Of a stretch of DNA of 61,583 nt, positions 1-61,583 are shown in pieces. The notes under the pieces are model-generated. The model was not told the DNA's origin. It was given only the letters and a program-made list of their open reading frames with translations, and did no database searches. Where the stretch lies: the NCBI GenBank assembly GCA_002328025.1, contig DCVE01000010.1, positions 1 to 61,583 of the forward strand, written 5' to 3'. The stretch comes from Patescibacteria group bacterium UBA2196 (lineage in GTDB: Bacteria > Patescibacteriota > Patescibacteriia > UBA2196). The stretch's first letter is position 1, and the number at the start of each line of letters is the position of its first letter. A program made the translations under genes and the position numbers.

Positions 1-1
1 T

Positions 2-700
2 CAATCCTGCTCCGCTCTTTGTTTGTTGGAAAATACTCTCTGTTATCAAAATATGGATGTTCTGATGGTTATGGATCGTTCTGGTTCAATGGGTTATGAC
101 AATCCCACTCGACTTTCTGAAGCTAAATCTGCTGCCAACGGTTTCTTAAGTAAGCTTGGAGCTGGTGATCAATCTGGTCTGGTTTCATTTGCCACCACTG
201 CCAGTCTAAACAAAACTCTTTCCAACTCGCATACAGCAACGCAATCCCAAATTAATAGTTTGGTCGCTGTGGGTGCCACCAATATTGGCGACTCAATCAA
301 AATGGCCAACGCTGAATTATCCTCCTCCAGAATTAATCCACTTGCAGAACAAATTATGATTTTATTAACCGACGGAAAAGCCAATAAACCCAACGGTCCA
401 GGTTATGGCGAATATGCGTCTGACGTAGCCTATGCTTTGGCCAAAGCTGATGAGGCCGCCTCTGCTGGTATAAAAATCTTTACCATTGGTTTGGGTTCTG
501 ACATAAACGCCACCATGTTGCAACAAATTGCCACCAAAACTGGCGGCACCTATTATTTTGCGCCCACTGCCAACGACTTGGATGAAATTTTTGACCAGAT
601 CACAACCGGCATCTGCCAAAAAATAGGTCAACTAAAAAATTGGTTTCACTCCTTGGGTTATAACTACCTACTCAAAGCCAAACCAGAGTATTTTGTCTAA
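2..700 (+). CDS. VWA (von Willebrand factor A) domain protein, N-terminus cut by window edge
   Basis: Frame open from nt 2; MIDAS motif DRSGSM, LLTDGKANKPNG and FTIGLGSD blocks; clear paralog of the VWA module in 1883..4861. Confidence 0.7.
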   Translation, partial: QSCSALCLLENTLCYQNMDVLMVMDRSGSMGYDNPTRLSEAKSAANGFLSKLGAGDQSGLVSFATTASLNKTLSNSHTATQSQINSLVAVGATNIGDSIKMANAELSSSRINPLAEQIMILLTDGKANKPNGPGYGEYASDVAYALAKADEAASAGIKIFTIGLGSDINATMLQQIATKTGGTYYFAPTANDLDEIFDQITTGICQKIGQLKNWFHSLGYNYLLKAKPEYFV

Positions 701-910
701 ACAATTTTATTCTCAAAAGTTAAATCTCTTACTGCGAAGTAAAAAAACAAAAACACACAAAACTTAATTTGACAAGTCTGCTTTTTAATTACTTTTTGCT
801 TTTCAGATATTTACTAACTACTATCTACTTGACAAGTTCGCACAAAAGCTTAAGATAAAATCATCACTTATCTAAGTACAAAACTCTTAATCCTAATATT
901 AAGCTAAAAT

Positions 911-1831
911 ATGAAAAAAATCTTTACAATTTTGTCAATTTTTGTTCTTTTATTTGTCACTTCTGCCCCTCAAGTCCTGGCCATTGGCCAAATAACCGAG
1001 CCTATTGTTATTAAGGATGGCTTACGCGGCCAAGAAATAGTTTCCACCCTTACCTTGCTCAACTCAGAAAAAACACAAAAAATCATTGGCATTGTAGCCG
1101 AGGGTCAAATTGCTGATTGGGCTAATTTTTATAACAAAGACGATAAAGACTACCAAACTCCCATCAAAGAAATAGCCATTGCGGCCGGACAGTATTTGGA
1201 CGTCGCGGTTTTATTAAAAATTCCAGCTGACACCGCCAACGGTGATTACGTGGGTGAAGTCTCTGTGGTTTATAATCCTGACCAAGCCACTTCCAAATCT
1301 GATGAATCATCTTCCACCGTGGCTCAAAAAATCAGCCGTGCGGTAAAAATTTCTGTCAGTGATAAAGAAAATATTTCTTTGGACGTTTCGGTTATTCCAA
1401 ATAAGTTTGATTATGCTCCCGGTGAAGCTTTAAATGTCAGAATTATTTATGACAACCAAAGCAATATTCTACTCAGCCCCTCAATTCAATTTAAAATTAA
1501 ACAGGACGACAAAACCATCTATAATGTAATTTATCCCTATCCGGAAAATGAAACCGCCGTGCGCTCCATGTCGCTGCACGAAATTCCAGCCATTAACCTT
1601 TCTTCTGACAATTTTGGCACTGGAAAATTTTTAGCCGAATTGACCTTTTTAAAAGGTGATCAAACCCTCACCACCAAAAATTTCAGTTTTTCCATTGGTA
1701 ACGCTGGTGTGGTCGCGGGTCTAAAAATCCTTAGCCCCAAATTTTTGTTACCCCTCGGCATTGGCATCGTGGTTTTAATTTTAATAATTTTTGCTGTTTT
1801 AAAAGTCAAAAAAATTATTAAAAATAAATAA
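911..1831 (+). CDS. secreted / C-terminally membrane-anchored hypothetical protein
   Basis: N-terminal signal-like hydrophobic segment (ILSIFVLLFVTSAPQVLA), C-terminal TM (LLPLGIGIVVLILIIFAVL) then KKIIKNK; lies between two VWA genes. Confidence 0.55.
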   Translation: MKKIFTILSIFVLLFVTSAPQVLAIGQITEPIVIKDGLRGQEIVSTLTLLNSEKTQKIIGIVAEGQIADWANFYNKDDKDYQTPIKEIAIAAGQYLDVAVLLKIPADTANGDYVGEVSVVYNPDQATSKSDESSSTVAQKISRAVKISVSDKENISLDVSVIPNKFDYAPGEALNVRIIYDNQSNILLSPSIQFKIKQDDKTIYNVIYPYPENETAVRSMSLHEIPAINLSSDNFGTGKFLAELTFLKGDQTLTTKNFSFSIGNAGVVAGLKILSPKFLLPLGIGIVVLILIIFAVLKVKKIIKNK

Positions 1832-1882
1832 AACAATAATTAGAACTTAAAATAATTAATCCCTGTGCTATAAAATATTCCT

Positions 1883-4861
1883 ATGCTGTCAAAAAAAACA
1901 ATTATCCCGTTTAGAAAAAACATAGCTCTCATCAGCACTTTGGCCATCGTGTTAAACTTGTTCGTGCCAAGTGCTTTTTTAGTTTCTAAGCCCCTAACCC
2001 ATGCCGAAATCCCAGGCATGTGCTCAGCGCCGGTTGATGTGGTTTTAATCATGGATCGTTCGGGCTCCATGGGTTACACCTCGCGTTGCGATTGGTGGCA
2101 GTTAAAATGTGTTGACAGCCCCACCTGCACTTCTTATAACTGGGTTTTAAACACTACTTATGATCAAACTAAAAGCTGGTGCGATGCAAAAACTCAATCT
2201 GCTCCACATCAATCTGTTTGGACCGAATATAATCCGACCAAAATAGAAGCTGCCCAAGACGCCGCTAAAAGTTTTTTAGATTCTATGGGTGACAATGATC
2301 AATCAGCTTTAGTTTCTTTTGCTACTAATGTGACTCTAGATAAAGGACTTTCTAATGATCATCTACAAACTAAAACGGCTATTGATAATATGGTAGTGGT
2401 TGGTGCCACCAATATTGGTGATGCTATTAGTTTGGGTTTTCAAGAATTAAATTCCGTGCGTTCTAAACCTCAAGCAGTCAAAGCCATGATTTTATTAACT
2501 GATGGCAAAGCCAATAAGCCCAATGGTTCTGGTAGCGGAGAAAATGCTACTGATGTTGCCTACGCCATTAGTAAAGCCAATGAAGCGGCTGCTTTAAATT
2601 ATAAAATTTTTACTGTTGGTCTGGGTAGTGATGGCGAAATAAATGAAACGATGTTACAACAAATTGCTAGTATTACTGGTGCTAATTACCATCACGCACC
2701 CAACGGTAGTGATTTAAGTGATATTTATAATCAAATCGCTTGGGAAGTCTGCCAATATGGCTCTATCGCCGGCTGTGTGTATAATGATCAAAACAATAAC
2801 GGAGCTATAGATTCTGGCGAACCAACTTTAAACAATTGGGAAATTACTTTAACTAATGGCGCCACTAATCAAACACAAACCTCAATTGGTGGCTGTTATA
2901 CATTTGCTGGTCTTGAAGATGATACTTACACAATTTCGGAAATAGTACCTAATGGTTGGCTACAAACTTATCCAACTAACGGTGCACACAGTATCACGAT
3001 TTCGGGGCACAATACTATTAATAATATAGATTTTGCTAATTATCAACCACTTTGTGGCAATCAAATTTTAGATGCTAATGAAATTTGTGAACTTGGCGAT
3101 ACCCAAATCTGTACAGCAGACTCTGGTCTTGGTGGTCTGCAAAGTTGTAATGATAGTTGTTCTGGCTGGGGCGCTTGTGTAGTAGCGGAAACATGTGGTG
3201 ATAATATTAAAAATGGTACAGAGGAATGCGATGGTCAAGATGGTATTGACGAACATCACTTTTGTAATTCAAATTGTATTTTAGAATATATTCCTTATTG
3301 CGGCGATGGTATAATTAATCAAACAACAGAAATGTGCGATAATGACATACCAATTACTTGCACCACTGATATTGGCTATGCGGGCACAAGTTCCTGCAAC
3401 AATGAGTGTGACTGGGATATTTGCCAACCAACTGAATTTTGCGGAGATGGTGTGAAAAACGGCCCAGAATTATGTGACGGCAGTGATGGTGTAGGCGCCA
3501 ATCAATCCTGCTCTAAAACTTGCTCTTTAATTAATTTACCTTATTGTGGTGACGGCATTATTAATCAAGCTTCAGAACAATGCGATGATAGCAATAATCT
3601 TGACGGCGATGGCTGTTCCGCCACCTGCCAAACCGAAACACCCCCGACTTGCACTTCATCTATTGCTGGCAAAAAATATAATGGCAATCAAGAAAATAGT
3701 GTTTTCTTACAAAACTGGCAAATTGAACTTTATAATGATGATCAGGTTTTAATCACCACCGCCACCACCAACACTGAAGGTCGCTATGTTTTTGAAAACC
3801 TATGCGCTGGAACTTACATCCTCAAAGAAGTTCAACAAACTGGCTGGCAACAAATTTTTCCTGTGGATGAAAACAAAAAACCAATTTTTTATACTGACAC
3901 AATCACCAATGAAAATACAAAATTAAATAACCGTGATTTTAGCAACATACAAACAAGTTCAATCACTGGTTTTGTTTATAATGATGCTGATGGTCTAACC
4001 ACCACCACCACTGATCGCAGTGGTCTAAACAATTGGCTTGTTAATTTATTTGTCGGAACTGCCACCACCACTCTGGCCACCACATCTACCAACTCGGCTG
4101 GTCATTTTGAGTTTAATAACTTACTGCCCGACAGCTACAATTTAACACAAATCTTATTAACCAACTGGACGCAAATCAGCACTCCGGCCACCATCACCCT
4201 AGCTGCCAACACAACCTCGGCCGATAACAATTTTGTTAACTACTATACCGGTGGTAGCGGTGGCGATGACGCTGTCTGTGGCAACAACATCAAAGAAAGC
4301 GAAGAAGCTTGCGACGGCACTGACGGCCTAACTGTTGGCTATCACTGCACCGACATCTGCACCTTAGAAGCCGATACTCCACCAACTGGTGGCGGTGGCG
4401 GACCCACTGCCAATGTTTGTAATGATGGGATTTTAAATAATCAAACCGAAGAATGTGATGGTATTTTTGGCACACCAGCCGGCTATACCTGCACCAACAC
4501 TTGTAAATTACAAAAAAACAATCTCACCACTCCCAGCACAGGCGACACCAACACCAATGACAATACCTCTGGTGGCAGCACCAACCTACCAACCCCTGAA
4601 GATAATAACCGTCCGGGCAAAATTGGCAGTGGTATAGCTATTATAGCCCCCACTGTGGCTGGTGAATACGTTAAAGAAGAACCACAAAAATTACCACAAG
4701 TGCCAACTGAAATGGTTTTTGGTGCGGAAACTACCTGTCCATTGTGTGGCTGGCTCAACTGGTTAATCGTAGCTCTGCTCGCGCTGGTCAATTGCGCGCT
4801 CTATTACTACATCTATCGCCAACGTTTAAACAACGACGAAATCAATAATAAAAAAATTTAG
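1883..4861 (+). CDS. large cell-surface protein: VWA domain + SdrD/Cna-B-like repeats + 7 Cys-rich CGDG-type repeats + C-terminal TM anchor
   Basis: DRSGSMGY MIDAS motif; repeats such as CGDGIINQASEQCDDSNNLDGDGCSATC (myxococcal cysteine-rich repeat type); YNDQNNNG.. B-type folds; terminal hydrophobic helix LIVALLALVNCALYYYIY. Confidence 0.8.
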   Translation: MLSKKTIIPFRKNIALISTLAIVLNLFVPSAFLVSKPLTHAEIPGMCSAPVDVVLIMDRSGSMGYTSRCDWWQLKCVDSPTCTSYNWVLNTTYDQTKSWCDAKTQSAPHQSVWTEYNPTKIEAAQDAAKSFLDSMGDNDQSALVSFATNVTLDKGLSNDHLQTKTAIDNMVVVGATNIGDAISLGFQELNSVRSKPQAVKAMILLTDGKANKPNGSGSGENATDVAYAISKANEAAALNYKIFTVGLGSDGEINETMLQQIASITGANYHHAPNGSDLSDIYNQIAWEVCQYGSIAGCVYNDQNNNGAIDSGEPTLNNWEITLTNGATNQTQTSIGGCYTFAGLEDDTYTISEIVPNGWLQTYPTNGAHSITISGHNTINNIDFANYQPLCGNQILDANEICELGDTQICTADSGLGGLQSCNDSCSGWGACVVAETCGDNIKNGTEECDGQDGIDEHHFCNSNCILEYIPYCGDGIINQTTEMCDNDIPITCTTDIGYAGTSSCNNECDWDICQPTEFCGDGVKNGPELCDGSDGVGANQSCSKTCSLINLPYCGDGIINQASEQCDDSNNLDGDGCSATCQTETPPTCTSSIAGKKYNGNQENSVFLQNWQIELYNDDQVLITTATTNTEGRYVFENLCAGTYILKEVQQTGWQQIFPVDENKKPIFYTDTITNENTKLNNRDFSNIQTSSITGFVYNDADGLTTTTTDRSGLNNWLVNLFVGTATTTLATTSTNSAGHFEFNNLLPDSYNLTQILLTNWTQISTPATITLAANTTSADNNFVNYYTGGSGGDDAVCGNNIKESEEACDGTDGLTVGYHCTDICTLEADTPPTGGGGGPTANVCNDGILNNQTEECDGIFGTPAGYTCTNTCKLQKNNLTTPSTGDTNTNDNTSGGSTNLPTPEDNNRPGKIGSGIAIIAPTVAGEYVKEEPQKLPQVPTEMVFGAETTCPLCGWLNWLIVALLALVNCALYYYIYRQRLNNDEINNKKI

Positions 4862-4884
4862 TCTATAGTCTCTCATCTTAAAGC

Positions 4885-4920
4885 TCCCCTCATTTATAAG
4901 GAGGGGGCTAGGGGGAGGTA
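4885..4920. repeat. GC-rich C5/G5 hairpin element downstream of the large surface-protein gene
   Basis: TCCCCTC..GAGGGGG stem then CTAGGGGGAGG; related motif at 13029..13080. Confidence 0.4.
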
Positions 4921-4942
4921 AATAATTAGAAACTATATCCTT

Positions 4943-5386
4943 ATGGATAATCAACAACCAACAATTCAATTTGAAAAACCCAAAAAGAAAAATTTCTGGC
5001 CGCTCTTTGGTTCATTGGCCATAGTTACAACAACGGCTGTAATAATTTTTATTCTAACTCATTATTGCGTTCTTCAACCCAAGTGGCTGCTCTTATTTTT
5101 ATTGATTGATTATCTGGTGCTCTTAGCCACCAACTACGTTACTTGGTTTAAAAATAAACGTTGGATTTTTACTTTGTTTTTAACCTTAATGCCAACCCTG
5201 CTTTTGGTAGTCACTCATCCGTGGGGTCTGTGGTTTTGGGTTTTACTTATTATTTTATATCTCATTACTTTATTACAGTATTTTATCAAGTCCATTACCC
5301 CCAACGCTTGGTCAGTTATTATCCCCCTCACCTTGCTTGTCGCGCTCATGATTTTTAAACTGCAACGCTTTAACTGCCTTGGTTAA
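4943..5386 (+). CDS. integral membrane protein (about 4 TM), function unknown
   Basis: 147-aa ORF made mostly of hydrophobic helices. Confidence 0.5.
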   Translation: MDNQQPTIQFEKPKKKNFWPLFGSLAIVTTTAVIIFILTHYCVLQPKWLLLFLLIDYLVLLATNYVTWFKNKRWIFTLFLTLMPTLLLVVTHPWGLWFWVLLIILYLITLLQYFIKSITPNAWSVIIPLTLLVALMIFKLQRFNCLG

Positions 5387-5420
5387 CAATACTCTATTCA
5401 ACTCTATATCTTATAACCCA

Positions 5421-5453
5421 AAAACCGCCCCAGGCTTGCCCAGGAGCGGTTTT
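5421..5453. terminator. bidirectional GC-rich hairpin terminator
   Basis: AAAACCGCCCCAGG..CCCAGGAGCGGTTTT; A-run before and T-run after, so it can terminate both convergent units. Confidence 0.55.
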
Positions 5454-5590
5454 AAGTTTAGAGACAATTTTATTCCTCTATTGAGCTACGGACCGATTCA
5501 TGGCGCACGCAGAGCCACACTGGCACTGTCCAGACGAACAACTGCCACCACAGGCAACTTTTGCTCCGCAACCACCCCTTTTCTTTCACA
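5421..5590 (-). ncRNA. candidate orphan structured small RNA (class not recognised)
   Basis: Extended -10 TGCTACAAT at 5594..5602 (minus), about 165 nt visibly G+C-rich sequence with several local hairpins, ends in the 5421..5453 terminator; no SD-led ORF. Confidence 0.3.
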
Positions 5591-5593
5591 GCC

Positions 5594-5602
5594 ATTGTAG
5601 CA
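5594..5602 (-). promoter_or_regulatory. extended -10 promoter element TGCTACAAT
   Basis: Same TGnTAnAAT form as other promoters in this window (e.g. TGCTATAAT at 46481..46489). Confidence 0.35.
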
Positions 5603-5695
5603 CACTTAAAACTAAAATCATTATTTTATAGCATAAAAAAACCGACAAGTGTTGAAAACCCCGCCGGTATATTCTTGAATTATGTCCTCCCATAT

Positions 5696-6952
5696 TTAAG
5701 CGTTAATTTCTAAAAGAGAAGGCTGAATTTTTTTTAGAAACTCCCTGGGACAGAGGCTATCCGGTTTCACCCCCGCGTAATATGGACACGCTCCAGCACA
5801 AACCGGAAGAAACTGACACTCTCGGCATTTTTCCGATAGCCCATCAAAATAGGCGTCCGAATTTTTGCCAACCAGCCCATCCCTCACATGCCCAGTGGCA
5901 CATTCTATCTGACCCAAGAGTGATTCACAATCATATAGGTTACCCAATGGGTCTATTATAAAACTCCACCGCCGGCGTTTGTAGCACACCGGCCCGAAAC
6001 TATATATCTCGGGTATCCCCTTGATACTTTTTTTCTTCATAAACTCAAAAAAATCAAGAAAAATTTCTGCTATCCTAGGGTCATAGGATGGCATTTCCTC
6101 ACCCTCCTTTGCTAGGGAGGCATTAACAACCGCCAACCGTATTACAAACTGTTTTTTAGTTGTCAGCCCAACCTCCTTTAAAAACATCAGGAGAGCCTTT
6201 GTATCCTCCGGGTCTTTAATATTAATGTGTACCCGGATTGTAACTTGTTCAGGGACACAGCCGACATCATTCATACCCAGCAAGTTACTAATAATTTTTA
6301 TAAACGTCGGCCCGCCCCCTTTGGTGACCCTTACCTGGTCATGTATTTCTTTCGTCCCCTCCAGTGTTACCTGCAGATGCTTCCAGTGAAAGAGACTGAG
6401 AAACCTTGCCTTAGTCGGAGTCAAGAGTTGACCGTTACTGGTCATCTCAACTTCCAACCTGACACGGTGTTTATTACAGATCTCTTGCACCATTGGCAAG
6501 AGTTTTTTAATAACTCTCCAACCCAACATGGGTTCTCCGCCAATAAACTCCAACGAGACAACCTCAAAACTATTCTGCTTCAAGCACTCATCCAGTGCTT
6601 TGCAAAACAGGTCAATGACTTGGTCGGACATCGCTTTGCCACATTTGACATCCCCCGGCTCATAACAATAAGGGCAACGATTATTGCACCTCATTGTTGG
6701 AGCCAACAAAACTATTAAACACTTTTCATTGTTAGCTCTTTTTTTTATCTGAGCCAAAGCAGTATTTTTTTCCTCTCCGCCCGCATCTTCTACCACAAAC
6801 CCATCCCCGGCCAATTCTGTGAGAAGATCTGGTCTGACGGCATCCGCAGAACCGCTGAAGTCTACTTCTCCCGACTCAGGCTGAACTATGACGCCGGTCA
6901 GGAGATTGCAAACGCAATCTCCACTCAACACATTATATCTTGACCACTGCAT
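5696..6952 (-). CDS. radical SAM / SPASM-domain enzyme (peptide-maturase-like)
   Basis: CX3CX2C cluster CNNRCPYC, GGE-type motif FIGGEPML, C-terminal Cys cluster CRECQFLPVCAGACPY; N-terminal about 85-aa extension starting SRYNVL..NLLTG as in peptide-modifying SPASM enzymes; start placed at ATG 6952 behind GGGAGGTGG. Confidence 0.85.
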   Translation of the reverse strand: MQWSRYNVLSGDCVCNLLTGVIVQPESGEVDFSGSADAVRPDLLTELAGDGFVVEDAGGEEKNTALAQIKKRANNEKCLIVLLAPTMRCNNRCPYCYEPGDVKCGKAMSDQVIDLFCKALDECLKQNSFEVVSLEFIGGEPMLGWRVIKKLLPMVQEICNKHRVRLEVEMTSNGQLLTPTKARFLSLFHWKHLQVTLEGTKEIHDQVRVTKGGGPTFIKIISNLLGMNDVGCVPEQVTIRVHINIKDPEDTKALLMFLKEVGLTTKKQFVIRLAVVNASLAKEGEEMPSYDPRIAEIFLDFFEFMKKKSIKGIPEIYSFGPVCYKRRRWSFIIDPLGNLYDCESLLGQIECATGHVRDGLVGKNSDAYFDGLSEKCRECQFLPVCAGACPYYAGVKPDSLCPREFLKKIQPSLLEINA

Positions 6953-7002
6953 ACCACCTCCCAATATTTTTTCTTGTCAATATATTTAAAAAAAACTTTA
7001 TC

Positions 7003-7038
7003 AAAAAAAGATGGGGAAAGTTTTTTAACACTTTCCCC
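7003..7038 (-). terminator. intrinsic terminator/attenuator between micro-ORF and radical SAM gene
   Basis: Minus strand GGGGAAAG-loop-CTTTCCCC followed by T7. Confidence 0.6.
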
Positions 7039-7061
7039 TTCCGAGTTCGTCACTTTCTAGA

Positions 7062-7112
7062 CTAGTGACGATTCGGACACTTGTCACAACCTGCTACTTT
7101 TTTTTTCGTCAA
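7062..7112 (-). CDS. candidate 16-aa micro-ORF MTKKKVAGCDKCPNRH (possible precursor or leader peptide)
   Basis: Strong SD GGAAGGGAGGTG; TTG start 9 nt after GGAGG; two Cys codons; stop sits inside a 7-bp hairpin (7048..7070), then a terminator; directly upstream of the rSAM/SPASM gene. Confidence 0.3.
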   Translation of the reverse strand: MTKKKVAGCDKCPNRH

Positions 7113-7166
7113 TCCGCATCACCTCCCTTCCTTTTTAGATTATTTATCTAATCACATAAATTTAAT

Positions 7167-8801
7167 TTAGTCAAACTTTTCTAGCTCAACCAAATTAAGA
7201 CCGTTTTCATCTAATTCAAAAACTCTTTCTCCCAATTCTTGGATAAAAGCTCGGTCATGTGTTACTGCTATGGTTGCTCCAGGAAATTCTCTCAAAGCCT
7301 CGCGTAAAACAGGTGCAGACAAAGGTGATAAATTACGTGTTGGCTCATCCAAAACCAAAATATTCTTTCCAGAAAACGTCAACATCAATAAAATTAATTT
7401 TGCTTTCTGTCCGCCACTTAATTCAGAAACCTTTTGCAGCATTTCATCAGGAGTGAATTTCATTCTCCCCATCATTTTCCTAGCCTCAGTTTGACTTGTC
7501 TTTTCATCTGTTAAATATTCAACGGCCATTTTGCTTGGATCAGTTAATATCTCATTATAGTCTTGTGGAAAATAGGCTGGTTCTAGTCCTTTTTCTCGCA
7601 TATTTTTCAATATTTCTTTCAACAGTGTGGTTTTACCAGAACCATTTTTACCAATTATAATATCAATTCCTGGGCCATTTTTTGTATAGTCTATTTTTTT
7701 TGCACATAGTATTTTTTTATCACCCTCCAAACCAATCTCTAGCTCTGGCAAATGCAAATCAACCACTATCTTGCCTTGCGGAAATACAGCTGTTTCTGGA
7801 AATTCAAATTTTATTCCTTCTTCAACATCTGGTCTATCTGTCAATTTTGCGTCTAATATTTTTTCCTCTCTCCTAGCTAGACCAGACTCTTTTTTAGCCA
7901 TCGTTCTTCGCATGGTAGCATCTTTTATGTTTTCAGCCTGACCATGCACACCAGCCTTTATGTGTCTCAGTATTTTTAAACCTTCTTTCTTTTTTCTACG
8001 CTCTAACATTGCCCGTAATTCTTGCCTTTCAGTCGCCACGTTTCTTCCCTCAACGTATGTACGGTAGCCCACGTTGGCCACAGTACTTTGAGCTACTGAT
8101 TTTCTTTTCTGTTGCTCTAAGTGTATTATTCTGTCAGCGGTGTTAGCCAACAGATATTCATCATGCGAAATAAATATTACGCCAACGTTAGTATTTCTTA
8201 TAAAATCTTCCATCCATTCTATTGTTTCCAAATCTAAATTGTTAGTCGGCTCATCCAAAACCAAAAAGTTTGGCTCCTGCCACAACAGCTTGGCTATCTG
8301 CAATTTAACTTTTTCGCCACCAGATAGCTTATCAATAGTCAGTTCATTATCTATAATTTTCGGATCAAGGCCCACCTCTGTCATAACTGCTTGTATTTTT
8401 GATATATCATTATATCTTTCATAATCTATTTGTCCTTTCGGTTCATCTTTTATAAAAAAATCAACCACACTACAACTTGACCATTCTTCTGACAAAGCCT
8501 GTGGCAGATAGCCAATCTTACTGTCTCCTCGTTCCACAGCGCCAGACACACTAAAACCTTCTGGTAATTTTTCTCCAGCTATAATTTTTGCTAGCGTTGA
8601 TTTACCGTTTCCCTCTTCGCCAATAATAGCTATCTTGTCACCGGATTTAAAGTTAAATTTAATATCTTTTATTAATTCTCTTCCGCCCGGAGCTTCTATT
8701 GAATCAACCTCTGCTTTAATAATTTGCCCAACGTTTTGCTCTTGTTTTTCAAAAACAAAGGGTTTTTCAGTATTAATTATTCTGGTTGATTTTCGCAGCA
8801 T
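7167..8801 (-). CDS. ABC-F family ATPase (two ABC domains, no TM domain)
   Basis: Walker A GEEGNGKST and GKNGSGKTT, signatures LSGGEKVK and LSGGQKAK, charged inter-domain linker. Confidence 0.85.
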   Translation of the reverse strand: MLRKSTRIINTEKPFVFEKQEQNVGQIIKAEVDSIEAPGGRELIKDIKFNFKSGDKIAIIGEEGNGKSTLAKIIAGEKLPEGFSVSGAVERGDSKIGYLPQALSEEWSSCSVVDFFIKDEPKGQIDYERYNDISKIQAVMTEVGLDPKIIDNELTIDKLSGGEKVKLQIAKLLWQEPNFLVLDEPTNNLDLETIEWMEDFIRNTNVGVIFISHDEYLLANTADRIIHLEQQKRKSVAQSTVANVGYRTYVEGRNVATERQELRAMLERRKKKEGLKILRHIKAGVHGQAENIKDATMRRTMAKKESGLARREEKILDAKLTDRPDVEEGIKFEFPETAVFPQGKIVVDLHLPELEIGLEGDKKILCAKKIDYTKNGPGIDIIIGKNGSGKTTLLKEILKNMREKGLEPAYFPQDYNEILTDPSKMAVEYLTDEKTSQTEARKMMGRMKFTPDEMLQKVSELSGGQKAKLILLMLTFSGKNILVLDEPTRNLSPLSAPVLREALREFPGATIAVTHDRAFIQELGERVFELDENGLNLVELEKFD

Positions 8802-8843
8802 GCTTTTTGTTTATTAATTTAAATTATTTCTGAATTATATATT

Positions 8844-8916
8844 TGGACCCTACCGGGCTCGAACCGGTCACCTCTGCCTTGCAAAGGCAGCGCTCTACCA
8901 AATGAGCTAAGGGCCC
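8844..8916 (-). tRNA. tRNA-Ala(TGC)
   Basis: Hand-folded cloverleaf; anticodon loop TTTGCAA; G3:U70 identity pair; no encoded CCA. Confidence 0.9.
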
Positions 8917-8946
8917 ATAAAAATTTAATTTACTTTAACAAAACTA

Positions 8947-9198
8947 TTACTGTCCTTGGGTGCCCAAACGCGAAAAAATAGAAATAATTATTTCTTCTGC
9001 CCAACCCGTTACCACCATGGTGCCCACAATAATAACCACCAAGCCAAACAATTTATAAAAAGTTCGCGATCCGCCATATAAACGCATCTTATCTTCTGCC
9101 CAATCCACATAACCAAACATATCCAACATCTTTTGTGTTTTAATTACCATAAACGAACCAGCCACTAAACAAGCTAAAAAACCAATAAATTTTCCCAT
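8947..9198 (-). CDS. small membrane protein (2 TM)
   Basis: 83-aa ORF with two hydrophobic helices, between two tRNA genes. Confidence 0.4.
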   Translation of the reverse strand: MGKFIGFLACLVAGSFMVIKTQKMLDMFGYVDWAEDKMRLYGGSRTFYKLFGLVVIIVGTMVVTGWAEEIIISIFSRLGTQGQ

Positions 9199-9222
9199 AA
9201 ATTTTTGTTTTAAATTATTCTT

Positions 9223-9295
9223 TGGGCAGTATAGGACTCGAACCTATGACATCTTCGATGTAAACGAAGCGCTCTACCAACTGAGCTAACTGCCC
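9223..9295 (-). tRNA. tRNA-Val(TAC)
   Basis: Cloverleaf; anticodon loop TTTACAT; no CCA. Confidence 0.9.
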
Positions 9296-10140
9296 TAACT
9301 TAATTTCAAATCAGATTTAAGAATCTTTTCTACTTCCTTTAATATAATTTTATCTTCTTCTAAATATTTTTTATTTTTTATTAAATTATAAAATTCCCGC
9401 TGACCAAATTCAGAATATTTAATCATAACTCCAATAGATTTACTAAAACACAAAGCCGCTTTTTTATCCATATATTTTAACGACAACCTCGCGTGACTTA
9501 ATAAATTTAAAATTCTAGAAGTCGGTACCCAATAATTCAATAGTTCCGGAAATTTAATTGGACGGCCACAATAAATAAAGATTTCCTTTTCACCACCTAT
9601 TATCTTTTTTAAATATCTTCTATTACCATCAACAATCATTAGCTTACCATCAAAATCATAATAAGCAATAATTAAATAATCATCTCTTTGGAAGGTTTTA
9701 CCAGAATGCAACACAGTTTCCTTCCTTTCTTTTTCCAAAATATCTTTATTATTTTTATTAAATAAAAATTCTCTAACTTTTTTTCCACTTGGAAAATTAT
9801 CACTTAATTTAAATAAATTTTTAAAATCATTTTTTGCTCCCATATACAGATCGTCTACTAAAACTTTTTCTTTAGACCACTTGATATTCTGTGAAGTTAA
9901 TCTAATTGTTAAATTTTTTAATTTCAGGCCAAAACAGACTGCATCAAAAAAATTCCAAAAATCCTTAACCGGCGCGAATGTTTTATTTTTTAATAAATTT
10001 TTTGTTTCTTTATCTAATTTATTCCAAATTTTATGTTCTCTAATATTTGGAAAAATTTTTCTAAATTCGTGTTGAATAAACTCAATAGCTATCTGAACCC
10101 TGATTGGTTCTAATAAATGTTTATAATTAGCATTTTTCAT
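9295..10140 (-). CDS. hypothetical protein with possible ParB/Srx-like DGxxR motif
   Basis: 281-aa ORF; segment LMIVDGNRRYLKKI resembles the ParB/sulfiredoxin-fold DGxHR motif; otherwise unrecognised. Confidence 0.45.
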   Translation of the reverse strand: MKNANYKHLLEPIRVQIAIEFIQHEFRKIFPNIREHKIWNKLDKETKNLLKNKTFAPVKDFWNFFDAVCFGLKLKNLTIRLTSQNIKWSKEKVLVDDLYMGAKNDFKNLFKLSDNFPSGKKVREFLFNKNNKDILEKERKETVLHSGKTFQRDDYLIIAYYDFDGKLMIVDGNRRYLKKIIGGEKEIFIYCGRPIKFPELLNYWVPTSRILNLLSHARLSLKYMDKKAALCFSKSIGVMIKYSEFGQREFYNLIKNKKYLEEDKIILKEVEKILKSDLKLS

Positions 10141-10177
10141 AAAATTTAATACCTAGCTAACTGCCCATGAACAGTTA

Positions 10178-10852
10178 TTAATTATTTTTCAATTCTCTAA
10201 TTTTTTCTTGCCACCAAACATGCACAGCCTCGCGATGTTTTTTAGAACCAGCTTTTCTTAAGTATTCAATTCTTTCTAACAATATTTTTCTAAATATTTT
10301 GTACAGTTTTTCATCAGCTAATATTTTTAAACTTAAACCTAAATCATAGCTTTCTCTTTTTATTAAAAATTCTATTTCTCGATAACGATTAATAGATAAA
10401 TCAAAATCTAAGGAAATAATTTGGGTCTTATTTTTAACAATCTTTTCAGTTAAAACTTTTATTTTATTTTCTCTAGTCTTTTCCACAAAGATAAAAATAT
10501 TTTTATCAACTTTTATTTTCTCAATTATTTTATTAGCAAAAAGAATATTTTCTAAGGTTGATAAAGAACTGTTTTCCAATTTATATTGCCAACCTTTGGT
10601 ATATTTTTTGACAAAATCTCTTTGAGCAAACCAAAAAAATAATTTTTTCATTTCCGCAGCCTCAGTTCTTTTGTAAGGCTTAAAAACATCTGTCTTGCCG
10701 CCACAAAAAATTATGACTGGTTTGTTTTCTTTCTTGTCCAAACAAATTTGGTAGACACAATTAAACACCAAACCCAAATATCTCCTATAAGGCTCATCTT
10801 TTAAAATATCTTTAGGAATACCATAGCCGGGCACAATAAATATATTTTTCAT
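10178..10852 (-). CDS. DUF218 / YdcF-like protein
   Basis: IFIVPGYG..PVIIFCGGKT pattern; start moved to the internal ATG at 10852 because the longer ORF overlaps tRNA-Leu. Confidence 0.5.
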   Translation of the reverse strand: MKNIFIVPGYGIPKDILKDEPYRRYLGLVFNCVYQICLDKKENKPVIIFCGGKTDVFKPYKRTEAAEMKKLFFWFAQRDFVKKYTKGWQYKLENSSLSTLENILFANKIIEKIKVDKNIFIFVEKTRENKIKVLTEKIVKNKTQIISLDFDLSINRYREIEFLIKRESYDLGLSLKILADEKLYKIFRKILLERIEYLRKAGSKKHREAVHVWWQEKIRELKNN

Positions 10853-10864
10853 AAAAATTATCTT

Positions 10865-10949
10865 TGCGGACGAGAGGAATTGAACCTCCACGGCCTTGCG
10901 GCCACCAGCACCTCAAGCTGGCCTGTCTACCAGGTTTCAGCACGTCCGC
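10865..10949 (-). tRNA. tRNA-Leu(GAG)
   Basis: Long variable arm; anticodon loop TTGAGGT; no CCA. Confidence 0.9.
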
Positions 10950-10956
10950 ATTATTA

Positions 10957-11595
10957 TTATTTATCTTGTACCAAAGCTTTCATAATTTTTTTATATTTTC
11001 TTTCCAAACAAATCAAATCTCTATCTTGATAAAACTTATTAATAATTTTTTGTGATTCTTTTTTGGCAAATCTTATATGAAATATTCCACCACTTCTATT
11101 AAAATGACCAGCAATTTTTAAAAGTTTATTAATTCTTTTGTGCAACCAAATTATATGATTTTGACTGGCTGAAGCGAAGTCTAAATAGTACATAAAGCTA
11201 CTTTTCCATCTTGGATCCCAGTAGCTATAAAAGCAACCATCACCATCAAAGTGCCCGCGTAGAAAATCAAAAAAATATTTATCAGGAATTTTTAATGCGT
11301 TTATTGTCTTTGTTTTATTAGGTGTAATACCAATCTTGACCAACCAGCGATAAAAAATTATATCTCCAATCTGTAAAGTATAACAATTTTTTCTCTTTGT
11401 ATAAGTACTAAATTTTGAACCGATGATAATAGTGAGACCAAAATTTTTTCTGATTGCTTCAAGTAAACCTTTGTCTTTTGATACTAAAACTATATGTCGT
11501 CCATCTTTTGATAGACTACCATCAGTTGTTATAAGACCCACCAAATAAGCAATATTTCCTGACCACCCAGGTTTAATTCTATTAATTGGCTTCAT
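10957..11595 (-). CDS. LAGLIDADG family homing endonuclease (double-motif, free-standing)
   Basis: Two motifs: YLVGLITTDGS and FLRGHFDGDGC; own TTGATT-16-TATAAT promoter upstream; 7 nt from tRNA-Leu(GAG). Confidence 0.8.
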   Translation of the reverse strand: MKPINRIKPGWSGNIAYLVGLITTDGSLSKDGRHIVLVSKDKGLLEAIRKNFGLTIIIGSKFSTYTKRKNCYTLQIGDIIFYRWLVKIGITPNKTKTINALKIPDKYFFDFLRGHFDGDGCFYSYWDPRWKSSFMYYLDFASASQNHIIWLHKRINKLLKIAGHFNRSGGIFHIRFAKKESQKIINKFYQDRDLICLERKYKKIMKALVQDK

Positions 11596-11659
11596 AAAAT
11601 AAAAACGATCCTTTAAAATCGTCTTTATTATAGCAAAATAACTTAAAAAATCAAATTAA

Positions 11660-11989
11660 TTAAATCTTTTTCTCTTTCATCTTTTTACCGTAAGAACGCA
11701 GATAATACAACTTAGCGCGTCGCACCTGCGCTTGCTTTGTTGGCACAATTTTTTCTATCAATGGGGAATTCAAAGGAAAAATTTTCTCCACCCCCACACC
11801 ATTAGAAATTTTTCGTATAGTTACAGTACCCGAAGCTGTGTGCGGACTACGTAATGCAATCACCATACCTTCAAAAACCTGGATTCTATCTTTTTCCTTA
11901 CCTTTGGTGTCAAGCTCTTTAATCTTTTCATAAACCTTAACGGTCATACCGGGTTTAATTTCAGTTTTAATTTGTGCTATGTCTGCCAT
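11660..11989 (-). CDS. rplS: 50S ribosomal protein L19
   Basis: KPGMTVKVYEKI..RIQVFEGMVIA..TIRKIS.GVGVEKIFPL.SP; start at internal ATG MADIAQ. Confidence 0.85.
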   Translation of the reverse strand: MADIAQIKTEIKPGMTVKVYEKIKELDTKGKEKDRIQVFEGMVIALRSPHTASGTVTIRKISNGVGVEKIFPLNSPLIEKIVPTKQAQVRRAKLYYLRSYGKKMKEKKI

Positions 11990-12052
11990 ATATTTGCTTA
12001 TTTTTATTAATTTATTTATTCCCATCTTAACACTCTTTATAAAATTCGTCAA

Positions 12053-13009
12053 CTATTTTAATGCCTTTAAAAACTTGGCCAGCTCACTGGGTATTTTAAG
12101 CTTAAATTCTTGCCATTGATTGCTTAAATCAAAAAAACCCAGTTCCTCCGCAAACAAAAACAAACGACCCAAATTGTCTTTCTTTTTCTTTTTCTTAACA
12201 TCTTTAGTTTGATAGAGCTCATCGCCCACAATAGAATGCCCAACGCTTTTCAAATGAGCACGAATTTGGTGTGTACGCCCCGTATGTAAATTAATTTCCA
12301 ACAACGTATAATGCATAAATTTTTTTAACACTTTAAATTCAGTTAAAGCTTCTTTGGCTGCATTGTCTTTTTCTTTGGTTGTTGTTTTCATCACACCAGC
12401 CCGGCCTTTTACTAGAGCTGTATTAATAACACCCCCATCTTGACTCATGTGACCATTCACCAGTGCCCAATAAATCTTTTTTATTTTTCTGGTTTTAAAT
12501 TGTTCTTTGATGTGATTAAAAAACTTATTATTAAGCGCCGCTACCATCAATCCAGAAACATCGCGATCCAAACGATGCACAATGCCAGGTCTGGGGATAT
12601 CTGTAAAAACATTTTGTTCCTGTTGCGGATAATCATCCACCACTTTTTTAATTTGTGGGTATTTTTTTACCAACCAATCCACCAATGTTTTTTCTTTTAA
12701 GCCCGGTGCGCCGTGTACCAAAAGCCCCGCTGGCTTATTGATAACCAAATAATCTTTGGTTTCTTTAAGAGCTCTTATTTTTAAACCGCCTTTTTGTTTG
12801 GTTATCTGTTTTTCAGGCTTAATTTTTTTAAACTCTATTTTATCATTTTCTCTCAAAAAACAGTGCACAGTTGTATTTTCCCTGTTAATTTTAAACTCGC
12901 CATTTTTTATCATCTTTTGAATTTGCGAACGCGAAAATTTTGGCATTTTAACTGTCAAAAATTTATCCAATCGCTCTTTAGCATGCTCGGCTGTAATAAT
13001 GTATTTCAT
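12053..13009 (-). CDS. RluA-family 23S rRNA pseudouridine synthase (RluD-like) with S4 domain
   Basis: Catalytic motif HRLDRDVSGL, RTHQIRAHL, N-terminal S4-like RLDKFL. Confidence 0.85.
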   Translation of the reverse strand: MKYIITAEHAKERLDKFLTVKMPKFSRSQIQKMIKNGEFKINRENTTVHCFLRENDKIEFKKIKPEKQITKQKGGLKIRALKETKDYLVINKPAGLLVHGAPGLKEKTLVDWLVKKYPQIKKVVDDYPQQEQNVFTDIPRPGIVHRLDRDVSGLMVAALNNKFFNHIKEQFKTRKIKKIYWALVNGHMSQDGGVINTALVKGRAGVMKTTTKEKDNAAKEALTEFKVLKKFMHYTLLEINLHTGRTHQIRAHLKSVGHSIVGDELYQTKDVKKKKKKDNLGRLFLFAEELGFFDLSNQWQEFKLKIPSELAKFLKALK

Positions 13010-13028
13010 AATTTTATATCACCATCAT

Positions 13029-13080
13029 CTCCCCCTTATTAAGGGGGAGCCGGACCGACTACTGTCGGCCCGGAGGGGGT
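13029..13080. repeat. GC-rich double hairpin element (C5/G5 runs)
   Basis: CTCCCCC-TTATTAA-GGGGGAG then CCGGACCGAC-TACT-GTCGGCCCGG then AGGGGGT; related to 4885..4920. Confidence 0.4.
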
Positions 13081-13099
13081 AAACTCTTCATTAAATATT

Positions 13100-14731
13100 T
13101 TAAACCAAATTTAAAACAAACCTTAACGCCTCTTTTTTATTTTTCACTCGACCAGTTAATTGCGCTTCGCGTAAAATTTCCAAAACCTCGCCTACGCGCT
13201 TGCCAGCTGAAATTTTTAAAATTTGCATAATTTCTTGACCACCCAAAAAAGGCTTGGGTTTAATTTTTCTTTGTCCAGCCAATTTTTGAATAGCCCGAAT
13301 TCTTTCTATTGCAATTAAAAAACCTTCCATCGAAATCCATTTATCCAAATCTTTTTTAACAATTGGCTTGTGTCTGCCTGCGGGCACTGTCGCCACCGCG
13401 TCAATAAAAGCCAGTTTTAAAAGATTTTCGCCTGGATAAAAATCTGACAAAAAATATTTTTCAATTTTTACTGGTCTCATTTGATCAATTTTACCATGTA
13501 CCAACATCATGTGTTTGGCCACCAACCAATTAACCATTTCGGCTTTTGCCCCAATTTTATCTGGCGCCGAAAATTTTAAACGCTCACATATACCCTGTGC
13601 CACCTTGCCGCCTATTACATCATGATCGTAGTATTGTATTTTTTTAACTCCATCCTTTTCCGGTGTTTTCATAACAATTGGCTTAGCAATATCGTGCAAC
13701 AAAACTGCCAAAATTAGTTCGCTATCATATTTATTTATTTCCTGCGCATCTGCATTTTTTGTAATTGATTTTTTAAATTGATTATTAAAAAGTTTTGAAT
13801 CCAAGTATTCTAGACACAAACGTGTATGTTTCCACACATCACCCTCCGAATGATAATTAGTCGGCTGTTGGCAGCCTTTCATAACCAAAACTTCTGGCAT
13901 TAAATTCTTAAAAATACCAAACTCATCACACAAATCAAAAGCTTTAACCGGCGAAGCTAAAAAAGTTTTTAAAATTTCTTTAGCCACTGTTTCACGCGGC
14001 ACAACATATTCGTTAGGGTTATTCTTTTTCTTATCATTCAAGTGCTTAATCATTTTTTTGTTTGCTGCAGCTGTTTGGTCTTCTATACAAAAATCAAGTT
14101 GGCAAGCAAAACGAACAGCTCGCAACAAACGTGAATAATCCTCTCTAAAACGTTGCTCTGGCTTACCGACAGTGCGAATAATTTTTTTATTTAAATCATC
14201 AAGTCCAAAAAACTCATCCACTAACTTGAATTTGCCACTAATCCTATCAACCCTGACCGCCAAAGCATTAATGGTAAAATCACGTCTTTTTAAATCCTCA
14301 ACTAATGCTAATTTATAATCGGATTGAATTTTAAAATCATGATAACCGCCAGACATGCTAATTGAATATTCGGTCCGTGGTAAAGCAATATCCAATGCAT
14401 CAAGTTTTTCGCCGTCTTTTTTAATATTTTTCGGTATAAATTTAAAAACACCAAATCCCTTGCCCACCAAATCCACCCAGCCCAATTGGCTTAAAAAATT
14501 CTGCAGCTGCTTGGCCGGCAATCCGCGTACCACAAAATCATAATCCTTAGTTTTTCGATTCAACAAAGCGTCACGGACAGCGCCGCCAACCAAATAAACT
14601 TCTGCTTTGGGATATTTCTTTTCTAATTTTTTCACCCATTCCAAAACACCGAGTTTTTTGGCCCCGACTATAAAAGCACTTATTCGTTTTTGTTGCTGTT
14701 GATTTAATTCCATGTAGCCATAGCTTATCAT
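13100..14731 (-). CDS. cca: CCA-adding tRNA nucleotidyltransferase with HD domain
   Basis: GGAVRD, RRDFTINA head-domain motifs; HD motif LLHDIAKP; true start may be the ATG at 14713. Confidence 0.85.
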   Translation of the reverse strand: MISYGYMELNQQQQKRISAFIVGAKKLGVLEWVKKLEKKYPKAEVYLVGGAVRDALLNRKTKDYDFVVRGLPAKQLQNFLSQLGWVDLVGKGFGVFKFIPKNIKKDGEKLDALDIALPRTEYSISMSGGYHDFKIQSDYKLALVEDLKRRDFTINALAVRVDRISGKFKLVDEFFGLDDLNKKIIRTVGKPEQRFREDYSRLLRAVRFACQLDFCIEDQTAAANKKMIKHLNDKKKNNPNEYVVPRETVAKEILKTFLASPVKAFDLCDEFGIFKNLMPEVLVMKGCQQPTNYHSEGDVWKHTRLCLEYLDSKLFNNQFKKSITKNADAQEINKYDSELILAVLLHDIAKPIVMKTPEKDGVKKIQYYDHDVIGGKVAQGICERLKFSAPDKIGAKAEMVNWLVAKHMMLVHGKIDQMRPVKIEKYFLSDFYPGENLLKLAFIDAVATVPAGRHKPIVKKDLDKWISMEGFLIAIERIRAIQKLAGQRKIKPKPFLGGQEIMQILKISAGKRVGEVLEILREAQLTGRVKNKKEALRFVLNLV

Positions 14732-14765
14732 GTTTGGGTCTTTTTTTCAATATTTTTTTAATCAT

Positions 14766-14794
14766 AAAATCCTCACATTTTTGCGAGGATTTTA
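14766..14794. terminator. bidirectional hairpin terminator
   Basis: AAAATCCTCacatttttgcGAGGATTTT. Confidence 0.55.
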
Positions 14795-14808
14795 TGGTAA
14801 GCAATACT

Positions 14809-14880
14809 GGACTTGCCCGCCAGAGGCGGATCCGCTCACACTATAAGTGCTGAGCGGAAACCTTACGTTTATCTAAAAAT
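14809..14880 (-). other. tRNA-Val-derived fragment / small structured element
   Basis: 15 nt GCAATACTGGACTTG identical to the 3' part of tRNA-Val(GAC) at 14899..14913; adjacent 8-bp hairpin TCCGCTCA..TGAGCGGA and CCGCC..GGCGG hairpin; does not fold as a full cloverleaf. Confidence 0.35.
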
Positions 14881-14895
14881 AAAATTATATAAAAA

Positions 14896-14969
14896 TGGGC
14901 AATACTGGACTTGAACCAGTGACCTCTACAATGTCAATGTAGCGCTCTAACCAGCTGAGCTAATTGCCC
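14896..14969 (-). tRNA. tRNA-Val(GAC)
   Basis: Cloverleaf; anticodon loop TTGACAT; no CCA. Confidence 0.9.
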
Positions 14970-15022
14970 CCATCTCCCTGCCAACTATATTATCAATTTA
15001 TAATTAAATATTCAAGCCAAAA

Positions 15023-15095
15023 TGCGCCTGGATGGAATTGAACCATCGACATCCGTCTTATAAGGGCGGCGCTCTAACCACTGAGCTACAGGCGC
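15023..15095 (-). tRNA. tRNA-Ile(TAT)
   Basis: Ile-type body (GTAGCTCAGTGGTTAGAGCGC); anticodon loop CTTATAA gives anticodon UAU; one C30-A40 mismatch in anticodon stem; no CCA. Confidence 0.8.
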
Positions 15096-15226
15096 TTAAA
15101 ACAAAAATCTATTCAAATTATAACAGATTTTACTATTTTGTAAATAAAAAAATAGTCCTAAAACATTCTCTTAATTTTATATTTTTTAATTTGTCAAACA
15201 CTCTTTGCAATGCTAGAATTAAATTT

Positions 15227-16249
15227 ATGGAAGACACATCCAGAACAATTACTGACACCGAACAAAGCGAGGATAAAAACCTTGATATTTCTTTACGTCC
15301 TAAAAATTTAAACGAATTTATTGGCCAAGAAAAAATCAAACAAAGTTTGACAATTTTTATGCAAGCTGCCAAACAAAGAAACGAGGCTTTGGAGCACACC
15401 CTACTTTATGGCCCACCCGGCTTGGGCAAAACAACCCTATCACACATCATTGCAAAAGAAATGGGCGCCAATATCCGCATTACCTCTGGGCCAGCCATTG
15501 AACGCGCTGGTGATCTGGCCGCCATTTTAACCAATCTAGAAGCTGGCGATGTTTTGTTTATTGATGAAATCCACCGCCTAAATCGTTTAGTTGAAGAAGT
15601 ACTCTATCCAGCCATGGAAGATTATGCTCTTGATATTGTAATCGGCAAGGGTCCCTCAGCCAGAACTCTCCGCATTGATTTACCTAAATTTACCCTCATT
15701 GGTGCCACCACTCGCCTTAGCCTGCTCTCATCGCCATTACGCGACCGCTTTGGTTCCACCTACCGTATTGATTATTATGAAAATGATGAAATAGAAAAAA
15801 TAATTAACCGTTCAGCGCAAATTTTAAATTGCGAAATAAACACTTCTGCCACAGGGCTCATTGCCAGTCGTGGCCGACGCACACCGCGTATTGCCAACCG
15901 CCTGTTAAAAAGAGTTCGTGACTACGCTCAAGTCAAAAGTGATGGCAAAATTACCGCCGATCTGTGTTCTAAAGCCCTAGAATTAATGCGTATTGACGAG
16001 TTGGGTTTGGATGATGTTGATCGCGCCCTACTCAGTGCAATTATTGAAAAATTCAACGGCGGTCCAGTCGGTCTCAATACTCTGGCCGCTGCCACCTCCG
16101 AAGAAATGTCCACCATTGAAGATATTTACGAACCATACCTAATGCAAATGGGTTTTCTTTCGCGCACCCCTCGTGGTCGCGTAGCCACCGACTTAGGCTA
16201 TCGCCATTTAGGCAAAACTCCACCCATAAAACAAGAAAAAATATTTTAA
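15227..16249 (+). CDS. ruvB: Holliday junction branch migration helicase RuvB
   Basis: LRP..L.EFIGQEK, Walker [16 protein letters not shown]; start moved to ATG 15227 (longer ORF overlaps tRNA-Ile). Confidence 0.9.
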
Positions 16250-16261
16250 ATTTTAAATACC

Positions 16262-16480
16262 ATGAACATCTCGCTTTATATCGTTCTAATTATCTATCTT
16301 CTGGTCATGCTCATGTTTTTAGTTTTCAGCACCTTTAATTTTTATCATCTCTGGCGCTTTGGTCTAGATGAGGGCACTAACTATTTCATGTTGGGATTGT
16401 ATTTTATACTTCTAATTGTTGTTATTACCGCTTCTTGGCACTATGCCAGTTCGGTGGATTGGTCACAACCACTTTTATAA
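16262..16480 (+). CDS. small membrane protein (2 TM)
   Basis: 72-aa hydrophobic ORF. Confidence 0.4.
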   Translation: MNISLYIVLIIYLLVMLMFLVFSTFNFYHLWRFGLDEGTNYFMLGLYFILLIVVITASWHYASSVDWSQPLL

Positions 16481-16495
16481 ATTAATTAATTTTAT

Positions 16496-17089
16496 ATGCC
16501 CTACAAAACTCTTTTTCCAGGTCAACAACCCAATGAAAAAATTATCTTAATTTTAAGAAAACATGGTTGGGTTTTTTTCAAAATTATTCTTTTTTACACC
16601 ATACTCTCACTTTTGCCTTGGTTGGCACGCTACCTAATGCAACAATATACCAATCTTTTGTCTGGCGGCACACTGACTGTTATCCTTAACCTTTTAACCA
16701 GCGTTTATTATATTTATATTCTAACCTTCTTTTTCCGTGCTTGGATTGATTATTATTTTGATGTAGGTATCATCACTAGTGAGCGTATTGTTGATATTGA
16801 ACAAAACGGTCTTTTTTCCCGCAACATCTCTGCCCTACGTCTATACCGCGTCCAAGATGTCGCCTCACAGGTACATGGTTTTTTACCCACCTTCTTACAC
16901 TACGGCACTGTTTCTGTGCAAACAGCTGGTTCGGTGCCTCGTTTTATTTTTGATGAAATTTCTAATCCTTATGAAACCAGTAAAAAAATACTGGAACTGG
17001 TACAAGAAAAAAAACACAAAATGCTTGCCATGGGCATCAATCCAGATTTAGAAGAAGAGGATGAAGACACCAACACCACAAACACATGA
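16496..17089 (+). CDS. membrane protein with YdbS/YdbT-like bacterial PH domain
   Basis: Two N-terminal TM helices then SERIVDIEQNGLFSRNISALRLYRVQDV.. pattern. Confidence 0.4.
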   Translation: MPYKTLFPGQQPNEKIILILRKHGWVFFKIILFYTILSLLPWLARYLMQQYTNLLSGGTLTVILNLLTSVYYIYILTFFFRAWIDYYFDVGIITSERIVDIEQNGLFSRNISALRLYRVQDVASQVHGFLPTFLHYGTVSVQTAGSVPRFIFDEISNPYETSKKILELVQEKKHKMLAMGINPDLEEEDEDTNTTNT

Positions 17090-18111
17090 AGTTGTCTTCT
17101 TTTGATTACAATTTACCCAAAGAATTAATTGCCCAAAAACCAGCCACCCCGCGTGACCATTCGCGCTTATTAATTTATAACCGTCACAATCAAAACACTC
17201 GGTCTGATTTTTTTTATAATTTACCCAATTATCTTGGGCCAAATGACGTTCTGGTTTTTAATAATACCAAAGTTATTCCGGCACGCCTCATCTTAACCAA
17301 ACCCACTGGCGGTAAAATAGAATTATTTTTATTAAAACCCTTTAATAAAAATATTTGGCACTGTTTAACTAAAGGCAAAACAACAAACAACACAACCCTC
17401 GCTCTCGCCAATCATGGCCCAGTTGGAAAAATTATAAAAAAATTCGCCAATGGCCAATGTTTATTTCGCTTTATTTTAACCAATAAAAAACTAGCTCTTT
17501 TTTTAAATCGCCACGGTCAAACACCCTTGCCACCCTATATCAAAATCAAGGACACAAAAAAAACTAGACAGGCCTATCAAACTGTCTTTGCCAAAAAAGA
17601 AGGCTCTGTAGCAGCCCCCACAGCTGGATTACATTTTACTTCAAAATTATTAACTGCTTTAAAAAAAAGGGGAGTTAAAATAGAGTTTATAACACTGCAT
17701 GTCAGTCTGGGAACCTTTCAGCCAATTAAAACAGAACAAATCGAAAAACACAAACTACACGAGGAATGTTTAACTTTGGATAAAGCCACAGCCAGACGTT
17801 TAAATAAATATAAAAAAGAAGGCAAACGCATTATAGCAGTTGGGACAACCAGCTGTCGGGCGCTAGAGGCATTGAGTGACAAAAATGGTCGCCTAAAATC
17901 AGCGCATAAAGAAATAAATATTTTTATTTATCCAGGCTATAAATTTAAATTTATCAATGGATTAATAACTAATTTTCATTTGCCCAAATCTTCACTTTTA
18001 ATATTAGTCTCGGCATTGGCCGGAAGAAAATCTATTCTAAAAATTTATCGCGAAGCGATAAAAAACAGGTATCGCTTTTACAGTTTCGGTGATGCCATGT
18101 GGATAACTTAA
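17086..18111 (+). CDS. queA: S-adenosylmethionine:tRNA ribosyltransferase-isomerase
   Basis: FDYNLPKELIAQKPA.PRD.SRLL N-terminus, PLPPYI, AAPTAGLHFT motifs. Confidence 0.9.
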   Translation: MKLSSFDYNLPKELIAQKPATPRDHSRLLIYNRHNQNTRSDFFYNLPNYLGPNDVLVFNNTKVIPARLILTKPTGGKIELFLLKPFNKNIWHCLTKGKTTNNTTLALANHGPVGKIIKKFANGQCLFRFILTNKKLALFLNRHGQTPLPPYIKIKDTKKTRQAYQTVFAKKEGSVAAPTAGLHFTSKLLTALKKRGVKIEFITLHVSLGTFQPIKTEQIEKHKLHEECLTLDKATARRLNKYKKEGKRIIAVGTTSCRALEALSDKNGRLKSAHKEINIFIYPGYKFKFINGLITNFHLPKSSLLILVSALAGRKSILKIYREAIKNRYRFYSFGDAMWIT

Positions 18112-18225
18112 TTTGACTTTTTTGGCCACCTATGCTATAATTATATTGTAAGTAAAAAAAGCAAATCCTCCTAAATTAGAGAGGATTTTTAAATTTCCTT
18201 ACCACGCAAAACTTACACCAATTCT

Positions 18226-18729
18226 ATGAATTTTTATATAAAACAACTAAAAATAGCCGAAAAAGTACTTTTAGCAGCCTTATTTATTTTTGTTATTGAA
18301 TTTACATTTCCTCACGGCGTGTTGGCCTCCGAACTTTATAGAACAAGCACTGATGGTCCAGTGCAATATAGCTTAACTAGTGTCAAAAATGACACAAATA
18401 ATCTTAACCCAGCATTACCTATCAGTTTAGAAAAAAAACCACGCATTGTGCGCTATATAACCGCCACCGCCTATTCTTCCACGGTTGACCAGTGCGATGA
18501 CACGCCTTTTATCACCGCTAACGGTAATCATGTACGCGATGGTATTATCGCCGCCAACTTCTTACCTTTTGGCACCAAAGTAAAAATTCCAGAACTTTAT
18601 GGTGATAAAATATTCAGCGTTGAAGATCGTATGAATTCAAAATATCACTATCGTATTGATGTCTGGATGCCTGATCGAGAAAGTGCTGTTGTTTTTGGTT
18701 CTAAATATATAAAAATAGAAATATATTAA
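18226..18729 (+). CDS. 3D-domain (MltA/RlpA-like) secreted protein
   Basis: Signal/TM then ATAYSSTVDQCDDTPFITANG..VRDGIIAAN..FGTKV pattern. Confidence 0.6.
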   Translation: MNFYIKQLKIAEKVLLAALFIFVIEFTFPHGVLASELYRTSTDGPVQYSLTSVKNDTNNLNPALPISLEKKPRIVRYITATAYSSTVDQCDDTPFITANGNHVRDGIIAANFLPFGTKVKIPELYGDKIFSVEDRMNSKYHYRIDVWMPDRESAVVFGSKYIKIEIY

Positions 18730-18849
18730 TATATAACTCAGAATAATCTATATTATCTAAAAATCGCTTCCAAGACAAATGAAGTGATTTTTAATTTGTC
18801 AAAAACAAAAATTTTTGCTAATCTATAAGCGATGTTTACTGGATTGTCA

Positions 18850-18921
18850 GGTGTAGTAGCCAAGTGGTAAGGCAACGGTCTGCAAAACCGTTATTCGTGG
18901 GTTCGATTCCCACCTACACCT
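18850..18921 (+). tRNA. tRNA-Cys(GCA)
   Basis: Cloverleaf; anticodon loop CTGCAAA. Confidence 0.9.
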
Positions 18922-19126
18922 AATAACCCAGTAGATAAGGTTTATTAATTAAAACATACTATGTATAAAAAGAAAAAAATTGCCCAAAAAAAGCATCGCA
19001 AAAAAGCTGGTAAAAAAATAATCTGCATTCGTTACAAATAGAAATAGATTTTTAAAAATAGTATCTTTGTCAATATAATTTAAAATTTGTGCTATAATAT
19101 GGATGGAAATATTAAATTAACATTCT

Positions 19127-20161
19127 ATGAATTTAGATCAAATTTTTTCTCTCGCCATAAAAAAAAACGCTTCTGATATTCATCTTATCAGTAACTTACC
19201 ACCCGTCTTAAGAATTCAGGGTGAATTAAAACAGGTCAAAGATGCAGAAACACTGAGTTCTAAAGCAGTTGAAGATCTAATTTATAAAGTTTTAACTGCC
19301 CCGCAAAAAGAGCGTCTAAACCAGGAAAAAGAATTGGACTCTTCTTATGAAATTGGTGATGGCTCGCGCTTTAGGGTCAATTGCTATTTTGAAAAAAACA
19401 ATCTAGCTCTAGCCGCCAGAATTATTCCAGCCACAACACCCAACATGCAAGACTTAGCCATGCCCGAAATTGTCTATAATCTAACCCGCCTAAAACAGGG
19501 TTTAGTCTTAGTCACCGGCCCCACTGGTTGTGGTAAGTCAACTTCACTAGCCGCCATGATTAATCTTATTAACAGTGAACGCTCAGAAAACATTGTCACC
19601 CTAGAAGATCCTATTGAATTCATTTACGCCCCCAAAAAATCAATTATTTCACAACGTCAACTTGGGCGTGACATGTTATCTTTTGCTGAAGGTTTAAAAC
19701 ATGCCTTAAGACAAGATCCGAATGTGATTTTGGTTGGTGAAATGCGTGATCTAGAAACCATTAGTACCACCATAACCCTAGCCGAAACTGGACATTTGGT
19801 TCTTGCCACTCTACACACTCACAATGCCGGCCAAACCATTGATCGTATTATTGATATCTTCCCTCCTTATCAACAAGAACAGGTGCGTCTACAACTTTCT
19901 TTATCTTTAAAAGCTGTCATTTCCCAACATTTAATTCCTACTCTAGATGGCAAACGCATTGCAGTCAGAGAAGTCATGCTCAATAACCCAGCCATCGCCA
20001 ACTTAATTCGCGAAAACAAAATTCCTCAAATAAAATCAGTTATTCAAACTTCCGGCGAAGAAGGCATGCTAACCAACGATCAGGCTTTAAAAAAATTATT
20101 GCAGCAAGAACTCATCAGTAAAGAGGTCTATAAAAGTTTTCTTGAAGATAAAGAATACTAA
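19127..20161 (+). CDS. pilT: type IV pilus retraction ATPase PilT
   Basis: 344 aa, Walker A GPTGCGKST, EDPIEF, GEMRD, PilT-type AIANLIRE motif. Confidence 0.9.
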   Translation: MNLDQIFSLAIKKNASDIHLISNLPPVLRIQGELKQVKDAETLSSKAVEDLIYKVLTAPQKERLNQEKELDSSYEIGDGSRFRVNCYFEKNNLALAARIIPATTPNMQDLAMPEIVYNLTRLKQGLVLVTGPTGCGKSTSLAAMINLINSERSENIVTLEDPIEFIYAPKKSIISQRQLGRDMLSFAEGLKHALRQDPNVILVGEMRDLETISTTITLAETGHLVLATLHTHNAGQTIDRIIDIFPPYQQEQVRLQLSLSLKAVISQHLIPTLDGKRIAVREVMLNNPAIANLIRENKIPQIKSVIQTSGEEGMLTNDQALKKLLQQELISKEVYKSFLEDKEY

Positions 20162-20188
20162 TTTTCCACCCGCTATCGCCGCCCCCTA

Positions 20189-20260
20189 GCCCCCGTAGTG
20201 AAATGGATATCACGTTTGGCTTCGGACCAAGAATTTTAGGTTCAAATCCTGACGGGGGCA
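20189..20260 (+). tRNA. tRNA-Arg(TCG)
   Basis: Cloverleaf; anticodon loop CTTCGGA. Confidence 0.85.
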
Positions 20261-20336
20261 ATTCTTGTTAAAATCATCTATTGATTTTTTTATTTTTTAA
20301 CGTAAAATATCTTTAGTCACCTTGTTTTATATTTTT

Positions 20337-20409
20337 GCCCCGTTAGCTCAGTTGGTAGAGCAAGTGCCTCTTAAGCACGTGGTCGTAGGTTCAAATCCTA
20401 CACGGGGCA
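20337..20409 (+). tRNA. tRNA-Lys(CTT)
   Basis: Cloverleaf; anticodon loop CTCTTAA. Confidence 0.9.
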
Positions 20410-20412
20410 AAT

Positions 20413-20442
20413 AAAAAATCCCATTTTTAAGTGGGATTTTTT
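20413..20442. terminator. bidirectional intrinsic terminator
   Basis: AAAAAATCCCA-loop-TGGGATTTTTT between tRNA-Lys and the convergent HU gene. Confidence 0.7.
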
Positions 20443-20459
20443 ATTGCTTAGCTTAAATT

Positions 20460-20738
20460 TTATTTCTTCAAAGAATCCTTTAAAGTCTTACCGGCTTTAA
20501 ACTTTGGCACGGTAACAGCCTTAATTTCAATCTTCACGCTTGGATTCTGAGGGTTAACACCCATGCGTGCCGATCTGTGTTTGGCTGAAAAAGTACCAAA
20601 ACCAGTTAAAGAAACTTCTTCACCTTTTTTCAAAGTTTCAATAACCAACTCCTCAAAGGCGCTCAAAACTCTTTCCACAGAGGCTTTTTCCACTGCGAGT
20701 TTTTCAGCAATATTGCTGATGATATCTGGTTTGTTCAT
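20460..20738 (-). CDS. hup: DNA-binding protein HU
   Basis: MNKPDII..GFGTFS...R.ARMGVNPQ...I.I.A...P.FKAGK; start at internal ATG. Confidence 0.9.
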   Translation of the reverse strand: MNKPDIISNIAEKLAVEKASVERVLSAFEELVIETLKKGEEVSLTGFGTFSAKHRSARMGVNPQNPSVKIEIKAVTVPKFKAGKTLKDSLKK

Positions 20739-20848
20739 AAATTCAACTTTTTTTAGGAAATTGCTCTCCAAAAATTAGAGAGTAAATTTCATAAATTATT
20801 TTTAATCTTGCCTTTATTATAGCAGATTTGTTTTAAAATAGCCAATTT

Positions 20849-22360
20849 TTATCTAGCATACTCAATCACCCGAGTTTCACGGATAACATTAACCTTAATC
20901 TCACCCGGATATTTTAATTCCTGTTCAATCTTATTAGCAATCGCGCGAGCTAATTTCTGTGCCGCCCAATCATCAATTTTTTGTGGCTCCACAAACACGC
21001 GCACCTCACGACCAGCTTGAATGGCATACACTCGTTCCACGCCCTCAAAGGTTTTAGCCGTATCTTCTAGTTCGGATAAACGTTGAATGTAGTTTTCGTA
21101 AGTATCTTTACGCGCACCAGGACGAGCTCCGGAAATTGCATCGGCCACTTTGGCTATCACTCCCAAAAGTGATTCGGGTTGGTCTTGATGGTGCTCCAAA
21201 GAAACTCTGGCCAGCTCTTCAGATAAACCAAATTTTTTCATAATGTTATAACCAATCTCAGGATGAGTACCCTCCATTTCATGATCAACCGCTTTACCAA
21301 TATCGTGCAATAAACCAGCTTTTTTAGCTAAAGGTACATTAGCACCCAACTCTGTAGCCAACAAAGCCGACAGGTGTGCCACCTCAATTGAGTGTTGTAA
21401 AACATTTTGACCATAGGAAGTTCTAAACTTTAAGCGCCCCAAAATTTGGATTAATTTAGGATCCAAACCAGCTACGCCAACTTCATAAGCTGCATCTTCT
21501 CCTGCTTTCTTTATAACCAAAGCAATATCTTTTTTAGCCTGTTCAATGGTTTCTTCAATTCTACCTGGATGAATACGACCATCAGCAATTAATTTTTCCA
21601 ACACCACTTTTGCCACTTGCCGTCTAATAGGTGAAAAACCCGAGACAACAATGGTCTCTGGTGTATCATCAATCACAATATCAACTCCTAAAAGGTTTTC
21701 TAAGGTTTTAATGTTTCTACCCTCACGACCAATAATACGTCCCTTCATTTCATCACTTGGTAAAGTAATGGTAGAGGTAGTGGTTTCAGCCGCGTGACTG
21801 GAAGCACACCGCTCAATCACCTGACTTAGAATATGTTTAGCCTGTTGTTCTAAATCCTCTTTAGCCTGATTTTGGATTTTTCTCACCCGAGATAAAAGCT
21901 CTTCTTTTACATCTTTTTCGGTATTGTTAAGTAAAACCTGCTGGGCTTCCTCTTTTGTTAAGACAGCGATCTTTTGTAATTTCTCATACTGTTCTTCTTT
22001 AATTTTTAAAACCTCATTTTTAGCTGTTTCTAACTTTTCGCCTTTTTCCAAAAGTTGTTGTTTCTTATCTTCAAATTCCAAAATCTTTTGGTCAAAAAGA
22101 GACTCTCTTTTCTCCAATCTTTTTTGTATACCAGTCAATTCATGTCGTCGTTCCTGTTCTTCCTGTTTAGCCTCATCAATAATTTTTAACGCTTTATCCC
22201 GCGCATTAAGCAAAGTATCTTGATATTTTTGTTTGGCCTCTTCAATAATGCGTTGGGCCTTGGTATCGGCATTACGCGCCATTTGTGTCGCAATTAAACG
22301 TCGGATTAAATACCCCGCACACACACCAACCGCCAACCCTAGAAATAAATAAAAAAACAT
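20849..22360 (-). CDS. rny: ribonuclease Y
   Basis: N-terminal TM, long coiled coil, KH (GRIIGREGRNI) and HD (LLHDIGK) domains. Confidence 0.9.
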   Translation of the reverse strand: MFFYLFLGLAVGVCAGYLIRRLIATQMARNADTKAQRIIEEAKQKYQDTLLNARDKALKIIDEAKQEEQERRHELTGIQKRLEKRESLFDQKILEFEDKKQQLLEKGEKLETAKNEVLKIKEEQYEKLQKIAVLTKEEAQQVLLNNTEKDVKEELLSRVRKIQNQAKEDLEQQAKHILSQVIERCASSHAAETTTSTITLPSDEMKGRIIGREGRNIKTLENLLGVDIVIDDTPETIVVSGFSPIRRQVAKVVLEKLIADGRIHPGRIEETIEQAKKDIALVIKKAGEDAAYEVGVAGLDPKLIQILGRLKFRTSYGQNVLQHSIEVAHLSALLATELGANVPLAKKAGLLHDIGKAVDHEMEGTHPEIGYNIMKKFGLSEELARVSLEHHQDQPESLLGVIAKVADAISGARPGARKDTYENYIQRLSELEDTAKTFEGVERVYAIQAGREVRVFVEPQKIDDWAAQKLARAIANKIEQELKYPGEIKVNVIRETRVIEYAR

Positions 22361-22713
22361 AAAAACTCCCCATCAAACTATAATTCTTAAAAGAAAATTA
22401 TGGCTCAAAGAGGAGTTCTGTCGGAGTAAAAAACGTTTTATATATAAGGCCTAATTTTGGCCTGCCAAAAAACACTAAATTAAATATCTTTTAGTATTAT
22501 CTTTAAAATAAATTGTCTTTAAGATTCTAGTCACAAAAATTTATTTTAACTTTAGCCATTTTTTACTCATACCAACACCCTTGTCTTTACTACCAAGTAA
22601 TTTCCCTTTAGGATCATAAATAATTAATTTCGATACTTTAATGATAGCATACTTTTGTTTTTTTAGCAAGAACAAAACCCGCCAGCAAGCGGGTCTTATC
22701 TATATATTTTTTC

Positions 22714-23292
22714 CTATTTTTTTACTATTTTATCCACCAAACCATATTTTTTCGCTTCTTCAGCTGTCATAAAATAGTCACGATCTGAATCTTTCTCAAT
22801 TTTTTCCAATATCTGACCGGTGTGTGTAGCCAAAATATTGTTTAGTTTATCTTTAATTTTTAAAATATGTTCAGCTCGTATTTTTATATCAATCGCCTGC
22901 CCTTCTGCTCCACCCATCACCTGATGTAACATAATTTCACTATTGGGCAAAGAAAATCTTTTACCTGGTTCGCCGGCCGTCAAAAGCACCGCGCCCATAG
23001 ACGCGGCAATACCCACACAAATCGTCTGTACATTACATTTTACATATTGCATGGTGTCATAAATAGCCAAACCAGCTGTCACCGAACCACCTGGCGAATT
23101 AATGTATAGCTTAATATCTTTCTTACTGTCTTCGGATTCTAAAAAAAGAATCTGGGCAATGATGGTGTTAGCCACGTCATCAGTAATTTCACCGCCCAAA
23201 AAAATTATTCTTTCTTTCAAAAGACGCGAATAAATATCATAGGCTCGTTCACCAAAACTAGATTTTTCGATTACTGTTGGAATTAAATGCAT
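22714..23292 (-). CDS. clpP: ATP-dependent Clp protease proteolytic subunit
   Basis: IPTVIE....[26 protein letters not shown], catalytic AASMGA, MLHQ. Confidence 0.9.
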
Positions 23293-23314
23293 ATAATAAT
23301 TATTAATTAATATT

Positions 23315-24277
23315 TTATTCAACCCGCCAAGTCTTATCTTCTAACTGCGCCAATCTTCCTTTAAGTATAAACCCCGAAGATTTTTCGTGTCCTCCACCAC
23401 CCAAAACTTTGGCCAATGGTTCAATGTTAATTTTTTTACTCCTTAAACTACCTTTTATATAACCATCTACTGTTTCTTTAAGTACTAAAAATATTTCACC
23501 TTCTTCTGTGTTTTTTAAAAAATTTGCTACACCGCTCGGCTCTTCTTCCTTTAAGCTAAAGTCTTCCAAATCCTGGTTAGTAATTAAAGCCGTAGCCAAT
23601 TTAAAATTATTATTAAATTTTATATTAGTCAAAATCTTACCCAAAAAATGTAACGGTTTTAATTTTTTATTTTTCAAAACCTTATTCACAATCAAATTCA
23701 AATCGGCTCCATTTTGCATCAATTCACTGGCTTGCTGTAAAACATTTTGATTGGTGGCGGCGTTAGAAAAACTTTCTGTATCACTAACCATCCCACACAG
23801 TAACATTTCTGAGATTGCCTTATCAATTTTAAAATCAATCTGTTTAAACCAATCAAAAATAATTTCTACTGTCGAGGATGCTTGTTTAATTACTAAATTT
23901 ATTTCACCAAAACCAGGATTATTAGGATGATGATCAATATTAATAATTAATGGGTGGCTATTTGTTAGTTTTAAATATTGATCTAAATTCGAACGAGCAA
24001 AATCACCACAATCCAAAACCATAATCAAATCATATTCATCAATAATTATTTTTTCAGGTTCCTTGATTATTTCTTCAAAAAAAGGCAAAAAATCAAATTC
24101 GTCTTTTATTTCTTCGTGCAATAAAATTGTAATTTTTTTTTGCTGTTGTTTTAAAAAATAAGCCATTGCCCATGTTGCTCCAATCGCATCACCATCACTG
24201 CTCACATGCGTTGTCACCAAGATATTGCTTGCCTTTTGTATCTCTCTATAAATTTTTTGGCCAATAAATGCATCCAT
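23315..24277 (-). CDS. DHH/DHHA1 phosphoesterase (NrnA-like)
   Basis: [26 protein letters not shown] motifs; downstream of rbfA. Confidence 0.75.
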
Positions 24278-24290
24278 ATTGTTTTTGACC

Positions 24291-24629
24291 TTATGACAAT
24301 ATTAACGTATCAACAGTTTTTTCAATCTTCTCTGCCAACTCTTCACTATCATCAATTCTAAATAATAGTAACGGAATTTTTCTTAATTTAATCTTTCTGT
24401 TTAAATGTTCAATCAAAACTTGGTGCATAGACTGTAAAACCTCTATCGCCAGAGTAGATTTTTCAAAAGGCCAGCAAGAAACCCAAACCTTGGCTGAACG
24501 CAAATTTGGTGCCACATCCACCCGACTAATGGTCACTAACAAATTGGCAGGAAATTCAACTTCTTCCGCAATTAATTGTGGTAAAAGCGTACTAAAAATA
24601 CTATTTAATTTTTCCTGACGATAAGGCAT
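24291..24629 (-). CDS. rbfA: ribosome-binding factor A
   Basis: 112 aa, directly downstream of infB; VTISRVDVAPNLRSAKVWVS pattern. Confidence 0.8.
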   Translation of the reverse strand: MPYRQEKLNSIFSTLLPQLIAEEVEFPANLLVTISRVDVAPNLRSAKVWVSCWPFEKSTLAIEVLQSMHQVLIEHLNRKIKLRKIPLLLFRIDDSEELAEKIEKTVDTLILS

Positions 24630-24630
24630 A

Positions 24631-26634
24631 CTATTTCTTCTCTTGTTGATAAAACTCCAAGATATCGCCTGCTTGAATATTTTTTAAACCCTTAATTTTT
24701 AAACCGCACTCCTCATCAATAACTGCCTCTGTCACAATTTGACGTCCACACCGCAATTCAGCCACCTGTCCGCTGGCCACCAGTTGATCGTTATGAAAAA
24801 CATTTACTTCTGCGTTAGCAATGATTTTACCGTCTAAAATTTTAGCACCCAAAACCTGATAATTTTTTTCTGTCATAAAAATTTTTAACACTTTAGCTTT
24901 TCCCAAATGTTTAATTATTATTTCTGGGACAACCAATTCTTCAGCTTGCTCTTTAACAAAATTTATTAAATCATAAATAACATCAAACAAACGCACCATT
25001 GTTTTATTGTTAGCGGCAGAGATGGTCGCCGATGGTGCAATCTTAACATGGAAACCAATCAAAAAAGCGTTTAAATTCATAGCCTCTTCCACATCACTTT
25101 CATTAATATTACCCAAGCCTTTTTTTATCACTTCCACCTTAACTTTTTTATACTGCACTTTTTGTAGTGCCTCCAAAATTGCTTCCACAGAACCAAAAAA
25201 ATCAGCTTTCAAAATAATATTAATTTTTTTAATATCAGTCTCCACGTCCTCTTCTTTTTTTGTTTTAGTAATCGGATTGTTCGGTTCGTTGTAAATCAAC
25301 TTATATTTTTGTTGTTCAGAAATTTTTCCCAATCGCCGAATTTCTTTTTTATCACTAACTTCACATAAAATATCACCCACCTGTGGAACTGTTTTTAAGC
25401 CCACAATTAACACCGGCATTGACGGCCCAGCTGCGGCAACAACCTCTCCGCGCCAGTTTTTTAAAGCGCGCACTTTGCTAACTGTACTACCAATCCTAAT
25501 CACATCACCAGCGTTTAAAGTGCCTGTTTGCACCAAACAAGTTGCCACCGGTCCGGCTCCCTTGTCCACCCGCGCTTCAATAATTGTTCCCACTGCCGCA
25601 CGATCGGGATTACCTTGTATTTTATCTTTTTCCATCTCATAGACTAAAAGCAAAGTTTCCAACAAACCATCAATGTTTGTTTTGTCTTTAGCCGAAACCT
25701 TAACACATATAGTTTTTCCACCCCAATCTTCTGGGGTTAAACCAATATCAGCCAACTCTGATTTAATTTTATCAATATTAATATCTGGTTTATCAACTTT
25801 ATTAATCGCTACCACCAAAGGTAGACCCGCCGAACGAATGTGCGACACTGCCTCAACGGTCTGCGGTTGTACTCCATCATCCGCCGCCACAACTAAAATT
25901 GCCAAATCAGCCACTTGTGCTCCGCGTGAACGCATAGCCGAGAAAGCCTCATGACCCGGCGTATCAATAAAAGTAATTAGCTGACTGTTCTTTTCTACCT
26001 GATAGGCGCCAATGTGTTGCGTAATTCCACCAGCTTCTTGGGCCACCACATTAGTCTCCCTAATCGCATCCAAAAGTTTGGTCTTTCCATGATCCACGTG
26101 TCCCATAATAACCACCACGGGCGGTCGCGGTTTTAATTTTTTTTGATCATCTTTAAAATACTTTTCTCGTTCCTCCTTAATCTTTTCCCAATCAATGTTT
26201 TCATCCCCAACATCTCTAGTAACCTGCCAACCTAAGTCATTAGCAATAATAGCCGCCGTCTCATAATCAATATGATCATTTAAAGAAGCCATTACACCAT
26301 TTTTCATTAATTCTAAAACCAAACGTGTAATTGGTAAATTCATTTTTTGAGCCAAATCCTTAACAATAATCATGTCACCAATAGCCAAAACACGATCTTC
26401 TGTTATGGGTTCTTTATGTACTGAGTCATTGGCGGTTAAGGTGGCGTTTTTTGCTTCTTGCTCTTCTTTTTTTCTATAAGCATTAATTTTTACAACGATT
26501 TCACTTGCCACCACATCATCAACCTTAATGGCTTTACGGCCCACATCAAAACCAAGCTGTGGCAAGAGGTCGCGCAGTTTTTCCGTTGGCATGTTAACTT
26601 GACGGGCTAATTCTGTAATATTCATAAAATTCAA
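24631..26634 (-). CDS. infB: translation initiation factor IF-2
   Basis: G-domain GHVDHGKTKLLD, DTPGHEAF, NKVD; IF-2 C-terminal domains. Confidence 0.95.
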   Translation of the reverse strand: MNFMNITELARQVNMPTEKLRDLLPQLGFDVGRKAIKVDDVVASEIVVKINAYRKKEEQEAKNATLTANDSVHKEPITEDRVLAIGDMIIVKDLAQKMNLPITRLVLELMKNGVMASLNDHIDYETAAIIANDLGWQVTRDVGDENIDWEKIKEEREKYFKDDQKKLKPRPPVVVIMGHVDHGKTKLLDAIRETNVVAQEAGGITQHIGAYQVEKNSQLITFIDTPGHEAFSAMRSRGAQVADLAILVVAADDGVQPQTVEAVSHIRSAGLPLVVAINKVDKPDINIDKIKSELADIGLTPEDWGGKTICVKVSAKDKTNIDGLLETLLLVYEMEKDKIQGNPDRAAVGTIIEARVDKGAGPVATCLVQTGTLNAGDVIRIGSTVSKVRALKNWRGEVVAAAGPSMPVLIVGLKTVPQVGDILCEVSDKKEIRRLGKISEQQKYKLIYNEPNNPITKTKKEEDVETDIKKINIILKADFFGSVEAILEALQKVQYKKVKVEVIKKGLGNINESDVEEAMNLNAFLIGFHVKIAPSATISAANNKTMVRLFDVIYDLINFVKEQAEELVVPEIIIKHLGKAKVLKIFMTEKNYQVLGAKILDGKIIANAEVNVFHNDQLVASGQVAELRCGRQIVTEAVIDEECGLKIKGLKNIQAGDILEFYQQEKK

Positions 26635-26677
26635 TTAAGTCTACCCCAAAATTCATTCTAAGTCAACTTAAAAACAG

Positions 26678-26706
26678 TTGACCTATTTTAAAAAATCAAT
26701 TATAAT
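26678..26706 (+). promoter_or_regulatory. sigma70-type promoter TTGACC-17-TATAAT
   Basis: Read directly from sequence upstream of 26742 CDS. Confidence 0.5.
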
Positions 26707-26741
26707 AATATAATTTACTAACCTTAAATGACCAGTTTTTT

Positions 26742-27896
26742 ATGCTAAATGAAACAACAACAGCAGCCAAACAGTTAATTGAAAATTCTAAAAACATTCT
26801 TATTGTTTTTAAAAAAGAATATCATCCTGATTCACTGGCTTCTGCATTGGCGCTCTATCTTTGGCTTAAAAAAAATAACAAAACCGTCACCTTGGTTTGT
26901 TCTGATTTTATAATTAAAAACCAACTCCAATTTTTACCCCACACAGATCAAGTAAAAAACAAATTAAGTAATTCACAAAAATTTATAATTAGTTTAAACC
27001 TGGCAACTAACAAAGTAGCTGAATTAAGTTATGAGGTTAAGGATGAGTGCTTAGAAATTTCTATTCTTCCGACCGCCGGTCAATTTGATCATCAAGATAT
27101 TAAAACCAGCACGACAGCCTTTAGCCACGATCTAATTATCACACTAGATACACAAAACCTTGATGCTTTGGGTAAAATTTTTATCAATCAAACAGATTTT
27201 TTTTACCAAACTCCACTAATTAATTTTGATCATTCACCTTTAAATAACAATTTTGGTCAAGTTAATGTGTTAGATTTATGCGCTGTTGCTACAGCCGAAA
27301 TAGTTTATAATTTTATTCAAACCACCGACCCGAGTGGATTAGACGAAGATATGGCCACCTGTTTACTTGCTGGTATTATGACCAAAACACAAATTTTTAA
27401 ATCCATTAACATCACCCCTCAATCTTTAAGTATAGCCTCTCAATTAATTGGCCTTGGAGCACAAAGACAAAAAATAGTCACCCACCTTTATCAATCGCAA
27501 ACTCTATCAACCCTACGTCTGTGGGGTCGTATGTTGGCCCGTCTACAACAAGATAAAAATCTTCACTTGGTGTGGTCAACTTTATCACAACAAGATTTTG
27601 TCAAATCTGGGGCTGAACCCAAAAATATTAAACAAGCTGTTGATGAGTTAATAAGCTCTATTCCTGAAGCTGCTTTAATTTTAATTATTTATGAAGATAT
27701 AAACACTGACTCCGCGCCAGGCACCATCTCTGTCACCGCCGAACTATTTGCATCGCCTGGTCGCAACGCTTTATCCATAACACATGTTTTTCATCCTCAA
27801 GGCACTGCTGCCGCCGCACATTTTATTCTTGCCAACATCACCCCACTCCAAGCTGAAAAAATAATTATAGATGAAATTAGAAGGCAAACAAATTAA
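26742..27896 (+). CDS. DHH-family-like protein with altered DHH motif (reads DHS)
   Basis: NrnA-like layout (HPDSLASALAL, INFDHSP), but the second His of DHH is replaced and there is no clear GGGH. Confidence 0.5.
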   Translation: MLNETTTAAKQLIENSKNILIVFKKEYHPDSLASALALYLWLKKNNKTVTLVCSDFIIKNQLQFLPHTDQVKNKLSNSQKFIISLNLATNKVAELSYEVKDECLEISILPTAGQFDHQDIKTSTTAFSHDLIITLDTQNLDALGKIFINQTDFFYQTPLINFDHSPLNNNFGQVNVLDLCAVATAEIVYNFIQTTDPSGLDEDMATCLLAGIMTKTQIFKSINITPQSLSIASQLIGLGAQRQKIVTHLYQSQTLSTLRLWGRMLARLQQDKNLHLVWSTLSQQDFVKSGAEPKNIKQAVDELISSIPEAALILIIYEDINTDSAPGTISVTAELFASPGRNALSITHVFHPQGTAAAAHFILANITPLQAEKIIIDEIRRQTN

Positions 27897-28018
27897 AAAA
27901 CACCACCCATAATTTGGCAATGTTTTTTGTTTACTTTCTTAAAAATCTATAAAATTTGCTGTATCTCTTGCGCAATTGCCTCCCAAAGTCCATCATTTCC
28001 TAAAATTTGGGCCTGAAA

Positions 28019-28294
28019 TTAAGCATCTCTAAAATCACTCAACGCCTCAGCCTTACATCCAGCTGCCCAATAAATACGCGCTATGCGTAAATTAAGCAAA
28101 ATTCCTGGTGCGACATCGTTTTGAGCTGAAGACTCCACCAGTTTTTGCTCTTTTTCTATCCATTCAGCCATGAGCTTTACAGTTTCTTGGTCTTCTACCC
28201 CTCGCTCACTAAGCAAACGAATCAACCTTTCTTCTTCGGTTCCTTTTTTTTCTGGTGTTATTTTTCCTATCTGCATATGTTTAAATTTTTTCAA
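28019..28294 (-). CDS. hypothetical protein (TPR-like C-terminus)
   Basis: 91-aa ORF; ARIYWAAGCKAEALSDFRDA resembles a TPR helix pair. Confidence 0.4.
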   Translation of the reverse strand: MKKFKHMQIGKITPEKKGTEEERLIRLLSERGVEDQETVKLMAEWIEKEQKLVESSAQNDVAPGILLNLRIARIYWAAGCKAEALSDFRDA

Positions 28295-28309
28295 ACTTTT
28301 TTTAAAAGC

Positions 28310-28999
28310 TTACCACTTTTTGGCCACCAAAGCTTTTTCAGCTGCATCCATTTGCGCTTCCTGTTTAGAGGTACCTTCACCTTGTGCCACCAACTCATCT
28401 TCCAAATAAACACCAATTACAAATTTTTTGGCATGATCTGGTCCTGACTCAGAAATTACCACATAGGAAGGCGTAATACCAATTTTATCCTGTGACTCTT
28501 CTTGAAAACGGGACTTAGCGTCAATATATAATTTATTGGTCAAAATATCTTCCAAATAGATTAAAACATTTTTTTGAATAAATTCTTTTACCACCTTAAA
28601 CCCCTGATCCACATAAATAGCGCCAATAATTGCCTCCATGGCATTAGCCAAAATATAACCCCTGGCTTTTGTGTTTTTATCCTTGGCTTCTCCACGTGAT
28701 AAAAAAAGAAATTCTTCAATGGCCAACTTTTTGGCCACCTCACCCAACATTTTTGCATTCACCAAAGCCGCTCGCCAGTTAGTTAAATCACCTTCAGGGT
28801 TAGTATAATTTTTATAAAGATATTCTGTTACCGCCAGCTCCAAAACCGCATCACCCAAAAACTCCAATCGTTCATTATGTTCTTTGCTAAACGCTGGGTG
28901 TTCGTTTAAATATGAACGGTGTATTAATGCTCTTTGCAAAATATCAGTTTCTTTAAACTTAACGCCCAAAATTTCTTCCAACCGTGAAATGTCTTTCAT
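28310..28999 (-). CDS. rnc: ribonuclease III
   Basis: Signature ERLEFLGDAVL, C-terminal dsRBD; start at internal ATG MKDISRLE. Confidence 0.9.
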   Translation of the reverse strand: MKDISRLEEILGVKFKETDILQRALIHRSYLNEHPAFSKEHNERLEFLGDAVLELAVTEYLYKNYTNPEGDLTNWRAALVNAKMLGEVAKKLAIEEFLFLSRGEAKDKNTKARGYILANAMEAIIGAIYVDQGFKVVKEFIQKNVLIYLEDILTNKLYIDAKSRFQEESQDKIGITPSYVVISESGPDHAKKFVIGVYLEDELVAQGEGTSKQEAQMDAAEKALVAKKW

Positions 29000-29071
29000 A
29001 ATTAAATCTATTTCAAACATTATTCTGTATTCATTAATATACAATAATGCTTAAAATTAATTATTAATTTT

Positions 29072-29524
29072 TTATTTTTCAACCGTAACATCTTCTTTTA
29101 TTTCACCACTCGCTTGCATATCTTTATAAATAGCGCCCAAGACTCCGTTCACAAAACGTCCCGAAGACTCACCACCAAAAGTTTTAGCTGTTTCAATGGC
29201 TTCATTAATCACCACTTTGGGTGGTGTTAAGGCTCCGTTAAATTTCAATTCAAAAATTCCTAATCGCAAAACATTACGATCAATCACGGTTATCCTATCC
29301 AGCGGCCAGCCAGGCGCATATTTAACTATTATCTCGTCAATGACAGTCAAATTTTTCGTCACCCCCTTGACCAAAGTTTCAATAAAATCAACTTCTTCCA
29401 AACCATGTGCTTGTTCACGTAGATTATAACTCAAGACATTCGCTAGTTTTTGCGAACGATGATTAAAATCCCACTCATAAAGTGTCTGCATGGCGATGGT
29501 TCTGGAAAGATGACGATTGGGCAT
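29072..29524 (-). CDS. nusB: transcription antitermination factor NusB
   Basis: R...R..A.Q.LY, ID.IL..GI.EL.., NGVL motif. Confidence 0.85.
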
Positions 29525-29529
29525 TTTTT

Positions 29530-29763
29530 TTATTTTTCTTTTTTCTCTTTTTCTTCTTTTTTACGCAACTTTTTTTCTTTTTTAGTTAACTTAATTTTTA
29601 AAACCTGCCGACCGCGATAGGTTCCACAAAAGGCACAAGCTGTATGTGGACGAACCATTTTTTTACATTGCGGACAAGTGCTTAAAGCCGGTGTTTTCAT
29701 TTTAATCGCCGCGCGTCGAATACGTTTAACTGTTTTTGAATGTCGTTTGCTGGGTAATGCCAT
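29530..29763 (-). CDS. rpmF: 50S ribosomal protein L32 with Lys-rich C-terminal tail
   Basis: [16 protein letters not shown]...RPH..C..CG.Y.G. Confidence 0.85.
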
Positions 29764-29872
29764 AGTATTTTTTATTTAAATTTTATATTTATACTCTAAC
29801 AAAAAATAAAAGCTTTGGCAAGTTTTTATAAAAAATAAAAACAGCCTTTAACTTAAAAGCTGTCCTATAAAA

Positions 29873-31762
29873 TTAATTAGCGCTTCCAATTGGCACAATA
29901 CTTTCCTCTGTACTGGTCGCTATTTTATTAGGGTCAATTCCAACTAAACAGACTGCCTGCCAAGGTCTATATTTTGAGTGCCAAACTTCTTCTTTAATTA
30001 CACCGTCAGCAAAAGTAATTATTCTCTTTAAATCAGTTTCGGCGCCATTGTGGGCTTTTTCGGTACACTTAGTTTCACCGGGTTTAATGTCTGTGGTTTC
30101 TATATACTGCGTTGGTCCAGGAGAAGTAATATTATATATTGTTGGTTTTTGTACTTCAACACTACGTCCGTCTTTTTGTCCCCAAAACTCAAAAACAACT
30201 TCATTTTTCTCAATCCGCGTTTGCAGCAACAAGTTGGTAGCATAATTATTTTTCAATTTTAAATCCGGTTGTGGTAAATATATAGTCGCATCACTGCCAG
30301 CTGGCTCATAATAGGACACGCGATAAGCATGACTTTTACGTTCCAAAACCTCTAAACCACCATTTAATCCCAATCTAAACATGGTCGTCGCCACTTGGCA
30401 CAATCCACCACCGTATTCGGGTATGGTTTTATTACCTTTAATCACCAACTCAGGTAAATAACCGGTTTGGGCATTAATCTCTCCCAAAGCTTTAACCAAA
30501 GAAAATTCTCCCCCAGGTAAAATAATTAAACCGTTTAAAGCCTGGATACCTATTTTTATGTTATGAATTCTATTGGACGGCGAACCAGAAAAATTTGAAC
30601 GCCCCTCAGCCACCAATTCTTTTATACCCATGTCATTCAACTCGCCAATGTTGGTTTCTGTTGGTTCATCTTTGGTATAAACCAAGGCTTCGTCGTAACC
30701 CAAATTAATTAAATTGTTTTCAAACTCTTTTTTTGTCTTTTCAACATCCACTGCAACACCAATTTGAGGAGCCTGAAACTCAACCACTCGTCCATTTTCC
30801 ATTTTAAAACGCGCTTCTTTGGCTGCCATTTCAACATCTTTGGTTAAAGGTTGTAAAATCTGAACAAAAACATCTTCTTTAAAATTTAACTCAACCTTTT
30901 TATCAGTTTCGTTCCAATAAAAACTTAAACCAGTTTTAATTTCATCCTTGGTAATAGTCCTTTTTTGGGGTAATGATTCGTTTTTATTATTCGTGGTGGT
31001 GGCTTTCAAAACAAAATCTCCGCGTTGTAATATTTCTCGCACTTTGGGTAATAATTTTTCTGCTTCAAATAAGGACACTTTGGGACTAAATTCTTTCTTT
31101 TTCAATTCCACGGTACCAAAATCACCCCTGCTTAATTTATATATAAAATCTGCCATTGCGCCTTCGTAGTCAATCACCTCGCCAGCCACACCATCAATAA
31201 TTTCTGGTTCACCAAAAGCGTCAAAAAATAAATGAGTTTCCTCAGCTTCCTTTAAAAACTCACTAAAATTTGCCGCTAAAATTTTTTTCAATTCTATTTC
31301 ATTAATTTTAACACCCATTGTATAGGCTTGCTCGACAAACAAACCCTTTAATTGCGCAAAAGAATTACTTAAAAAATTTTGATTACGTCCAAAACCAAAC
31401 GCGCGCGCCAGTTGATCTTTAATTTCCAAACTGTACACTTCCTGTATCAAATCTGGGTCATCTTTAGCAAAAGAAATCGGATAAATTATTGTTTCTCGTT
31501 CGTTTATTTTAAAAACAAAGCCCTGTCGCTGTAGCAGTTCAACTTTAGTGTTTAACTCTTTGGCCGCCTGTTCGTATGTCATACCCCCCACATTGACACC
31601 ACCAATCTTTATGTTAGGAAAAAAACACCCCGCGTAAAGCTGGTAAATTATAGTCACAGTCAATGCCCACACCACCACTAAAACAAAAAAAGCGGTTAGG
31701 CTAATCACTAACCAATACGGTATTTTTATTCTCTCTTTAATGGTCAACAAATTATTAAACAC
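29873..31762 (-). CDS. VanW-family protein with N-terminal TM anchor
   Basis: VanW core GGGLCQVATTMFR, ..SHAYRVSYY..G.DATI. Confidence 0.8.
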   Translation of the reverse strand: MFNNLLTIKERIKIPYWLVISLTAFFVLVVVWALTVTIIYQLYAGCFFPNIKIGGVNVGGMTYEQAAKELNTKVELLQRQGFVFKINERETIIYPISFAKDDPDLIQEVYSLEIKDQLARAFGFGRNQNFLSNSFAQLKGLFVEQAYTMGVKINEIELKKILAANFSEFLKEAEETHLFFDAFGEPEIIDGVAGEVIDYEGAMADFIYKLSRGDFGTVELKKKEFSPKVSLFEAEKLLPKVREILQRGDFVLKATTTNNKNESLPQKRTITKDEIKTGLSFYWNETDKKVELNFKEDVFVQILQPLTKDVEMAAKEARFKMENGRVVEFQAPQIGVAVDVEKTKKEFENNLINLGYDEALVYTKDEPTETNIGELNDMGIKELVAEGRSNFSGSPSNRIHNIKIGIQALNGLIILPGGEFSLVKALGEINAQTGYLPELVIKGNKTIPEYGGGLCQVATTMFRLGLNGGLEVLERKSHAYRVSYYEPAGSDATIYLPQPDLKLKNNYATNLLLQTRIEKNEVVFEFWGQKDGRSVEVQKPTIYNITSPGPTQYIETTDIKPGETKCTEKAHNGAETDLKRIITFADGVIKEEVWHSKYRPWQAVCLVGIDPNKIATSTEESIVPIGSAN

Positions 31763-31982
31763 TGTTTTTTAAAATTTCATTAAGTAAATCTTTAGCTGTC
31801 TGTTGTCGTTCCAACTCTTCATCACCATCTAAAGAAAGGGTGAACCTTAACACCGCGCCCTCCCGCAACCCATCAGGTAAATTTTTTATTGGCCAATTGA
31901 GCATCTGCCCATCATCAAAAGCCAAAACAGCCCAAGTTCCTTCAAAGCGATCAATCACGGCTTTAATATTTTTTTTTGACAT
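31755..31982 (-). CDS. DUF3006-like small protein
   Basis: IDRFEGTWAVL..DG......LP.GLREGAVL pattern. Confidence 0.5.
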   Translation of the reverse strand: MSKKNIKAVIDRFEGTWAVLAFDDGQMLNWPIKNLPDGLREGAVLRFTLSLDGDEELERQQTAKDLLNEILKNSV

Positions 31983-31988
31983 ATAAAT

Positions 31989-32471
31989 TTATTCCCCCTT
32001 AACCTTAATTGCTACGGCCTGTGCTTTTCTGTTTTTAGGTAGTGTTAATGTCAAGACTCCATTTTTCAAAATTGCTTCAGCTTCCTCTGCTCTGACTTCC
32101 GTGGGCAAAATAATAGAACGCGAAAAATCACCCCAGTAACATTCCTGATAAAAATAATCTTCTCGGTTAATTGTTTCATCAAGGTGTCGCGACCCCCGAA
32201 TAGTTACGTCTTCATTATTCACTGCAATATCCAAATCTTCTGGTTTTACTCCAGCAATGGTGGCCTTAATAATTATCTTGTCTTCATTTTGGTAAACATC
32301 AACCGCCAGCTGCCCTTCATCCAAACCAGTCTCTTCCGCTATTAAGTTGGTAACTTCGTCCAAAGCACTGCCCAAATTGTTATCAGGCGCCAACGCATTG
32401 TTTGCGATGTAGTTATAATTTTGGTTTAAATTTTCATCTTCGTCTTTTTTTACTCTGGTAAAAAGAGCCAT
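31989..32471 (-). CDS. Hsp20/alpha-crystallin small heat-shock protein
   Basis: LAVDVYQ..D.III.A.IAGVKPEDLDI......VTIRG, GVLTLTLPK. Confidence 0.85.
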   Translation of the reverse strand: MALFTRVKKDEDENLNQNYNYIANNALAPDNNLGSALDEVTNLIAEETGLDEGQLAVDVYQNEDKIIIKATIAGVKPEDLDIAVNNEDVTIRGSRHLDETINREDYFYQECYWGDFSRSIILPTEVRAEEAEAILKNGVLTLTLPKNRKAQAVAIKVKGE

Positions 32472-32605
32472 ATATTTTTTGTTTTTAAAAAGATTTTCTA
32501 TCTTTTTAAAATTATTTTTCTTGACTCTATTATATATTTTTTTAGTCTACAAAGCAAATCATCTCTTATATTTGCTATTCAAAAAAATTATGTTATTATC
32601 CTTCT

Positions 32606-33655
32606 ATGAATATATTGGCTATAGAAACATCCTGTGATGAAACTGCGGCCGCTGTTTTACATGCATCGAACAGTTCTTTTAATTTGTTAAGCAATGTGGT
32701 TTCTTCCCAAATAAAAATTCACGCCCGCTTTGGCGGTGTTGTGCCAGAAGTAGCTGCCAGAAAACAAATTGAGATGGTCATACCAGTCATTGCCGATGTT
32801 GTTGAAAAATCGGGCCTAAATTTAACACGCGATATCAATTATATCGCCGCCACACAAGGGCCCGGACTGGTGACCGCTCTTAATATTGGTTTAGAAACGG
32901 CCAAAACCCTGGCTTTTGTAACCCAAAAACCCTTAATAGCTGTCAATCATTTGGCCGGTCACACATTGGCCAGTCTTCTTTTACCTGATATGAACCCAAA
33001 AAAAATTTCCTTTCCCGCCCTAGCGCTTGTAGTTAGTGGCGGACACACTCTTCTAATTTTAATGAAAAACTTCCACAACTGGAAAATAATTGGCGATACC
33101 CTAGATGATGCGGTTGGTGAAGCTTATGACAAAACTGCTCAAATCCTAAACCTAGGCTATCCTGGCGGACCTGTTATTGATAAATTAGCCCTAATCGGCG
33201 ATAGCTCTATATTTAAACTACCGCGCCCCCTATTAAATAATCAAAATTTTAATTTCTCTTTTTCTGGTTTAAAGACAGCCGTCCTTTACCTAATCAACGA
33301 TTTAACTGCAGCCTCGCCCACAAAAAAACTAAGTACACAAACGATTAACAACATCTGTGCTGCTTTCCAAGCCGCCTGCGTTGAAGTCTTGGTTACCAAA
33401 ACACTGCGCGCCATAAAAAAATACACACCCCAAACGTTTTTATTGGGCGGTGGAGTGTCAGCCAACCAAGCCCTTCGGTCGACTTTGCAAGAAAAAATTA
33501 GACTTACCGCGCCAAAAACTAAAATTTTTTTGCCCGCAATCAAATTCACCGGTGACAATGCCGCCATGATTGCAGTAGCTGCGTATTTCAAAATCTTAAA
33601 AAAACAATTTGCCGATATTAAAAAAATAACCACTAACCCGCATCTAGCACTATAA
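32606..33655 (+). CDS. tsaD: tRNA N6-adenosine threonylcarbamoyltransferase TsaD
   Basis: ILAIETSCDETAAAV, GPGL, NHL.GH, LVVSGGHT. Confidence 0.9.
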   Translation: MNILAIETSCDETAAAVLHASNSSFNLLSNVVSSQIKIHARFGGVVPEVAARKQIEMVIPVIADVVEKSGLNLTRDINYIAATQGPGLVTALNIGLETAKTLAFVTQKPLIAVNHLAGHTLASLLLPDMNPKKISFPALALVVSGGHTLLILMKNFHNWKIIGDTLDDAVGEAYDKTAQILNLGYPGGPVIDKLALIGDSSIFKLPRPLLNNQNFNFSFSGLKTAVLYLINDLTAASPTKKLSTQTINNICAAFQAACVEVLVTKTLRAIKKYTPQTFLLGGGVSANQALRSTLQEKIRLTAPKTKIFLPAIKFTGDNAAMIAVAAYFKILKKQFADIKKITTNPHLAL

Positions 33656-33663
33656 TCACCCAT

Positions 33664-34110
33664 ATGCAAAGAATATACATATCCTCTTCTGAAAAAGAAA
33701 CTAAAAAAATTGCCAAAAAAATCATGGCTGGTTTTACTGGTAGCGCGGTTTTGGGTTTAGTGGGTAATTTGGGTAGTGGTAAAACACAGTTTACCAAAGG
33801 CGTGGGTGAATATTTTAAAATTAAAAAACCAATCAATTCTCCAACTTTTGTTTTAATTAAATTATATACCATTCCTCAGCCAGCCATTATAAAAACCCTA
33901 GTTCACATTGATTGTTACCGCTTACGAAATTCACATGAACTTCTAGAACTAGGATTTTTAGAAATTTTAAATAATAAAAATAATTTGGTCATAATTGAAT
34001 GGGCGGACAAAATAAAAAATATTTTACCACCCCAAACCACGCTTATTAAATTTGAGTATGACCAATTACCTACCAGGCGAAAAATGACCATACAAAAACC
34101 CCATAATTAA
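33664..34110 (+). CDS. tsaE: tRNA threonylcarbamoyladenosine biosynthesis protein TsaE
   Basis: P-loop GNLGSGKTQFTKG, SPTF, H.D.YRL. Confidence 0.8.
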   Translation: MQRIYISSSEKETKKIAKKIMAGFTGSAVLGLVGNLGSGKTQFTKGVGEYFKIKKPINSPTFVLIKLYTIPQPAIIKTLVHIDCYRLRNSHELLELGFLEILNNKNNLVIIEWADKIKNILPPQTTLIKFEYDQLPTRRKMTIQKPHN

Positions 34111-34148
34111 TGTATGGGGGATTTTTAAATTTCTACACACCCTTTAAA

Positions 34149-34523
34149 CTAAACGTATTTAAACTGTTTTATCTTAGCCTGCCGAGTGTTAAAATCAAGC
34201 TCCACTGCCAAAATATCAAAACGGTAATTCTGTTGCCAACCAAAACCCTTAAATTTTAAATATTTTTCTGCTGCATTTTCCAAACAAGTTTTTTTCCTAA
34301 AATTAACCGCTTGTTCTGGTCGACCGTAAAACTTACTGCTTCTGGTTTTAACTTCCACAAAGACAATCTCTTGTGTTTTTTTATCCCATACAATTATATC
34401 GATTTCACCGTGTCGCCCACGATAATTATGTTCCAAGATTCTATATTGATTTTTTTGTAAAAATTTTTCAGCCATTTTCTCGCCTAAATTACCCAACTCT
34501 TTTTTATAACCAGAATTATACAT
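34149..34523 (-). CDS. YraN-family (UPF0102) endonuclease
   Basis: G...E..A..FL...Y.IL..N.R...GEIDII......VFVEVKTR. Confidence 0.8.
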   Translation of the reverse strand: MYNSGYKKELGNLGEKMAEKFLQKNQYRILEHNYRGRHGEIDIIVWDKKTQEIVFVEVKTRSSKFYGRPEQAVNFRKKTCLENAAEKYLKFKGFGWQQNYRFDILAVELDFNTRQAKIKQFKYV

Positions 34524-34625
34524 TATTTTAAATTTATTGTCTCTATTTTACCAAGCTCGCACCTATTTTCAAAATCGCTGATGTTTCGCACGCGTGGAGT
34601 GCAAGGTTCGCGCAAAGTATATAAT

Positions 34626-34712
34626 TGGTGCCGGGGAGAGGACTTGAACCTCCACGCTGATTAAAGCACAAGGTCCTAAACCTTGCGTGTCTACCAATTT
34701 CACCACCCCGGC
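34626..34712 (-). tRNA. tRNA-Leu(TAG), CCA encoded
   Basis: Long variable arm; anticodon loop TTTAGGA; ends ..CCCCGGCACCA. Confidence 0.9.
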
Positions 34713-34816
34713 ATTTTCTATACTCATGCTCTTTAAATTCTAGCACTTTTTTAAAAATTGTCTAAAAAACCCCAAAATGCTACCATAAAAATAGTTGATC
34801 CTTAATCTGGAAATAT

Positions 34817-35560
34817 ATGTCAGGACATTCAAAGTGGGCCACCACCAAACATAAAAAAAATGCCATTGATCAAAAACGTGGTATTTTATTCACCAAACTG
34901 GCCAATAATATTACTGTGACAGCCAGAAGCGGTGGTGATATAAATATGAATTTTAATTTAAGATTAGCGGTTGAGCGCGCCAAACAGGCTAGTGTACCCA
35001 AAGAAAATATTGATCGTGCTATTCAACGTGGTACTGGCGCTGGTGAGGGTACACACTTAGAAGAAGTTACTTATGAAGGCCTACTTTCCCTTCCGTCACC
35101 AACTGGTTCCACACAAGTAGCTATAATTTTAGAATGTCTAACCGACAATACCAACCGAACAGTCAATGAATTAAAACACCTTTTTAATGACTGTGGTGGT
35201 TCTCTGGCTGGACCCGGCGCAGTAGCTTGGATGTTTGAAAAAAAAGCCGTTATTGTAATAAATAAACAAGAAATATTAAATAATGATCTAGAAACCCTTG
35301 AGCTGCGCTTAATTGATTTGGGCGCCAGTGATTTAGAAAGTAAAGAAGAAGAGATTTTAATTTATTCACCCATTGAAAGCCTAAAATCACTTAGAGAAAC
35401 CCTGGAAAAAGATGGTATTAAAATTAAATCTGCTGCTCTTGAGTGTGTGGCTAAAGAAAAAATAGATCTTTTAGAAGAGCATGGTATTAAAGTACAAAAC
35501 TTATTTAGTCTCTTAGATGAAAGTCAAGATATTATAAATTATTATACTAATCTAAAATAA
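34817..35560 (+). CDS. YebC/PmpR-family transcriptional regulator
   Basis: MSGHSKWATTKHKK..D.KRG. Confidence 0.9.
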   Translation: MSGHSKWATTKHKKNAIDQKRGILFTKLANNITVTARSGGDINMNFNLRLAVERAKQASVPKENIDRAIQRGTGAGEGTHLEEVTYEGLLSLPSPTGSTQVAIILECLTDNTNRTVNELKHLFNDCGGSLAGPGAVAWMFEKKAVIVINKQEILNNDLETLELRLIDLGASDLESKEEEILIYSPIESLKSLRETLEKDGIKIKSAALECVAKEKIDLLEEHGIKVQNLFSLLDESQDIINYYTNLK

Positions 35561-35561
35561 G

Positions 35562-36044
35562 ATGCCCAAAAATCAACTCATCATACTAGCTATTGATCCC
35601 GGCTACGCCATTACTGGTTGGGCAGTCATTGAAAAAAAACAATCTCAACTTAGTCTATTAAGTTATGGTGCCATCACAACCAATAAAAACACACCACACG
35701 CTGAGCGTTTGAAAACACTAAGTTTAAAATTAAGAAAAATTATTAAAGAATTTAAACCAGACACCCTAGCTATTGAAGAGCTTTTCTTTTTTAAAAATTT
35801 AAAAACCGCCCTCAAAGTTGCTGAAGCACGCGGGGTCATCCTTTTAAATGGCGCGGAACAAAATTTAGATATTAAAGAATACACCCCCCTAGAAATTAAA
35901 CAAGCCTTAGTTGGTTATGGCCGTGCAGAAAAAAAACAAATTCAACGCATGGTAAAAACAATCTTTCAACTCAAAGCCGTCCCCAAACCTGATGACGCGG
36001 CCGATGCAATGGCTATTGGTATCACCTGCGCACATAGTTTATAA
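35562..36044 (+). CDS. ruvC: crossover junction endodeoxyribonuclease RuvC
   Basis: ILAIDPGYAITGWAV, EE.FF..N...A, PDDAADA.AI. Confidence 0.9.
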   Translation: MPKNQLIILAIDPGYAITGWAVIEKKQSQLSLLSYGAITTNKNTPHAERLKTLSLKLRKIIKEFKPDTLAIEELFFFKNLKTALKVAEARGVILLNGAEQNLDIKEYTPLEIKQALVGYGRAEKKQIQRMVKTIFQLKAVPKPDDAADAMAIGITCAHSL

Positions 36045-36108
36045 ATTTAAAAAATATCACCTTTTTTGGTATAATATACTCGTTATCTTATCTCTAAACT
36101 ATAAAAAT

Positions 36109-36948
36109 ATGTCTAAATATCAAATTGCTCTAGATGTTGGTGCTACCAAAATTTTAGGCGGATTAATCGTTGATAATAAAATTATCAAAAAGACTAAAAG
36201 AAATACTCTGGCTAAAAACAAGAAAGAAAGGATTATAGCGAACATAAAAAACACCATTCATGAATTATGGCTTCCTGGCGTTAAGGAAATCGGCATTGGA
36301 CTGGCTGGACAAATTGATTTTCACACGGGCGAAATTATTTCCACCACGAATTTTAATCATAAATTTACACACATCAACTTAAAAGAAATTTTGCAGCATG
36401 AATTTAAAATTCCTGTTTTGGTTGATAATGATGTTAAGTGTCTGGGTTTGGCTGAAAATAATTATGGTATTGGTAAAAATTATAAAAATTTTATTGCCCT
36501 CACTGTTGGTACAGGTATTGGTGGTGCTCTAATATTTAACCACGAACTTTATCGTGGTCAAGATAATCTAGCTGGCGAATTTGGACATATGTGTATTTGT
36601 GGTAAATGGATCGGTCCAGCACCACTGTGTGGTTGTGGTAAAAAATATTGTTGGGAAACTTTGGCTTCTGGCCGCGCTTGGCAAAAAATAGCTAAAAAAC
36701 ACAGCTCTTCTATGGCTGATAAAATTATTATTCCCAATTTAGTTATCGGCCTTTATAATTTAGCTTCAATTTTTAATCCCCAATCTTTTATACTTGGGGG
36801 TGGGCTCCTAGACCACCCCAAAATGCTAGAAAATATAAAAAAAGAATTTTATTTACACACACACACTGGTGTCTATAGAAAAATAAAATTTCATAAGCCA
36901 GCTTTAAGTGATAACGCTATACTTTTAGGTTCTTTAATTAAAAAATAA
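36109..36948 (+). CDS. ROK-family sugar kinase (glucokinase-like)
   Basis: ALDVGATK, GTGIGGA, GEFGH...C.....CGCGKKYCWE zinc motif; start at ATG 36109. Confidence 0.75.
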   Translation: MSKYQIALDVGATKILGGLIVDNKIIKKTKRNTLAKNKKERIIANIKNTIHELWLPGVKEIGIGLAGQIDFHTGEIISTTNFNHKFTHINLKEILQHEFKIPVLVDNDVKCLGLAENNYGIGKNYKNFIALTVGTGIGGALIFNHELYRGQDNLAGEFGHMCICGKWIGPAPLCGCGKKYCWETLASGRAWQKIAKKHSSSMADKIIIPNLVIGLYNLASIFNPQSFILGGGLLDHPKMLENIKKEFYLHTHTGVYRKIKFHKPALSDNAILLGSLIKK

Positions 36949-36952
36949 AAAT

Positions 36953-39226
36953 ATGCTTTATCGCTCACCCAACCCCAATCGCTCATGGGAAAAAAACATC
37001 GCCGCACGCCGCAAGGAAATACTTAAAACTTATCAAAAAAAGACGGCCCTAACTGATTCTAAAAACGAAAATTTTACAAAAAAAATAATAAAAAAATTTT
37101 TAAAAATTTTTATTATTTTAATAATTCTAATTATTATCTCATTTGTTGGTGTTATTTTATGGTATTCACGTGATTTACCCATGTCCACTAATTTATTAGA
37201 TCGCAAAGAAACTGTTAGCGCAAAAATTTATGATCGAACTGGTCAAAACTTACTTTATGATTTTGGTGGCGGTGAGGTGATGCGCACTAAAATTTCTTTA
37301 AACACCCTACCAGATTATATCAAATGGTCCACCATAGTAGCTGAGGATCGCGCTTTTTATTCTCACCATGGTCTAAACTTTAAGGGTTTAACTCGAGCTC
37401 TTTTTTTATTAATTATTCGGGGTGGAGAAAAAACACAGGGTGGTTCGTCAATCACACAGCAATTTGTAAAAAACGCACTCTTAACACAGGAAAAAACCTA
37501 TTCAAGAAAAATTAAGGAAGTTATCTTAGCTTGGCAAATGGAACGTCGTTTCTCTAAGGATCAAATTTTGGAGATGTATTTTAATGAAATACCTTATGGT
37601 GGAGTCACTTATGGTATTGAAGCAGCAGCTAAAAAATATTTTGGTAAAAATGCCAAAGATCTAAGCCTAGCTGAAGGTGCTGTTTTAGCAGCTCTACCCC
37701 AAGCACCATCTCTACTTTCGCCTTATGGTCCAAATAAAAACGATCTAATGGCGCGTAAAGATTGGATTTTAGACTCATTAGTTAGCGAGGGTTATATCAC
37801 ACAAGAAAAAGCCGATGCATCAAAAAAAGAAGATTTTGATTTTTCTAAGATTTCTAATGCTATTATTGCGCCACATTTTGTTTTTTATGTAAAAGATTTA
37901 TTAACCAAAAAATATAATGAAAAAACCCTTCTCGAGGATGGTTTAAAAATAATCACCACACTTAATTTAACTCAACAAAAAATTGCCGAAACAATAATTG
38001 CTAAAATGGCACCCAAAAACAAAGAAAAAAACAATGCCAACAACACCTCTTTGGTGGCTATTAATAACAAAACTGGTGAAATTACTACCATGGTCGGTTC
38101 ATTAAATTATTTTGATGAAAACATAGATGGTGCGGTTAATATTACCTTAAGTCCACGTCAACCAGGTTCATCTTTTAAACCCATTGTTTATAGTGCTGCC
38201 TTTCAAAAAGGTTTCTCACCTAACACAATCCTTTTTGATTTACTCACTACTTTTAAAACCTCCCCCAAAGATTTTGAACCTCGTAATTATAATGATCATT
38301 ATTTTGGTCCTGTCACTCTTAGAAAAGCCCTGGCTGGCTCTTTAAACATACCAGCTGTTAAACTACTTTATTTAACAGGTATTGATAATGTGCTTAATTT
38401 GTCTGAAAAAATGGGTTATACCACTTTTTCCGATCGCTCACGTTTTGGTTTATCTTTGGTTTTAGGTGGTGGTGAGGTTAAGTTACTAGAACACACACTC
38501 GCCTATGCCACACTAGCTAATGAAGGTGAATATCACGAACCCATTTCTATTTTAAAAATTGAAAATAAAAATGGCGATATTTTAGAAGAAACAGACACTA
38601 CCAAAATCAAGACTAAGAAGGTTTTAGATACTGAGATAGCCCGTCAAATAACCAGTATTTTGAGTGATAATTCCGCTCGCACTTATGTTTTTGGTGAAAA
38701 AAATTATTTAACTCTAAATGACCGCCCAGTAGCGGTTAAAACAGGCACCACCAATGATTACAAAGATGCTTGGGCTATGGGTTACACCCCATCTTTATCT
38801 GTTGGTGTGTGGGTAGGTAATACGCGTGGTGAAAAAATGTCAACCTCTGCTGATGGTTCAACAGTAGCTGCTCCTATTTGGCAAAATTTTCTACAAGAAG
38901 TTTTAAAAAATACACCTGTGGAAAATTTTATTCAAGCCGCCACCTCTACATTACCTAATAGAATTATGTTAAATGGACAATATATTAACACGGTGGATAT
39001 TAAAATTAATAAAATCACTGGTTTTTTAGCTGACAACACCACCCCGTTTGAACTAATTGAAGATAAAACAATAAAACAGGTTCATAATATTTTACATTAC
39101 ATTAACAAAAACAATCCTTTAGGCCCAGTTCCAGAAACACCTTGGGATGATGAAAATTATACTAATTGGGAGCTTGTTGTGGAAAAATGGGCACAAGAAA
39201 ATGGCTATGAAAATATTGTAAACTAA
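36953..39226 (+). CDS. class A penicillin-binding protein (glycosyltransferase + transpeptidase)
   Basis: GT51 motifs EDRAFYSHHG, GGSSITQQ; transpeptidase SSFKP, KTGTT; N-terminal TM. Confidence 0.85.
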   Translation: MLYRSPNPNRSWEKNIAARRKEILKTYQKKTALTDSKNENFTKKIIKKFLKIFIILIILIIISFVGVILWYSRDLPMSTNLLDRKETVSAKIYDRTGQNLLYDFGGGEVMRTKISLNTLPDYIKWSTIVAEDRAFYSHHGLNFKGLTRALFLLIIRGGEKTQGGSSITQQFVKNALLTQEKTYSRKIKEVILAWQMERRFSKDQILEMYFNEIPYGGVTYGIEAAAKKYFGKNAKDLSLAEGAVLAALPQAPSLLSPYGPNKNDLMARKDWILDSLVSEGYITQEKADASKKEDFDFSKISNAIIAPHFVFYVKDLLTKKYNEKTLLEDGLKIITTLNLTQQKIAETIIAKMAPKNKEKNNANNTSLVAINNKTGEITTMVGSLNYFDENIDGAVNITLSPRQPGSSFKPIVYSAAFQKGFSPNTILFDLLTTFKTSPKDFEPRNYNDHYFGPVTLRKALAGSLNIPAVKLLYLTGIDNVLNLSEKMGYTTFSDRSRFGLSLVLGGGEVKLLEHTLAYATLANEGEYHEPISILKIENKNGDILEETDTTKIKTKKVLDTEIARQITSILSDNSARTYVFGEKNYLTLNDRPVAVKTGTTNDYKDAWAMGYTPSLSVGVWVGNTRGEKMSTSADGSTVAAPIWQNFLQEVLKNTPVENFIQAATSTLPNRIMLNGQYINTVDIKINKITGFLADNTTPFELIEDKTIKQVHNILHYINKNNPLGPVPETPWDDENYTNWELVVEKWAQENGYENIVN

Positions 39227-39279
39227 TTAATATAGAAACAAAAAACCTACTTAAAAGTAGATTTTTTGTTTAATCTTTT

Positions 39280-40383
39280 TTACTGCCTAATTGGCATCAC
39301 TAAATACATAAAATTATCATTAGTGGTGGACTTAAAAACAATTGGATTTATGGGTGAGTTAATTAAAATTTTAGTTTTTAGAGAATTTATATTATTTAAT
39401 CCATCTAATAAAAATTTATAATTAAAAATCACAGTTTCATCACTCCCTGTGTGATTAATATTTATTTTAATAATATTCTCACCTAACTGAGAATTAATTG
39501 ATCTAACTATAACCACATTTTTTATAAATTCTAAAGTTACATCAAAAATACCACTTTTAGTAAACAAACTAGCTGCTTTAATTGCTTTAATTAATTCTGT
39601 ATTATCAATTTCAATTTCAATACCAAACTCGCGTGGTATTATTTGTTGATAGTCTGGATATTCCCCTTCAATTAAACGTGAAATTATTATAGTTTCTTCA
39701 AAATCAAACTTAATTTGATTTTCCTCAAAATCAAGAATAAAATATTCTTTTGTTGTATCATTAATAATCCGCACCAACTCTTGCGTTGATTTTAAGGGTA
39801 TAATTATTTTTTCTTCTATTTTTACCTCTTGTTCTAACTCTATTTTTTTTTCCGCTAGACGATAACTATTGGTGGCAGCTAAAATTAAACTTTTATCTTT
39901 AAACCAAAACAAAACTCCAGTTAATTCTGGTTTAGTTTCATTATAAGAGGTTGCAAACATTACACTATTTAAACTATTTTTTAAATCAATAGTTTTAATG
40001 GGGTATTTTTTTAATCCTTTTACCTCTGGAATTAAAGGATAATCTTCAGCTGGGTTGGTTTTAATTTTTGTTTGCCACCCATCACTGTTTATTATCACCT
40101 CTCCCTCTTGTGTTTCTAATGATATGTTTTTATCACCATTAATTAAACTTATATAATCTGTAATTATCTTAGCTGGTATAGTTACCTTACCACACTGCTC
40201 TATCTTACCCCTTATAATTGTTTTAACCCCCATCTCTAAATTAGTAGCCGAAAGTTCAATTACCCCGTTTTCAGCTTTAATTAAAATATTATTTAAGATT
40301 GGTAAATTAAAATTCCTCCCTGTTAAGTGAGAAACTCTTAATAAACCTAAAATTAAATTTTCCTGTTTACAAATTATTTTCAT
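39280..40383 (-). CDS. dnaN: DNA polymerase III beta sliding clamp
   Basis: 367 aa directly downstream of dnaA; three-domain clamp-sized protein ending ..MPIRQ. Confidence 0.85.
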   Translation of the reverse strand: MKIICKQENLILGLLRVSHLTGRNFNLPILNNILIKAENGVIELSATNLEMGVKTIIRGKIEQCGKVTIPAKIITDYISLINGDKNISLETQEGEVIINSDGWQTKIKTNPAEDYPLIPEVKGLKKYPIKTIDLKNSLNSVMFATSYNETKPELTGVLFWFKDKSLILAATNSYRLAEKKIELEQEVKIEEKIIIPLKSTQELVRIINDTTKEYFILDFEENQIKFDFEETIIISRLIEGEYPDYQQIIPREFGIEIEIDNTELIKAIKAASLFTKSGIFDVTLEFIKNVVIVRSINSQLGENIIKININHTGSDETVIFNYKFLLDGLNNINSLKTKILINSPINPIVFKSTTNDNFMYLVMPIRQ

Positions 40384-40450
40384 ATATTTTATATTTATAT
40401 TATTTAGAGTATTTAAATAAATTAATAATATATAGTAATAAGAGTGTAGA

Positions 40451-40644
40451 AGTGTATAAAATTTTATTTTGACTTAAAAAGTCATTTTATAACATCTATA
40501 GACTTTTATATAATTCACTTTTGATGTGGATATTAAGTTTTTTAAAAAACAATTAAGTGGATAAAAAATATTTTTTTAGTTTATTTTTATATATAGGTTA
40601 ATAAAATGATAATTTATAATTTTTTATACACATATTTATACACT
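40451..40644. promoter_or_regulatory. DnaA-box cluster in dnaA-dnaN intergenic region (oriC part)
   Basis: TTATACACA perfect box at 40624..40632; 8/9 boxes at 40451, 40525, 40556, 40636; very AT-rich surroundings. Confidence 0.6.
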
Positions 40645-42013
40645 ATTTATTGTATAGTTTTTGTTTAATAAGTAATATGTTTTGTTTAATTTTTCCATCA
40701 TTATTAAATTCTTCTTTAATTTTAGTGTAGGCATGCATAGCTGTGGTATGATCACGATTACCTAGTTCGTGACCTATTTTAATAAATGATGTCTCTAATT
40801 CTTCGCGCATTAAATACATAGCAATTTGTCTAGGCACGACTAATTCTTTTTTACGTGATATACCAATTATTTCAGTAGTGGATATATTAAAAAATTCAGA
40901 CACGGTTTGTATAATAGATTTATTAGAAAGTGAACTTTTTGGAATAATTGTATTTATACTTTGTAAAATACTTTTTACCTCATCTAGGGTTGGTTTGTGG
41001 TTGTTTAGTTGAAAACGAGCATATAAGTGATTTAAGGCACCCTCTAGTTCTCTAATATTGCTCTGTATGTTTTCCGCTAAATAACTAATAATGTTTTTTT
41101 CCAAACTAAAGTTTTTATCCATAGCTTTCTGTTCCAAGATGGCCACTCTGGTTTCATAGTCAGGTGTGGAAATATCAGCCGTCATCCCCCACTCAAAACG
41201 TGATTGTAATCTTTGTTCTAGATTTTGGATAGCCTTTGGTGATCGATCAGAAGAAATAATTAATTGCTTGTCTTTTTGATAAAGATCATTAAAGGTGTGA
41301 AAAAATTGTTCTTGGGTTTGTTCTTTACCAGCTATAAACTGTATATCATCAATAATTAAGACATCTATATTACGATATTTTTGTTGAAATTCATTAGCTC
41401 TATTAGTCCTTAAGGTATTAATAAATTCATTGGTGAATTTTTCACAAGTTAGATAAAGTAGTTTTATGTTTGGTTTATTATTAAGTATTTCATGTCCTAT
41501 AGCTTGTAGAAGGTGAGTTTTACCCAACCCAGCCTGTCCATAAATATATAATGGATTATAAGCACTTCCAAGGGCTTTAGATACTGCTTTGGCGGCTGCG
41601 TGGGCTAATTCATTGTTTTTTCCCACAATAAATTTATCAAAGGTGTATTTTGGATTTAAACCAAATTGGTTTTTAGGACAACCTTCCTCCTTCTCCTCAG
41701 TATTTGAATTACAATTAAAGTTGTTTATTTTTTCTTTTAAATTAGCTAAGTTTGTTGGTTTATTATTTATTTCAACCTTATAAAAAATCTGATTTATAGT
41801 GTTATTGGTGATGTGTTTTAAAGCCGTGACAATTTCATTTTGATATTTGTTTTCTAACCAAGTTTTAGTGAAGCCATTGGGTACACCCACAACAATACAA
41901 CTGTTTTCTTGTGAAACAATAAAAGTATTTTTAAACCAGGTTGTAAAATTAGCTTTACTTAAAGTTAATTCTAACTCACCTAAGATAGCTTGCCAAAGTT
42001 GTTCATTAGTCAT
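40643..42013 (-). CDS. dnaA: chromosomal replication initiator DnaA
   Basis: AAA+ Walker A GQAGLGKTHLL, IDDIQF, C-terminal DNA-binding domain ..RDHTT..HA..KI. Confidence 0.95.
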   Translation of the reverse strand: MTNEQLWQAILGELELTLSKANFTTWFKNTFIVSQENSCIVVGVPNGFTKTWLENKYQNEIVTALKHITNNTINQIFYKVEINNKPTNLANLKEKINNFNCNSNTEEKEEGCPKNQFGLNPKYTFDKFIVGKNNELAHAAAKAVSKALGSAYNPLYIYGQAGLGKTHLLQAIGHEILNNKPNIKLLYLTCEKFTNEFINTLRTNRANEFQQKYRNIDVLIIDDIQFIAGKEQTQEQFFHTFNDLYQKDKQLIISSDRSPKAIQNLEQRLQSRFEWGMTADISTPDYETRVAILEQKAMDKNFSLEKNIISYLAENIQSNIRELEGALNHLYARFQLNNHKPTLDEVKSILQSINTIIPKSSLSNKSIIQTVSEFFNISTTEIIGISRKKELVVPRQIAMYLMREELETSFIKIGHELGNRDHTTAMHAYTKIKEEFNNDGKIKQNILLIKQKLYNK

Positions 42014-42079
42014 TTTTATTTTGATTAGTCTTTGTATTTATATTTTACCACGATTATCTATAAGTAAAAACAAGTATAA

Positions 42080-42110
42080 AGTGTATAAAAGGTGAATTTA
42101 ATGTGTATAG
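42080..42110. promoter_or_regulatory. DnaA-box-like sites upstream of dnaA
   Basis: AGTGTATAA (42080) and TGTGTATAG (42102), each 8/9 to TGTGNATAA. Confidence 0.45.
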
Positions 42111-42151
42111 TTATAAAAAAGACAAAAAAATAATTAAAAATAGAAAATAAA

Positions 42152-42180
42152 TTGACAAAAAAACAAATATTACTTATAAT
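42152..42180 (+). promoter_or_regulatory. consensus promoter TTGACA-17-TATAAT for rpmH operon
   Basis: Read directly from sequence. Confidence 0.6.
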
Positions 42181-42212
42181 ATTGTATACAGAATATTAAA
42201 AACTTAAATAAT

Positions 42213-42350
42213 ATGCCCAAACGAACCTACCAACCATCTGTTATAAAAAAGAACAGAACCCATGGATTTAGAGCACGTATGAGTACAAAAAACGGTAGAA
42301 AAATTATCAAAGCTCGTATTAATAAGGGTAGAAAGAGAATAACCGTATAA
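42213..42350 (+). CDS. rpmH: 50S ribosomal protein L34
   Basis: Hand-translated [45 protein letters not shown] (too short for the ORF track). Confidence 0.9.
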
Positions 42351-42384
42351 TTTTGGCTAATATAGGCCAATATATAAGTATAGT

Positions 42385-42720
42385 ATGCTGATAAAGTTAA
42401 CAAAAAAGCGGGATTTTGATCAAATTATGAAGTTTGGTCGGTGTTTTTTTGTGGAAAGTTTTTATATTAAGGTCTTAAAAAATAATCTTCCTAATAATCG
42501 TTATGGTATTATGATTTCTTTAAAGGTGGACAAAAAAGCAGTGGTTAGAAACAAAATTCGCCGTCGTTTTAATGAAATTTTGCGTTTAAATAATTTAAAA
42601 ATCAGACAAGGTTTTGATATTGTAATATCAACCAAGGATATTATAAAAAACACACCATATGATCAAAACAAGCAGGACCTAGGGTTTTTATTGCATCAAG
42701 CTGATTTATTAAAAAGATAA
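42385..42720 (+). CDS. rnpA: ribonuclease P protein component
   Basis: Basic 111-aa protein after rpmH; KAVVRNKIRRR motif. Confidence 0.8.
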   Translation: MLIKLTKKRDFDQIMKFGRCFFVESFYIKVLKNNLPNNRYGIMISLKVDKKAVVRNKIRRRFNEILRLNNLKIRQGFDIVISTKDIIKNTPYDQNKQDLGFLLHQADLLKR

Positions 42721-42956
42721 TGTCTAAAAAAATACTATTAAGGATTATAAAAATATATCAATCCACGCTTTCTTTTGATCATGGTTGGTTGCATTATTTT
42801 AAACCACTAGGATTGTGTCGTTTTAGACCCACCTGTTCTGAATATACCTACCAAGCTGTAGAAAAGCACGGTGTTTTGGGGGGATTATACCGCGGTTTTA
42901 AAAGAATTTTGCGTTGCAATCCATTTAACCAGGGTGGTTATGATCCATTTTTATAG
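42720..42956 (+). CDS. yidD: membrane protein insertion efficiency factor YidD
   Basis: CRF.PTCSEY...A...HG...G......RIL.C.P. Confidence 0.85.
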   Translation: MSKKILLRIIKIYQSTLSFDHGWLHYFKPLGLCRFRPTCSEYTYQAVEKHGVLGGLYRGFKRILRCNPFNQGGYDPFL

Positions 42957-43023
42957 ATATTAAGTAATTTACGGGTGTTTTTTGAATATCCTTTTTTAGT
43001 ATTAAATTATTAAAATATAAAAT

Positions 43024-43755
43024 ATGTTTGGACAGCTTTATCATACTATTTTTTATCAACCCATTTTTAATTTACTGGTGTGGTTTTATAATATTGTACC
43101 CAGTCATGATATAGGTTTAGCTATTATTTTTGTTACTATTGTTATTAAAATAGTTTTATACCCATTTTCTCTGCAGGGTATTAAAGCGCAAAAAGCATTA
43201 CAAGATTTACAACCCAAAACAGATGATCTTAAAAAACAATATAAGGACGACCAACCGGGTTTAGCTAAGGCTACTATGGAATTGTATAAAAAAGAAAAAG
43301 TTTCACCTTTTTCCTCATGTCTACCTTTATTAATACAACTTCCCTTTTTGATCGCTGTATATAGCGTGTTTCGTAATGGACTTACCAATAAGCAGGGTTT
43401 TGATATTTTATATTCCTTTGTACAAGACCCAGGTAATATTAGCGCCATCGCATTTGGTTTTTTTGATATGGCTAAGGCTAATGTAATTCTGGCGGTTTTA
43501 GCTGGTGCGGCACAATTTTGGGTTTCAAAGATGTTGGTAACAAAAAAACAACCGCAAGTTCTGGGTGCTAAGGATGAAGATATGACTTCAATTATGAATA
43601 AGCAGATGACTTTATTTATGCCAATCATTACTGTTTTTATTGGTTTATCGCTGCCAGCTGGTTTAACTTTATATTGGTTTATTACAACACTTTTAACAGG
43701 CGTGCAGCAGTTATACTTTTTTAAGAAAAAAAGTACCTCCGTAGTTAGTTCTTAA
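43024..43755 (+). CDS. yidC: membrane insertase YidC/Oxa1 (short form)
   Basis: GLAII..T...K..L.P......KS, LY.....NP...CLP.L.Q.P; operon context. Confidence 0.85.
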   Translation: MFGQLYHTIFYQPIFNLLVWFYNIVPSHDIGLAIIFVTIVIKIVLYPFSLQGIKAQKALQDLQPKTDDLKKQYKDDQPGLAKATMELYKKEKVSPFSSCLPLLIQLPFLIAVYSVFRNGLTNKQGFDILYSFVQDPGNISAIAFGFFDMAKANVILAVLAGAAQFWVSKMLVTKKQPQVLGAKDEDMTSIMNKQMTLFMPIITVFIGLSLPAGLTLYWFITTLLTGVQQLYFFKKKSTSVVSS

Positions 43756-43766
43756 ATTTTTAATGT

Positions 43767-44078
43767 ATGAAAATTTCTTCTCAAAAAATAATTAACTTAC
43801 CAGTCGAAACAGTTGGGGGCCATCAGTTGGGTTGGGTGGAAAGCTTTATAGTTGATATTGATTCACAGAGTATTTTAGAATATGTTGTTAAGTCGTCTGG
43901 TTTAGTCCAAAAAATAGTTACCAGTAAATTAATTATTTCTCGGGGTCAAGTCGTGGATATTAGTGAAAAAAAACTCATTGTTGATGATTTGGTTATAAAT
44001 GAAAGGGAAAAGACTCAAAAAAAGACAATCAAACAAAAAGCCGCCCAAAGTGCGTCCATGAAAGAAATCAAAGACTAA
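43767..44078 (+). CDS. PRC-barrel-like small protein
   Basis: LPVETVGG..LG.V....VD.....I..YVV pattern. Confidence 0.4.
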   Translation: MKISSQKIINLPVETVGGHQLGWVESFIVDIDSQSILEYVVKSSGLVQKIVTSKLIISRGQVVDISEKKLIVDDLVINEREKTQKKTIKQKAAQSASMKEIKD

Positions 44079-44126
44079 GAGGTTAGAAAAAAACAACCCT
44101 ACATTTCTAGGGTTGTTTTTTTTATT

Positions 44127-44885
44127 CTAAAATTTTCTATTTTTTCCGACAATGATTTTTAGTTTTCGATTAGAGATTGTCACCTCCGCGGGTGTTTTCA
44201 TTATTTTATGGGCATCAACTAAAACAGAATTGTTTTCTTGAGAAGATAGAATTTTAGCTTTCTGCACCCTAATTAGACCTTTTATAAGTGGTTTGTTTTT
44301 ACCAAAATTAAAAAAACTACCACTTACTTTGGGTGTAGAGATAATTTCCAAATTTTTATCCTGAGGATTAAACACGACTCCCATATTATCCTTTAAACAT
44401 AAATTATAGATACCAAGTTTTTCTGTATTTTCTAAAGCTTTAATTTCATAACTGTCATTGCAAATTATAACAGTCCCCACGCCATATATTTCCACTGAAG
44501 ATAAAAAATATTGTCCATTCACATTACCCAAATCAATCTCCTCAATTCTCCTAGCTGCAATAATGTCGCAAGCTTGTTCTTCTTTATTTATACCAAAAAA
44601 ATCAGCTATCACATTTTCTTCCCCAATCGGGATAATACCTAGTATAATTTCCTTGTCAGCTACAATGTTTAAAATTTTAGCTAAGGTTTTATCATTACCC
44701 ACAATAATTACTACATCAGGTTTTTTATCTATCAACTCTTTTATGTAAGACTCAAAATTTTTCAAGAGCGTGATTCTGTTTGTTTTTCCATTGATACCCA
44801 AATCCAACAGCCTATTTTCGATACGTGTTAAAACCTTATTGTATTTTTTGTCAGACAGAAAACTGTCATAAATATATTGATACAT
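44127..44885 (-). CDS. diacylglycerol/lipid kinase-like (YegS/NAD-kinase fold) protein with altered GGDGT motif
   Basis: DVVIIVGNDKTLAKILN where GGDGT is expected; overall size and layout. Confidence 0.35.
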   Translation of the reverse strand: MYQYIYDSFLSDKKYNKVLTRIENRLLDLGINGKTNRITLLKNFESYIKELIDKKPDVVIIVGNDKTLAKILNIVADKEIILGIIPIGEENVIADFFGINKEEQACDIIAARRIEEIDLGNVNGQYFLSSVEIYGVGTVIICNDSYEIKALENTEKLGIYNLCLKDNMGVVFNPQDKNLEIISTPKVSGSFFNFGKNKPLIKGLIRVQKAKILSSQENNSVLVDAHKIMKTPAEVTISNRKLKIIVGKNRKF

Positions 44886-44924
44886 AATTTAGTAGATATT
44901 TTTATCACCCATTGGTTTGTCCTT

Positions 44925-45287
44925 TTATTCCTTCTCTATTAAAATAGAGCTCTCCATGCTGACTTTTCCATCCAAACGAGCACCTGTGGCTATGGTTAAA
45001 ACTTTGGCTGAAATGTCGCCGGTTATTTTGGCTGTAGCTGTTAATTCCAAACTCTCGGTTATTTTCAAGTTACCTATAACTTGTCCGGCCACCAACGCGT
45101 TAGCCGCCTCAACATCTGCTATAATTTTAGCATTTTCACCCACGGTTAAGTTTTTTTTGGTGGACAATTTACCTTCTACACCACCCTCTACAATCACGTC
45201 ACCCTCGCCCTTAAAATCCCCTTCAATTTTAACGGTGGATCCAATAATGGTTTCCACATCTTTAAATTCTTTAGACATAGACGTCAT
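44925..45287 (-). CDS. bactofilin-family cytoskeletal protein
   Basis: Beta-helix repeats IIGSTVKIEGDFKGEGDVIVEGGVEGKL..; the + strand ORF here is its shadow. Confidence 0.8.
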   Translation of the reverse strand: MTSMSKEFKDVETIIGSTVKIEGDFKGEGDVIVEGGVEGKLSTKKNLTVGENAKIIADVEAANALVAGQVIGNLKITESLELTATAKITGDISAKVLTIATGARLDGKVSMESSILIEKE

Positions 45288-45437
45288 AAATTAATTATTT
45301 TATATAGATAAGCTTAGCTGTATTTTAAAAAGTTGTAAAGATGTTTATAAATTGTTAAGATAAACAAAGAGATCTGTGTTTTTTAGAATAATTTTATGTA
45401 TCAATTTTAGTATATACTTGTTCCTGTCATGACCCAG

Positions 45438-45509
45438 GCCCCCGTAGTTCAATGGATAGAACAAGGGACTCCTAAGCCTTAAATATAGGTCCAATTCCTA
45501 TCGGGGGCA
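45438..45509 (+). tRNA. tRNA-Arg(CCT) with atypical T-loop (TCCAATT)
   Basis: Cloverleaf; anticodon loop CTCCTAA; A31-G39 mismatch; position 55 is C. Confidence 0.7.
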
Positions 45510-45550
45510 TAGGTGGTGGCAGGTAGCGGTGCGGACTCTTTATTTTGTTG

Positions 45551-45621
45551 GGGCTTATAGTATAGTGGTAATATGCCGCATTCGCATTGCGGAGACGCGA
45601 GTTCGATTCTCGCTAAGTCCA
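45551..45621 (+). tRNA. tRNA-Ala(CGC)
   Basis: Cloverleaf; anticodon loop TTCGCAT; G3:U70 pair. Confidence 0.8.
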
Positions 45622-45681
45622 AAATTTGATAAATTTATTTTATTTTGATATTCTGTTATCAAAATCTAGCAATAGTTATAT

Positions 45682-45754
45682 GGGCCCTTAGCTCATTTGG
45701 TAGAGCGCTTCCATGGCATGGAAGAGGTGAGGGGTTCGATCCCCCTAGGGTCCA
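45682..45754 (+). tRNA. tRNA-Ala(GGC)
   Basis: Cloverleaf; anticodon loop ATGGCAT; G3:U70 pair. Confidence 0.9.
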
Positions 45755-45763
45755 TATATAAAG

Positions 45764-45786
45764 ACCACTGTCTAGCAGTGGTTTTT
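45764..45786 (+). terminator. intrinsic terminator after tRNA cluster
   Basis: ACCACTG-tctag-CAGTGGT followed by TTTTT. Confidence 0.65.
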
Positions 45787-46037
45787 ATATTACAACACAA
45801 TTTGACATAATCACCAAAAATCTGTCTAATTCCACAAAAACATTAACTTTAGCTAATATAAAACAAAAACCAAATAAAACACCTGTTTTTCATAAAAATC
45901 AATTTATTTTAATAAAAAGTATGGTTTTATTTAAAGTTAGCCAAAAAAACAAAAAACGCATCATATTTTATAAAATATAGGTTTTTTTAAAAACAACTAT
46001 ATATAAGATTGTGAACTATTTCTACATAAAAATGTAT

Positions 46038-46053
46038 TGTTCCACGTGGAACA
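46038..46053. promoter_or_regulatory. parS-type ParB-binding palindrome TGTTCCACGTGGAACA (copy 1; palindrome extends over 46033..46058)
   Basis: Fits the known parS consensus TGTTNCACGTGAAACA at 15 of the 16 positions (position 5 is N); perfect dyad. Confidence 0.7.
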
Positions 46054-46130
46054 ATACATATAGTAGATCTTTTTGAGAATTTTTTTATAACAATTGTATT
46101 TTTAGCTTATATTAGTCAAAATAATTGAAT

Positions 46131-46146
46131 TGTTCCACGTGGAACA
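46131..46146. promoter_or_regulatory. parS-type palindrome TGTTCCACGTGGAACA (copy 2)
   Basis: Identical 16-mer, 93 bp from copy 1. Confidence 0.7.
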
Positions 46147-46172
46147 ATGTAAAATATACAAATGTCCAGACC

Positions 46173-46195
46173 AGTGTAGACAAAGTGTGTATAAG
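46173..46195 (+). repeat. 23-nt repeat AGTGTAGACAAAGTGTGTATAAG containing DnaA box TGTGTATAA (46186..46194)
   Basis: 22/23 identical to 46288..46310; box matches TGTGNATAA 9/9. Confidence 0.6.
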
Positions 46196-46242
46196 TAGCT
46201 CAAAAAGGCTGTTTTAGAGGATAACTTTGGTAAACTTAAAAT

Positions 46243-46258
46243 TGTTCCACGTGGAACA
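46243..46258. promoter_or_regulatory. parS-type palindrome TGTTCCACGTGGAACA (copy 3; palindrome extends over 46238..46263)
   Basis: Identical 16-mer, 112 bp from copy 2. Confidence 0.7.
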
Positions 46259-46287
46259 ATTTTAAATTATGTAGTTTTGTCTACATT

Positions 46288-46310
46288 AGTGTAGACAGAG
46301 TGTGTATAAG
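46288..46310 (+). repeat. 23-nt repeat AGTGTAGACAGAGTGTGTATAAG containing DnaA box TGTGTATAA (46301..46309)
   Basis: Second copy; same position relative to the preceding parS. Confidence 0.6.
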
Positions 46311-46459
46311 ATGCATAAAAACACGCCTCTAGGGGATAAGGTAGAGGTTGGGCTGGTTTTATAATTAAAAACTATTCACAGGATATGGTTTAATTAAATC
46401 TAGCTCCGCCATAAATTTTGGGTTATAAAATTTTAAATAATCAAAATAGACCACTTTAG

Positions 46460-46489
46460 TTTACATATTTTAAGTATGTATGCTATAAT
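46460..46489 (+). promoter_or_regulatory. promoter TTTACA-18-TATAAT with TG extension
   Basis: TTTACA at 46460, TGCTATAAT at 46481..46489, upstream of 46537 CDS. Confidence 0.45.
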
Positions 46490-46536
46490 CAATACATATA
46501 TACACACACAGACTATATATAATATACACAAAAAAT

Positions 46537-46767
46537 ATGGAATTGATTGAGAATGAAAAGACAAAAAAAGAAAGATTTAAGAAATCTGCTGAATCTCGTA
46601 CTATTAATGTGCTTAGAGCTTTAAAAGTACTTGGTAATTGTGCTAACCAAAATCTATATAACTACCATGAATATGAAATAAACAAAATTTTTAGGATAAT
46701 TGAAAAAAAGGTTCTTGAAACCAGGGGTAAGTTTGAAACCATAGATGAAGAAAGTTTTAAATTGTAA
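46537..46767 (+). CDS. small hypothetical protein (76 aa, helical, basic N-terminus)
   Basis: ORF with own promoter directly after the parS/DnaA-box array; no recognised domain. Confidence 0.45.
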   Translation: MELIENEKTKKERFKKSAESRTINVLRALKVLGNCANQNLYNYHEYEINKIFRIIEKKVLETRGKFETIDEESFKL

Positions 46768-46822
46768 GGGGTGATTAAAAATGATAGTATAAAAAATGTA
46801 AAAAATAATAAATTTAAAAACT

Positions 46823-47722
46823 ATGTACGATGTTGTTATTATTGGTGCTGGCCCAGCTGGCATGACGGCAGCCATCTATTGCACCAGACGAGCTATGAAA
46901 ACTTTAATCATCAGCAAAGAAATCGGTGGACAGGTGGCCAGAACTTTTCTAATTGAAAATTATCCGGGTTTAAAAAAAGTGGATGGTGTAAGCTTGGCTT
47001 TTGATATGAAGGCGCAGGTGGAAAGCTTGGGCGGAGAGTTTTTAATGGATACCATTGAAAAGATAGAAAAATTACCTTCCGGCGGTTTTGAAGTTAGTAG
47101 CACGGATAGGCACTACTTAACTAAGACTGTTGTTGTGGCCGCTGGATTAGTCAAAAAAAAGTTGGGCATAACAAACGAGGAAAAATATAGTGGACACGGA
47201 TTATCCTATTGTATTAATTGTGATGGACCACTGTTCAAAGGTAAGAAGGTTGCTGTAGTTGGTGGTGGTAATTCCGGCGCGGAGGCAGTCGAGTTTTTAA
47301 CTAAAATTTGTCCACAAGTTTATTGGTTAGAAATTACCGATCAAATACGAGCGGAAGCTGTCTTGTTAGATAAAATAAAAAAACTGGACAATGTTGAAAT
47401 ATTTGCGCAGGCGAAAATAATTGCCTTAAGTGGCAATGACATGCTTTCTGGTATTGTGATTGACCAAAACGGTAAAAAACTAGAAAAAGATGTTCAAGGT
47501 GTTTTTGTTGAAATTGGCTATCAGGCACAAACCGACTGGTTAAAAAATACTCTAGATTTGGATGAAGTGGGACAAATTAAAATTAATGCATTAGGACACA
47601 CCAGTTGCCCTGGAATTTTTGCTGCCGGTGATGTAACCCAAAGTCATTACAAACAAATTGTTGTTGCCGAAGGCATGGGCGCCATAGCCGCCTTAGAAGC
47701 GTACAGGTTTTGTCGTGGTTAG
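46823..47722 (+). CDS. trxB: thioredoxin-disulfide reductase
   Basis: FAD site VVIIGAGPAGMTAA, redox CINC (CxxC), NADPH site GGGNSGAEA, GIFAAGD. Confidence 0.8.
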   Translation: MYDVVIIGAGPAGMTAAIYCTRRAMKTLIISKEIGGQVARTFLIENYPGLKKVDGVSLAFDMKAQVESLGGEFLMDTIEKIEKLPSGGFEVSSTDRHYLTKTVVVAAGLVKKKLGITNEEKYSGHGLSYCINCDGPLFKGKKVAVVGGGNSGAEAVEFLTKICPQVYWLEITDQIRAEAVLLDKIKKLDNVEIFAQAKIIALSGNDMLSGIVIDQNGKKLEKDVQGVFVEIGYQAQTDWLKNTLDLDEVGQIKINALGHTSCPGIFAAGDVTQSHYKQIVVAEGMGAIAALEAYRFCRG

Positions 47723-47818
47723 AAATAAAATTAAAAAGATTAGTCAAAATTGAAACATGTTTTGACTTTTTTATTTTTATATAAAGTAGTATAATTAAAA
47801 CAAGTTAACTTTAAAAGA

Positions 47819-48430
47819 ATGAATTTAAAATTTGAAAATAAATTGTGGCACTCTGGTTATGATCACGTGGCCGGTTTGGATGAAGTGGGACGTGGTTCAT
47901 GGGCTGGACCATTGGTGGCTGCGGCTGTAGTTTTGCCGCGTGGCGCAAAAATCATTGGTGTGGATGATTCAAAAAAGCTTATTCCACAAAAAAGAGAACG
48001 AATTTTTTTAGATATTGTTAAAATAGCCTTAGGTTGGGGCTTGGGTATTGTGTCTCAAAAGACTATTGATGAGGTGGGTATTTTGCAGGCCAACAAGATG
48101 GCTTTTATACAAGCTTTGGAAAAAATTAATCTTGAACCGCAATATATTTTAGTGGATGGTATAAAAAATTTTGAACCCTCAACCCCTCACGAATTTATCA
48201 TCGGTGGTGACAGTAAAATCATGTCAATTGCCGCGGCTTCCATCGTGGCTAAGGTTGTGCGGGATCAAATTTTAAACCAACTTCACCATTTTTACCCCCA
48301 TTATAACCTTCAGCAACATAAGGGTTATGGTACTCCCGAGCACCGTCAAGCTTTACAAGAGCATGGTTTATCAGAAGTTCATCGTCTGAGTTTTCGACCT
48401 ATGGAAGAAATGATGATGCAAGAATTTTAA
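47819..48430 (+). CDS. rnhB: ribonuclease HII
   Basis: GLDEVGRGSWAGPLV, DDSKKL, ASI.AKV.RD. Confidence 0.9.
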   Translation: MNLKFENKLWHSGYDHVAGLDEVGRGSWAGPLVAAAVVLPRGAKIIGVDDSKKLIPQKRERIFLDIVKIALGWGLGIVSQKTIDEVGILQANKMAFIQALEKINLEPQYILVDGIKNFEPSTPHEFIIGGDSKIMSIAAASIVAKVVRDQILNQLHHFYPHYNLQQHKGYGTPEHRQALQEHGLSEVHRLSFRPMEEMMMQEF

Positions 48431-48441
48431 TTTTTAATCAT

Positions 48442-49002
48442 ATGAATTTACAAAAAATTTCCGGTGGTACTGGTTTGCTAGATCCAGAAAAAATTTTAAA
48501 GGACGAATTACAGCTTGTCCTAGGCTCCTGGGTGGGTGATTTTGGTTGTGGTGGGGCAGCTTACTTTACCTTTGAAACAGCTCGTCAGGTGGGTGAGGGC
48601 GGTTTGGTTTATGCCGTGGACGTTTTAAAGAGCGTCCTGGATAACATAAAAAGGCGCTCGCAAGAACTAAATTTTAAAAACATAATCACCTTGTGGTCTA
48701 ATTTAGAAAAGTTTGGTGCTTGCAAGATCAACAACAGCAGTTTGGACTATGGTCTTTTAATTAATGTGATGTTTCAAAATAAAAATCGAGCCAGTCTATT
48801 AAAAGAAGTGGCACGGATGATTAAGCCAGGCGGAAAAATTTTGGTCGTTGATTGGAAGGAAGGTCGTTTTCCAATTGGACCGCGAGCGAGTGATAGAATG
48901 ACACTAGTCGAACTGGTCAGTCTGGCAGATTTGGTGGGTATAAAATTAGAGAAAAAGTTTGAAGCAGGTCAATACCATTATGGAGTTATCTTTGTTAAAT
49001 GA
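48442..49002 (+). CDS. class I SAM-dependent methyltransferase
   Basis: Motif I VGDFGCGGA, later KPGGKILVVDW. Confidence 0.6.
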   Translation: MNLQKISGGTGLLDPEKILKDELQLVLGSWVGDFGCGGAAYFTFETARQVGEGGLVYAVDVLKSVLDNIKRRSQELNFKNIITLWSNLEKFGACKINNSSLDYGLLINVMFQNKNRASLLKEVARMIKPGGKILVVDWKEGRFPIGPRASDRMTLVELVSLADLVGIKLEKKFEAGQYHYGVIFVK

Positions 49003-49047
49003 TTTTTATTGACAAACAGGTGTTGTTGGTAATAAAATATATAAATT

Positions 49048-49464
49048 ATGTATATACTTTGGCAAAATTTAGGCAATTTACTATCAGTTGGTTATTGGTT
49101 TAATTTGCACCCCGATCCTTTTTTAGGCGTAGTATTAAAAATTTTATACATTTTTTTTGGCGCACTTTTACTAGCTGGCATAGTATTGCGTGTGTTGTCA
49201 CGAAAAAATAGTCGCAATATACCCATTAAAAAAATTTACGAAAAATTTTATTATTTTTTTTCCACCCTAGCTGTGATTGGTCTGGTGTTAATGTTTTTTC
49301 GCCAACAGCAGGTTTTGTTTTTAGGTGCACCGTTTTGGTTTTTAATTTGGTTGTTGGCTTTTGGGGTTTGGTTATTTTTTACCTTACGTTATGCTTTGGT
49401 CAAGGCACCCAAGTTGCAGCAACAAATTGCCTTAAAAAAAGAACTGAGTAAATATTTGCCGTAA
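49048..49464 (+). CDS. integral membrane protein, function unknown
   Basis: 138-aa ORF with 4 hydrophobic helices. Confidence 0.45.
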   Translation: MYILWQNLGNLLSVGYWFNLHPDPFLGVVLKILYIFFGALLLAGIVLRVLSRKNSRNIPIKKIYEKFYYFFSTLAVIGLVLMFFRQQQVLFLGAPFWFLIWLLAFGVWLFFTLRYALVKAPKLQQQIALKKELSKYLP

Positions 49465-49474
49465 TTTTTTTCCT

Positions 49475-51778
49475 ATGCTCAAAAAAAATTCGGGCCATGC
49501 TTATTTTTTGATTATTTTTTTTGTCGCGTTTTTTGCGACTTTTTGTTTTTTAAATCATACCAACGCGGTCGGGAAGATTAATATCAACACATCCACCATC
49601 GAGGAGTTAGATTCCTTGCCAGGTATAGGTTTAGTTAAGGCAGGAGACATAATCACTTATCGGACTCAAAATGGTGCTTTTCAAAAAATTGAGGACCTGA
49701 TGAAAGTGCCTGGTATTGGTCAGTTAACTTTTGAAGGTTTAAAAGATTTTATAACTGTCGGTGTTGAAGATGTCGATGATATTGATAATTCTGCCACCAC
49801 AACTCCACTTTTTTATTCCAATGCCATTGTTATTAATGAAATTTTATCCAATCCCACAGATAGTGATGATTTTGAATGGATTGAACTATTTAATCCCAGC
49901 CCCGAAGACGTTGATTTGGCGGGCTGGCAGGTTACTGATGCTAGTAATAAATTTTTTACCATAACCATTAATACAGTATCCACGACCGTCATTAATGCTG
50001 GTGGTTATTTTATTTTAGATAAAAGTCTGACCAACATCTCTCTTAATAACACGGGTGGTGATCTGGTAAAACTTTTTCAGCCTGATGGTAATTTATTACA
50101 CCAAGTCAGCTATAACGATGACGCCAAAGATGATTATGCTTGGGCCAGAAACACGGTTGGTGATTATGTGTGGACCACCACGCCAACTAAAAACGCTAAT
50201 AATATAATTACTACCCCTTTGCCGGTAGCCACCGGTGACGGAGGTGGTAGAGGAATTCAGTCTAATACAAACGTCAGTCAAAATAATAATCAGCAAAATA
50301 ATCAGACACAAAAAGAAAATCTCGATTCAGAGTACAAAAATAAAATTTTTATTACCGAAATAATGCCTGATCCATTTGGTTTGGATGATGGTTGCGAATG
50401 GTTGGAGATCTATAATACCACCACCGCCGAGGTTGTATTAGATAACTGGGTTTTGAAAGATAATTTGGGGCAGTTAGTTTTTAAAAATACAAAAATTAAA
50501 GCCCAAAGTTTTTTGGTAGTAATTTTGGAGAGCAGTAAAATTAGTTTAAACAATTATGGTGGGGAAGTTATAACGCTTTTTGACCATGATCAGAAACAGG
50601 TGGCAGTAGTTAATTATAAGAAAACCGAAGAGGGCAAAAGCTACAATCTTTGTCGTGGGCAATTTGTTTGGTTAAGCACGATTACTCCCGGTGATGGTAA
50701 CCAGTGTCCGCCAGAAAATACTGATCCTCTGGCCTATTTTGAAGCATCTAGCGAAGAATTTTTGGTGGGTGAAGAGGTGATTTTTTATGCTGGTGAAAGT
50801 TATGATAAAGATGGTCAAATAAAAAAGTATGTTTGGAATTTCAGTCAAGAAGTTATGGCCGGTAATGATGTTGGAAAAAATTTTATTTTAAGTGTGCCAA
50901 CTATTAAATTAAAATTTATACAAGCAGGTAAAAATAAAATTGCACTGACTGTCGTTGACAACTTAACTGGGCAAAATCAATACAGTCAAGAAATTAATGT
51001 AAAAGCCGTAGCAAATGGCTCAATTATGGAAACCAAAAAAACAGTCACACCAAAAAAGACAGCCGCCTCAAATTATGTTTTATATAAATCAGTTAAGCTA
51101 GAAGATGTCAAAGAACTTGCCGTGGGTCAAAAAGTTATTACGCAAGGTGTGGTGGCTGTAGAGCCCGGGGTTTTAGGGGCTAACATTTTCTATGTGGCCG
51201 GTTCTGGCATACAGGTTTATATGTACAGTAAAGATTTTCCAGCGCTTAATGTTGGTGATCGAATTGAGATCAAGGGCGAAATAAGCCAGGCTTATGGTGA
51301 AAAAAGAATTAAGATTAGCAAAAAAGGCGACATTAAAAGTTTGGGTGAGCAGGAAATTCCTCAGCCGCACGTTATTGATTTAAGCGAAACTGAAGAGTGG
51401 GTTGGTTCTTTGGTTGAAATTAAGGGTGAGGTCACGGCCATTCAGGGTGGTAATTTTTGGCTAGATGATAATATGGGTGAGGTACGGATTTATATCAAAA
51501 ACACCACAGATATAAAGTTTAATGAATTAAATTTAAAAGTTGGTGATCAAATCACTGTGGTGGGTATTTTATCGCCCAGTAATGCCGAGTTACGTCTTCT
51601 ACCACGCGCCATGACTGATTTAAAAATTGAACGCGTATTAGGCGTCAGTGACACCCCAACACAAAAAGGCACCGTCTGGAAAGACTATCTTATTGTCACC
51701 TTGATTGCCATCATCTTAGTGATTATAATATTAATTTTAAAAATGCGTAAAAAAACCGGCTTCTCGTCAGATTTGTAA
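49475..51778 (+). CDS. ComEA-like HhH DNA-binding protein fused to two lamin-tail domains, a PKD-like domain and an OB-fold-like region; C-terminal TM anchor
   Basis: HhH pair LDSLPGIGLVKA..LMKVPGIG; LTD signatures INEILSNP..FEWIELFNP and ITEIMPDP..CEWLEIYN; final hydrophobic helix LIVTLIAIILVIIILIL. Confidence 0.7.
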   Translation: MLKKNSGHAYFLIIFFVAFFATFCFLNHTNAVGKININTSTIEELDSLPGIGLVKAGDIITYRTQNGAFQKIEDLMKVPGIGQLTFEGLKDFITVGVEDVDDIDNSATTTPLFYSNAIVINEILSNPTDSDDFEWIELFNPSPEDVDLAGWQVTDASNKFFTITINTVSTTVINAGGYFILDKSLTNISLNNTGGDLVKLFQPDGNLLHQVSYNDDAKDDYAWARNTVGDYVWTTTPTKNANNIITTPLPVATGDGGGRGIQSNTNVSQNNNQQNNQTQKENLDSEYKNKIFITEIMPDPFGLDDGCEWLEIYNTTTAEVVLDNWVLKDNLGQLVFKNTKIKAQSFLVVILESSKISLNNYGGEVITLFDHDQKQVAVVNYKKTEEGKSYNLCRGQFVWLSTITPGDGNQCPPENTDPLAYFEASSEEFLVGEEVIFYAGESYDKDGQIKKYVWNFSQEVMAGNDVGKNFILSVPTIKLKFIQAGKNKIALTVVDNLTGQNQYSQEINVKAVANGSIMETKKTVTPKKTAASNYVLYKSVKLEDVKELAVGQKVITQGVVAVEPGVLGANIFYVAGSGIQVYMYSKDFPALNVGDRIEIKGEISQAYGEKRIKISKKGDIKSLGEQEIPQPHVIDLSETEEWVGSLVEIKGEVTAIQGGNFWLDDNMGEVRIYIKNTTDIKFNELNLKVGDQITVVGILSPSNAELRLLPRAMTDLKIERVLGVSDTPTQKGTVWKDYLIVTLIAIILVIIILILKMRKKTGFSSDL

Positions 51779-51818
51779 TAGGATTGAATTTTTTTATTTT
51801 TTAGTCCATGTATTATCT

Positions 51819-52478
51819 ATGCGTTTCGATATTATCACAATTTTTCCACAACTGTTTGATTCTTTTTTAGATGCTAGTTTAATTAAGAAAGCGGCCGATA
51901 AAAAGATCAGTCATTTTAAGGTGCATAATTTAAGAGATTGGGCTTTTGATAAACACAAAAAAGCTGATGATCGGCCGTTTGGTGGTGGGGCGGGTATGAT
52001 ATTGAAACCAGAGCCATTGTTTAAAGCCATTAAAGCCATTAGATGTAAAAACAAGAAAACTAACACCAAAGTCGTTTTACTAGCACCGGCCGGACGTCCT
52101 TTTAATCAACACATGGCAAAGAACTGGCTTAAAAACGATCAGATCATCCTAATTTGTGGTCGTTATGAGGGTGTTGATGCGCGAGTAGAAAAAATTATAG
52201 ATGAAAAAATTTCCATTGGACCATATGTTTTGTCGGGCGGTGAAGTTGCAGCCATGGTAGTTATGGAAGCTGTAGTTAGATTGGTACCAGGCTACATGGG
52301 TAATCCAGCTTCATTAAACGAAGAAACATTTGAGCAGGATTTATATGAATATCCACAATACACTCGACCAGAGAGTTTAAAAGTGGCTGGTAAAAATTAT
52401 ACAGTCCCCAAAGTTCTATTGTCTGGAGATCACCAAAAGATCATAGTCTGGCGTCAAAAACACAGAAGAAAGATATAA
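51819..52478 (+). CDS. trmD: tRNA (guanine37-N1)-methyltransferase
   Basis: MRFDIITIFP..F, DD.PFGGG.GM, GRYEG.D.R, LSGDH. Confidence 0.9.
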   Translation: MRFDIITIFPQLFDSFLDASLIKKAADKKISHFKVHNLRDWAFDKHKKADDRPFGGGAGMILKPEPLFKAIKAIRCKNKKTNTKVVLLAPAGRPFNQHMAKNWLKNDQIILICGRYEGVDARVEKIIDEKISIGPYVLSGGEVAAMVVMEAVVRLVPGYMGNPASLNEETFEQDLYEYPQYTRPESLKVAGKNYTVPKVLLSGDHQKIIVWRQKHRRKI

Positions 52479-52689
52479 GTGGATAACTGGTTTTATTTCT
52501 AAGCTTTTTGAGCTAATAAAACAAACGTGTCTTGTGTCGTGGTGGATAACTTATTTGATTGAATAATAAAATAAAACTTTAATCCAAAATTTAATTAATT
52601 TTTTAACAGCCAAAATTAGCCTCTAAAAAATATTAAAAAATAGGGCGAAAAAAAATATTTTAATAAGTAATTTAAGGCATTTTTTAGTT

Positions 52690-52718
52690 TTGACGGCAGT
52701 CAAAAAAAGTGCTATAAT
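52690..52718 (+). promoter_or_regulatory. near-consensus promoter TTGACG-17-TATAAT with no ORF behind it
   Basis: Read directly from sequence; next credible CDS (53199) has its own promoter. Confidence 0.5.
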
Positions 52719-52992
52719 AAGTTTGTCAGCTATAGTTCTTTGCTCGTCGTCTTGTTCTTTCATAAAACAAAAACAAAAGAAGTATGCGCATACTTCCTTA
52801 TTTAGGAAGTAAATTTATTGCTATTCTTAAAGACCAGTTTCGACCTGGAAAAAATTTTAAAAAACAAAAATAAAAAAGTGTATCCTTATCATTTTATAAT
52901 AGGGACAACACTATAGAATGGCATTAAACAACTTTTTGGCAGTCGAAACAAAAAGTATTTCAAAAATTCCATAAGATACAAAATGCAGGAAA

Positions 52993-53118
52993 CAGGCACA
53001 CCTTTCAAGCTTATTGAGTGGGCTTTAGAGGCGTGCCTGCACCTGCTGGTCTAATGGAAGCAGGCGTCTCTGTGAGCTATAAATTATTTTATAATCGGCT
53101 CAATACTGACGCCTTTTT
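52993..53118 (+). ncRNA. candidate structured RNA domain ending in a long intrinsic terminator (class uncertain; weak SRP-RNA-like GGAAGCAG hairpin)
   Basis: CAGGCAC..GTGCCTG long-range pair, CCTGC-TGGTCTAATGGAA-GCAGG hairpin, GGCGTC..TGAGC..GCTCA..GACGCC stem plus TTTTT. Confidence 0.3.
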
Positions 53119-53198
53119 GTTTGCCTGTTGATTTATTTACTACTTAGGTTATAATTATAAAATAGAAAATATTTTAAGCTAGAAATTAGTCTATAGTT

Positions 53199-53576
53199 AT
53201 GCCTTTTGATAAAGAAAAATACAATGAATTTAAGCTAATGTTAGAGAAAAAAGCTCAAGAATTAAAAAATGCTTTGGCCGATTTTACTTTTAGCAACCCT
53301 CAAGCCAAAAATGATTATATTTCTACCATGCCTGATTATGGGGACTGTGAAGATGATAACGCTAGAGAGGTTTCAGAATATATTGATCGTAAGGCTGTTG
53401 AGGGGACATTGGAAAAGGAACTGCAGGATGTTGAGGGTGCGCTTAAAAGAATTGTTGCGGGTACCTACGGCGTATGTAAATATTGTGAGCAAGATATTGA
53501 CGAGGATCGTCTAAAAATTCGCCCCACATCTTCAGCTTGTGTGGAATGCAAGAAAAAATTTAAAGGCGAGGTTTAG
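53199..53576 (+). CDS. DksA/TraR-family C4 zinc-finger protein
   Basis: C-terminal CKYCEQDI......R...P....CVECK four-Cys finger after a helical region. Confidence 0.7.
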   Translation: MPFDKEKYNEFKLMLEKKAQELKNALADFTFSNPQAKNDYISTMPDYGDCEDDNAREVSEYIDRKAVEGTLEKELQDVEGALKRIVAGTYGVCKYCEQDIDEDRLKIRPTSSACVECKKKFKGEV

Positions 53577-53610
53577 TTTTTTAAAAACATTAAAAATAAA
53601 TTTTGTCCGT

Positions 53611-54069
53611 ATGCCCGATCACGGTCAAAAAGTTTTTTTTATCAAGCATAAGTATTTTTTGAGAGTCAGCTTTTTAGGGCTGATTCTTTTGATTGGTGAC
53701 AGGGTTTTTAAGGGTTTGGCATTAAGGGAAAAAATATTTTGGCAAAAAAATTATCACTTGGCCTTGTCATTTGATTTTTTGTCAACGCAGGATTTATTTT
53801 TTTATACCCTAGTGGGAGTTTTAATTTTGTTTGTAATTTATTGTGGCGTCCATAGTCATAGACAAAAGTTTTTTTTAGCGGCGGCTGGTTGGCTTTGGTT
53901 GTTTTTTGGTGCTTTGTCCAATATTTTTGATCGTCTAAAGTTTGGTTACGTAATTGATTATCTTAATTTTTATTTTTTTTACAACAACTTGGCTGATGTC
54001 TTAATCTGGCTGGGTTTTTTATTGGTCATTATTGGGACTTGGTATCATAATAAAAAAGTAAATGTTTAG
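53611..54069 (+). CDS. lspA: lipoprotein signal peptidase (SPase II)
   Basis: NIFDRL..GYVIDYL, 4 TM helices; start at ATG 53611. Confidence 0.75.
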   Translation: MPDHGQKVFFIKHKYFLRVSFLGLILLIGDRVFKGLALREKIFWQKNYHLALSFDFLSTQDLFFYTLVGVLILFVIYCGVHSHRQKFFLAAAGWLWLFFGALSNIFDRLKFGYVIDYLNFYFFYNNLADVLIWLGFLLVIIGTWYHNKKVNV

Positions 54070-54079
54070 AAGCGCATAT

Positions 54080-55609
54080 ATGTCGGCAAAAATTTTTTCT
54101 GCTACTACTATTGGTTTAGATTCACAGTTAATTGAGGTGGAAGCTGATATTGGTGGTGGCCAAGGCGGTCTGTTTATCATCGTCGGTTTGCCTGATGCGG
54201 CTGTTCAAGAGTCAAAAGAACGTGTTTGGTCAGCCATAAAAAATTCTGGTTTAGATTTTGCGCGTGCAAAAATTGTGGTTAATCTAGCGCCAGCCGATGT
54301 GCGCAAAGAGGGGCCTTCATATGATTTACCAATTGCTTTGAGTTTGTTGGTGGCTGCTGGTGAAGTGCGTATTTTATCAGAGGACAAAAATGCTATTTTT
54401 TTAGGCGAACTGTCTTTAGATGGACACTTACGCGGTGTTAGTGGTGTTTTGCCAATCGCTATTTTGGCCAAAGAAAAAGGTATTCAAAGAATTTTTGTAC
54501 CCGAGGCCAATGTGGAAGAAGCGTCTTTTGTGAGCGAGGTAGAAATTATGCCGGTTAAATCTTTGGCCGAATTAACTTTACATTTACGCGGTGAAAAAAA
54601 TATTATTCCTTATCAGGCCACACCCATAGCACAAGAAATACAAAACAAAGTTGATTGTGGAGTTGATATGTCTTTTATAAAAGGTCAGGAACAAGCCAAA
54701 CGAGCTTTGGAAATTGCAGCCGCTGCTGGACACAATGTTTTATTATCCGGACCACCGGGTTCTGGCAAAACCTTACTAGCCCGTGCCATGGCCTCAATTT
54801 TACCACCCCTAACGCATGACGAAATTTTAGAAGTTACCAAAATTTATTCAGTATCTGGTAAATTAAGCAAAGAAAAACCTTTAATATTAGAAAGACCTTT
54901 TCGTAGTCCACACCACACCTCTTCTGGCGTGGCTTTGGTGGGCGGTGGAACTTTTCCACGACCAGGTGAAATTAGTTTAGCTCACCGCGGTGTGCTTTTT
55001 CTAGATGAATTTCCAGAATTTACGCGTCAGGTTTTAGAAAATTTACGTCAACCACTAGAAGATGGGGTGGTAACTGTTTCGCGGGCGCAGGGCACCGTTA
55101 CTTTTCCTGCCCGTTTTACTTTGATAGCTTCACAAAATCCTTGTCCGTGCGGTTATTATTCCGATCCTGATAAAAAGTGCACCTGTAGTGTGGGACAAAT
55201 TTTAAAATATCAAAAAAAGATTTCTGGTCCACTCTTAGACCGTATTGATCTGCACATTGAAGTTCCGCGAGTAAATTTTGAAAAATTAACTTCTGATTTA
55301 CCCACCGAAAGTTCGACCACCATTCGCCAACGTGTGCAAGCCGCGCGCAAAATTCAATCCAATCGTTTTTTTGATTTAGTAATTTGTACCAATGCCGAAA
55401 TGGGTCCCAAAGAAATAAAAAGCTTTTGCGTAGTTAATGATGCTACCAAAGAATTATTAAAAAACGCAGTGCAACAACTAAATCTTTCGGCGCGCGGTTA
55501 TCATCGGGTTTTAAAAACCGCGCGCACTATTGCTGATTTGGCTGGCGTAGAAAATATTCAAATTAATCATGTGGCCGAGGCTTTGCAATATCGCACCAAA
55601 ATAGAATAG
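54080..55609 (+). CDS. YifB/ComM-family Mg-chelatase-like AAA+ ATPase
   Basis: Lon-like N-domain, Walker A GPPGSGKT, VLFLDE, ..NPCPCG zinc ribbon, LS.RGYHR.LK.ARTIADL. Confidence 0.9.
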   Translation: MSAKIFSATTIGLDSQLIEVEADIGGGQGGLFIIVGLPDAAVQESKERVWSAIKNSGLDFARAKIVVNLAPADVRKEGPSYDLPIALSLLVAAGEVRILSEDKNAIFLGELSLDGHLRGVSGVLPIAILAKEKGIQRIFVPEANVEEASFVSEVEIMPVKSLAELTLHLRGEKNIIPYQATPIAQEIQNKVDCGVDMSFIKGQEQAKRALEIAAAAGHNVLLSGPPGSGKTLLARAMASILPPLTHDEILEVTKIYSVSGKLSKEKPLILERPFRSPHHTSSGVALVGGGTFPRPGEISLAHRGVLFLDEFPEFTRQVLENLRQPLEDGVVTVSRAQGTVTFPARFTLIASQNPCPCGYYSDPDKKCTCSVGQILKYQKKISGPLLDRIDLHIEVPRVNFEKLTSDLPTESSTTIRQRVQAARKIQSNRFFDLVICTNAEMGPKEIKSFCVVNDATKELLKNAVQQLNLSARGYHRVLKTARTIADLAGVENIQINHVAEALQYRTKIE

Positions 55610-55618
55610 GGCCTAGCC

Positions 55619-55647
55619 TTGACTTTTTTCTTTTTTTGAACTATAAT
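55619..55647 (+). promoter_or_regulatory. promoter TTGACT-17-TATAAT for nusA
   Basis: Read directly from sequence. Confidence 0.55.
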
Positions 55648-55671
55648 TAGTTTAATGCTAGATAAAGTTTG

Positions 55672-55710
55672 AAACTCGGGATTGGATCTCCGAGTTTTCG
55701 TCTTTTTAAT
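55672..55710 (+). promoter_or_regulatory. terminator-like hairpin in nusA leader (possible attenuator)
   Basis: AAACTCGG-loop-CCGAGTTT followed by TTTTCGTCTTTTT, between promoter and nusA ATG. Confidence 0.45.
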
Positions 55711-55738
55711 ACCCGATAAATAAAATTAAATTAATACT

Positions 55739-57055
55739 ATGCCCAGTGAATTAGCGCTTGCCATCCAGCAAGTTTGTGAAGAAAAAAAATTATCCCTTGA
55801 AGCTGTCAAGCAAACCATTGAAGCAGCTTTGGCTTCGGCTTTTCGTAAAGACTTTGGTAATAAATTACAAAACCTAAAAGTAAATTTTGATCTGGAAAGT
55901 GGTTTATTTAAAGTTTATGACATAAAAACCGTAGTTGAAGATGATTTAAAAGCCGAATACGACGTTATGCGTGAGCGCATAGAAACTTTAAAAGCTGAGG
56001 CCGAACGGACTGGTGATCATGAACTCTTGAGCAAGACATTAAATGAAATGAAAAAAGAAGGTGAAGAAAATATAGAAGGCGCAGAGGAGGAGAAAAGATT
56101 TAATCCACGCACCATGATTTCTTTATCCGAAGCTCAAGCTGTGCAAGCCGCCATCAGTATAGATGAAGAATTGGTGCAGGAGTTGGTGGTGCCAGCTGAG
56201 TTTGGTCGCATGGCTGCTCAGACCGCCAAACAAGTGATTATTCAAAAAATACGCGAAGCAGAAAGAGACAATGTCTTTAGTGAATTTAAAGACAAACAAG
56301 GAGAATTAATTAACGGTACCATTCAACGGCGCGAGGGACGAGTGGTTTTGGTTGATTTGGGTAGCGCTATGGGTGTTATGCCACCGCAAGATCAGGTGGA
56401 AAGAGAAAATTACAAACCCGGTGCGCGCTTTAAATTTTATCTAAGGGCGGTGGAACAAACGCAAAAGGGTCCCGAAGTTATTGTTTCACGCTCAGCCGCC
56501 GAAATGGTGCGCAAACTTTTTAAATTAGAAGTTCCAGAAATTGGCAACGGAACTGTGCAAATCAAATCCGTGGCGCGTGAAGCTGGCTCGCGTTCCAAAG
56601 TGGCTGTCTGGTCAAAAGATGAAAGTGTGGATCCAATTGGGGCTTGTGTTGGTCAACGTGGCACCAGAGTCCAAACCATCATTAATGAATTGGGCGGAGA
56701 AAAAGTTGATATTATTGAATGGCACGAAGATTTAAAAGATTTTATTAGCAAGGCTCTATCACCGGCAAAAATTATTGATGTTGAATTAGATGAAGAAAAT
56801 CATGTGGCCAAAGCCACGGTCAAAGAAGACCAATATTCTTTAGCCATTGGCAAGGCTGGTCAAAATGTACGTTTGGCCGCCAAGCTAACTGGCTGGCGTA
56901 TTGATATTGTGGCTGATGGCGGTTTGGCAGAATCAAGCGAGACTGTTGCCGACGCAGTGGTTGAAAGTCCAGAGATTGTGGCGGAAGAAAAACCGTCAGA
57001 TACTCCAGAAGCACAGCCTGCTGTTGAAGCGTTTAAAGACGAAGTGCTAGAATAA
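55739..57055 (+). CDS. nusA: transcription termination/antitermination factor NusA
   Basis: S1 domain (GTIQRREGRVVLVDLG), two KH domains (GACVGQRGTRVQ, AIGKAGQNVRLA); charged insertion in N-terminal domain. Confidence 0.9.
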   Translation: MPSELALAIQQVCEEKKLSLEAVKQTIEAALASAFRKDFGNKLQNLKVNFDLESGLFKVYDIKTVVEDDLKAEYDVMRERIETLKAEAERTGDHELLSKTLNEMKKEGEENIEGAEEEKRFNPRTMISLSEAQAVQAAISIDEELVQELVVPAEFGRMAAQTAKQVIIQKIREAERDNVFSEFKDKQGELINGTIQRREGRVVLVDLGSAMGVMPPQDQVERENYKPGARFKFYLRAVEQTQKGPEVIVSRSAAEMVRKLFKLEVPEIGNGTVQIKSVAREAGSRSKVAVWSKDESVDPIGACVGQRGTRVQTIINELGGEKVDIIEWHEDLKDFISKALSPAKIIDVELDEENHVAKATVKEDQYSLAIGKAGQNVRLAAKLTGWRIDIVADGGLAESSETVADAVVESPEIVAEEKPSDTPEAQPAVEAFKDEVLE

Positions 57056-57079
57056 ATATTCAAAAATATTAATTCAAAA

Positions 57080-57110
57080 ACACCCCTAAAACAAAAAAGA
57101 GGTGTTTTTG
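57080..57110 (+). terminator. intrinsic terminator after nusA
   Basis: ACACCCCT-loop-AGAGGTGT then TTTT. Confidence 0.6.
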
Positions 57111-57168
57111 TTTTTATTTGTTTAAAGCCAAAAAATTTGTTAAAATTAAAATATATAAGAATAAATTT

Positions 57169-58011
57169 ATGCTTTTTGGAACCCACATTTCAGCCGCGGG
57201 CGGAGTTGATAAAGCGCCCATTAACGCGCATAAGTTTTTATGTGAATGTTATCAATTTTTTTCTCGTTCACCCCAAGGCGGTAAAGCTCCAGAACTCAGC
57301 GCCGAAATAATAAAAAAATTTAAGGCTAATAATAAAAAATTTGGCTTTAAAGATTTTTATATTCATGCGCCTTACTATATCAACCTGGCTTCTTTGGATA
57401 ATAAAATTTATTATGGTTCCATTAGTGTTTTAAAAGAGGAGTTAGAACGCGGCTCTCTTTTGGGCGCGCAATATTTAATGACTCATCTGGGTTCAGCTAA
57501 AGAAATGGAAACCACTTTGGCCATAAAAAAAGTGGCTTTAGGTATAGAAAAAATTTTAACCGGCTACAATGGCAAGACAGAATTTTTAATTGAAATTTCG
57601 GCTGGGGCTGGAAAAATTATGGGTGATAGTTTTGAAGAAATAAAATTAATTTTAGATAATATTAATTTAGCGGCCAGAAAAAAAGTCGGTGTCTGTTTTG
57701 ACACCGCGCACGCTTTTGCTTCAGGCTATGATTTGCGCGACAAAAAAACAGTTACTAAAGTTTTTGATGTGTTTGACAAAACAATTGGTTTAAAAAAATT
57801 AAAACTCATTCATCTTAATGATTCCAAAGCTGGATTGGGTTCGCACACTGATCGGCATGCGCATTTGGGTGATGGCCAAATTGGCCTGGCTGGATTTAAA
57901 GCTTTGCTGGCTGATAAACGATTACAAAAAATTAATTTTATTTTAGAAACTCCAACTGAGGCCGGCATGCTTAAAGATATTGAGTGGCTCAAAAAAACGC
58001 GCGGCATTTAA
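57169..58011 (+). CDS. nfo: endonuclease IV (AP endonuclease, TIM barrel)
   Basis: FGTH.S..GG, HAPY..NL, CFDT.H.FA.GYD, HLNDS....GS..DRH..LG.G.IG. Confidence 0.85.
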   Translation: MLFGTHISAAGGVDKAPINAHKFLCECYQFFSRSPQGGKAPELSAEIIKKFKANNKKFGFKDFYIHAPYYINLASLDNKIYYGSISVLKEELERGSLLGAQYLMTHLGSAKEMETTLAIKKVALGIEKILTGYNGKTEFLIEISAGAGKIMGDSFEEIKLILDNINLAARKKVGVCFDTAHAFASGYDLRDKKTVTKVFDVFDKTIGLKKLKLIHLNDSKAGLGSHTDRHAHLGDGQIGLAGFKALLADKRLQKINFILETPTEAGMLKDIEWLKKTRGI

Positions 58012-58025
58012 TTTTTTAAAATAGC

Positions 58026-58253
58026 ATGACCATCCAAATCAAAGTTATTCCCAGATCAAAAATTAATCAGGTGGTAAAATTTGATAATGGTCATTATAAA
58101 GTTAAAGTTACAGCCGTGGCCGAGCATGGGCGGGCCAACGAAAAGGTACGCGAAGTTTTGGCTGAATATTTTAAAGTCAAAAAATATCAGGTTGAAATTT
58201 TAAGCGGTTTTACCATTCCGGATAAGTTTGTAAAAATAGAGGTAGTCAGTTAA
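58026..58253 (+). CDS. DUF167 (YggU-like) protein
   Basis: V.V...A..G.AN..V...LA..F.V.K..V.I..G pattern. Confidence 0.6.
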   Translation: MTIQIKVIPRSKINQVVKFDNGHYKVKVTAVAEHGRANEKVREVLAEYFKVKKYQVEILSGFTIPDKFVKIEVVS

Positions 58254-58459
58254 TTTGACTGTTTTTCTACAAGTATTATAATTAAATTAGCTACAAGTTA
58301 CAGTCAAAAGGTAACTTTTAAACTCACAAAAAACGGGTTCACGCAAGACCCGGGTATGCCGAAAGTTATATTAATGAACACGATGCAAGAGTCAGAGAAA
58401 TATTTTTAAAATCAGGTCGTGGTCGAGAAGTTATTAAAAAACAATTGTGCAGTACACTT

Positions 58460-58534
58460 GCGGGTATCGTATAACAGCTATTATGCCACCTTGCCAAGGT
58501 GGAGAAACGGGTGCGATTCCCGTTACCCGCTCCA
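58460..58534 (+). tRNA. tRNA-Gly(GCC), CCA encoded, atypical D- and T-loops
   Basis: Anticodon arm CCACC-TTGCCAA-GGTGG; T-loop TGCGATT (G at position 55); D-loop has G18 but C at 19; ends TACCCGCTCCA. Confidence 0.7.
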
Positions 58535-58539
58535 AAAAA

Positions 58540-58565
58540 CTCCTTTGATTTCAAAGGGGTTTTTT
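58540..58565 (+). terminator. intrinsic terminator after tRNA-Gly
   Basis: CTCCTTTGA-tt-TCAAAGGGG then TTTTTT. Confidence 0.7.
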
Positions 58566-58629
58566 GATTCTCAATTTTATATATTAAAAAACCACCAGTT
58601 TTATCACTAGTGGTTTTTGAGCGTGTTTG

Positions 58630-59745
58630 TTATCCCTTTAGCTTTTTCATTACCTCCGTGAATAAATTATAAGGGATAGACTTCCCAATTTTGGGAGGAC
58701 ATCCGCAGTTAAATGTACCTGAACGTTTGAAGTTTTCTGAGTTAACCCAGATTTCTTCCAAGCTTTGTTTAAAGATGTTTCCAAAGATAGTCGTATCGTT
58801 GCCAGGGCAACGAAGAACTTTTCCAGAAAGTGTGACATACATTCCGCAGGAAACTTGGTTACAAGGATGAGCTCCGGCATAGGGAGAAATTCCTTCCTCT
58901 TTAAGCTGTGCAATAGTTTGTATTCCTTTTTCGAGATTGAACTTATAAATCTTTGTGTAAAGATCAATCAGTTTTTCAGCGGATGGGGTAATTTGTTCCC
59001 AATTACAGGCCTTACCCCCAACCATTGTTGGAGTAACTATGACATAAATATTTCTTTCTCTACCCCATTGATAGATATTAAATATTTCGTCATAGTTTTC
59101 GAGTGTGACTGGATTTGAACCAATACACAAACGAGTTGGGTTTGATTGATTCAATCCACCTTCAACCAATCTAATCAAAGCCACGTTTCGTTTTTTAACA
59201 TAACCAGATACTCCCCCAACCATTTTTTCCTGTTTTTCAGTATCAAACGAGTTAAATCCCAATATTACACTTGCATTTACTTCATTTAATACTTTTACAA
59301 GATCAACTCCGTTTTCGATTCCGTAGTGACGGTTGTATCTTGCTGTGAGTTTATCGTCGCCGATGACGTGACCTTTTGTAAAAACGACAGGGATGACATC
59401 TTGAGATTTAAGAAACCTCAAAAATTCAACAAACCTGACATTTTCGAAAGGTTCACCCGCCCCAAGAAATTTCACAGAGCGAAGACCAAGTTTTTTTGCC
59501 TCTGTAATAAGATTTTTAGTTTCTTCAAAAGTCATTTTCCTTTGAACAGCATCTAAAACAGCAGTTCTACGGAAGCAGTGAGGGCAATTAAGAGAACAGA
59601 AGTTTCCTAAATCAATGTCTAAAGTTAAAATTTTACCCTTATTCTCATTCAATTGTTTTTGAGTAAAGTTCCAACCGTTTAAGTCATTAACAAAATCCGG
59701 AAATTGGCTGGGATAAATCACCGATATGCTTGATAGTGTTTTCAT
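58630..59745 (-). CDS. radical SAM enzyme with C-terminal auxiliary Cys-rich (SPASM/twitch-like) region
   Basis: CX3CX2C cluster CSLNCPHC, GGE-type motif LGAGEPF, C-terminal CNQVSCGMYV..GKVLRC..FNCGC; SD AAGGAG. Confidence 0.75.
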   Translation of the reverse strand: MKTLSSISVIYPSQFPDFVNDLNGWNFTQKQLNENKGKILTLDIDLGNFCSLNCPHCFRRTAVLDAVQRKMTFEETKNLITEAKKLGLRSVKFLGAGEPFENVRFVEFLRFLKSQDVIPVVFTKGHVIGDDKLTARYNRHYGIENGVDLVKVLNEVNASVILGFNSFDTEKQEKMVGGVSGYVKKRNVALIRLVEGGLNQSNPTRLCIGSNPVTLENYDEIFNIYQWGRERNIYVIVTPTMVGGKACNWEQITPSAEKLIDLYTKIYKFNLEKGIQTIAQLKEEGISPYAGAHPCNQVSCGMYVTLSGKVLRCPGNDTTIFGNIFKQSLEEIWVNSENFKRSGTFNCGCPPKIGKSIPYNLFTEVMKKLKG

Positions 59746-59910
59746 AGTAACTCTCCTTGATCAATTATTAACGAACATTTATTATTTTTATTTCAATTTA
59801 TTATACTAATTTGACAAATATTTGTAGGAATGATATGATAAATATATCAAAAAACGTCAAATTTGCGCTAAAATCAAATAATTCATTGTCGACGTAAAAT
59901 CCACAACTCT

Positions 59911-60669
59911 ATGATTAAAGATTTGTTAAAATATCTAAATTTTCCGGAAAAGGAAGCTACAGTTTATTTAGCCTTGATAGAAGTCGGGCAAGCCAAGGCG
60001 CGTGAAATCGCTCTAAAAACAGGTTTAAATCGGACCACGGTTTATGATCTGTGTGAATTGCTTATGAAAAAGGGGCTAATTAGTCAATATAAAAAAAGCT
60101 CCGGTACATATTTTAGTGCTTTAGAGCCGCAAAGATTATTGGGTTATTTAGATCGGGAAAAAGAAGAACAAAACAAGCAGATTGCTAGACAAAAGAAAAA
60201 AGTTGAGGAGTTATTACCTCAACTTATGTCTTTACAAAACATTTTTTCAACCAAACCTAAAGTTAAGTTTTTTGAGGGAGAAAAAGGCATGAGAGAGGCT
60301 TATGAAGATACTTTGACTTCCAAAGAAACTATTTTAGCTTATGCCAATGTCGAAACAGTTCATGCTGGTATACCAAATTTTTTCCCAGAATACTATCAAA
60401 GAAGAGCTAAGAAAAAAATTTCAATTAATGCAATTTTTCCGCAAAACAAGCTTTCTTTTGAACGTGCAAAGTTAGATCAGTTAGAACTACGCCAAACTAA
60501 ATTTCTACCCCAATCAAGTATGGTATTTTCTCCGGAAGTAAATATTTATAATAACAAAATGCTCATTGCTTCATGGCAAGAAAAAATGGCCATCATTATT
60601 GAAAGTAAAGAACTGGCTGATTTACAAAAATTAATTTTTAACCTGGTTTGGAATAGTTTGCCAAGATAA
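59911..60669 (+). CDS. TrmB-family transcriptional regulator
   Basis: N-terminal wHTH L.FPEKEATVYLALIEVGQAKAREIALKTGLNRTTVYD.L..L..KGLI; promoter TTGACA-17-TATGAT upstream. Confidence 0.75.
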   Translation: MIKDLLKYLNFPEKEATVYLALIEVGQAKAREIALKTGLNRTTVYDLCELLMKKGLISQYKKSSGTYFSALEPQRLLGYLDREKEEQNKQIARQKKKVEELLPQLMSLQNIFSTKPKVKFFEGEKGMREAYEDTLTSKETILAYANVETVHAGIPNFFPEYYQRRAKKKISINAIFPQNKLSFERAKLDQLELRQTKFLPQSSMVFSPEVNIYNNKMLIASWQEKMAIIIESKELADLQKLIFNLVWNSLPR

Positions 60670-60724
60670 ATAATTTATTAATAAAATTATCTTGAAGCCA
60701 AACAGATTTTAATTGGGCGGAAAT

Positions 60725-60755
60725 ATTCCCAATCGGCGGATTACCCGCTCCAAAA
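60725..60755 (+). repeat. decayed copy of tRNA-Gly 3' end
   Basis: ATTCCC + 10-nt insert + TTACCCGCTCCAAAA versus tRNA ATTCCCGTTACCCGCTCCAAAA. Confidence 0.55.
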
Positions 60756-60797
60756 GCACCAGATTTGTTTCTGGCGTTTTTGTTTTGTTGTGATAAA

Positions 60798-61370
60798 ATG
60801 GATAATATGAAAATTCCATATATTTTACTTATGAAAGTTGGTCCATACTGCGGTTATTCTTTAGATGAGATTATTAAAATTAAACAAGAGGAAGAGAGAC
60901 AGGTTGGAAAATTTTTCTGGGGATATGGCGGAGTTTTTTGTCGCCCACATACCATACAATCATTTGTTTCTTTTGCTAAGACTAGCCCCATAGTATTATT
61001 TACGGAGACAAAATCTAAATTTAATCCAGAAGAAAGTAACCGTTTTTATTCTTTTTCAAGCGATAACTCAGCGTGGAATCCGTTGGATAAGAATGTTCTT
61101 TTGGTCGGCAATAATGGCGTTCCACATTTTGCTATTACAGCCAAGAATCTGCGGGAGACAAAAATGGATATCAACCTAAACGATTATATTTCTTTTACTA
61201 GCATGGGTATGTTTCCAAATACGTATCAATATTTAGATGACTATTTTAGATATAGGGTTGATAAGGTGTGTGCTGTGTATAGCCCAGCTAGAGATAATAA
61301 TACAAAAAAAATGATCAGGATTTCTTATAGAGCTGATTTGGTTGAACCATACAGCGTTTTTATAAAGTAA
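60798..61370 (+). CDS. hypothetical protein (about 190 aa), no recognised domain
   Basis: ORF; start moved to ATG 60798 because the upstream part overlaps a terminator hairpin. Confidence 0.5.
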   Translation: MDNMKIPYILLMKVGPYCGYSLDEIIKIKQEEERQVGKFFWGYGGVFCRPHTIQSFVSFAKTSPIVLFTETKSKFNPEESNRFYSFSSDNSAWNPLDKNVLLVGNNGVPHFAITAKNLRETKMDINLNDYISFTSMGMFPNTYQYLDDYFRYRVDKVCAVYSPARDNNTKKMIRISYRADLVEPYSVFIK

Positions 61371-61439
61371 ACATGTTTTAGGTTGTTTGCTTTTTTATTT
61401 TTTTTATTCTAAAATATTTTAGTAATGTATTTTAAAAAT

Positions 61440-61523
61440 GCCCGGGTGGTGAAACTGGTATACACTCAGGACTTAAAATCCTGCGGTCGCAAGACCATGC
61501 GGGTTCGACCCCCGCCCCGGGCA
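61440..61523 (+). tRNA. tRNA-Leu(TAA)
   Basis: Long variable arm; anticodon arm CAGGA-CTTAAAA-TCCTG. Confidence 0.9.
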
Positions 61524-61569
61524 AATAATAAAGCTATGTTTTATGTTCTATACTTTATGTGGTACCGGG

Positions 61570-61583
61570 TAAAATCCTGCGGT
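61570..61583 (+). repeat. partial repeat of tRNA-Leu(TAA) starting in the anticodon loop, cut by window end
   Basis: TAAAATCCTGCGGT identical to 61474..61487. Confidence 0.4.

Follow-up and report, generated by a model that had tools for sequence, protein, structure and literature searches.

On the minus strand of a 61,583-nt stretch of DNA (DCVE01000010.1, here called the window; L-numbers label the loci compared with it), we found what look like two genes of foreign composition forming a cassette (7131..5634): a 16-codon, Cys-containing micro-ORF followed by the gene for a radical SAM/SPASM enzyme of the peptide-maturase type. The short peptide is quite possibly the enzyme's own substrate, and is treated here as a candidate minimal precursor; this reading is unproven and rests on two species.

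The enzyme gene (5696..6952, minus strand; ATG at 6952, stop at 5696) encodes 418 residues, including an N-terminal domain of ~85 aa. A sequence-only reading of the locus had assigned the protein to the radical SAM/SPASM class, and the assignment holds: PF04055 (40.4 bits, cutoff 29.5) and the SPASM model TIGR04085 (42.5 bits, cutoff 27) are both exceeded, while Pfam reported no SPASM family for either the whole protein or the C-terminal domain alone. The motifs are complete, with the three Cys of C89-N-N-R-C93-P-Y-C96 (CX3CX2C) and the SPASM set of C323, G337-x4-C342, C376-x2-C379-x5-C385-x3-C389 and C401 invariant in 11 homologues. The NCBIfam models that match best all describe maturases acting on Cys-containing RiPPs, namely TIGR04463 (162 bits, cutoff 525), the geopeptide family TIGR04280 (141, cutoff 400), CefB NF038107 (139, cutoff 600), Clo7bot TIGR04334 (112, cutoff 600) and PapB NF047865 (100, cutoff 340), with FlmE/OhkG also among the best; as all five scores fall below the curated cutoffs, the enzyme belongs to none of these five families. 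An exhaustive HMMER search of 1.84 billion proteins returned no representative more than 36% identical outside the enzyme's own cluster, the nearest belonging to the TIGR04463/geopeptide/CefB/Clo7bot group. These RiPP-maturase matches, with CteB as the best match among solved structures, separate the enzyme from cofactor maturases and from anSME, whose model TIGR03942 it matches at 75.9 bits against a cutoff of 349.45. Judged by its sequence, it is a CteB/PapB-like peptide-maturase-type radical SAM/SPASM protein. It is 70% identical to its counterpart in a sister species, and a dN/dS of 0.125 between the two indicates that its function has been retained in both.

The N-terminal extension had been taken for a peptide-recognition element, an expectation that profile searches did not bear out: residues 1-83 match no RRE or PqqD HMM in Pfam or NCBIfam. 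An RRE is a PqqD-like winged helix, built of three strands and then three helices. The AlphaFold2 model of the enzyme (pLDDT 78) has short strands in this domain and then helices at 41-47 and 61-73, with pLDDT 48-82. A full-length fold match to CteB and an alignment to the CefB model that begins at residue 1 nevertheless suggest that the modelled domain is homologous to the RRE of CteB.

The micro-ORF (7112..7062, minus strand) comprises 16 codons and a TAG, reads TTG ACG AAA AAA AAA GTA GCA GGT TGT GAC AAG TGT CCG AAT CGT CAC TAG, and encodes MTKKKVAGCDKCPNRH. It is preceded by a strong Shine-Dalgarno (SD) sequence, GGAAGGGAGGTG (7131..7120, minus strand), whose GGAGG ends 9 nt before the TTG start codon (7112..7110). 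The strong SD and TTG start of the earlier reading are thus both present, with small corrections to their coordinates. No longer form can exist: the third codon upstream is an in-frame TGA. An alternative ORF in the spacer, MRIDEKKSSRL, which starts right after the SD, was ruled out since it does not occur in L001, a locus of the sister species. Small Cys-rich ORFs and further DKCP motifs yielded no other convincing precursor candidate in the 61.5-kb window. As a candidate thioether precursor should, the Cys-containing micro-ORF adjoins a maturase gene, and it has one conserved Cys; the cluster lacks a leader of usual length as well as a leader protease or exporter, with at most 8-9 residues preceding the conserved core. 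An independent assembly (L018, SRR5323276) reproduces the locus, with 7752 nt identical to the window.

Scans of genomes and metagenome contigs and a word-indexed protein search located the orthologous locus in one other species, and the statistics are thin because the locus is known in only these two. In this sister species (L001-L009/L014) the micro-ORF persists in translatable form, encoding MKIRKRVVARDKCPARY with a GTG start, a TGA stop and a 3-nt indel, and its SD, AGGGAGGA, lies 5 nt ahead of the start. The earlier reading had asked whether both Cys are conserved; the first is replaced by Arg, and the sole conserved Cys lies within the motif common to both peptides, DKCPxR[H/Y]. The stop codons TAG and TGA are two changes apart and stand at equal distance from the conserved block. 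This retention has to be seen against a dS of 0.8-1.7 in the flanking genes, where synonymous sites are near saturation. In a neutral simulation at the observed divergence, ~4% of descendants retained the start, the open frame and the stop in place; by our rough estimate, the joint chance including the SD (~8%) and the 3-nt indel is ~1e-3. Within the sister species, the 260-nt spacer has a single SNP, which is synonymous (ATT/ATC). Substitutions between the two micro-ORFs number 5, 7 and 8 at the three codon positions, giving no third-position excess. Half of the identical residues stem from one 13-nt block, GTGACAAGTGTCC (7075..7087, minus strand), which encodes (x)DKCP and is identical in both species. 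The RNA context of this block differs, being a hairpin loop in L001 and unpaired in the window, and the block could be conserved for a reason other than coding.

Does the micro-ORF belong with the enzyme at all? It might instead belong to the transcript of the neighbouring ABC-F gene, as a small gene or a 3'-UTR element, or be a conserved 13-nt element within a frame that is open by chance. No terminator was found between the ABC-F gene and the micro-ORF; the first one after the ABC-F stop codon lies beyond the micro-ORF, which may thus share that transcript. Furthermore, the ABC-F gene, the micro-ORF and the enzyme gene are all absent from the corresponding place in L016, a relative that lacks the radical SAM gene. 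The missing third-position bias and the rarity of SD use in the host also fit this explanation, and in such an SD-poor host an SD is no guarantee of translation. We nevertheless consider it unlikely that the two genes are unrelated, as the SD, start, frame and stop have all been retained at near-saturating divergence, and as the 13-nt block occurs once in the window and shows no conserved RNA structure.

SD use and GC content likewise place the micro-ORF with the enzyme rather than with the ABC-F gene. An SD core precedes 3 of the 46 long ORFs in the window, near the 3.7% background, while GGGAGG stands before the micro-ORF and the enzyme gene alike, in both species. Horizontal acquisition had been suggested from a raised G+C content, and the block is indeed compositionally foreign: its G+C is modestly higher than that of the flanks (0.43-0.45 vs 0.35-0.39), and the signal is clearer in GC3, where the enzyme gene has the window maximum (0.47; z = 3.3) against a mean of 0.30 (sd 0.05, max 0.40) for the other 45 long ORFs. 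An SD-poor genome in which the enzyme gene has the highest GC3 makes the two genes look like one foreign cassette. The ABC-F gene was rejected as a further member, since a GC3 of 0.28 and the lack of an SD give it a native appearance. Its product is an ABC-F ATPase without a membrane domain, best matched by a 'ribosomal protection-like' model. Because, beyond the two species, its closest relatives reach about 45% identity, it is of no use for identifying genomes without the cassette. The other neighbours are a 147-aa membrane protein with no family match and a VWA/SdrD surface protein, which agrees with the earlier remark that no transporter or protease gene is adjacent.

The region between the two genes invites another explanation, namely that the micro-ORF acts as a translated leader (uORF) with a regulatory role: ribosomes occupying its conserved C-terminal codons would modulate the terminator and hence read-through into the enzyme gene, with the substrate encoded elsewhere. 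An SD, a short ORF, a terminator and a gene follow one another in both species as in a classical attenuator, the strongest conservation falls on the final codons (DKCPxR[H/Y]), a pattern known from arrest peptides, and the L001 stop codon precedes the terminator stem by just 7 nt. The intervening RNA elements fit such a role less well. A hairpin of CGTCACT (7070..7064) and AGTGACG (7054..7048) that includes the TAG (7048..7070, minus strand) had been described earlier and exists in the window, where the minimum free energy fold gives it 8 bp and a further 5-bp stem outside it; L001 does not share it at that position, and the 76-nt stretch that holds it folds no better than shuffled sequence (z = -1.3). 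An intrinsic terminator was likewise noted correctly, T7 tract included (7003..7038, minus strand), except that its GGGGAAAGT/ACTTTCCCC stem (7038..7013) has 9 rather than 8 bp and an 8-nt loop, and that ATC comes before the T7, the terminator ending near 7003. L001 has a terminator at the equivalent place with another stem sequence (AGGGAAAGC/GCTTTCCCT), the stop codon being 23 nt from the terminator in the window vs 7 nt from the stem in L001, and the intervening hairpins are not homologous. Neither species' fold offers the alternative antiterminator pairing of an attenuator. Rfam searches of both spacers (gathering thresholds; E <= 10) returned tRNAs and chance matches, with no leader, riboswitch or sRNA family.

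The sequence just ahead of the enzyme gene also speaks against regulation by read-through, as it suggests a promoter or operator of the gene's own. From GATAAAG to the enzyme's SD, GGGAGGTG (6962..6955), the two species differ at only 2 positions, which is high conservation next to the flanking-gene dS. These near-invariant 50 nt (6953..7002, minus strand) are a probable promoter or operator to judge by their conservation, although a promoter scan gave none above threshold. Taken together, we regard a regulatory leader as improbable. If the micro-ORF instead encodes the substrate, the intervening terminator would keep peptide transcripts abundant relative to enzyme transcripts.

At the other end of the cassette, a terminator (CCGGCG...GTCGG, then T7; 5634..5667, minus strand) follows the enzyme gene, and homology to L016 restarts just downstream of it. 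Beyond this boundary, outside the cassette, the promoter of an ECF-sigma operon, TGTGCTACAAT (5604..5594), is joined to the remnant of a Cys-rich gene (5478..5604, minus strand). A 1.58-kb deletion with its junction near 5578/5577 removed the start of this gene in the window and left the last 32 codons of an exported-protein gene with no start codon, whereas the sister species has the whole gene (79 aa). The Cys-rich C-terminal tail encoded here, CGCGAKAACGGSCSAGQCQCGSAC..., makes 5577..5478 a rival precursor candidate that the sequence-only reading overlooked. Two attempts to restore the frame in the window were rejected. Reading TGA as a sense codon (codes 4, 25) is at odds with long ORFs that are intact under table 11, and TGA terminates 3 of the 47 ORFs of at least 150 aa in the window. 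An assembly error in the AAAAGGGG run, where one base fewer would give MAVKEKGGCGAK..., is contradicted by the independent assembly, which is identical there; the ATG of the MAVKEKGGCGAK frame sits in the -10 element of the sigma promoter, which is also present in L001 and L016.

It is conceivable that this Cys-rich tail was the true substrate, that the enzyme has recently become an orphan and that the micro-ORF has nothing to do with it. In L001 the operon for the sigma factor, a 254-aa protein and the 79-aa protein follows immediately after the enzyme gene; the nearest curated families and several remote homologues of the enzyme act on or adjoin Cys-rich peptides; and the remnant differs from L001 by 7 synonymous and 4 non-synonymous changes, so that, to judge by these counts, the deletion could be recent. 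The intact triad of ECF sigma, 254-aa and Cys-rich genes, however, occurs in L001, L016 and L017, and in the latter two it stands without the enzyme and with its Cys pattern retained, L016 and L001 sharing 94% identity in the 254-aa protein. No SD precedes the triad genes, in contrast to the enzyme gene. Moreover, by eye, the N-terminus of the 79-aa protein has a hydrophobic signal- or anchor-like segment and an A-x-A-type site (VNA|Q), features that point to export and not to a cytoplasmic leader. The enzyme is intact in the window even though the Cys frame is startless, and the independent assembly agrees. Elsewhere, then, the Cys-rich gene is part of an ECF-sigma module independent of the enzyme, and we doubt that its product is the substrate.

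We therefore return to the micro-ORF peptide as the candidate substrate and propose the following mechanism. The Lys/Arg-Val N-terminal half (MTKKKVAG / MKIRKRVVA) would be a minimal recognition segment for the N-terminal domain of the enzyme. The invariant Cys of D-K-C-P-x-R-[H/Y] would then be cross-linked to a neighbouring residue, either the Asp at the second position before it or one of the residues of the C-terminal P-x-R-[H/Y], and the expected product would contain one thioether and be 2 Da lighter. At 16-17 aa, the peptide is to our knowledge shorter than every radical SAM RiPP precursor (PqqA has ~23 aa), and this enzyme class may have no shorter known substrate than the product of the 16-codon gene.

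What would such a small system mean? If the 16-mer is modified, the size limit for recognition by RRE-type radical SAM maturases would be lowered to a leader of 8-9 residues, the two genes would form a system small enough for peptide engineering, and RiPP mining, which usually ignores ORFs shorter than ~20-30 codons, would be overlooking a class of substrates. If it is not, the locus is an ordinary orphan SPASM maturase beside a conserved small ORF. For mining, a foreign SD common to a micro-ORF and its neighbour in a non-SD genome may mark one acquired unit. A bolder version of the proposal, which we consider quite improbable, is that the 16-17-residue peptide is at once the full substrate and the final product, intracellular and singly cross-linked, with no cleavable leader, protease or exporter. 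No shorter radical SAM RiPP precursor would then be known, and instead of being secreted as an antibiotic the peptide would bind a cofactor, a metal or the ribosome. It would be made by a stand-alone enzyme that an SD-poor bacterium of apparently small genome acquired horizontally; a cationic, ribosome-directed peptide could also account for the conserved adjacency of the 'ribosomal protection-like' ABC-F gene.

Distant homologues of the enzyme offer a first comparison. Next to each of the seven a short peptide of 29-54 aa is encoded whose C-terminal part contains Cys, and four of the seven peptides have a Lys-rich N-terminus; beside the geopeptide-maturase-like homologues the peptides are Lys-rich, 29-30 aa long, and have their Cys late in the sequence. 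Four of the peptides, MSKKKNAKRVVVKGKKKGSEPMPCQANLY, MIKKTCAKKIVVKGKKKGVEPMPCNACTY, MQKKNGKVVIKGKKKQTEPAQCEKFMGPAY and MKKKLVKPLNKRKYSNRLMLSNCPSNKDECKAAQGCFC, have an M-x-K-K start in common, and the first three resemble the micro-ORF in carrying a (K/R)VV element, in placing Cys late and in ending with an aromatic residue; the other three are Cys-rich, with 54, 31 and 41 aa. The likeness of the micro-ORF to the Lys-rich peptides is one of low-complexity sequence and is not statistically assessable.

Among characterised systems, anSME (PDB 4K36-4K39) is the second-best fold match and has the radical SAM and SPASM architecture in common with our enzyme. Its alignments begin at anSME residues 6-8, corresponding to enzyme residues 82-86, so that the N-terminal ~80 residues are uncovered; the enzyme differs from anSME in its extra N-terminal domain of ~85 aa and in having no adjacent sulfatase gene. 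The PqqA/PqqE and MftA/MftC systems have precursors of ~23-30 aa that are modified near the C-terminus and give an intracellular product with no need of an exporter, which fits the missing transporter genes here. The enzyme itself is more distant from them, as the mycofactocin and PQQ maturase models are outside its 25 best NCBIfam matches and PqqE ranks 18th among the fold matches; a separate PqqD/MftB-like gene is missing, and the peptide motifs are unrelated to those of PqqA and MftA. Alignments are near full-length for TIGR04463, TIGR04280, NF038107 and TIGR04334, which are curated yet uncharacterised maturase families; a literature search found no papers on the geopeptide family, TIGR04463, TIGR04280 or NF038107.

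The closest solved relative is CteB from Clostridium thermocellum (CteA/thermocellin; PDB 5WGG, 5WHY), the best sequence match of known structure (E = 6e-16) and also the best fold match, over the full length, N-terminal domain included (E = 3e-15, TM 0.63; structure-based identity 16%). Both enzymes combine a radical SAM core with a SPASM domain and two auxiliary clusters, and CteB acts on a Cys-containing peptide. CteA is a precursor of normal length with a leader, whereas the candidate peptide here has 16 residues. The freyrasin maturase PapB (NF047865), whose model matches enzyme residues 85-390 far under its cutoff, bears on the possible chemistry. Its precursor PapA has a leader and six C-x3-D motifs with Cys upstream of Asp, in contrast to the one Cys here, with Asp upstream. 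PapB forms Cys-Asp thioethers and tolerates 0-6 intervening residues (PMC9413430), and by analogy this Cys-to-Asp chemistry provides a precedent for a cross-link within the Cys/Asp pair of D-K-C.

On the minus strand of the window, an ABC-F ATPase gene (8801..7167) is followed by a 214-nt spacer and a 418-aa ORF (6952..5696) encoding a radical SAM/SPASM enzyme. The spacer opens with a strong SD, GGAAGGGAGGTG (7131..7120), ahead of a 16-codon micro-ORF (7112..7062), MTKKKVAGCDKCPNRH, which runs from TTG (7112..7110) to TAG (7064..7062) and whose frame is closed by an in-frame TGA three codons upstream of the TTG. The stop codon lies within a hairpin (CGTCACT/AGTGACG, 7070..7048), a terminator comes next (7038..7003), its 9-bp stem being rich in G+C and trailed by ATC and T7, and the 50-nt 5' region of the enzyme gene ends in a second strong SD, GGGAGGTG (6962..6955), ahead of the ATG. 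Given that all these features are present and that L018, assembled independently from another run, agrees with the window at every one of 7752 nt, the features listed by the sequence-only reading were correct, their coordinates being slightly shifted. A third GGGAGGA motif directly 3' of the enzyme stop codon (5690..5684, minus strand) has no ATG, GTG or TTG within 3–12 nt and is not kept in the sister species. The ABC-F protein is best matched by the NCBIfam model 'ribosomal protection-like ABC-F' (282 bits, below the cutoff of 380), with EttA and Uup ranking behind, and in both species its gene adjoins the cationic micro-ORF.

The enzyme matches PF04055 and carries the CX3CX2C motif (C89/C93/C96). 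Its SPASM cysteines form a complete set that does not vary among 11 homologues. Its C-terminal domain is recognized by TIGR04085 (42.5 bits, cutoff 27); Pfam scans of the whole protein or of this domain reported no SPASM family. The best NCBIfam matches, TIGR04463 (162 bits), geopeptide maturase (141), CefB (139), FlmE/OhkG (119), Clo7bot (112) and PapB (100), are all maturases of Cys-containing RiPPs, none near its own cutoff, and since every curated equivalog model scores below cutoff the enzyme belongs to no such family. Assignment as an anSME or cofactor maturase was rejected, the anSME model reaching only 76 bits versus 100–162 for the Cys-RiPP maturase models. CteB (5WGG) is the best solved structure by sequence and also the best, full-length structural match of an AlphaFold2 model (pLDDT 78, pTM 0.80), followed by anSME, ChlB, TigE, SkfB and PqqE. 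HMMER, run exhaustively against 1.84 billion representatives, returned nothing more than 36% identical outside the protein's own cluster, the nearest being unassigned members of the CefB/TIGR04463/geopeptide/Clo7bot group. Judged by these matches, the enzyme is, as had been proposed, a peptide-maturase-type radical SAM/SPASM protein; it stems from an isolated lineage. RRE and PqqD HMMs, the remaining part of the family searches called for earlier, found no match in the N-terminal 83 residues. A predicted RRE-like domain in this region is plausible, because the structural model shows short strands and then helices there and the alignment to CefB begins at residue 1.

An orthologue of the enzyme was found in one other species only (P0002, 70% identity), whose locus is present on many contigs (L001–L009, L014) with the order ABC-F, spacer, enzyme, ECF sigma factor (175 aa), 254-aa membrane protein, 79-aa protein, 147-aa gene and VWA gene, the last two being shared with the window. 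Between the two species, flanking genes have a dS of 0.8–1.7 and the enzyme a dN/dS of 0.125; with neutral sites near saturation, spacer segments that still align are probably under selection. In contig L001, the spacer reads AGGGAGGA, acac and the frame GTG AAG ATT CGG AAA AGG GTC GTA GCG CGT GAC AAG TGT CCC GCG CGA TAC TGA, which encodes MKIRKRVVARDKCPARY, followed by a terminator whose stem sequence is unlike that of the window. The SD, start codon (TTG/GTG), frame (with one 3-nt indel) and stop position are kept, the stops, TAG in the window and TGA in L001, being separated by two changes. Among the replacements are K/R (twice), A/V, G/A and H/Y; the Val, Pro and Arg codons differ synonymously, and a block of 13 nt that encodes DKCP, GTGACAAGTGTCC, shows no difference. 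Across ten sister-species contigs, the sole polymorphism in the 260-nt spacer is a synonymous ATT/ATC change in micro-ORF codon 3. When neutral evolution was simulated at the divergence seen between the species (20 differences across 51 nt), start, open frame and stop survived in about 4% of descendants; combined with SD retention (about 8%) and the in-frame indel, the joint probability is, as a rough estimate, about 1e-3. The differences are distributed 5/7/8 over the codon positions, hence with no third-position excess. In this sample of two species, the micro-ORF is probably maintained as a translatable unit. Of the two cysteines singled out by the sequence-only reading, the second is conserved together with the ORF, and the first is replaced by Arg in L001.

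A regulatory uORF or attenuator would be another reading of the micro-ORF, and an unlikely one: folds of both species revealed no conserved antiterminator, and stop codon and terminator are separated by 23 nt in one species, by 7 nt in the other. The hairpin around the stop codon has no counterpart at this position in the L001 fold, where another hairpin encloses the DKCP codons.

Is the micro-ORF connected to the enzyme at all? An SD core occurs in the 22 nt upstream of only 3 of 46 ORFs of at least 150 aa (background 3.7%), and of the 39 GGAGG sites across the window only 4 stand ahead of an ORF of 60 aa or more; GGGAGG stands at working distance before both the micro-ORF and the enzyme gene in both species. 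The enzyme has a GC3 of 0.47 in both species, against a mean of 0.30 for other long ORFs (sd 0.05, maximum 0.40; z = 3.3). The ABC-F gene (GC3 0.28) and the sigma-module genes, all lacking an SD, look native-like. We consider it improbable that the micro-ORF is an element unrelated to the enzyme, either part of the ABC-F transcript or a conserved nucleotide block, since shared SD usage and the GC3 of the enzyme tie it to the enzyme and not to the ABC-F gene. Homology with L016, a relative without the enzyme, restarts just 3' of the enzyme's terminator, which fixes the right end of the cassette. By these signs, the micro-ORF and the enzyme gene appear to form a single cassette of foreign origin, and the horizontal acquisition suggested earlier gains support from the enzyme's GC3, from SDs in an SD-poor genome and from the L016 comparison.

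L016 and L001 are close relatives, with proteins 92–95% identical (72% for the Cys-rich protein), and differ in the interval from an 80-aa gene beside MazG to the sigma promoter (L016 483..5860 versus L001 3725..7330). In L016 it is filled by seven unrelated genes (CYTH, dCMP deaminase, HD, methyltransferase, GreA and others), in L001 and the window by ABC-F, micro-ORF and radical SAM enzyme; the interval is a variable locus. A stretch of very low G+C in the window (9400..10800; 0.24–0.27 versus about 0.36 elsewhere), which takes in minus-strand ORFs 10140..9295 and 10891..10178 and adjoins tRNA-Val and tRNA-Ala genes, may be a second compositional island. The scarcity of SDs, the preference for TAA (34 of 47 ORFs of at least 150 aa), the 13 tRNA genes scattered over 61.5 kb and the named sources of the nearest ABC-F relatives (44–45% identity; Candidatus Dojkabacteria, Bacilli, Mycoplasmatota) are consistent with a small-genome lineage.

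Past the enzyme gene and ahead of the 147-aa gene, the window carries an extended -10 promoter that is conserved, TGTGCTACAAT (5604..5594, minus strand), and directly after it a G+C-rich stretch in which one frame, lacking a start codon, reads GGCGAKVACGGSCSSGQCQCGSACAMNRSVAQ up to a stop. In L001 the same promoter drives the sigma gene, and this Cys-rich sequence forms the C-terminal end of the 79-aa protein, MFKTWYVGGIALLVMAFLVAGAFGLSFHKNSVNAQEKAPVLTNTKASCGCGAKAACGGSCSAGQCQCGSACAMNRPVTQ. This arrangement (5604..5419, minus strand) indicates a deletion of about 1.58 kb in the window, with AAAGnnAAG microhomology and a junction near 5578/5577, which took out the genes for the sigma factor and the 254-aa protein along with the first two thirds of the 79-aa gene. 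What remains, joined to the sigma-operon promoter, is the last 32 codons of the gene for this Cys-rich exported protein, with its own terminator and with 7 synonymous and 4 non-synonymous changes relative to the sister species.

The Cys-rich tail of the 79-aa protein is an obvious candidate for an alternative substrate of the enzyme, an idea to which we nevertheless give little credence. The triad of sigma, membrane protein and Cys-rich protein genes (L001 7411..9062) recurs without the enzyme, with its Cys pattern kept, in L016 (6025..7723) and in L017 (6627..8240); the 254-aa protein of L016 is 94% identical to that of L001. In addition, the triad genes have native features, and the Cys-rich product starts with a signal/anchor-like segment. 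The enzyme is intact in the window although the Cys-rich frame is disrupted, but the remnant is still so close to L001 that the deletion may be recent, and this is therefore weak evidence against such a substrate. Triad members are an ECF sigma factor, a multi-pass membrane protein of 240–254 aa and a protein of 79–95 aa with the signal/anchor-like start; both proteins other than the sigma factor have Cys-rich tails of the CGC type (WCGCNRCFSGNAFCGL... and SCGCGAKAACGGSC...) and matched no family model. The triad may serve in metal or redox sensing at the envelope.

Short peptides with a Cys in the C-terminal part are common beside enzymes of this group, as seen at six loci. Geopeptide-maturase-like enzymes adjoin MSKKKNAKRVVVKGKKKGSEPMPCQANLY (L020; enzyme about 240 bits, below cutoff), MIKKTCAKKIVVKGKKKGVEPMPCNACTY (L021) and MQKKNGKVVIKGKKKQTEPAQCEKFMGPAY (L022), a TIGR04463-like enzyme adjoins MKKKLVKPLNKRKYSNRLMLSNCPSNKDECKAAQGCFC (L024), and two enzymes 29% identical to ours adjoin Cys-containing peptides of 54 and 31 aa (L010) and of 41 aa (L011). 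The N-terminus is basic in four of the seven, and none is as short as 16–17 aa. The Lys-rich peptides of L020 (3967..4056), L021 (3969..4058) and L022 (3171..3263), of 29–30 aa and with the consensus M-x-KK...VV(V/I)KGKKK..EP..C....Y before the stop, are encoded directly downstream of the radical SAM/SPASM genes, with a divergently oriented MshEN-domain gene on the other side; NCBIfam scans of those from L020 and L021 matched no model. Features common to the micro-ORF pair and the Lys-rich set are the opening M-x-K-K, a (K/R)VV element, a Cys late in the sequence and an aromatic C-terminal residue; the resemblance lies in low-complexity sequence and need not mean homology.

We tentatively favor, at slightly less than an even chance, a model in which the micro-ORF peptide is the substrate of the enzyme. 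Its basic N-terminal half would serve as a minimal recognition segment for the enzyme's N-terminal domain, and the invariant Cys of D-K-C-P-x-R-[H/Y] would be converted to a single thioether to a nearby residue. The terminator between the genes may provide peptide transcript in excess of enzyme transcript. The anatomy of the locus and its conservation are observed directly, whereas translation of the micro-ORF, its role as substrate, the chemistry and the terminator's function are inferences. The case, built on sequence comparison of two species, is better founded than a look at the sequence by itself could make it.

What would such a system represent? To our knowledge, the candidate precursor is shorter than any known for a radical SAM maturase, and no protease or exporter gene is found at the locus. 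If the peptide is indeed the substrate, this would be a sacti-/ranthi-like system with an unusually short precursor; if not, an orphan SPASM maturase would lie next to a small ORF that is conserved. Sacti-/ranthipeptide systems such as CteB/CteA and PapB/PapA have an architecture like that of this locus. In the case of NxxcB, Cys is cross-linked to an upstream Asn. PapB sets a precedent for Cys–Asp thioethers with 0–6 residues between the partners and Cys upstream of Asp (PMC9413430), whereas in the D-K-C of the micro-ORF Asp lies upstream of Cys.

Follow-up and report, generated by a model that had tools for sequence, protein, structure and literature searches.

Introduction

In Bacillus subtilis, the chromosomal parS sites, most of which lie inside genes, are spread across the fifth of the chromosome nearest the origin. 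In Escherichia coli, the datA and DARS loci carry DnaA boxes next to IHF/Fis sites. The 16-mer TGTTCCACGTGGAACA corresponds to parS2/parS3 of Pseudomonas aeruginosa, an experimentally studied ParB site, and is also listed as parS of Pseudomonas putida, while the Myxococcus xanthus parS reads TGTTCCACGTGGAACG (PMC4368675, PMC7022226). P. aeruginosa ParB bound at intergenic parS represses the neighbouring genes (PMC7022226). In M. xanthus, an array of 24 parS sites precedes parAB at a distance of about 30 kb from ori (PMC3778016). The specificity for parS versus NBS is set by four positions of the protein (Jalal et al., PMC7383237). In parS binders, R173 is invariant, N178 and R204 are conserved, and position 201 holds a small residue, with G preferred and S, C, and T allowed (PMC7383237).

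In our literature search, we found no publication joining parS, ParB, and Patescibacteria. Here, we analyze a stretch of 61,583 nucleotides from Patescibacteria group bacterium UBA2196 (contig DCVE01000010.1 of assembly GCA_002328025.1), referred to as the window throughout, in which an initial annotation made from the sequence alone had pointed out three parS-type palindromes near dnaA.

Results

Three identical palindromes share one intergenic spacer

An exact-match search of the window located TGTTCCACGTGGAACA at 46038, 46131, and 46243, with centers at 46045.5, 46138.5, and 46250.5 and thus 93 and 112 bp apart. All three copies lie in a 781-bp spacer (45756-46536, 26% GC) that extends from tRNA-Ala(GGC) to a 76-aa ORF. 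The initial annotation, which had described three perfect palindromes within 230 bp of intergenic DNA at exactly this spacing, was therefore accurate in its main observation. The three copies are exact 16-bp inverted repeats of the form TGTTNCACGTGNAACA, the sequence expected of parS in a chromosomal ParABS centromere, and have the 20-mer ATTGTTCCACGTGGAACAAT in common. A GC content of 26% is ordinary for intergenic DNA in the host genome.

Each 16-mer, to which no strand is assigned, forms the core of a longer perfect palindrome. Copy 1 (46038..46053), an exact TGTTNCACGTGNAACA match, is embedded in 28 bp (46032-46059), copy 2 (46131..46146) in 20 bp (46129-46148), and copy 3 (46243..46258) in 30 bp (46236-46265); the 26 bp originally given for copies 1 and 3 is a slight undercount. 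The 16-mer had also been regarded as differing from the known ParB site by one symmetrizing change. Instead, the symmetric 16-mer is itself a characterized ParB site (PMC4368675, PMC7022226).

When the window was shuffled 100 times with its dinucleotide composition preserved, three or more matches were never reached, even with two mismatches allowed. The whole-genome search for the 16-mer proposed in the initial annotation covered the complete 754,364-bp assembly (754 kb, 18 contigs, 99.8% complete) and returned the array as the sole locus within two mismatches of TGTTCCACGTGGAACA. Likewise, TGTTNCACGTGNAACA with at most one mismatch was not found in the assembly beyond the array. At two mismatches, TGTTNCACGTGNAACA occurs at C1:15880, C5:13988, and C9:9022, in each case within an ORF, and we rejected these matches as secondary parS sites. 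The site at C1:15880 has a syntenic counterpart with one mismatch in G001, a relative from the same genus; its conservation is uninformative because the coding gene in which it lies is 82% identical to that of G001.

The array lies close to the most likely origin

The dnaA gene (40643..42013, minus strand) is a 456-aa ORF with homologues among the dnaA relatives of Patescibacteria MAGs, and the nearest named relatives of the protein belong to Ca. Kerfeldbacteria and Ca. Uhrbacteria (51-55% identity). From the start of dnaA to the array we measured 4.0 kb, in agreement with the earlier estimate of about 4 kb. The adjacent dnaN gene occupies 39280-40383 on the minus strand. The unstranded dnaA-dnaN spacer (40384..40642), which has an extremely high AT content, contains the cumulative G-C minimum at 40.4 kb as well as five DnaA boxes that deviate from the consensus at no more than one position. 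Since skew minimum, boxes, and AT-richness together place oriC most likely in this spacer, the parS array is located 5.4-5.9 kb from the probable origin. The comparison with GC skew that had been suggested for this locus therefore supports the origin proximity of the array. The skew itself is negative up to approximately 34.5 kb, flat to approximately 46 kb, and positive beyond, with the sign change extending across 34.5-46.5 kb and a secondary low of the cumulative curve at 46.2 kb.

Following dnaA, the plus strand encodes rpmH, rnpA, yidD, yidC, and a PRC-barrel gene. These are followed by DAGK and bactofilin genes on the minus strand, three tRNAs, the spacer, the 76-aa ORF (orf76), trxB, and rnhB. 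The bactofilin gene (44925..45287, minus strand; PF04519, 87 bits) keeps its linkage to the tRNA/parS block from family to class. The cluster of tRNA-Arg(CCT), tRNA-Ala(CGC), and tRNA-Ala(GGC) (45438..45755, plus strand) marks the position of the putative centromere across the class, and a hairpin with a T-run at 45764..45782 (plus strand) is the probable terminator of the tRNA operon. In total, the contig that bears the array carries dnaA, dnaN, rnpA, yidD, yidC, and 14 tRNAs.

One ParA-ParB pair is encoded elsewhere in the genome

As stated in the initial annotation, the window contains no canonical parA or parB gene. A single canonical parA-parB pair is present in the genome, on contig C15 and thus on a different contig from the array. 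Absence of any ParB homologue from the genome had been named as the finding that would speak against parS; since C15 encodes ParB, this objection falls, and a candidate cognate protein for the palindromes is at hand. The 301-aa ParB (C15:6798-7703) scored 170 bits against TIGR00180 in profile searches, and its Pfam domains are ParB_N (106 bits), HTH_ParB (100 bits), and ParB_C (31 bits). With a CTP-binding box of the GERRxRA type (GERRLRA), an HTH domain, and a dimerization domain, this single protein combines the features expected of a cognate ParB. The solved structures closest to it are all chromosomal ParB/Spo0J proteins, namely, M. xanthus 7BNK, B. subtilis 6SDK (145 bits), T. thermophilus 1VZ0, C. 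crescentus 6T1F, and H. pylori 4UMK.

To assign the specificity residues, we mapped ParB onto Caulobacter numbering by ungapped motif register and a gap-free alignment to M. xanthus ParB. The stretch SRPTFSNFIRLLS...SLSQAK yields R173, N178, F179, S184, S201, Q202, and K204. R173 and the small residue at position 201 are of the parS type and not of the Noc/NBS type. Most characterized ParBs have H and R in place of Q202 and K204, and K204 departs from the conserved R. Apart from two conservative departures, the specificity residues are consistent with recognition of parS. Because Q202 and K204 replace the usual H and R, affinity of this ParB for the canonical site is an assumption of our analysis.

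The partner ParA, a Walker-type ATPase (C15:5921-6703; AAA_31, 214 bits), is encoded 95 bp upstream of parB. Together with an SMC-family ATPase at C3:1485-3761 (758 aa; SMC_N, 221 bits), all three proteins whose genes the initial annotation had proposed to look for, ParA, ParB, and SMC, are represented in the genome. We detected no match to a hinge domain in the SMC homologue. Since this protein is short and has no detectable hinge, ParB-dependent loading of SMC is uncertain.

Tight arrays recur at the same position in relatives

We compared the locus with 41 relatives ranging from the same genus to the same class. ParB is encoded in 40 of them. Perfect TGTTNCACGTGNAACA sites are present in 14/41 genomes and, when the central dinucleotide is left free, in 26/41, while the reversed pattern used as a control had no match in any of the 41. 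The relatives carry between one and six sites in the equivalent spacer, the largest number being found in G008 (six sites in about 430 bp), followed by G006 (five in about 640 bp). Four sites span about 380 bp in G011, about 420 bp in G003, and about 1.4 kb in G032, and three sites span about 290 bp in G012. Tight intergenic arrays of two to six sites are thus the norm in the lineage of the host. The view that such a tight array is unusual for a chromosome does not hold, given these relatives and the 24 sites of M. xanthus (PMC3778016). Dense chromosomal parS arrays are already known, and the array is most probably the normal chromosomal centromere of this lineage, not a plasmid-like oddity.

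The central positions of the site vary among the relatives. Most family members carry TGTTCCATATGGAACA, in which CATATG replaces CACGTG at the center (CG to TA). In G001, half-changed CACATG/CATGTG centers are found at the positions of copies 1 and 3: copy 1 is syntenic and reads TGTTCCACATGGAACA, and copy 3 is kept as TGTTCCATGTGGAACA with its flanks conserved as well. At the position aligned to copy 2, G001 has TTAGTCATATGTATAAAAGT and no site. Copy 2 thus represents either a lineage-specific gain in the host or a loss in G001, and its absence from a relative of the same genus indicates that not every copy is under strong constraint. Across the relatives, Q202 of ParB appears to go along with the TA center, a correlation that involves few independent lineages.

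The gene order dnaN-dnaA, rnpA-yidD-yidC-PRC, DAGK-bactofilin, tRNA-Arg(CCT)/Ala(CGC)/Ala(GGC), parS array, trxB-rnhB is conserved. It recurs within the family (G001, G003, G004, and G008), within the order (G016, G020, and G015), in another family of the class (G037), in a Ca. Kerfeldbacteria MAG, and in another Patescibacteria MAG (L093). Sites that are parS or parS-like occupy the same tRNA-flanked spacer in G001, G003, G004, G005, G008, G011, G012, G016, G020, G015, and G037, and in the two MAGs as well. The same tRNAs flank or interleave parS in 15 or more relatives, and in more distant ones the sites are threaded between the tRNA genes. In a broader sample of 40 Patescibacteria dnaA loci, parS lies within 7 kb of dnaA in four, so that the dnaA-parS linkage is specific to the order or class of the host and not a phylum-wide rule.

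Taken together, conserved gene order and position strongly favor a chromosomal centromere that is old and fixed in place over a mobile or plasmid-derived element. The initial annotation had considered a plasmid-style centromere. The array is found on a chromosomal contig with dnaA, dnaN, rnpA, yidC, and tRNAs, at a position conserved from genus to class; it neither resides on an extrachromosomal replicon nor adjoins a parAB pair of its own.

A second palindrome and DnaA boxes are interleaved with parS

Copies 2 and 3 open tandem modules 1 and 2, respectively, each of approximately 113 bp (D1 spacing 112, D2 spacing 115). Within each module, parS is followed by a 20-bp palindrome, which we call EL20, and then, 3 bp further on, by a DnaA box. 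EL20-a (46163..46182, plus strand) is the imperfect palindrome TGTCCAGACCAGTGTAGACA, which is nearly invariant in G001 and probably serves as a binding site for HTH97, a small protein described below. EL20-b (46278..46297, plus strand) has the sequence TGTCTACATTAGTGTAGACA. The associated DnaA boxes, at 46186..46194 and 46301..46309 on the minus strand, are both perfect copies of TTATACACA. Three further DnaA-box-like sites with 8/9 matches, weak evidence when taken alone, lie within 46372..46530 on the plus strand: CTATTCACA at 46372 and ATATACACA at 46498 and 46522. The latter two overlap the leader region of orf76. The spacer thus holds a cluster of two perfect and three one-mismatch boxes; a comparable cluster coincides with the global skew minimum in the dnaA-dnaN spacer. 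In the alignment with G001, the EL20-DnaA-box units are the best-conserved part of the spacer.

Elsewhere in the genome, EL20 occurs only at C6:1914 and C6:1980, upstream of HTH97 (C6:2010-2303), a 97-aa HTH_17 protein (PF12728, 30 bits). Each of these copies is situated just downstream of a TTGACA-N17-TATAAT-type promoter, in a divergent region between HTH97 and an ECF-type sigma factor. HTH97 belongs to a Patescibacteria protein family without a name, which comprises at least 140 clusters. Homologues are present in 10 of 13 genomes of the host's family, and each has two to three EL20-like sites upstream. Genome by genome, the EL20 variant co-varies between the HTH97 promoter and the parS spacer: G000, G001, G005, G008, and G011 have the GTAGACA type, and G004, G006, and G012 the CTGGACA type. 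At the parS loci of genomes outside the family, EL20 is absent.

A DnaA box with at most one mismatch is positioned at +23 from the EL20 start in 11/24 parS-side sites, a count that takes in 46278 read on the plus strand, and in 7/9 family genomes. In contrast, none of the 22 sites on the HTH97 side has a box at this distance. The predicted recognition-helix residue of HTH97 (RRA[LI]-K/N/R vs. RRA[LI]-A) tracks the operator type, including in a homologue of 60% identity that has a GTAGACA-type site; this correspondence is confounded by phylogeny and involves few independent lineages. The most economical reading of these patterns is that HTH97 would autoregulate its own gene and also bind within the centromere array, beside the DnaA boxes.

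At the parS locus, candidate promoters preceding the EL20 copies reach only 9/12 matches. The 13 promoter-like sites are not clearly above the number in shuffled sequence (7.4 +/- 3.2). Inspection of TGTGTATAAG as a -10 element with TAGACA as -35 gave a spacing of 7 nt, incompatible with sigma-70, and this candidate was rejected.

We consider it possible, at odds clearly below even, that the centromere of this family is a composite in which parS alternates with a 32-bp unit (EL20, 3 bp, DnaA box), EL20 being the operator of HTH97, and that it couples replication initiation to the segregation complex. If true, a lineage-specific DNA-binding protein would sit directly beside DnaA within the ParB loading zone. 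This would couple replication initiation physically to segregation, with a loose parallel in datA/DARS and IHF/Fis or in the cross-talk between Soj and DnaA in Bacillus.

The same features raise the question of whether the spacer is primarily a DnaA-controlled element, i.e., the second part of a split origin or a titrating or modulating locus like datA or DARS, with parS as one component. This explanation is compatible with a function of the palindromes as parS, and we regard it as a tentative alternative with odds clearly below even. Two perfect TTATACACA boxes and three 8/9 boxes fall within 350 bp, a DnaA-box density that ranks among the five highest of all windows in the genome and equals that of the dnaA-dnaN spacer. 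G001 retains the perfect boxes without change, and most of the variation among boxes affects the degenerate fifth position (A, T, or C), as would be the case for true DnaA boxes. Their fixed position 3 bp past EL20, confined to the parS side, and the secondary skew low at 46.2 kb point in the same direction. However, the dnaA-dnaN spacer combines the global skew minimum with an equally strong and more AT-rich box cluster, and 8/9 boxes are frequent in AT-rich DNA, occurring at 1.5 per kb genome-wide. In addition, the box next to EL20 could belong to a longer site of 32 bp that a different protein recognizes.

orf76 and other features of the spacer

The orf76 gene (46537..46767, plus strand) is a lineage-restricted orphan ORF of 76 aa. 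It has no match in Pfam or NCBIfam, including to any DNA-binding domain, and forms only three clusters among 5.8 billion proteins. Its presence is limited to 3/13 family genomes (G000, G001, and G005), in which it stands alongside the array. A near-consensus sigma-70 promoter of orf76/trxB is found at 46460..46489 on the plus strand (TTTACA-18-TATAAT, TG-extended, 11/12 matches), and its -35 part is conserved in G001.

The location of the palindromes upstream of orf76-trxB and their co-occurrence with orf76 in three genomes might suggest that, instead of forming a centromere, they serve as operators through which a local transcription factor, for example orf76, controls orf76-trxB. The initial annotation had named the 76-aa protein as a possible regulator of this kind. 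We consider this very improbable. In 10 of the 13 family genomes orf76 is missing, and several of these have larger arrays in the equivalent place. Since it is absent from most array-bearing relatives, orf76 is not the parS binder, and as an orphan without any family match it was rejected as a regulator. Furthermore, the strong promoter of orf76 is found 200 bp past the last site in the downstream direction, and the motif itself is that of the universal parS, for which a cognate ParB is present. Some regulatory side-effect of the array is nevertheless plausible because P. aeruginosa ParB represses genes beside intergenic parS (PMC7022226).

A still smaller likelihood attaches to the idea that the array is a plasmid- or phage-derived centromere integrated beside a tRNA gene. 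In its favor, tRNA genes often serve as targets of integration, the closely spaced repeats recall those of plasmid centromeres, and orf76 is an orphan. However, the spacer contains no integrase, replication, or partition gene and has a GC content ordinary for the host, the site is of the chromosomal consensus with the sole ParB closest to chromosomal ParB/Spo0J structures, and the tRNA-parS-trxB order, conserved across families and orders of the class, contradicts an origin of this kind.

Two further candidates were rejected. An Rfam scan at a permissive E-value returned only the three tRNAs and sub-threshold noise, giving no RNA gene in the spacer. A terminator scan flagged copies 1 and 2 as minus-strand hairpins with T-runs; termination as their primary function was dismissed, as no minus-strand gene reads into them and the motif is the parS consensus.

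Discussion

The three palindromes are most probably chromosomal parS sites, i.e., the centromere of a small Patescibacteria (CPR) genome, an assignment to which we give a probability of roughly 0.88. It is based on the identity of the 16-mer to a validated ParB site, its uniqueness in the genome, the intact ParA and ParB, the proximity to the origin, and the conservation of its position. How ParB would bind and spread, and what ParA and SMC would do, we take from the established ParABS model. According to this model, dimers of the single ParB would recognize each 16-mer through their HTH domains. Binding of CTP at the GERRxRA N-domain would then close ParB into clamps that slide onto the flanking DNA, and the resulting partition complex would cover the tRNA/dnaA neighborhood. 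ParA would subsequently move this complex, and the SMC-family ATPase may load there. With three loading sites in 230 bp, the array would give the complex one robust zone of nucleation adjacent to the origin, which is probably the dnaA-dnaN spacer.

If this assignment is right, a reduced CPR genome retains a textbook ParABS system, whose one centromere is compact and lies beside the origin. The class-wide block of tRNA-Arg(CCT)/tRNA-Ala and parS, a few kb from dnaA, can serve to anchor origins and centromeres in fragmented MAGs. The change of the parS center from CACGTG to CATATG in relatives, together with Q for H at position 202 of ParB, offers a natural experiment in ParB specificity. Finally, the EL20-DnaA-box composite and its candidate HTH protein are a testable lead on a link between replication and segregation in as yet uncultured organisms.

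Among described systems, P. aeruginosa parS1-4 and P. putida parS share with this locus the identical 16-mer, a cluster near oriC, intergenic placement of some sites, and a chromosomal-type ParAB (PMC4368675, PMC7022226). P. aeruginosa differs in having six further sites elsewhere in addition to the four clustered near oriC, whereas in the 0.75-Mb genome of the host, one spacer contains three sites within 230 bp, and no additional site matches the consensus with one mismatch or fewer. Like the host array, that of M. xanthus is dense and chromosomal; its near-identical TGTTCCACGTGGAAC-type sites together make up one centromere (PMC3778016). In addition, bactofilins of M. xanthus are functionally linked to ParB-parS (PMC3778016; bioRxiv 10.1101/2020.06.17.156356), and the host array has a syntenic bactofilin neighbor. 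However, the M. xanthus array adjoins parAB, while that of the host comprises far fewer copies and adjoins a tRNA cluster, with parAB on another contig.

The Spo0J sites of B. subtilis (consensus TGTTNCACGTGAAACA) belong to the same recognition sequence family, and the ParB proteins have the same domain organization, but the host sites form one intergenic cluster. Plasmid centromeres such as F sopC and P1 parS are similar in that several binding sites lie close together in non-coding DNA. In contrast to the host array, with its chromosomal consensus, chromosomal contig, and conserved position, they have sequences of their own and are located on a plasmid beside their own parAB. For the EL20-DnaA-box composite only, datA and DARS of E. 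coli offer a functional analogy, i.e., a DnaA box that keeps a constant spacing to the binding site of another small DNA-binding protein, near but outside the origin. There is no sequence relationship between these loci; the candidate accessory protein of the host is of the HTH_17 type, and its composite lies inside a parS array.

Composite elements in the parS array and EL20 at the HTH_17 promoter

Copies 2 and 3 of the parS 16-mer are each followed by a 32-bp composite (46163-46194 and 46278-46309) in which the 20-bp palindrome EL20 and a DnaA box on the minus strand are separated by 3 bp. Elsewhere in the genome EL20 is confined to the promoter of a gene encoding a 97-aa HTH_17 protein, HTH97 (contig C6, promoter 1914-1999, gene 2010-2303), where EL20 occurs alone. 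This gene and an ECF sigma gene are divergently arranged. Across the family, the parS locus and the HTH_17 promoter co-vary in EL20 type.

Palindromes of the GCTAAT(N)TTAGC type (TTTAGCTAATAT and similar) are also common to the parS spacers and the regions upstream of HTH97 in several family genomes. They were seen at 45848-45868 and 46101-46121, in locus L027 at 530-620 and 1085-1100, and upstream of HTH97 in loci L038-L043. They could represent a third element shared by parS spacers and HTH97 promoters, or they may belong to the -35 region of a promoter.

Variation in parS sites and ParB

In relatives G003, G004, G006, G008, G011, G012, G016, and G017, TGTTCCATATGGAACA or CACATG replaces CACGTG at the centre of the 16-mer (loci L044-L050 and L021). 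All genomes with such centres encode a ParB with Q at position 202, Caulobacter numbering (GQAK, SQAK, or SQSR), and the four sampled genomes with a GHA(K/R) ParB have CG centres only. The pairing of Q202 with non-CG centres, which is confounded by phylogeny, may reflect either ParB-parS co-evolution or CpG loss.

Relative G005 carries a second tight triplet on a short separate contig (C22, 3.3 kb; locus L028, 1375-1583), formed by two copies of TGTTTCACGCGAAACA and one of TGTTTTACGTGAAACA, each with one mismatch. Its subtype differs from that of the main G005 array; a contig-end split, a second replicon, and a contaminant are candidate sources. Separately, a parS-like sequence with two mismatches, GGTTTCATGTGGAACA, was found within a 417-aa ORF of the present genome (C1:15880), and its syntenic counterpart in G001 (L030, 4595) has one mismatch. 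This could be a weak intragenic secondary parS site or merely coding conservation.

Probable origin, SMC-like protein, and neighbours of the array

The dnaA-dnaN spacer (40384-40642) is likely oriC: it contains one perfect DnaA box and four matching at 8/9 positions, and it is where cumulative G-C along the contig reaches its minimum. The only SMC-like protein in the genome (758 aa, C3:1485-3761) may be a shortened SMC, because its strong SMC_N match covers both head halves and a search for the hinge domain gave no match.

Directly downstream of the array in all three carriers (the present genome, G001, and G005) lies orf76 (46537-46767), an orphan found in only these three of 13 family genomes, which falls into three clusters among 5.8 billion proteins and returned no match in a domain search. 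A bactofilin gene (44925-45287, minus strand) neighbours the tRNA/parS block, and this linkage is kept from family to class level. A functional tie between this bactofilin and parS is conceivable by analogy with Myxococcus xanthus, where bactofilins position the ParB-parS complex (PMC3778016; bioRxiv 10.1101/2020.06.17.156356).
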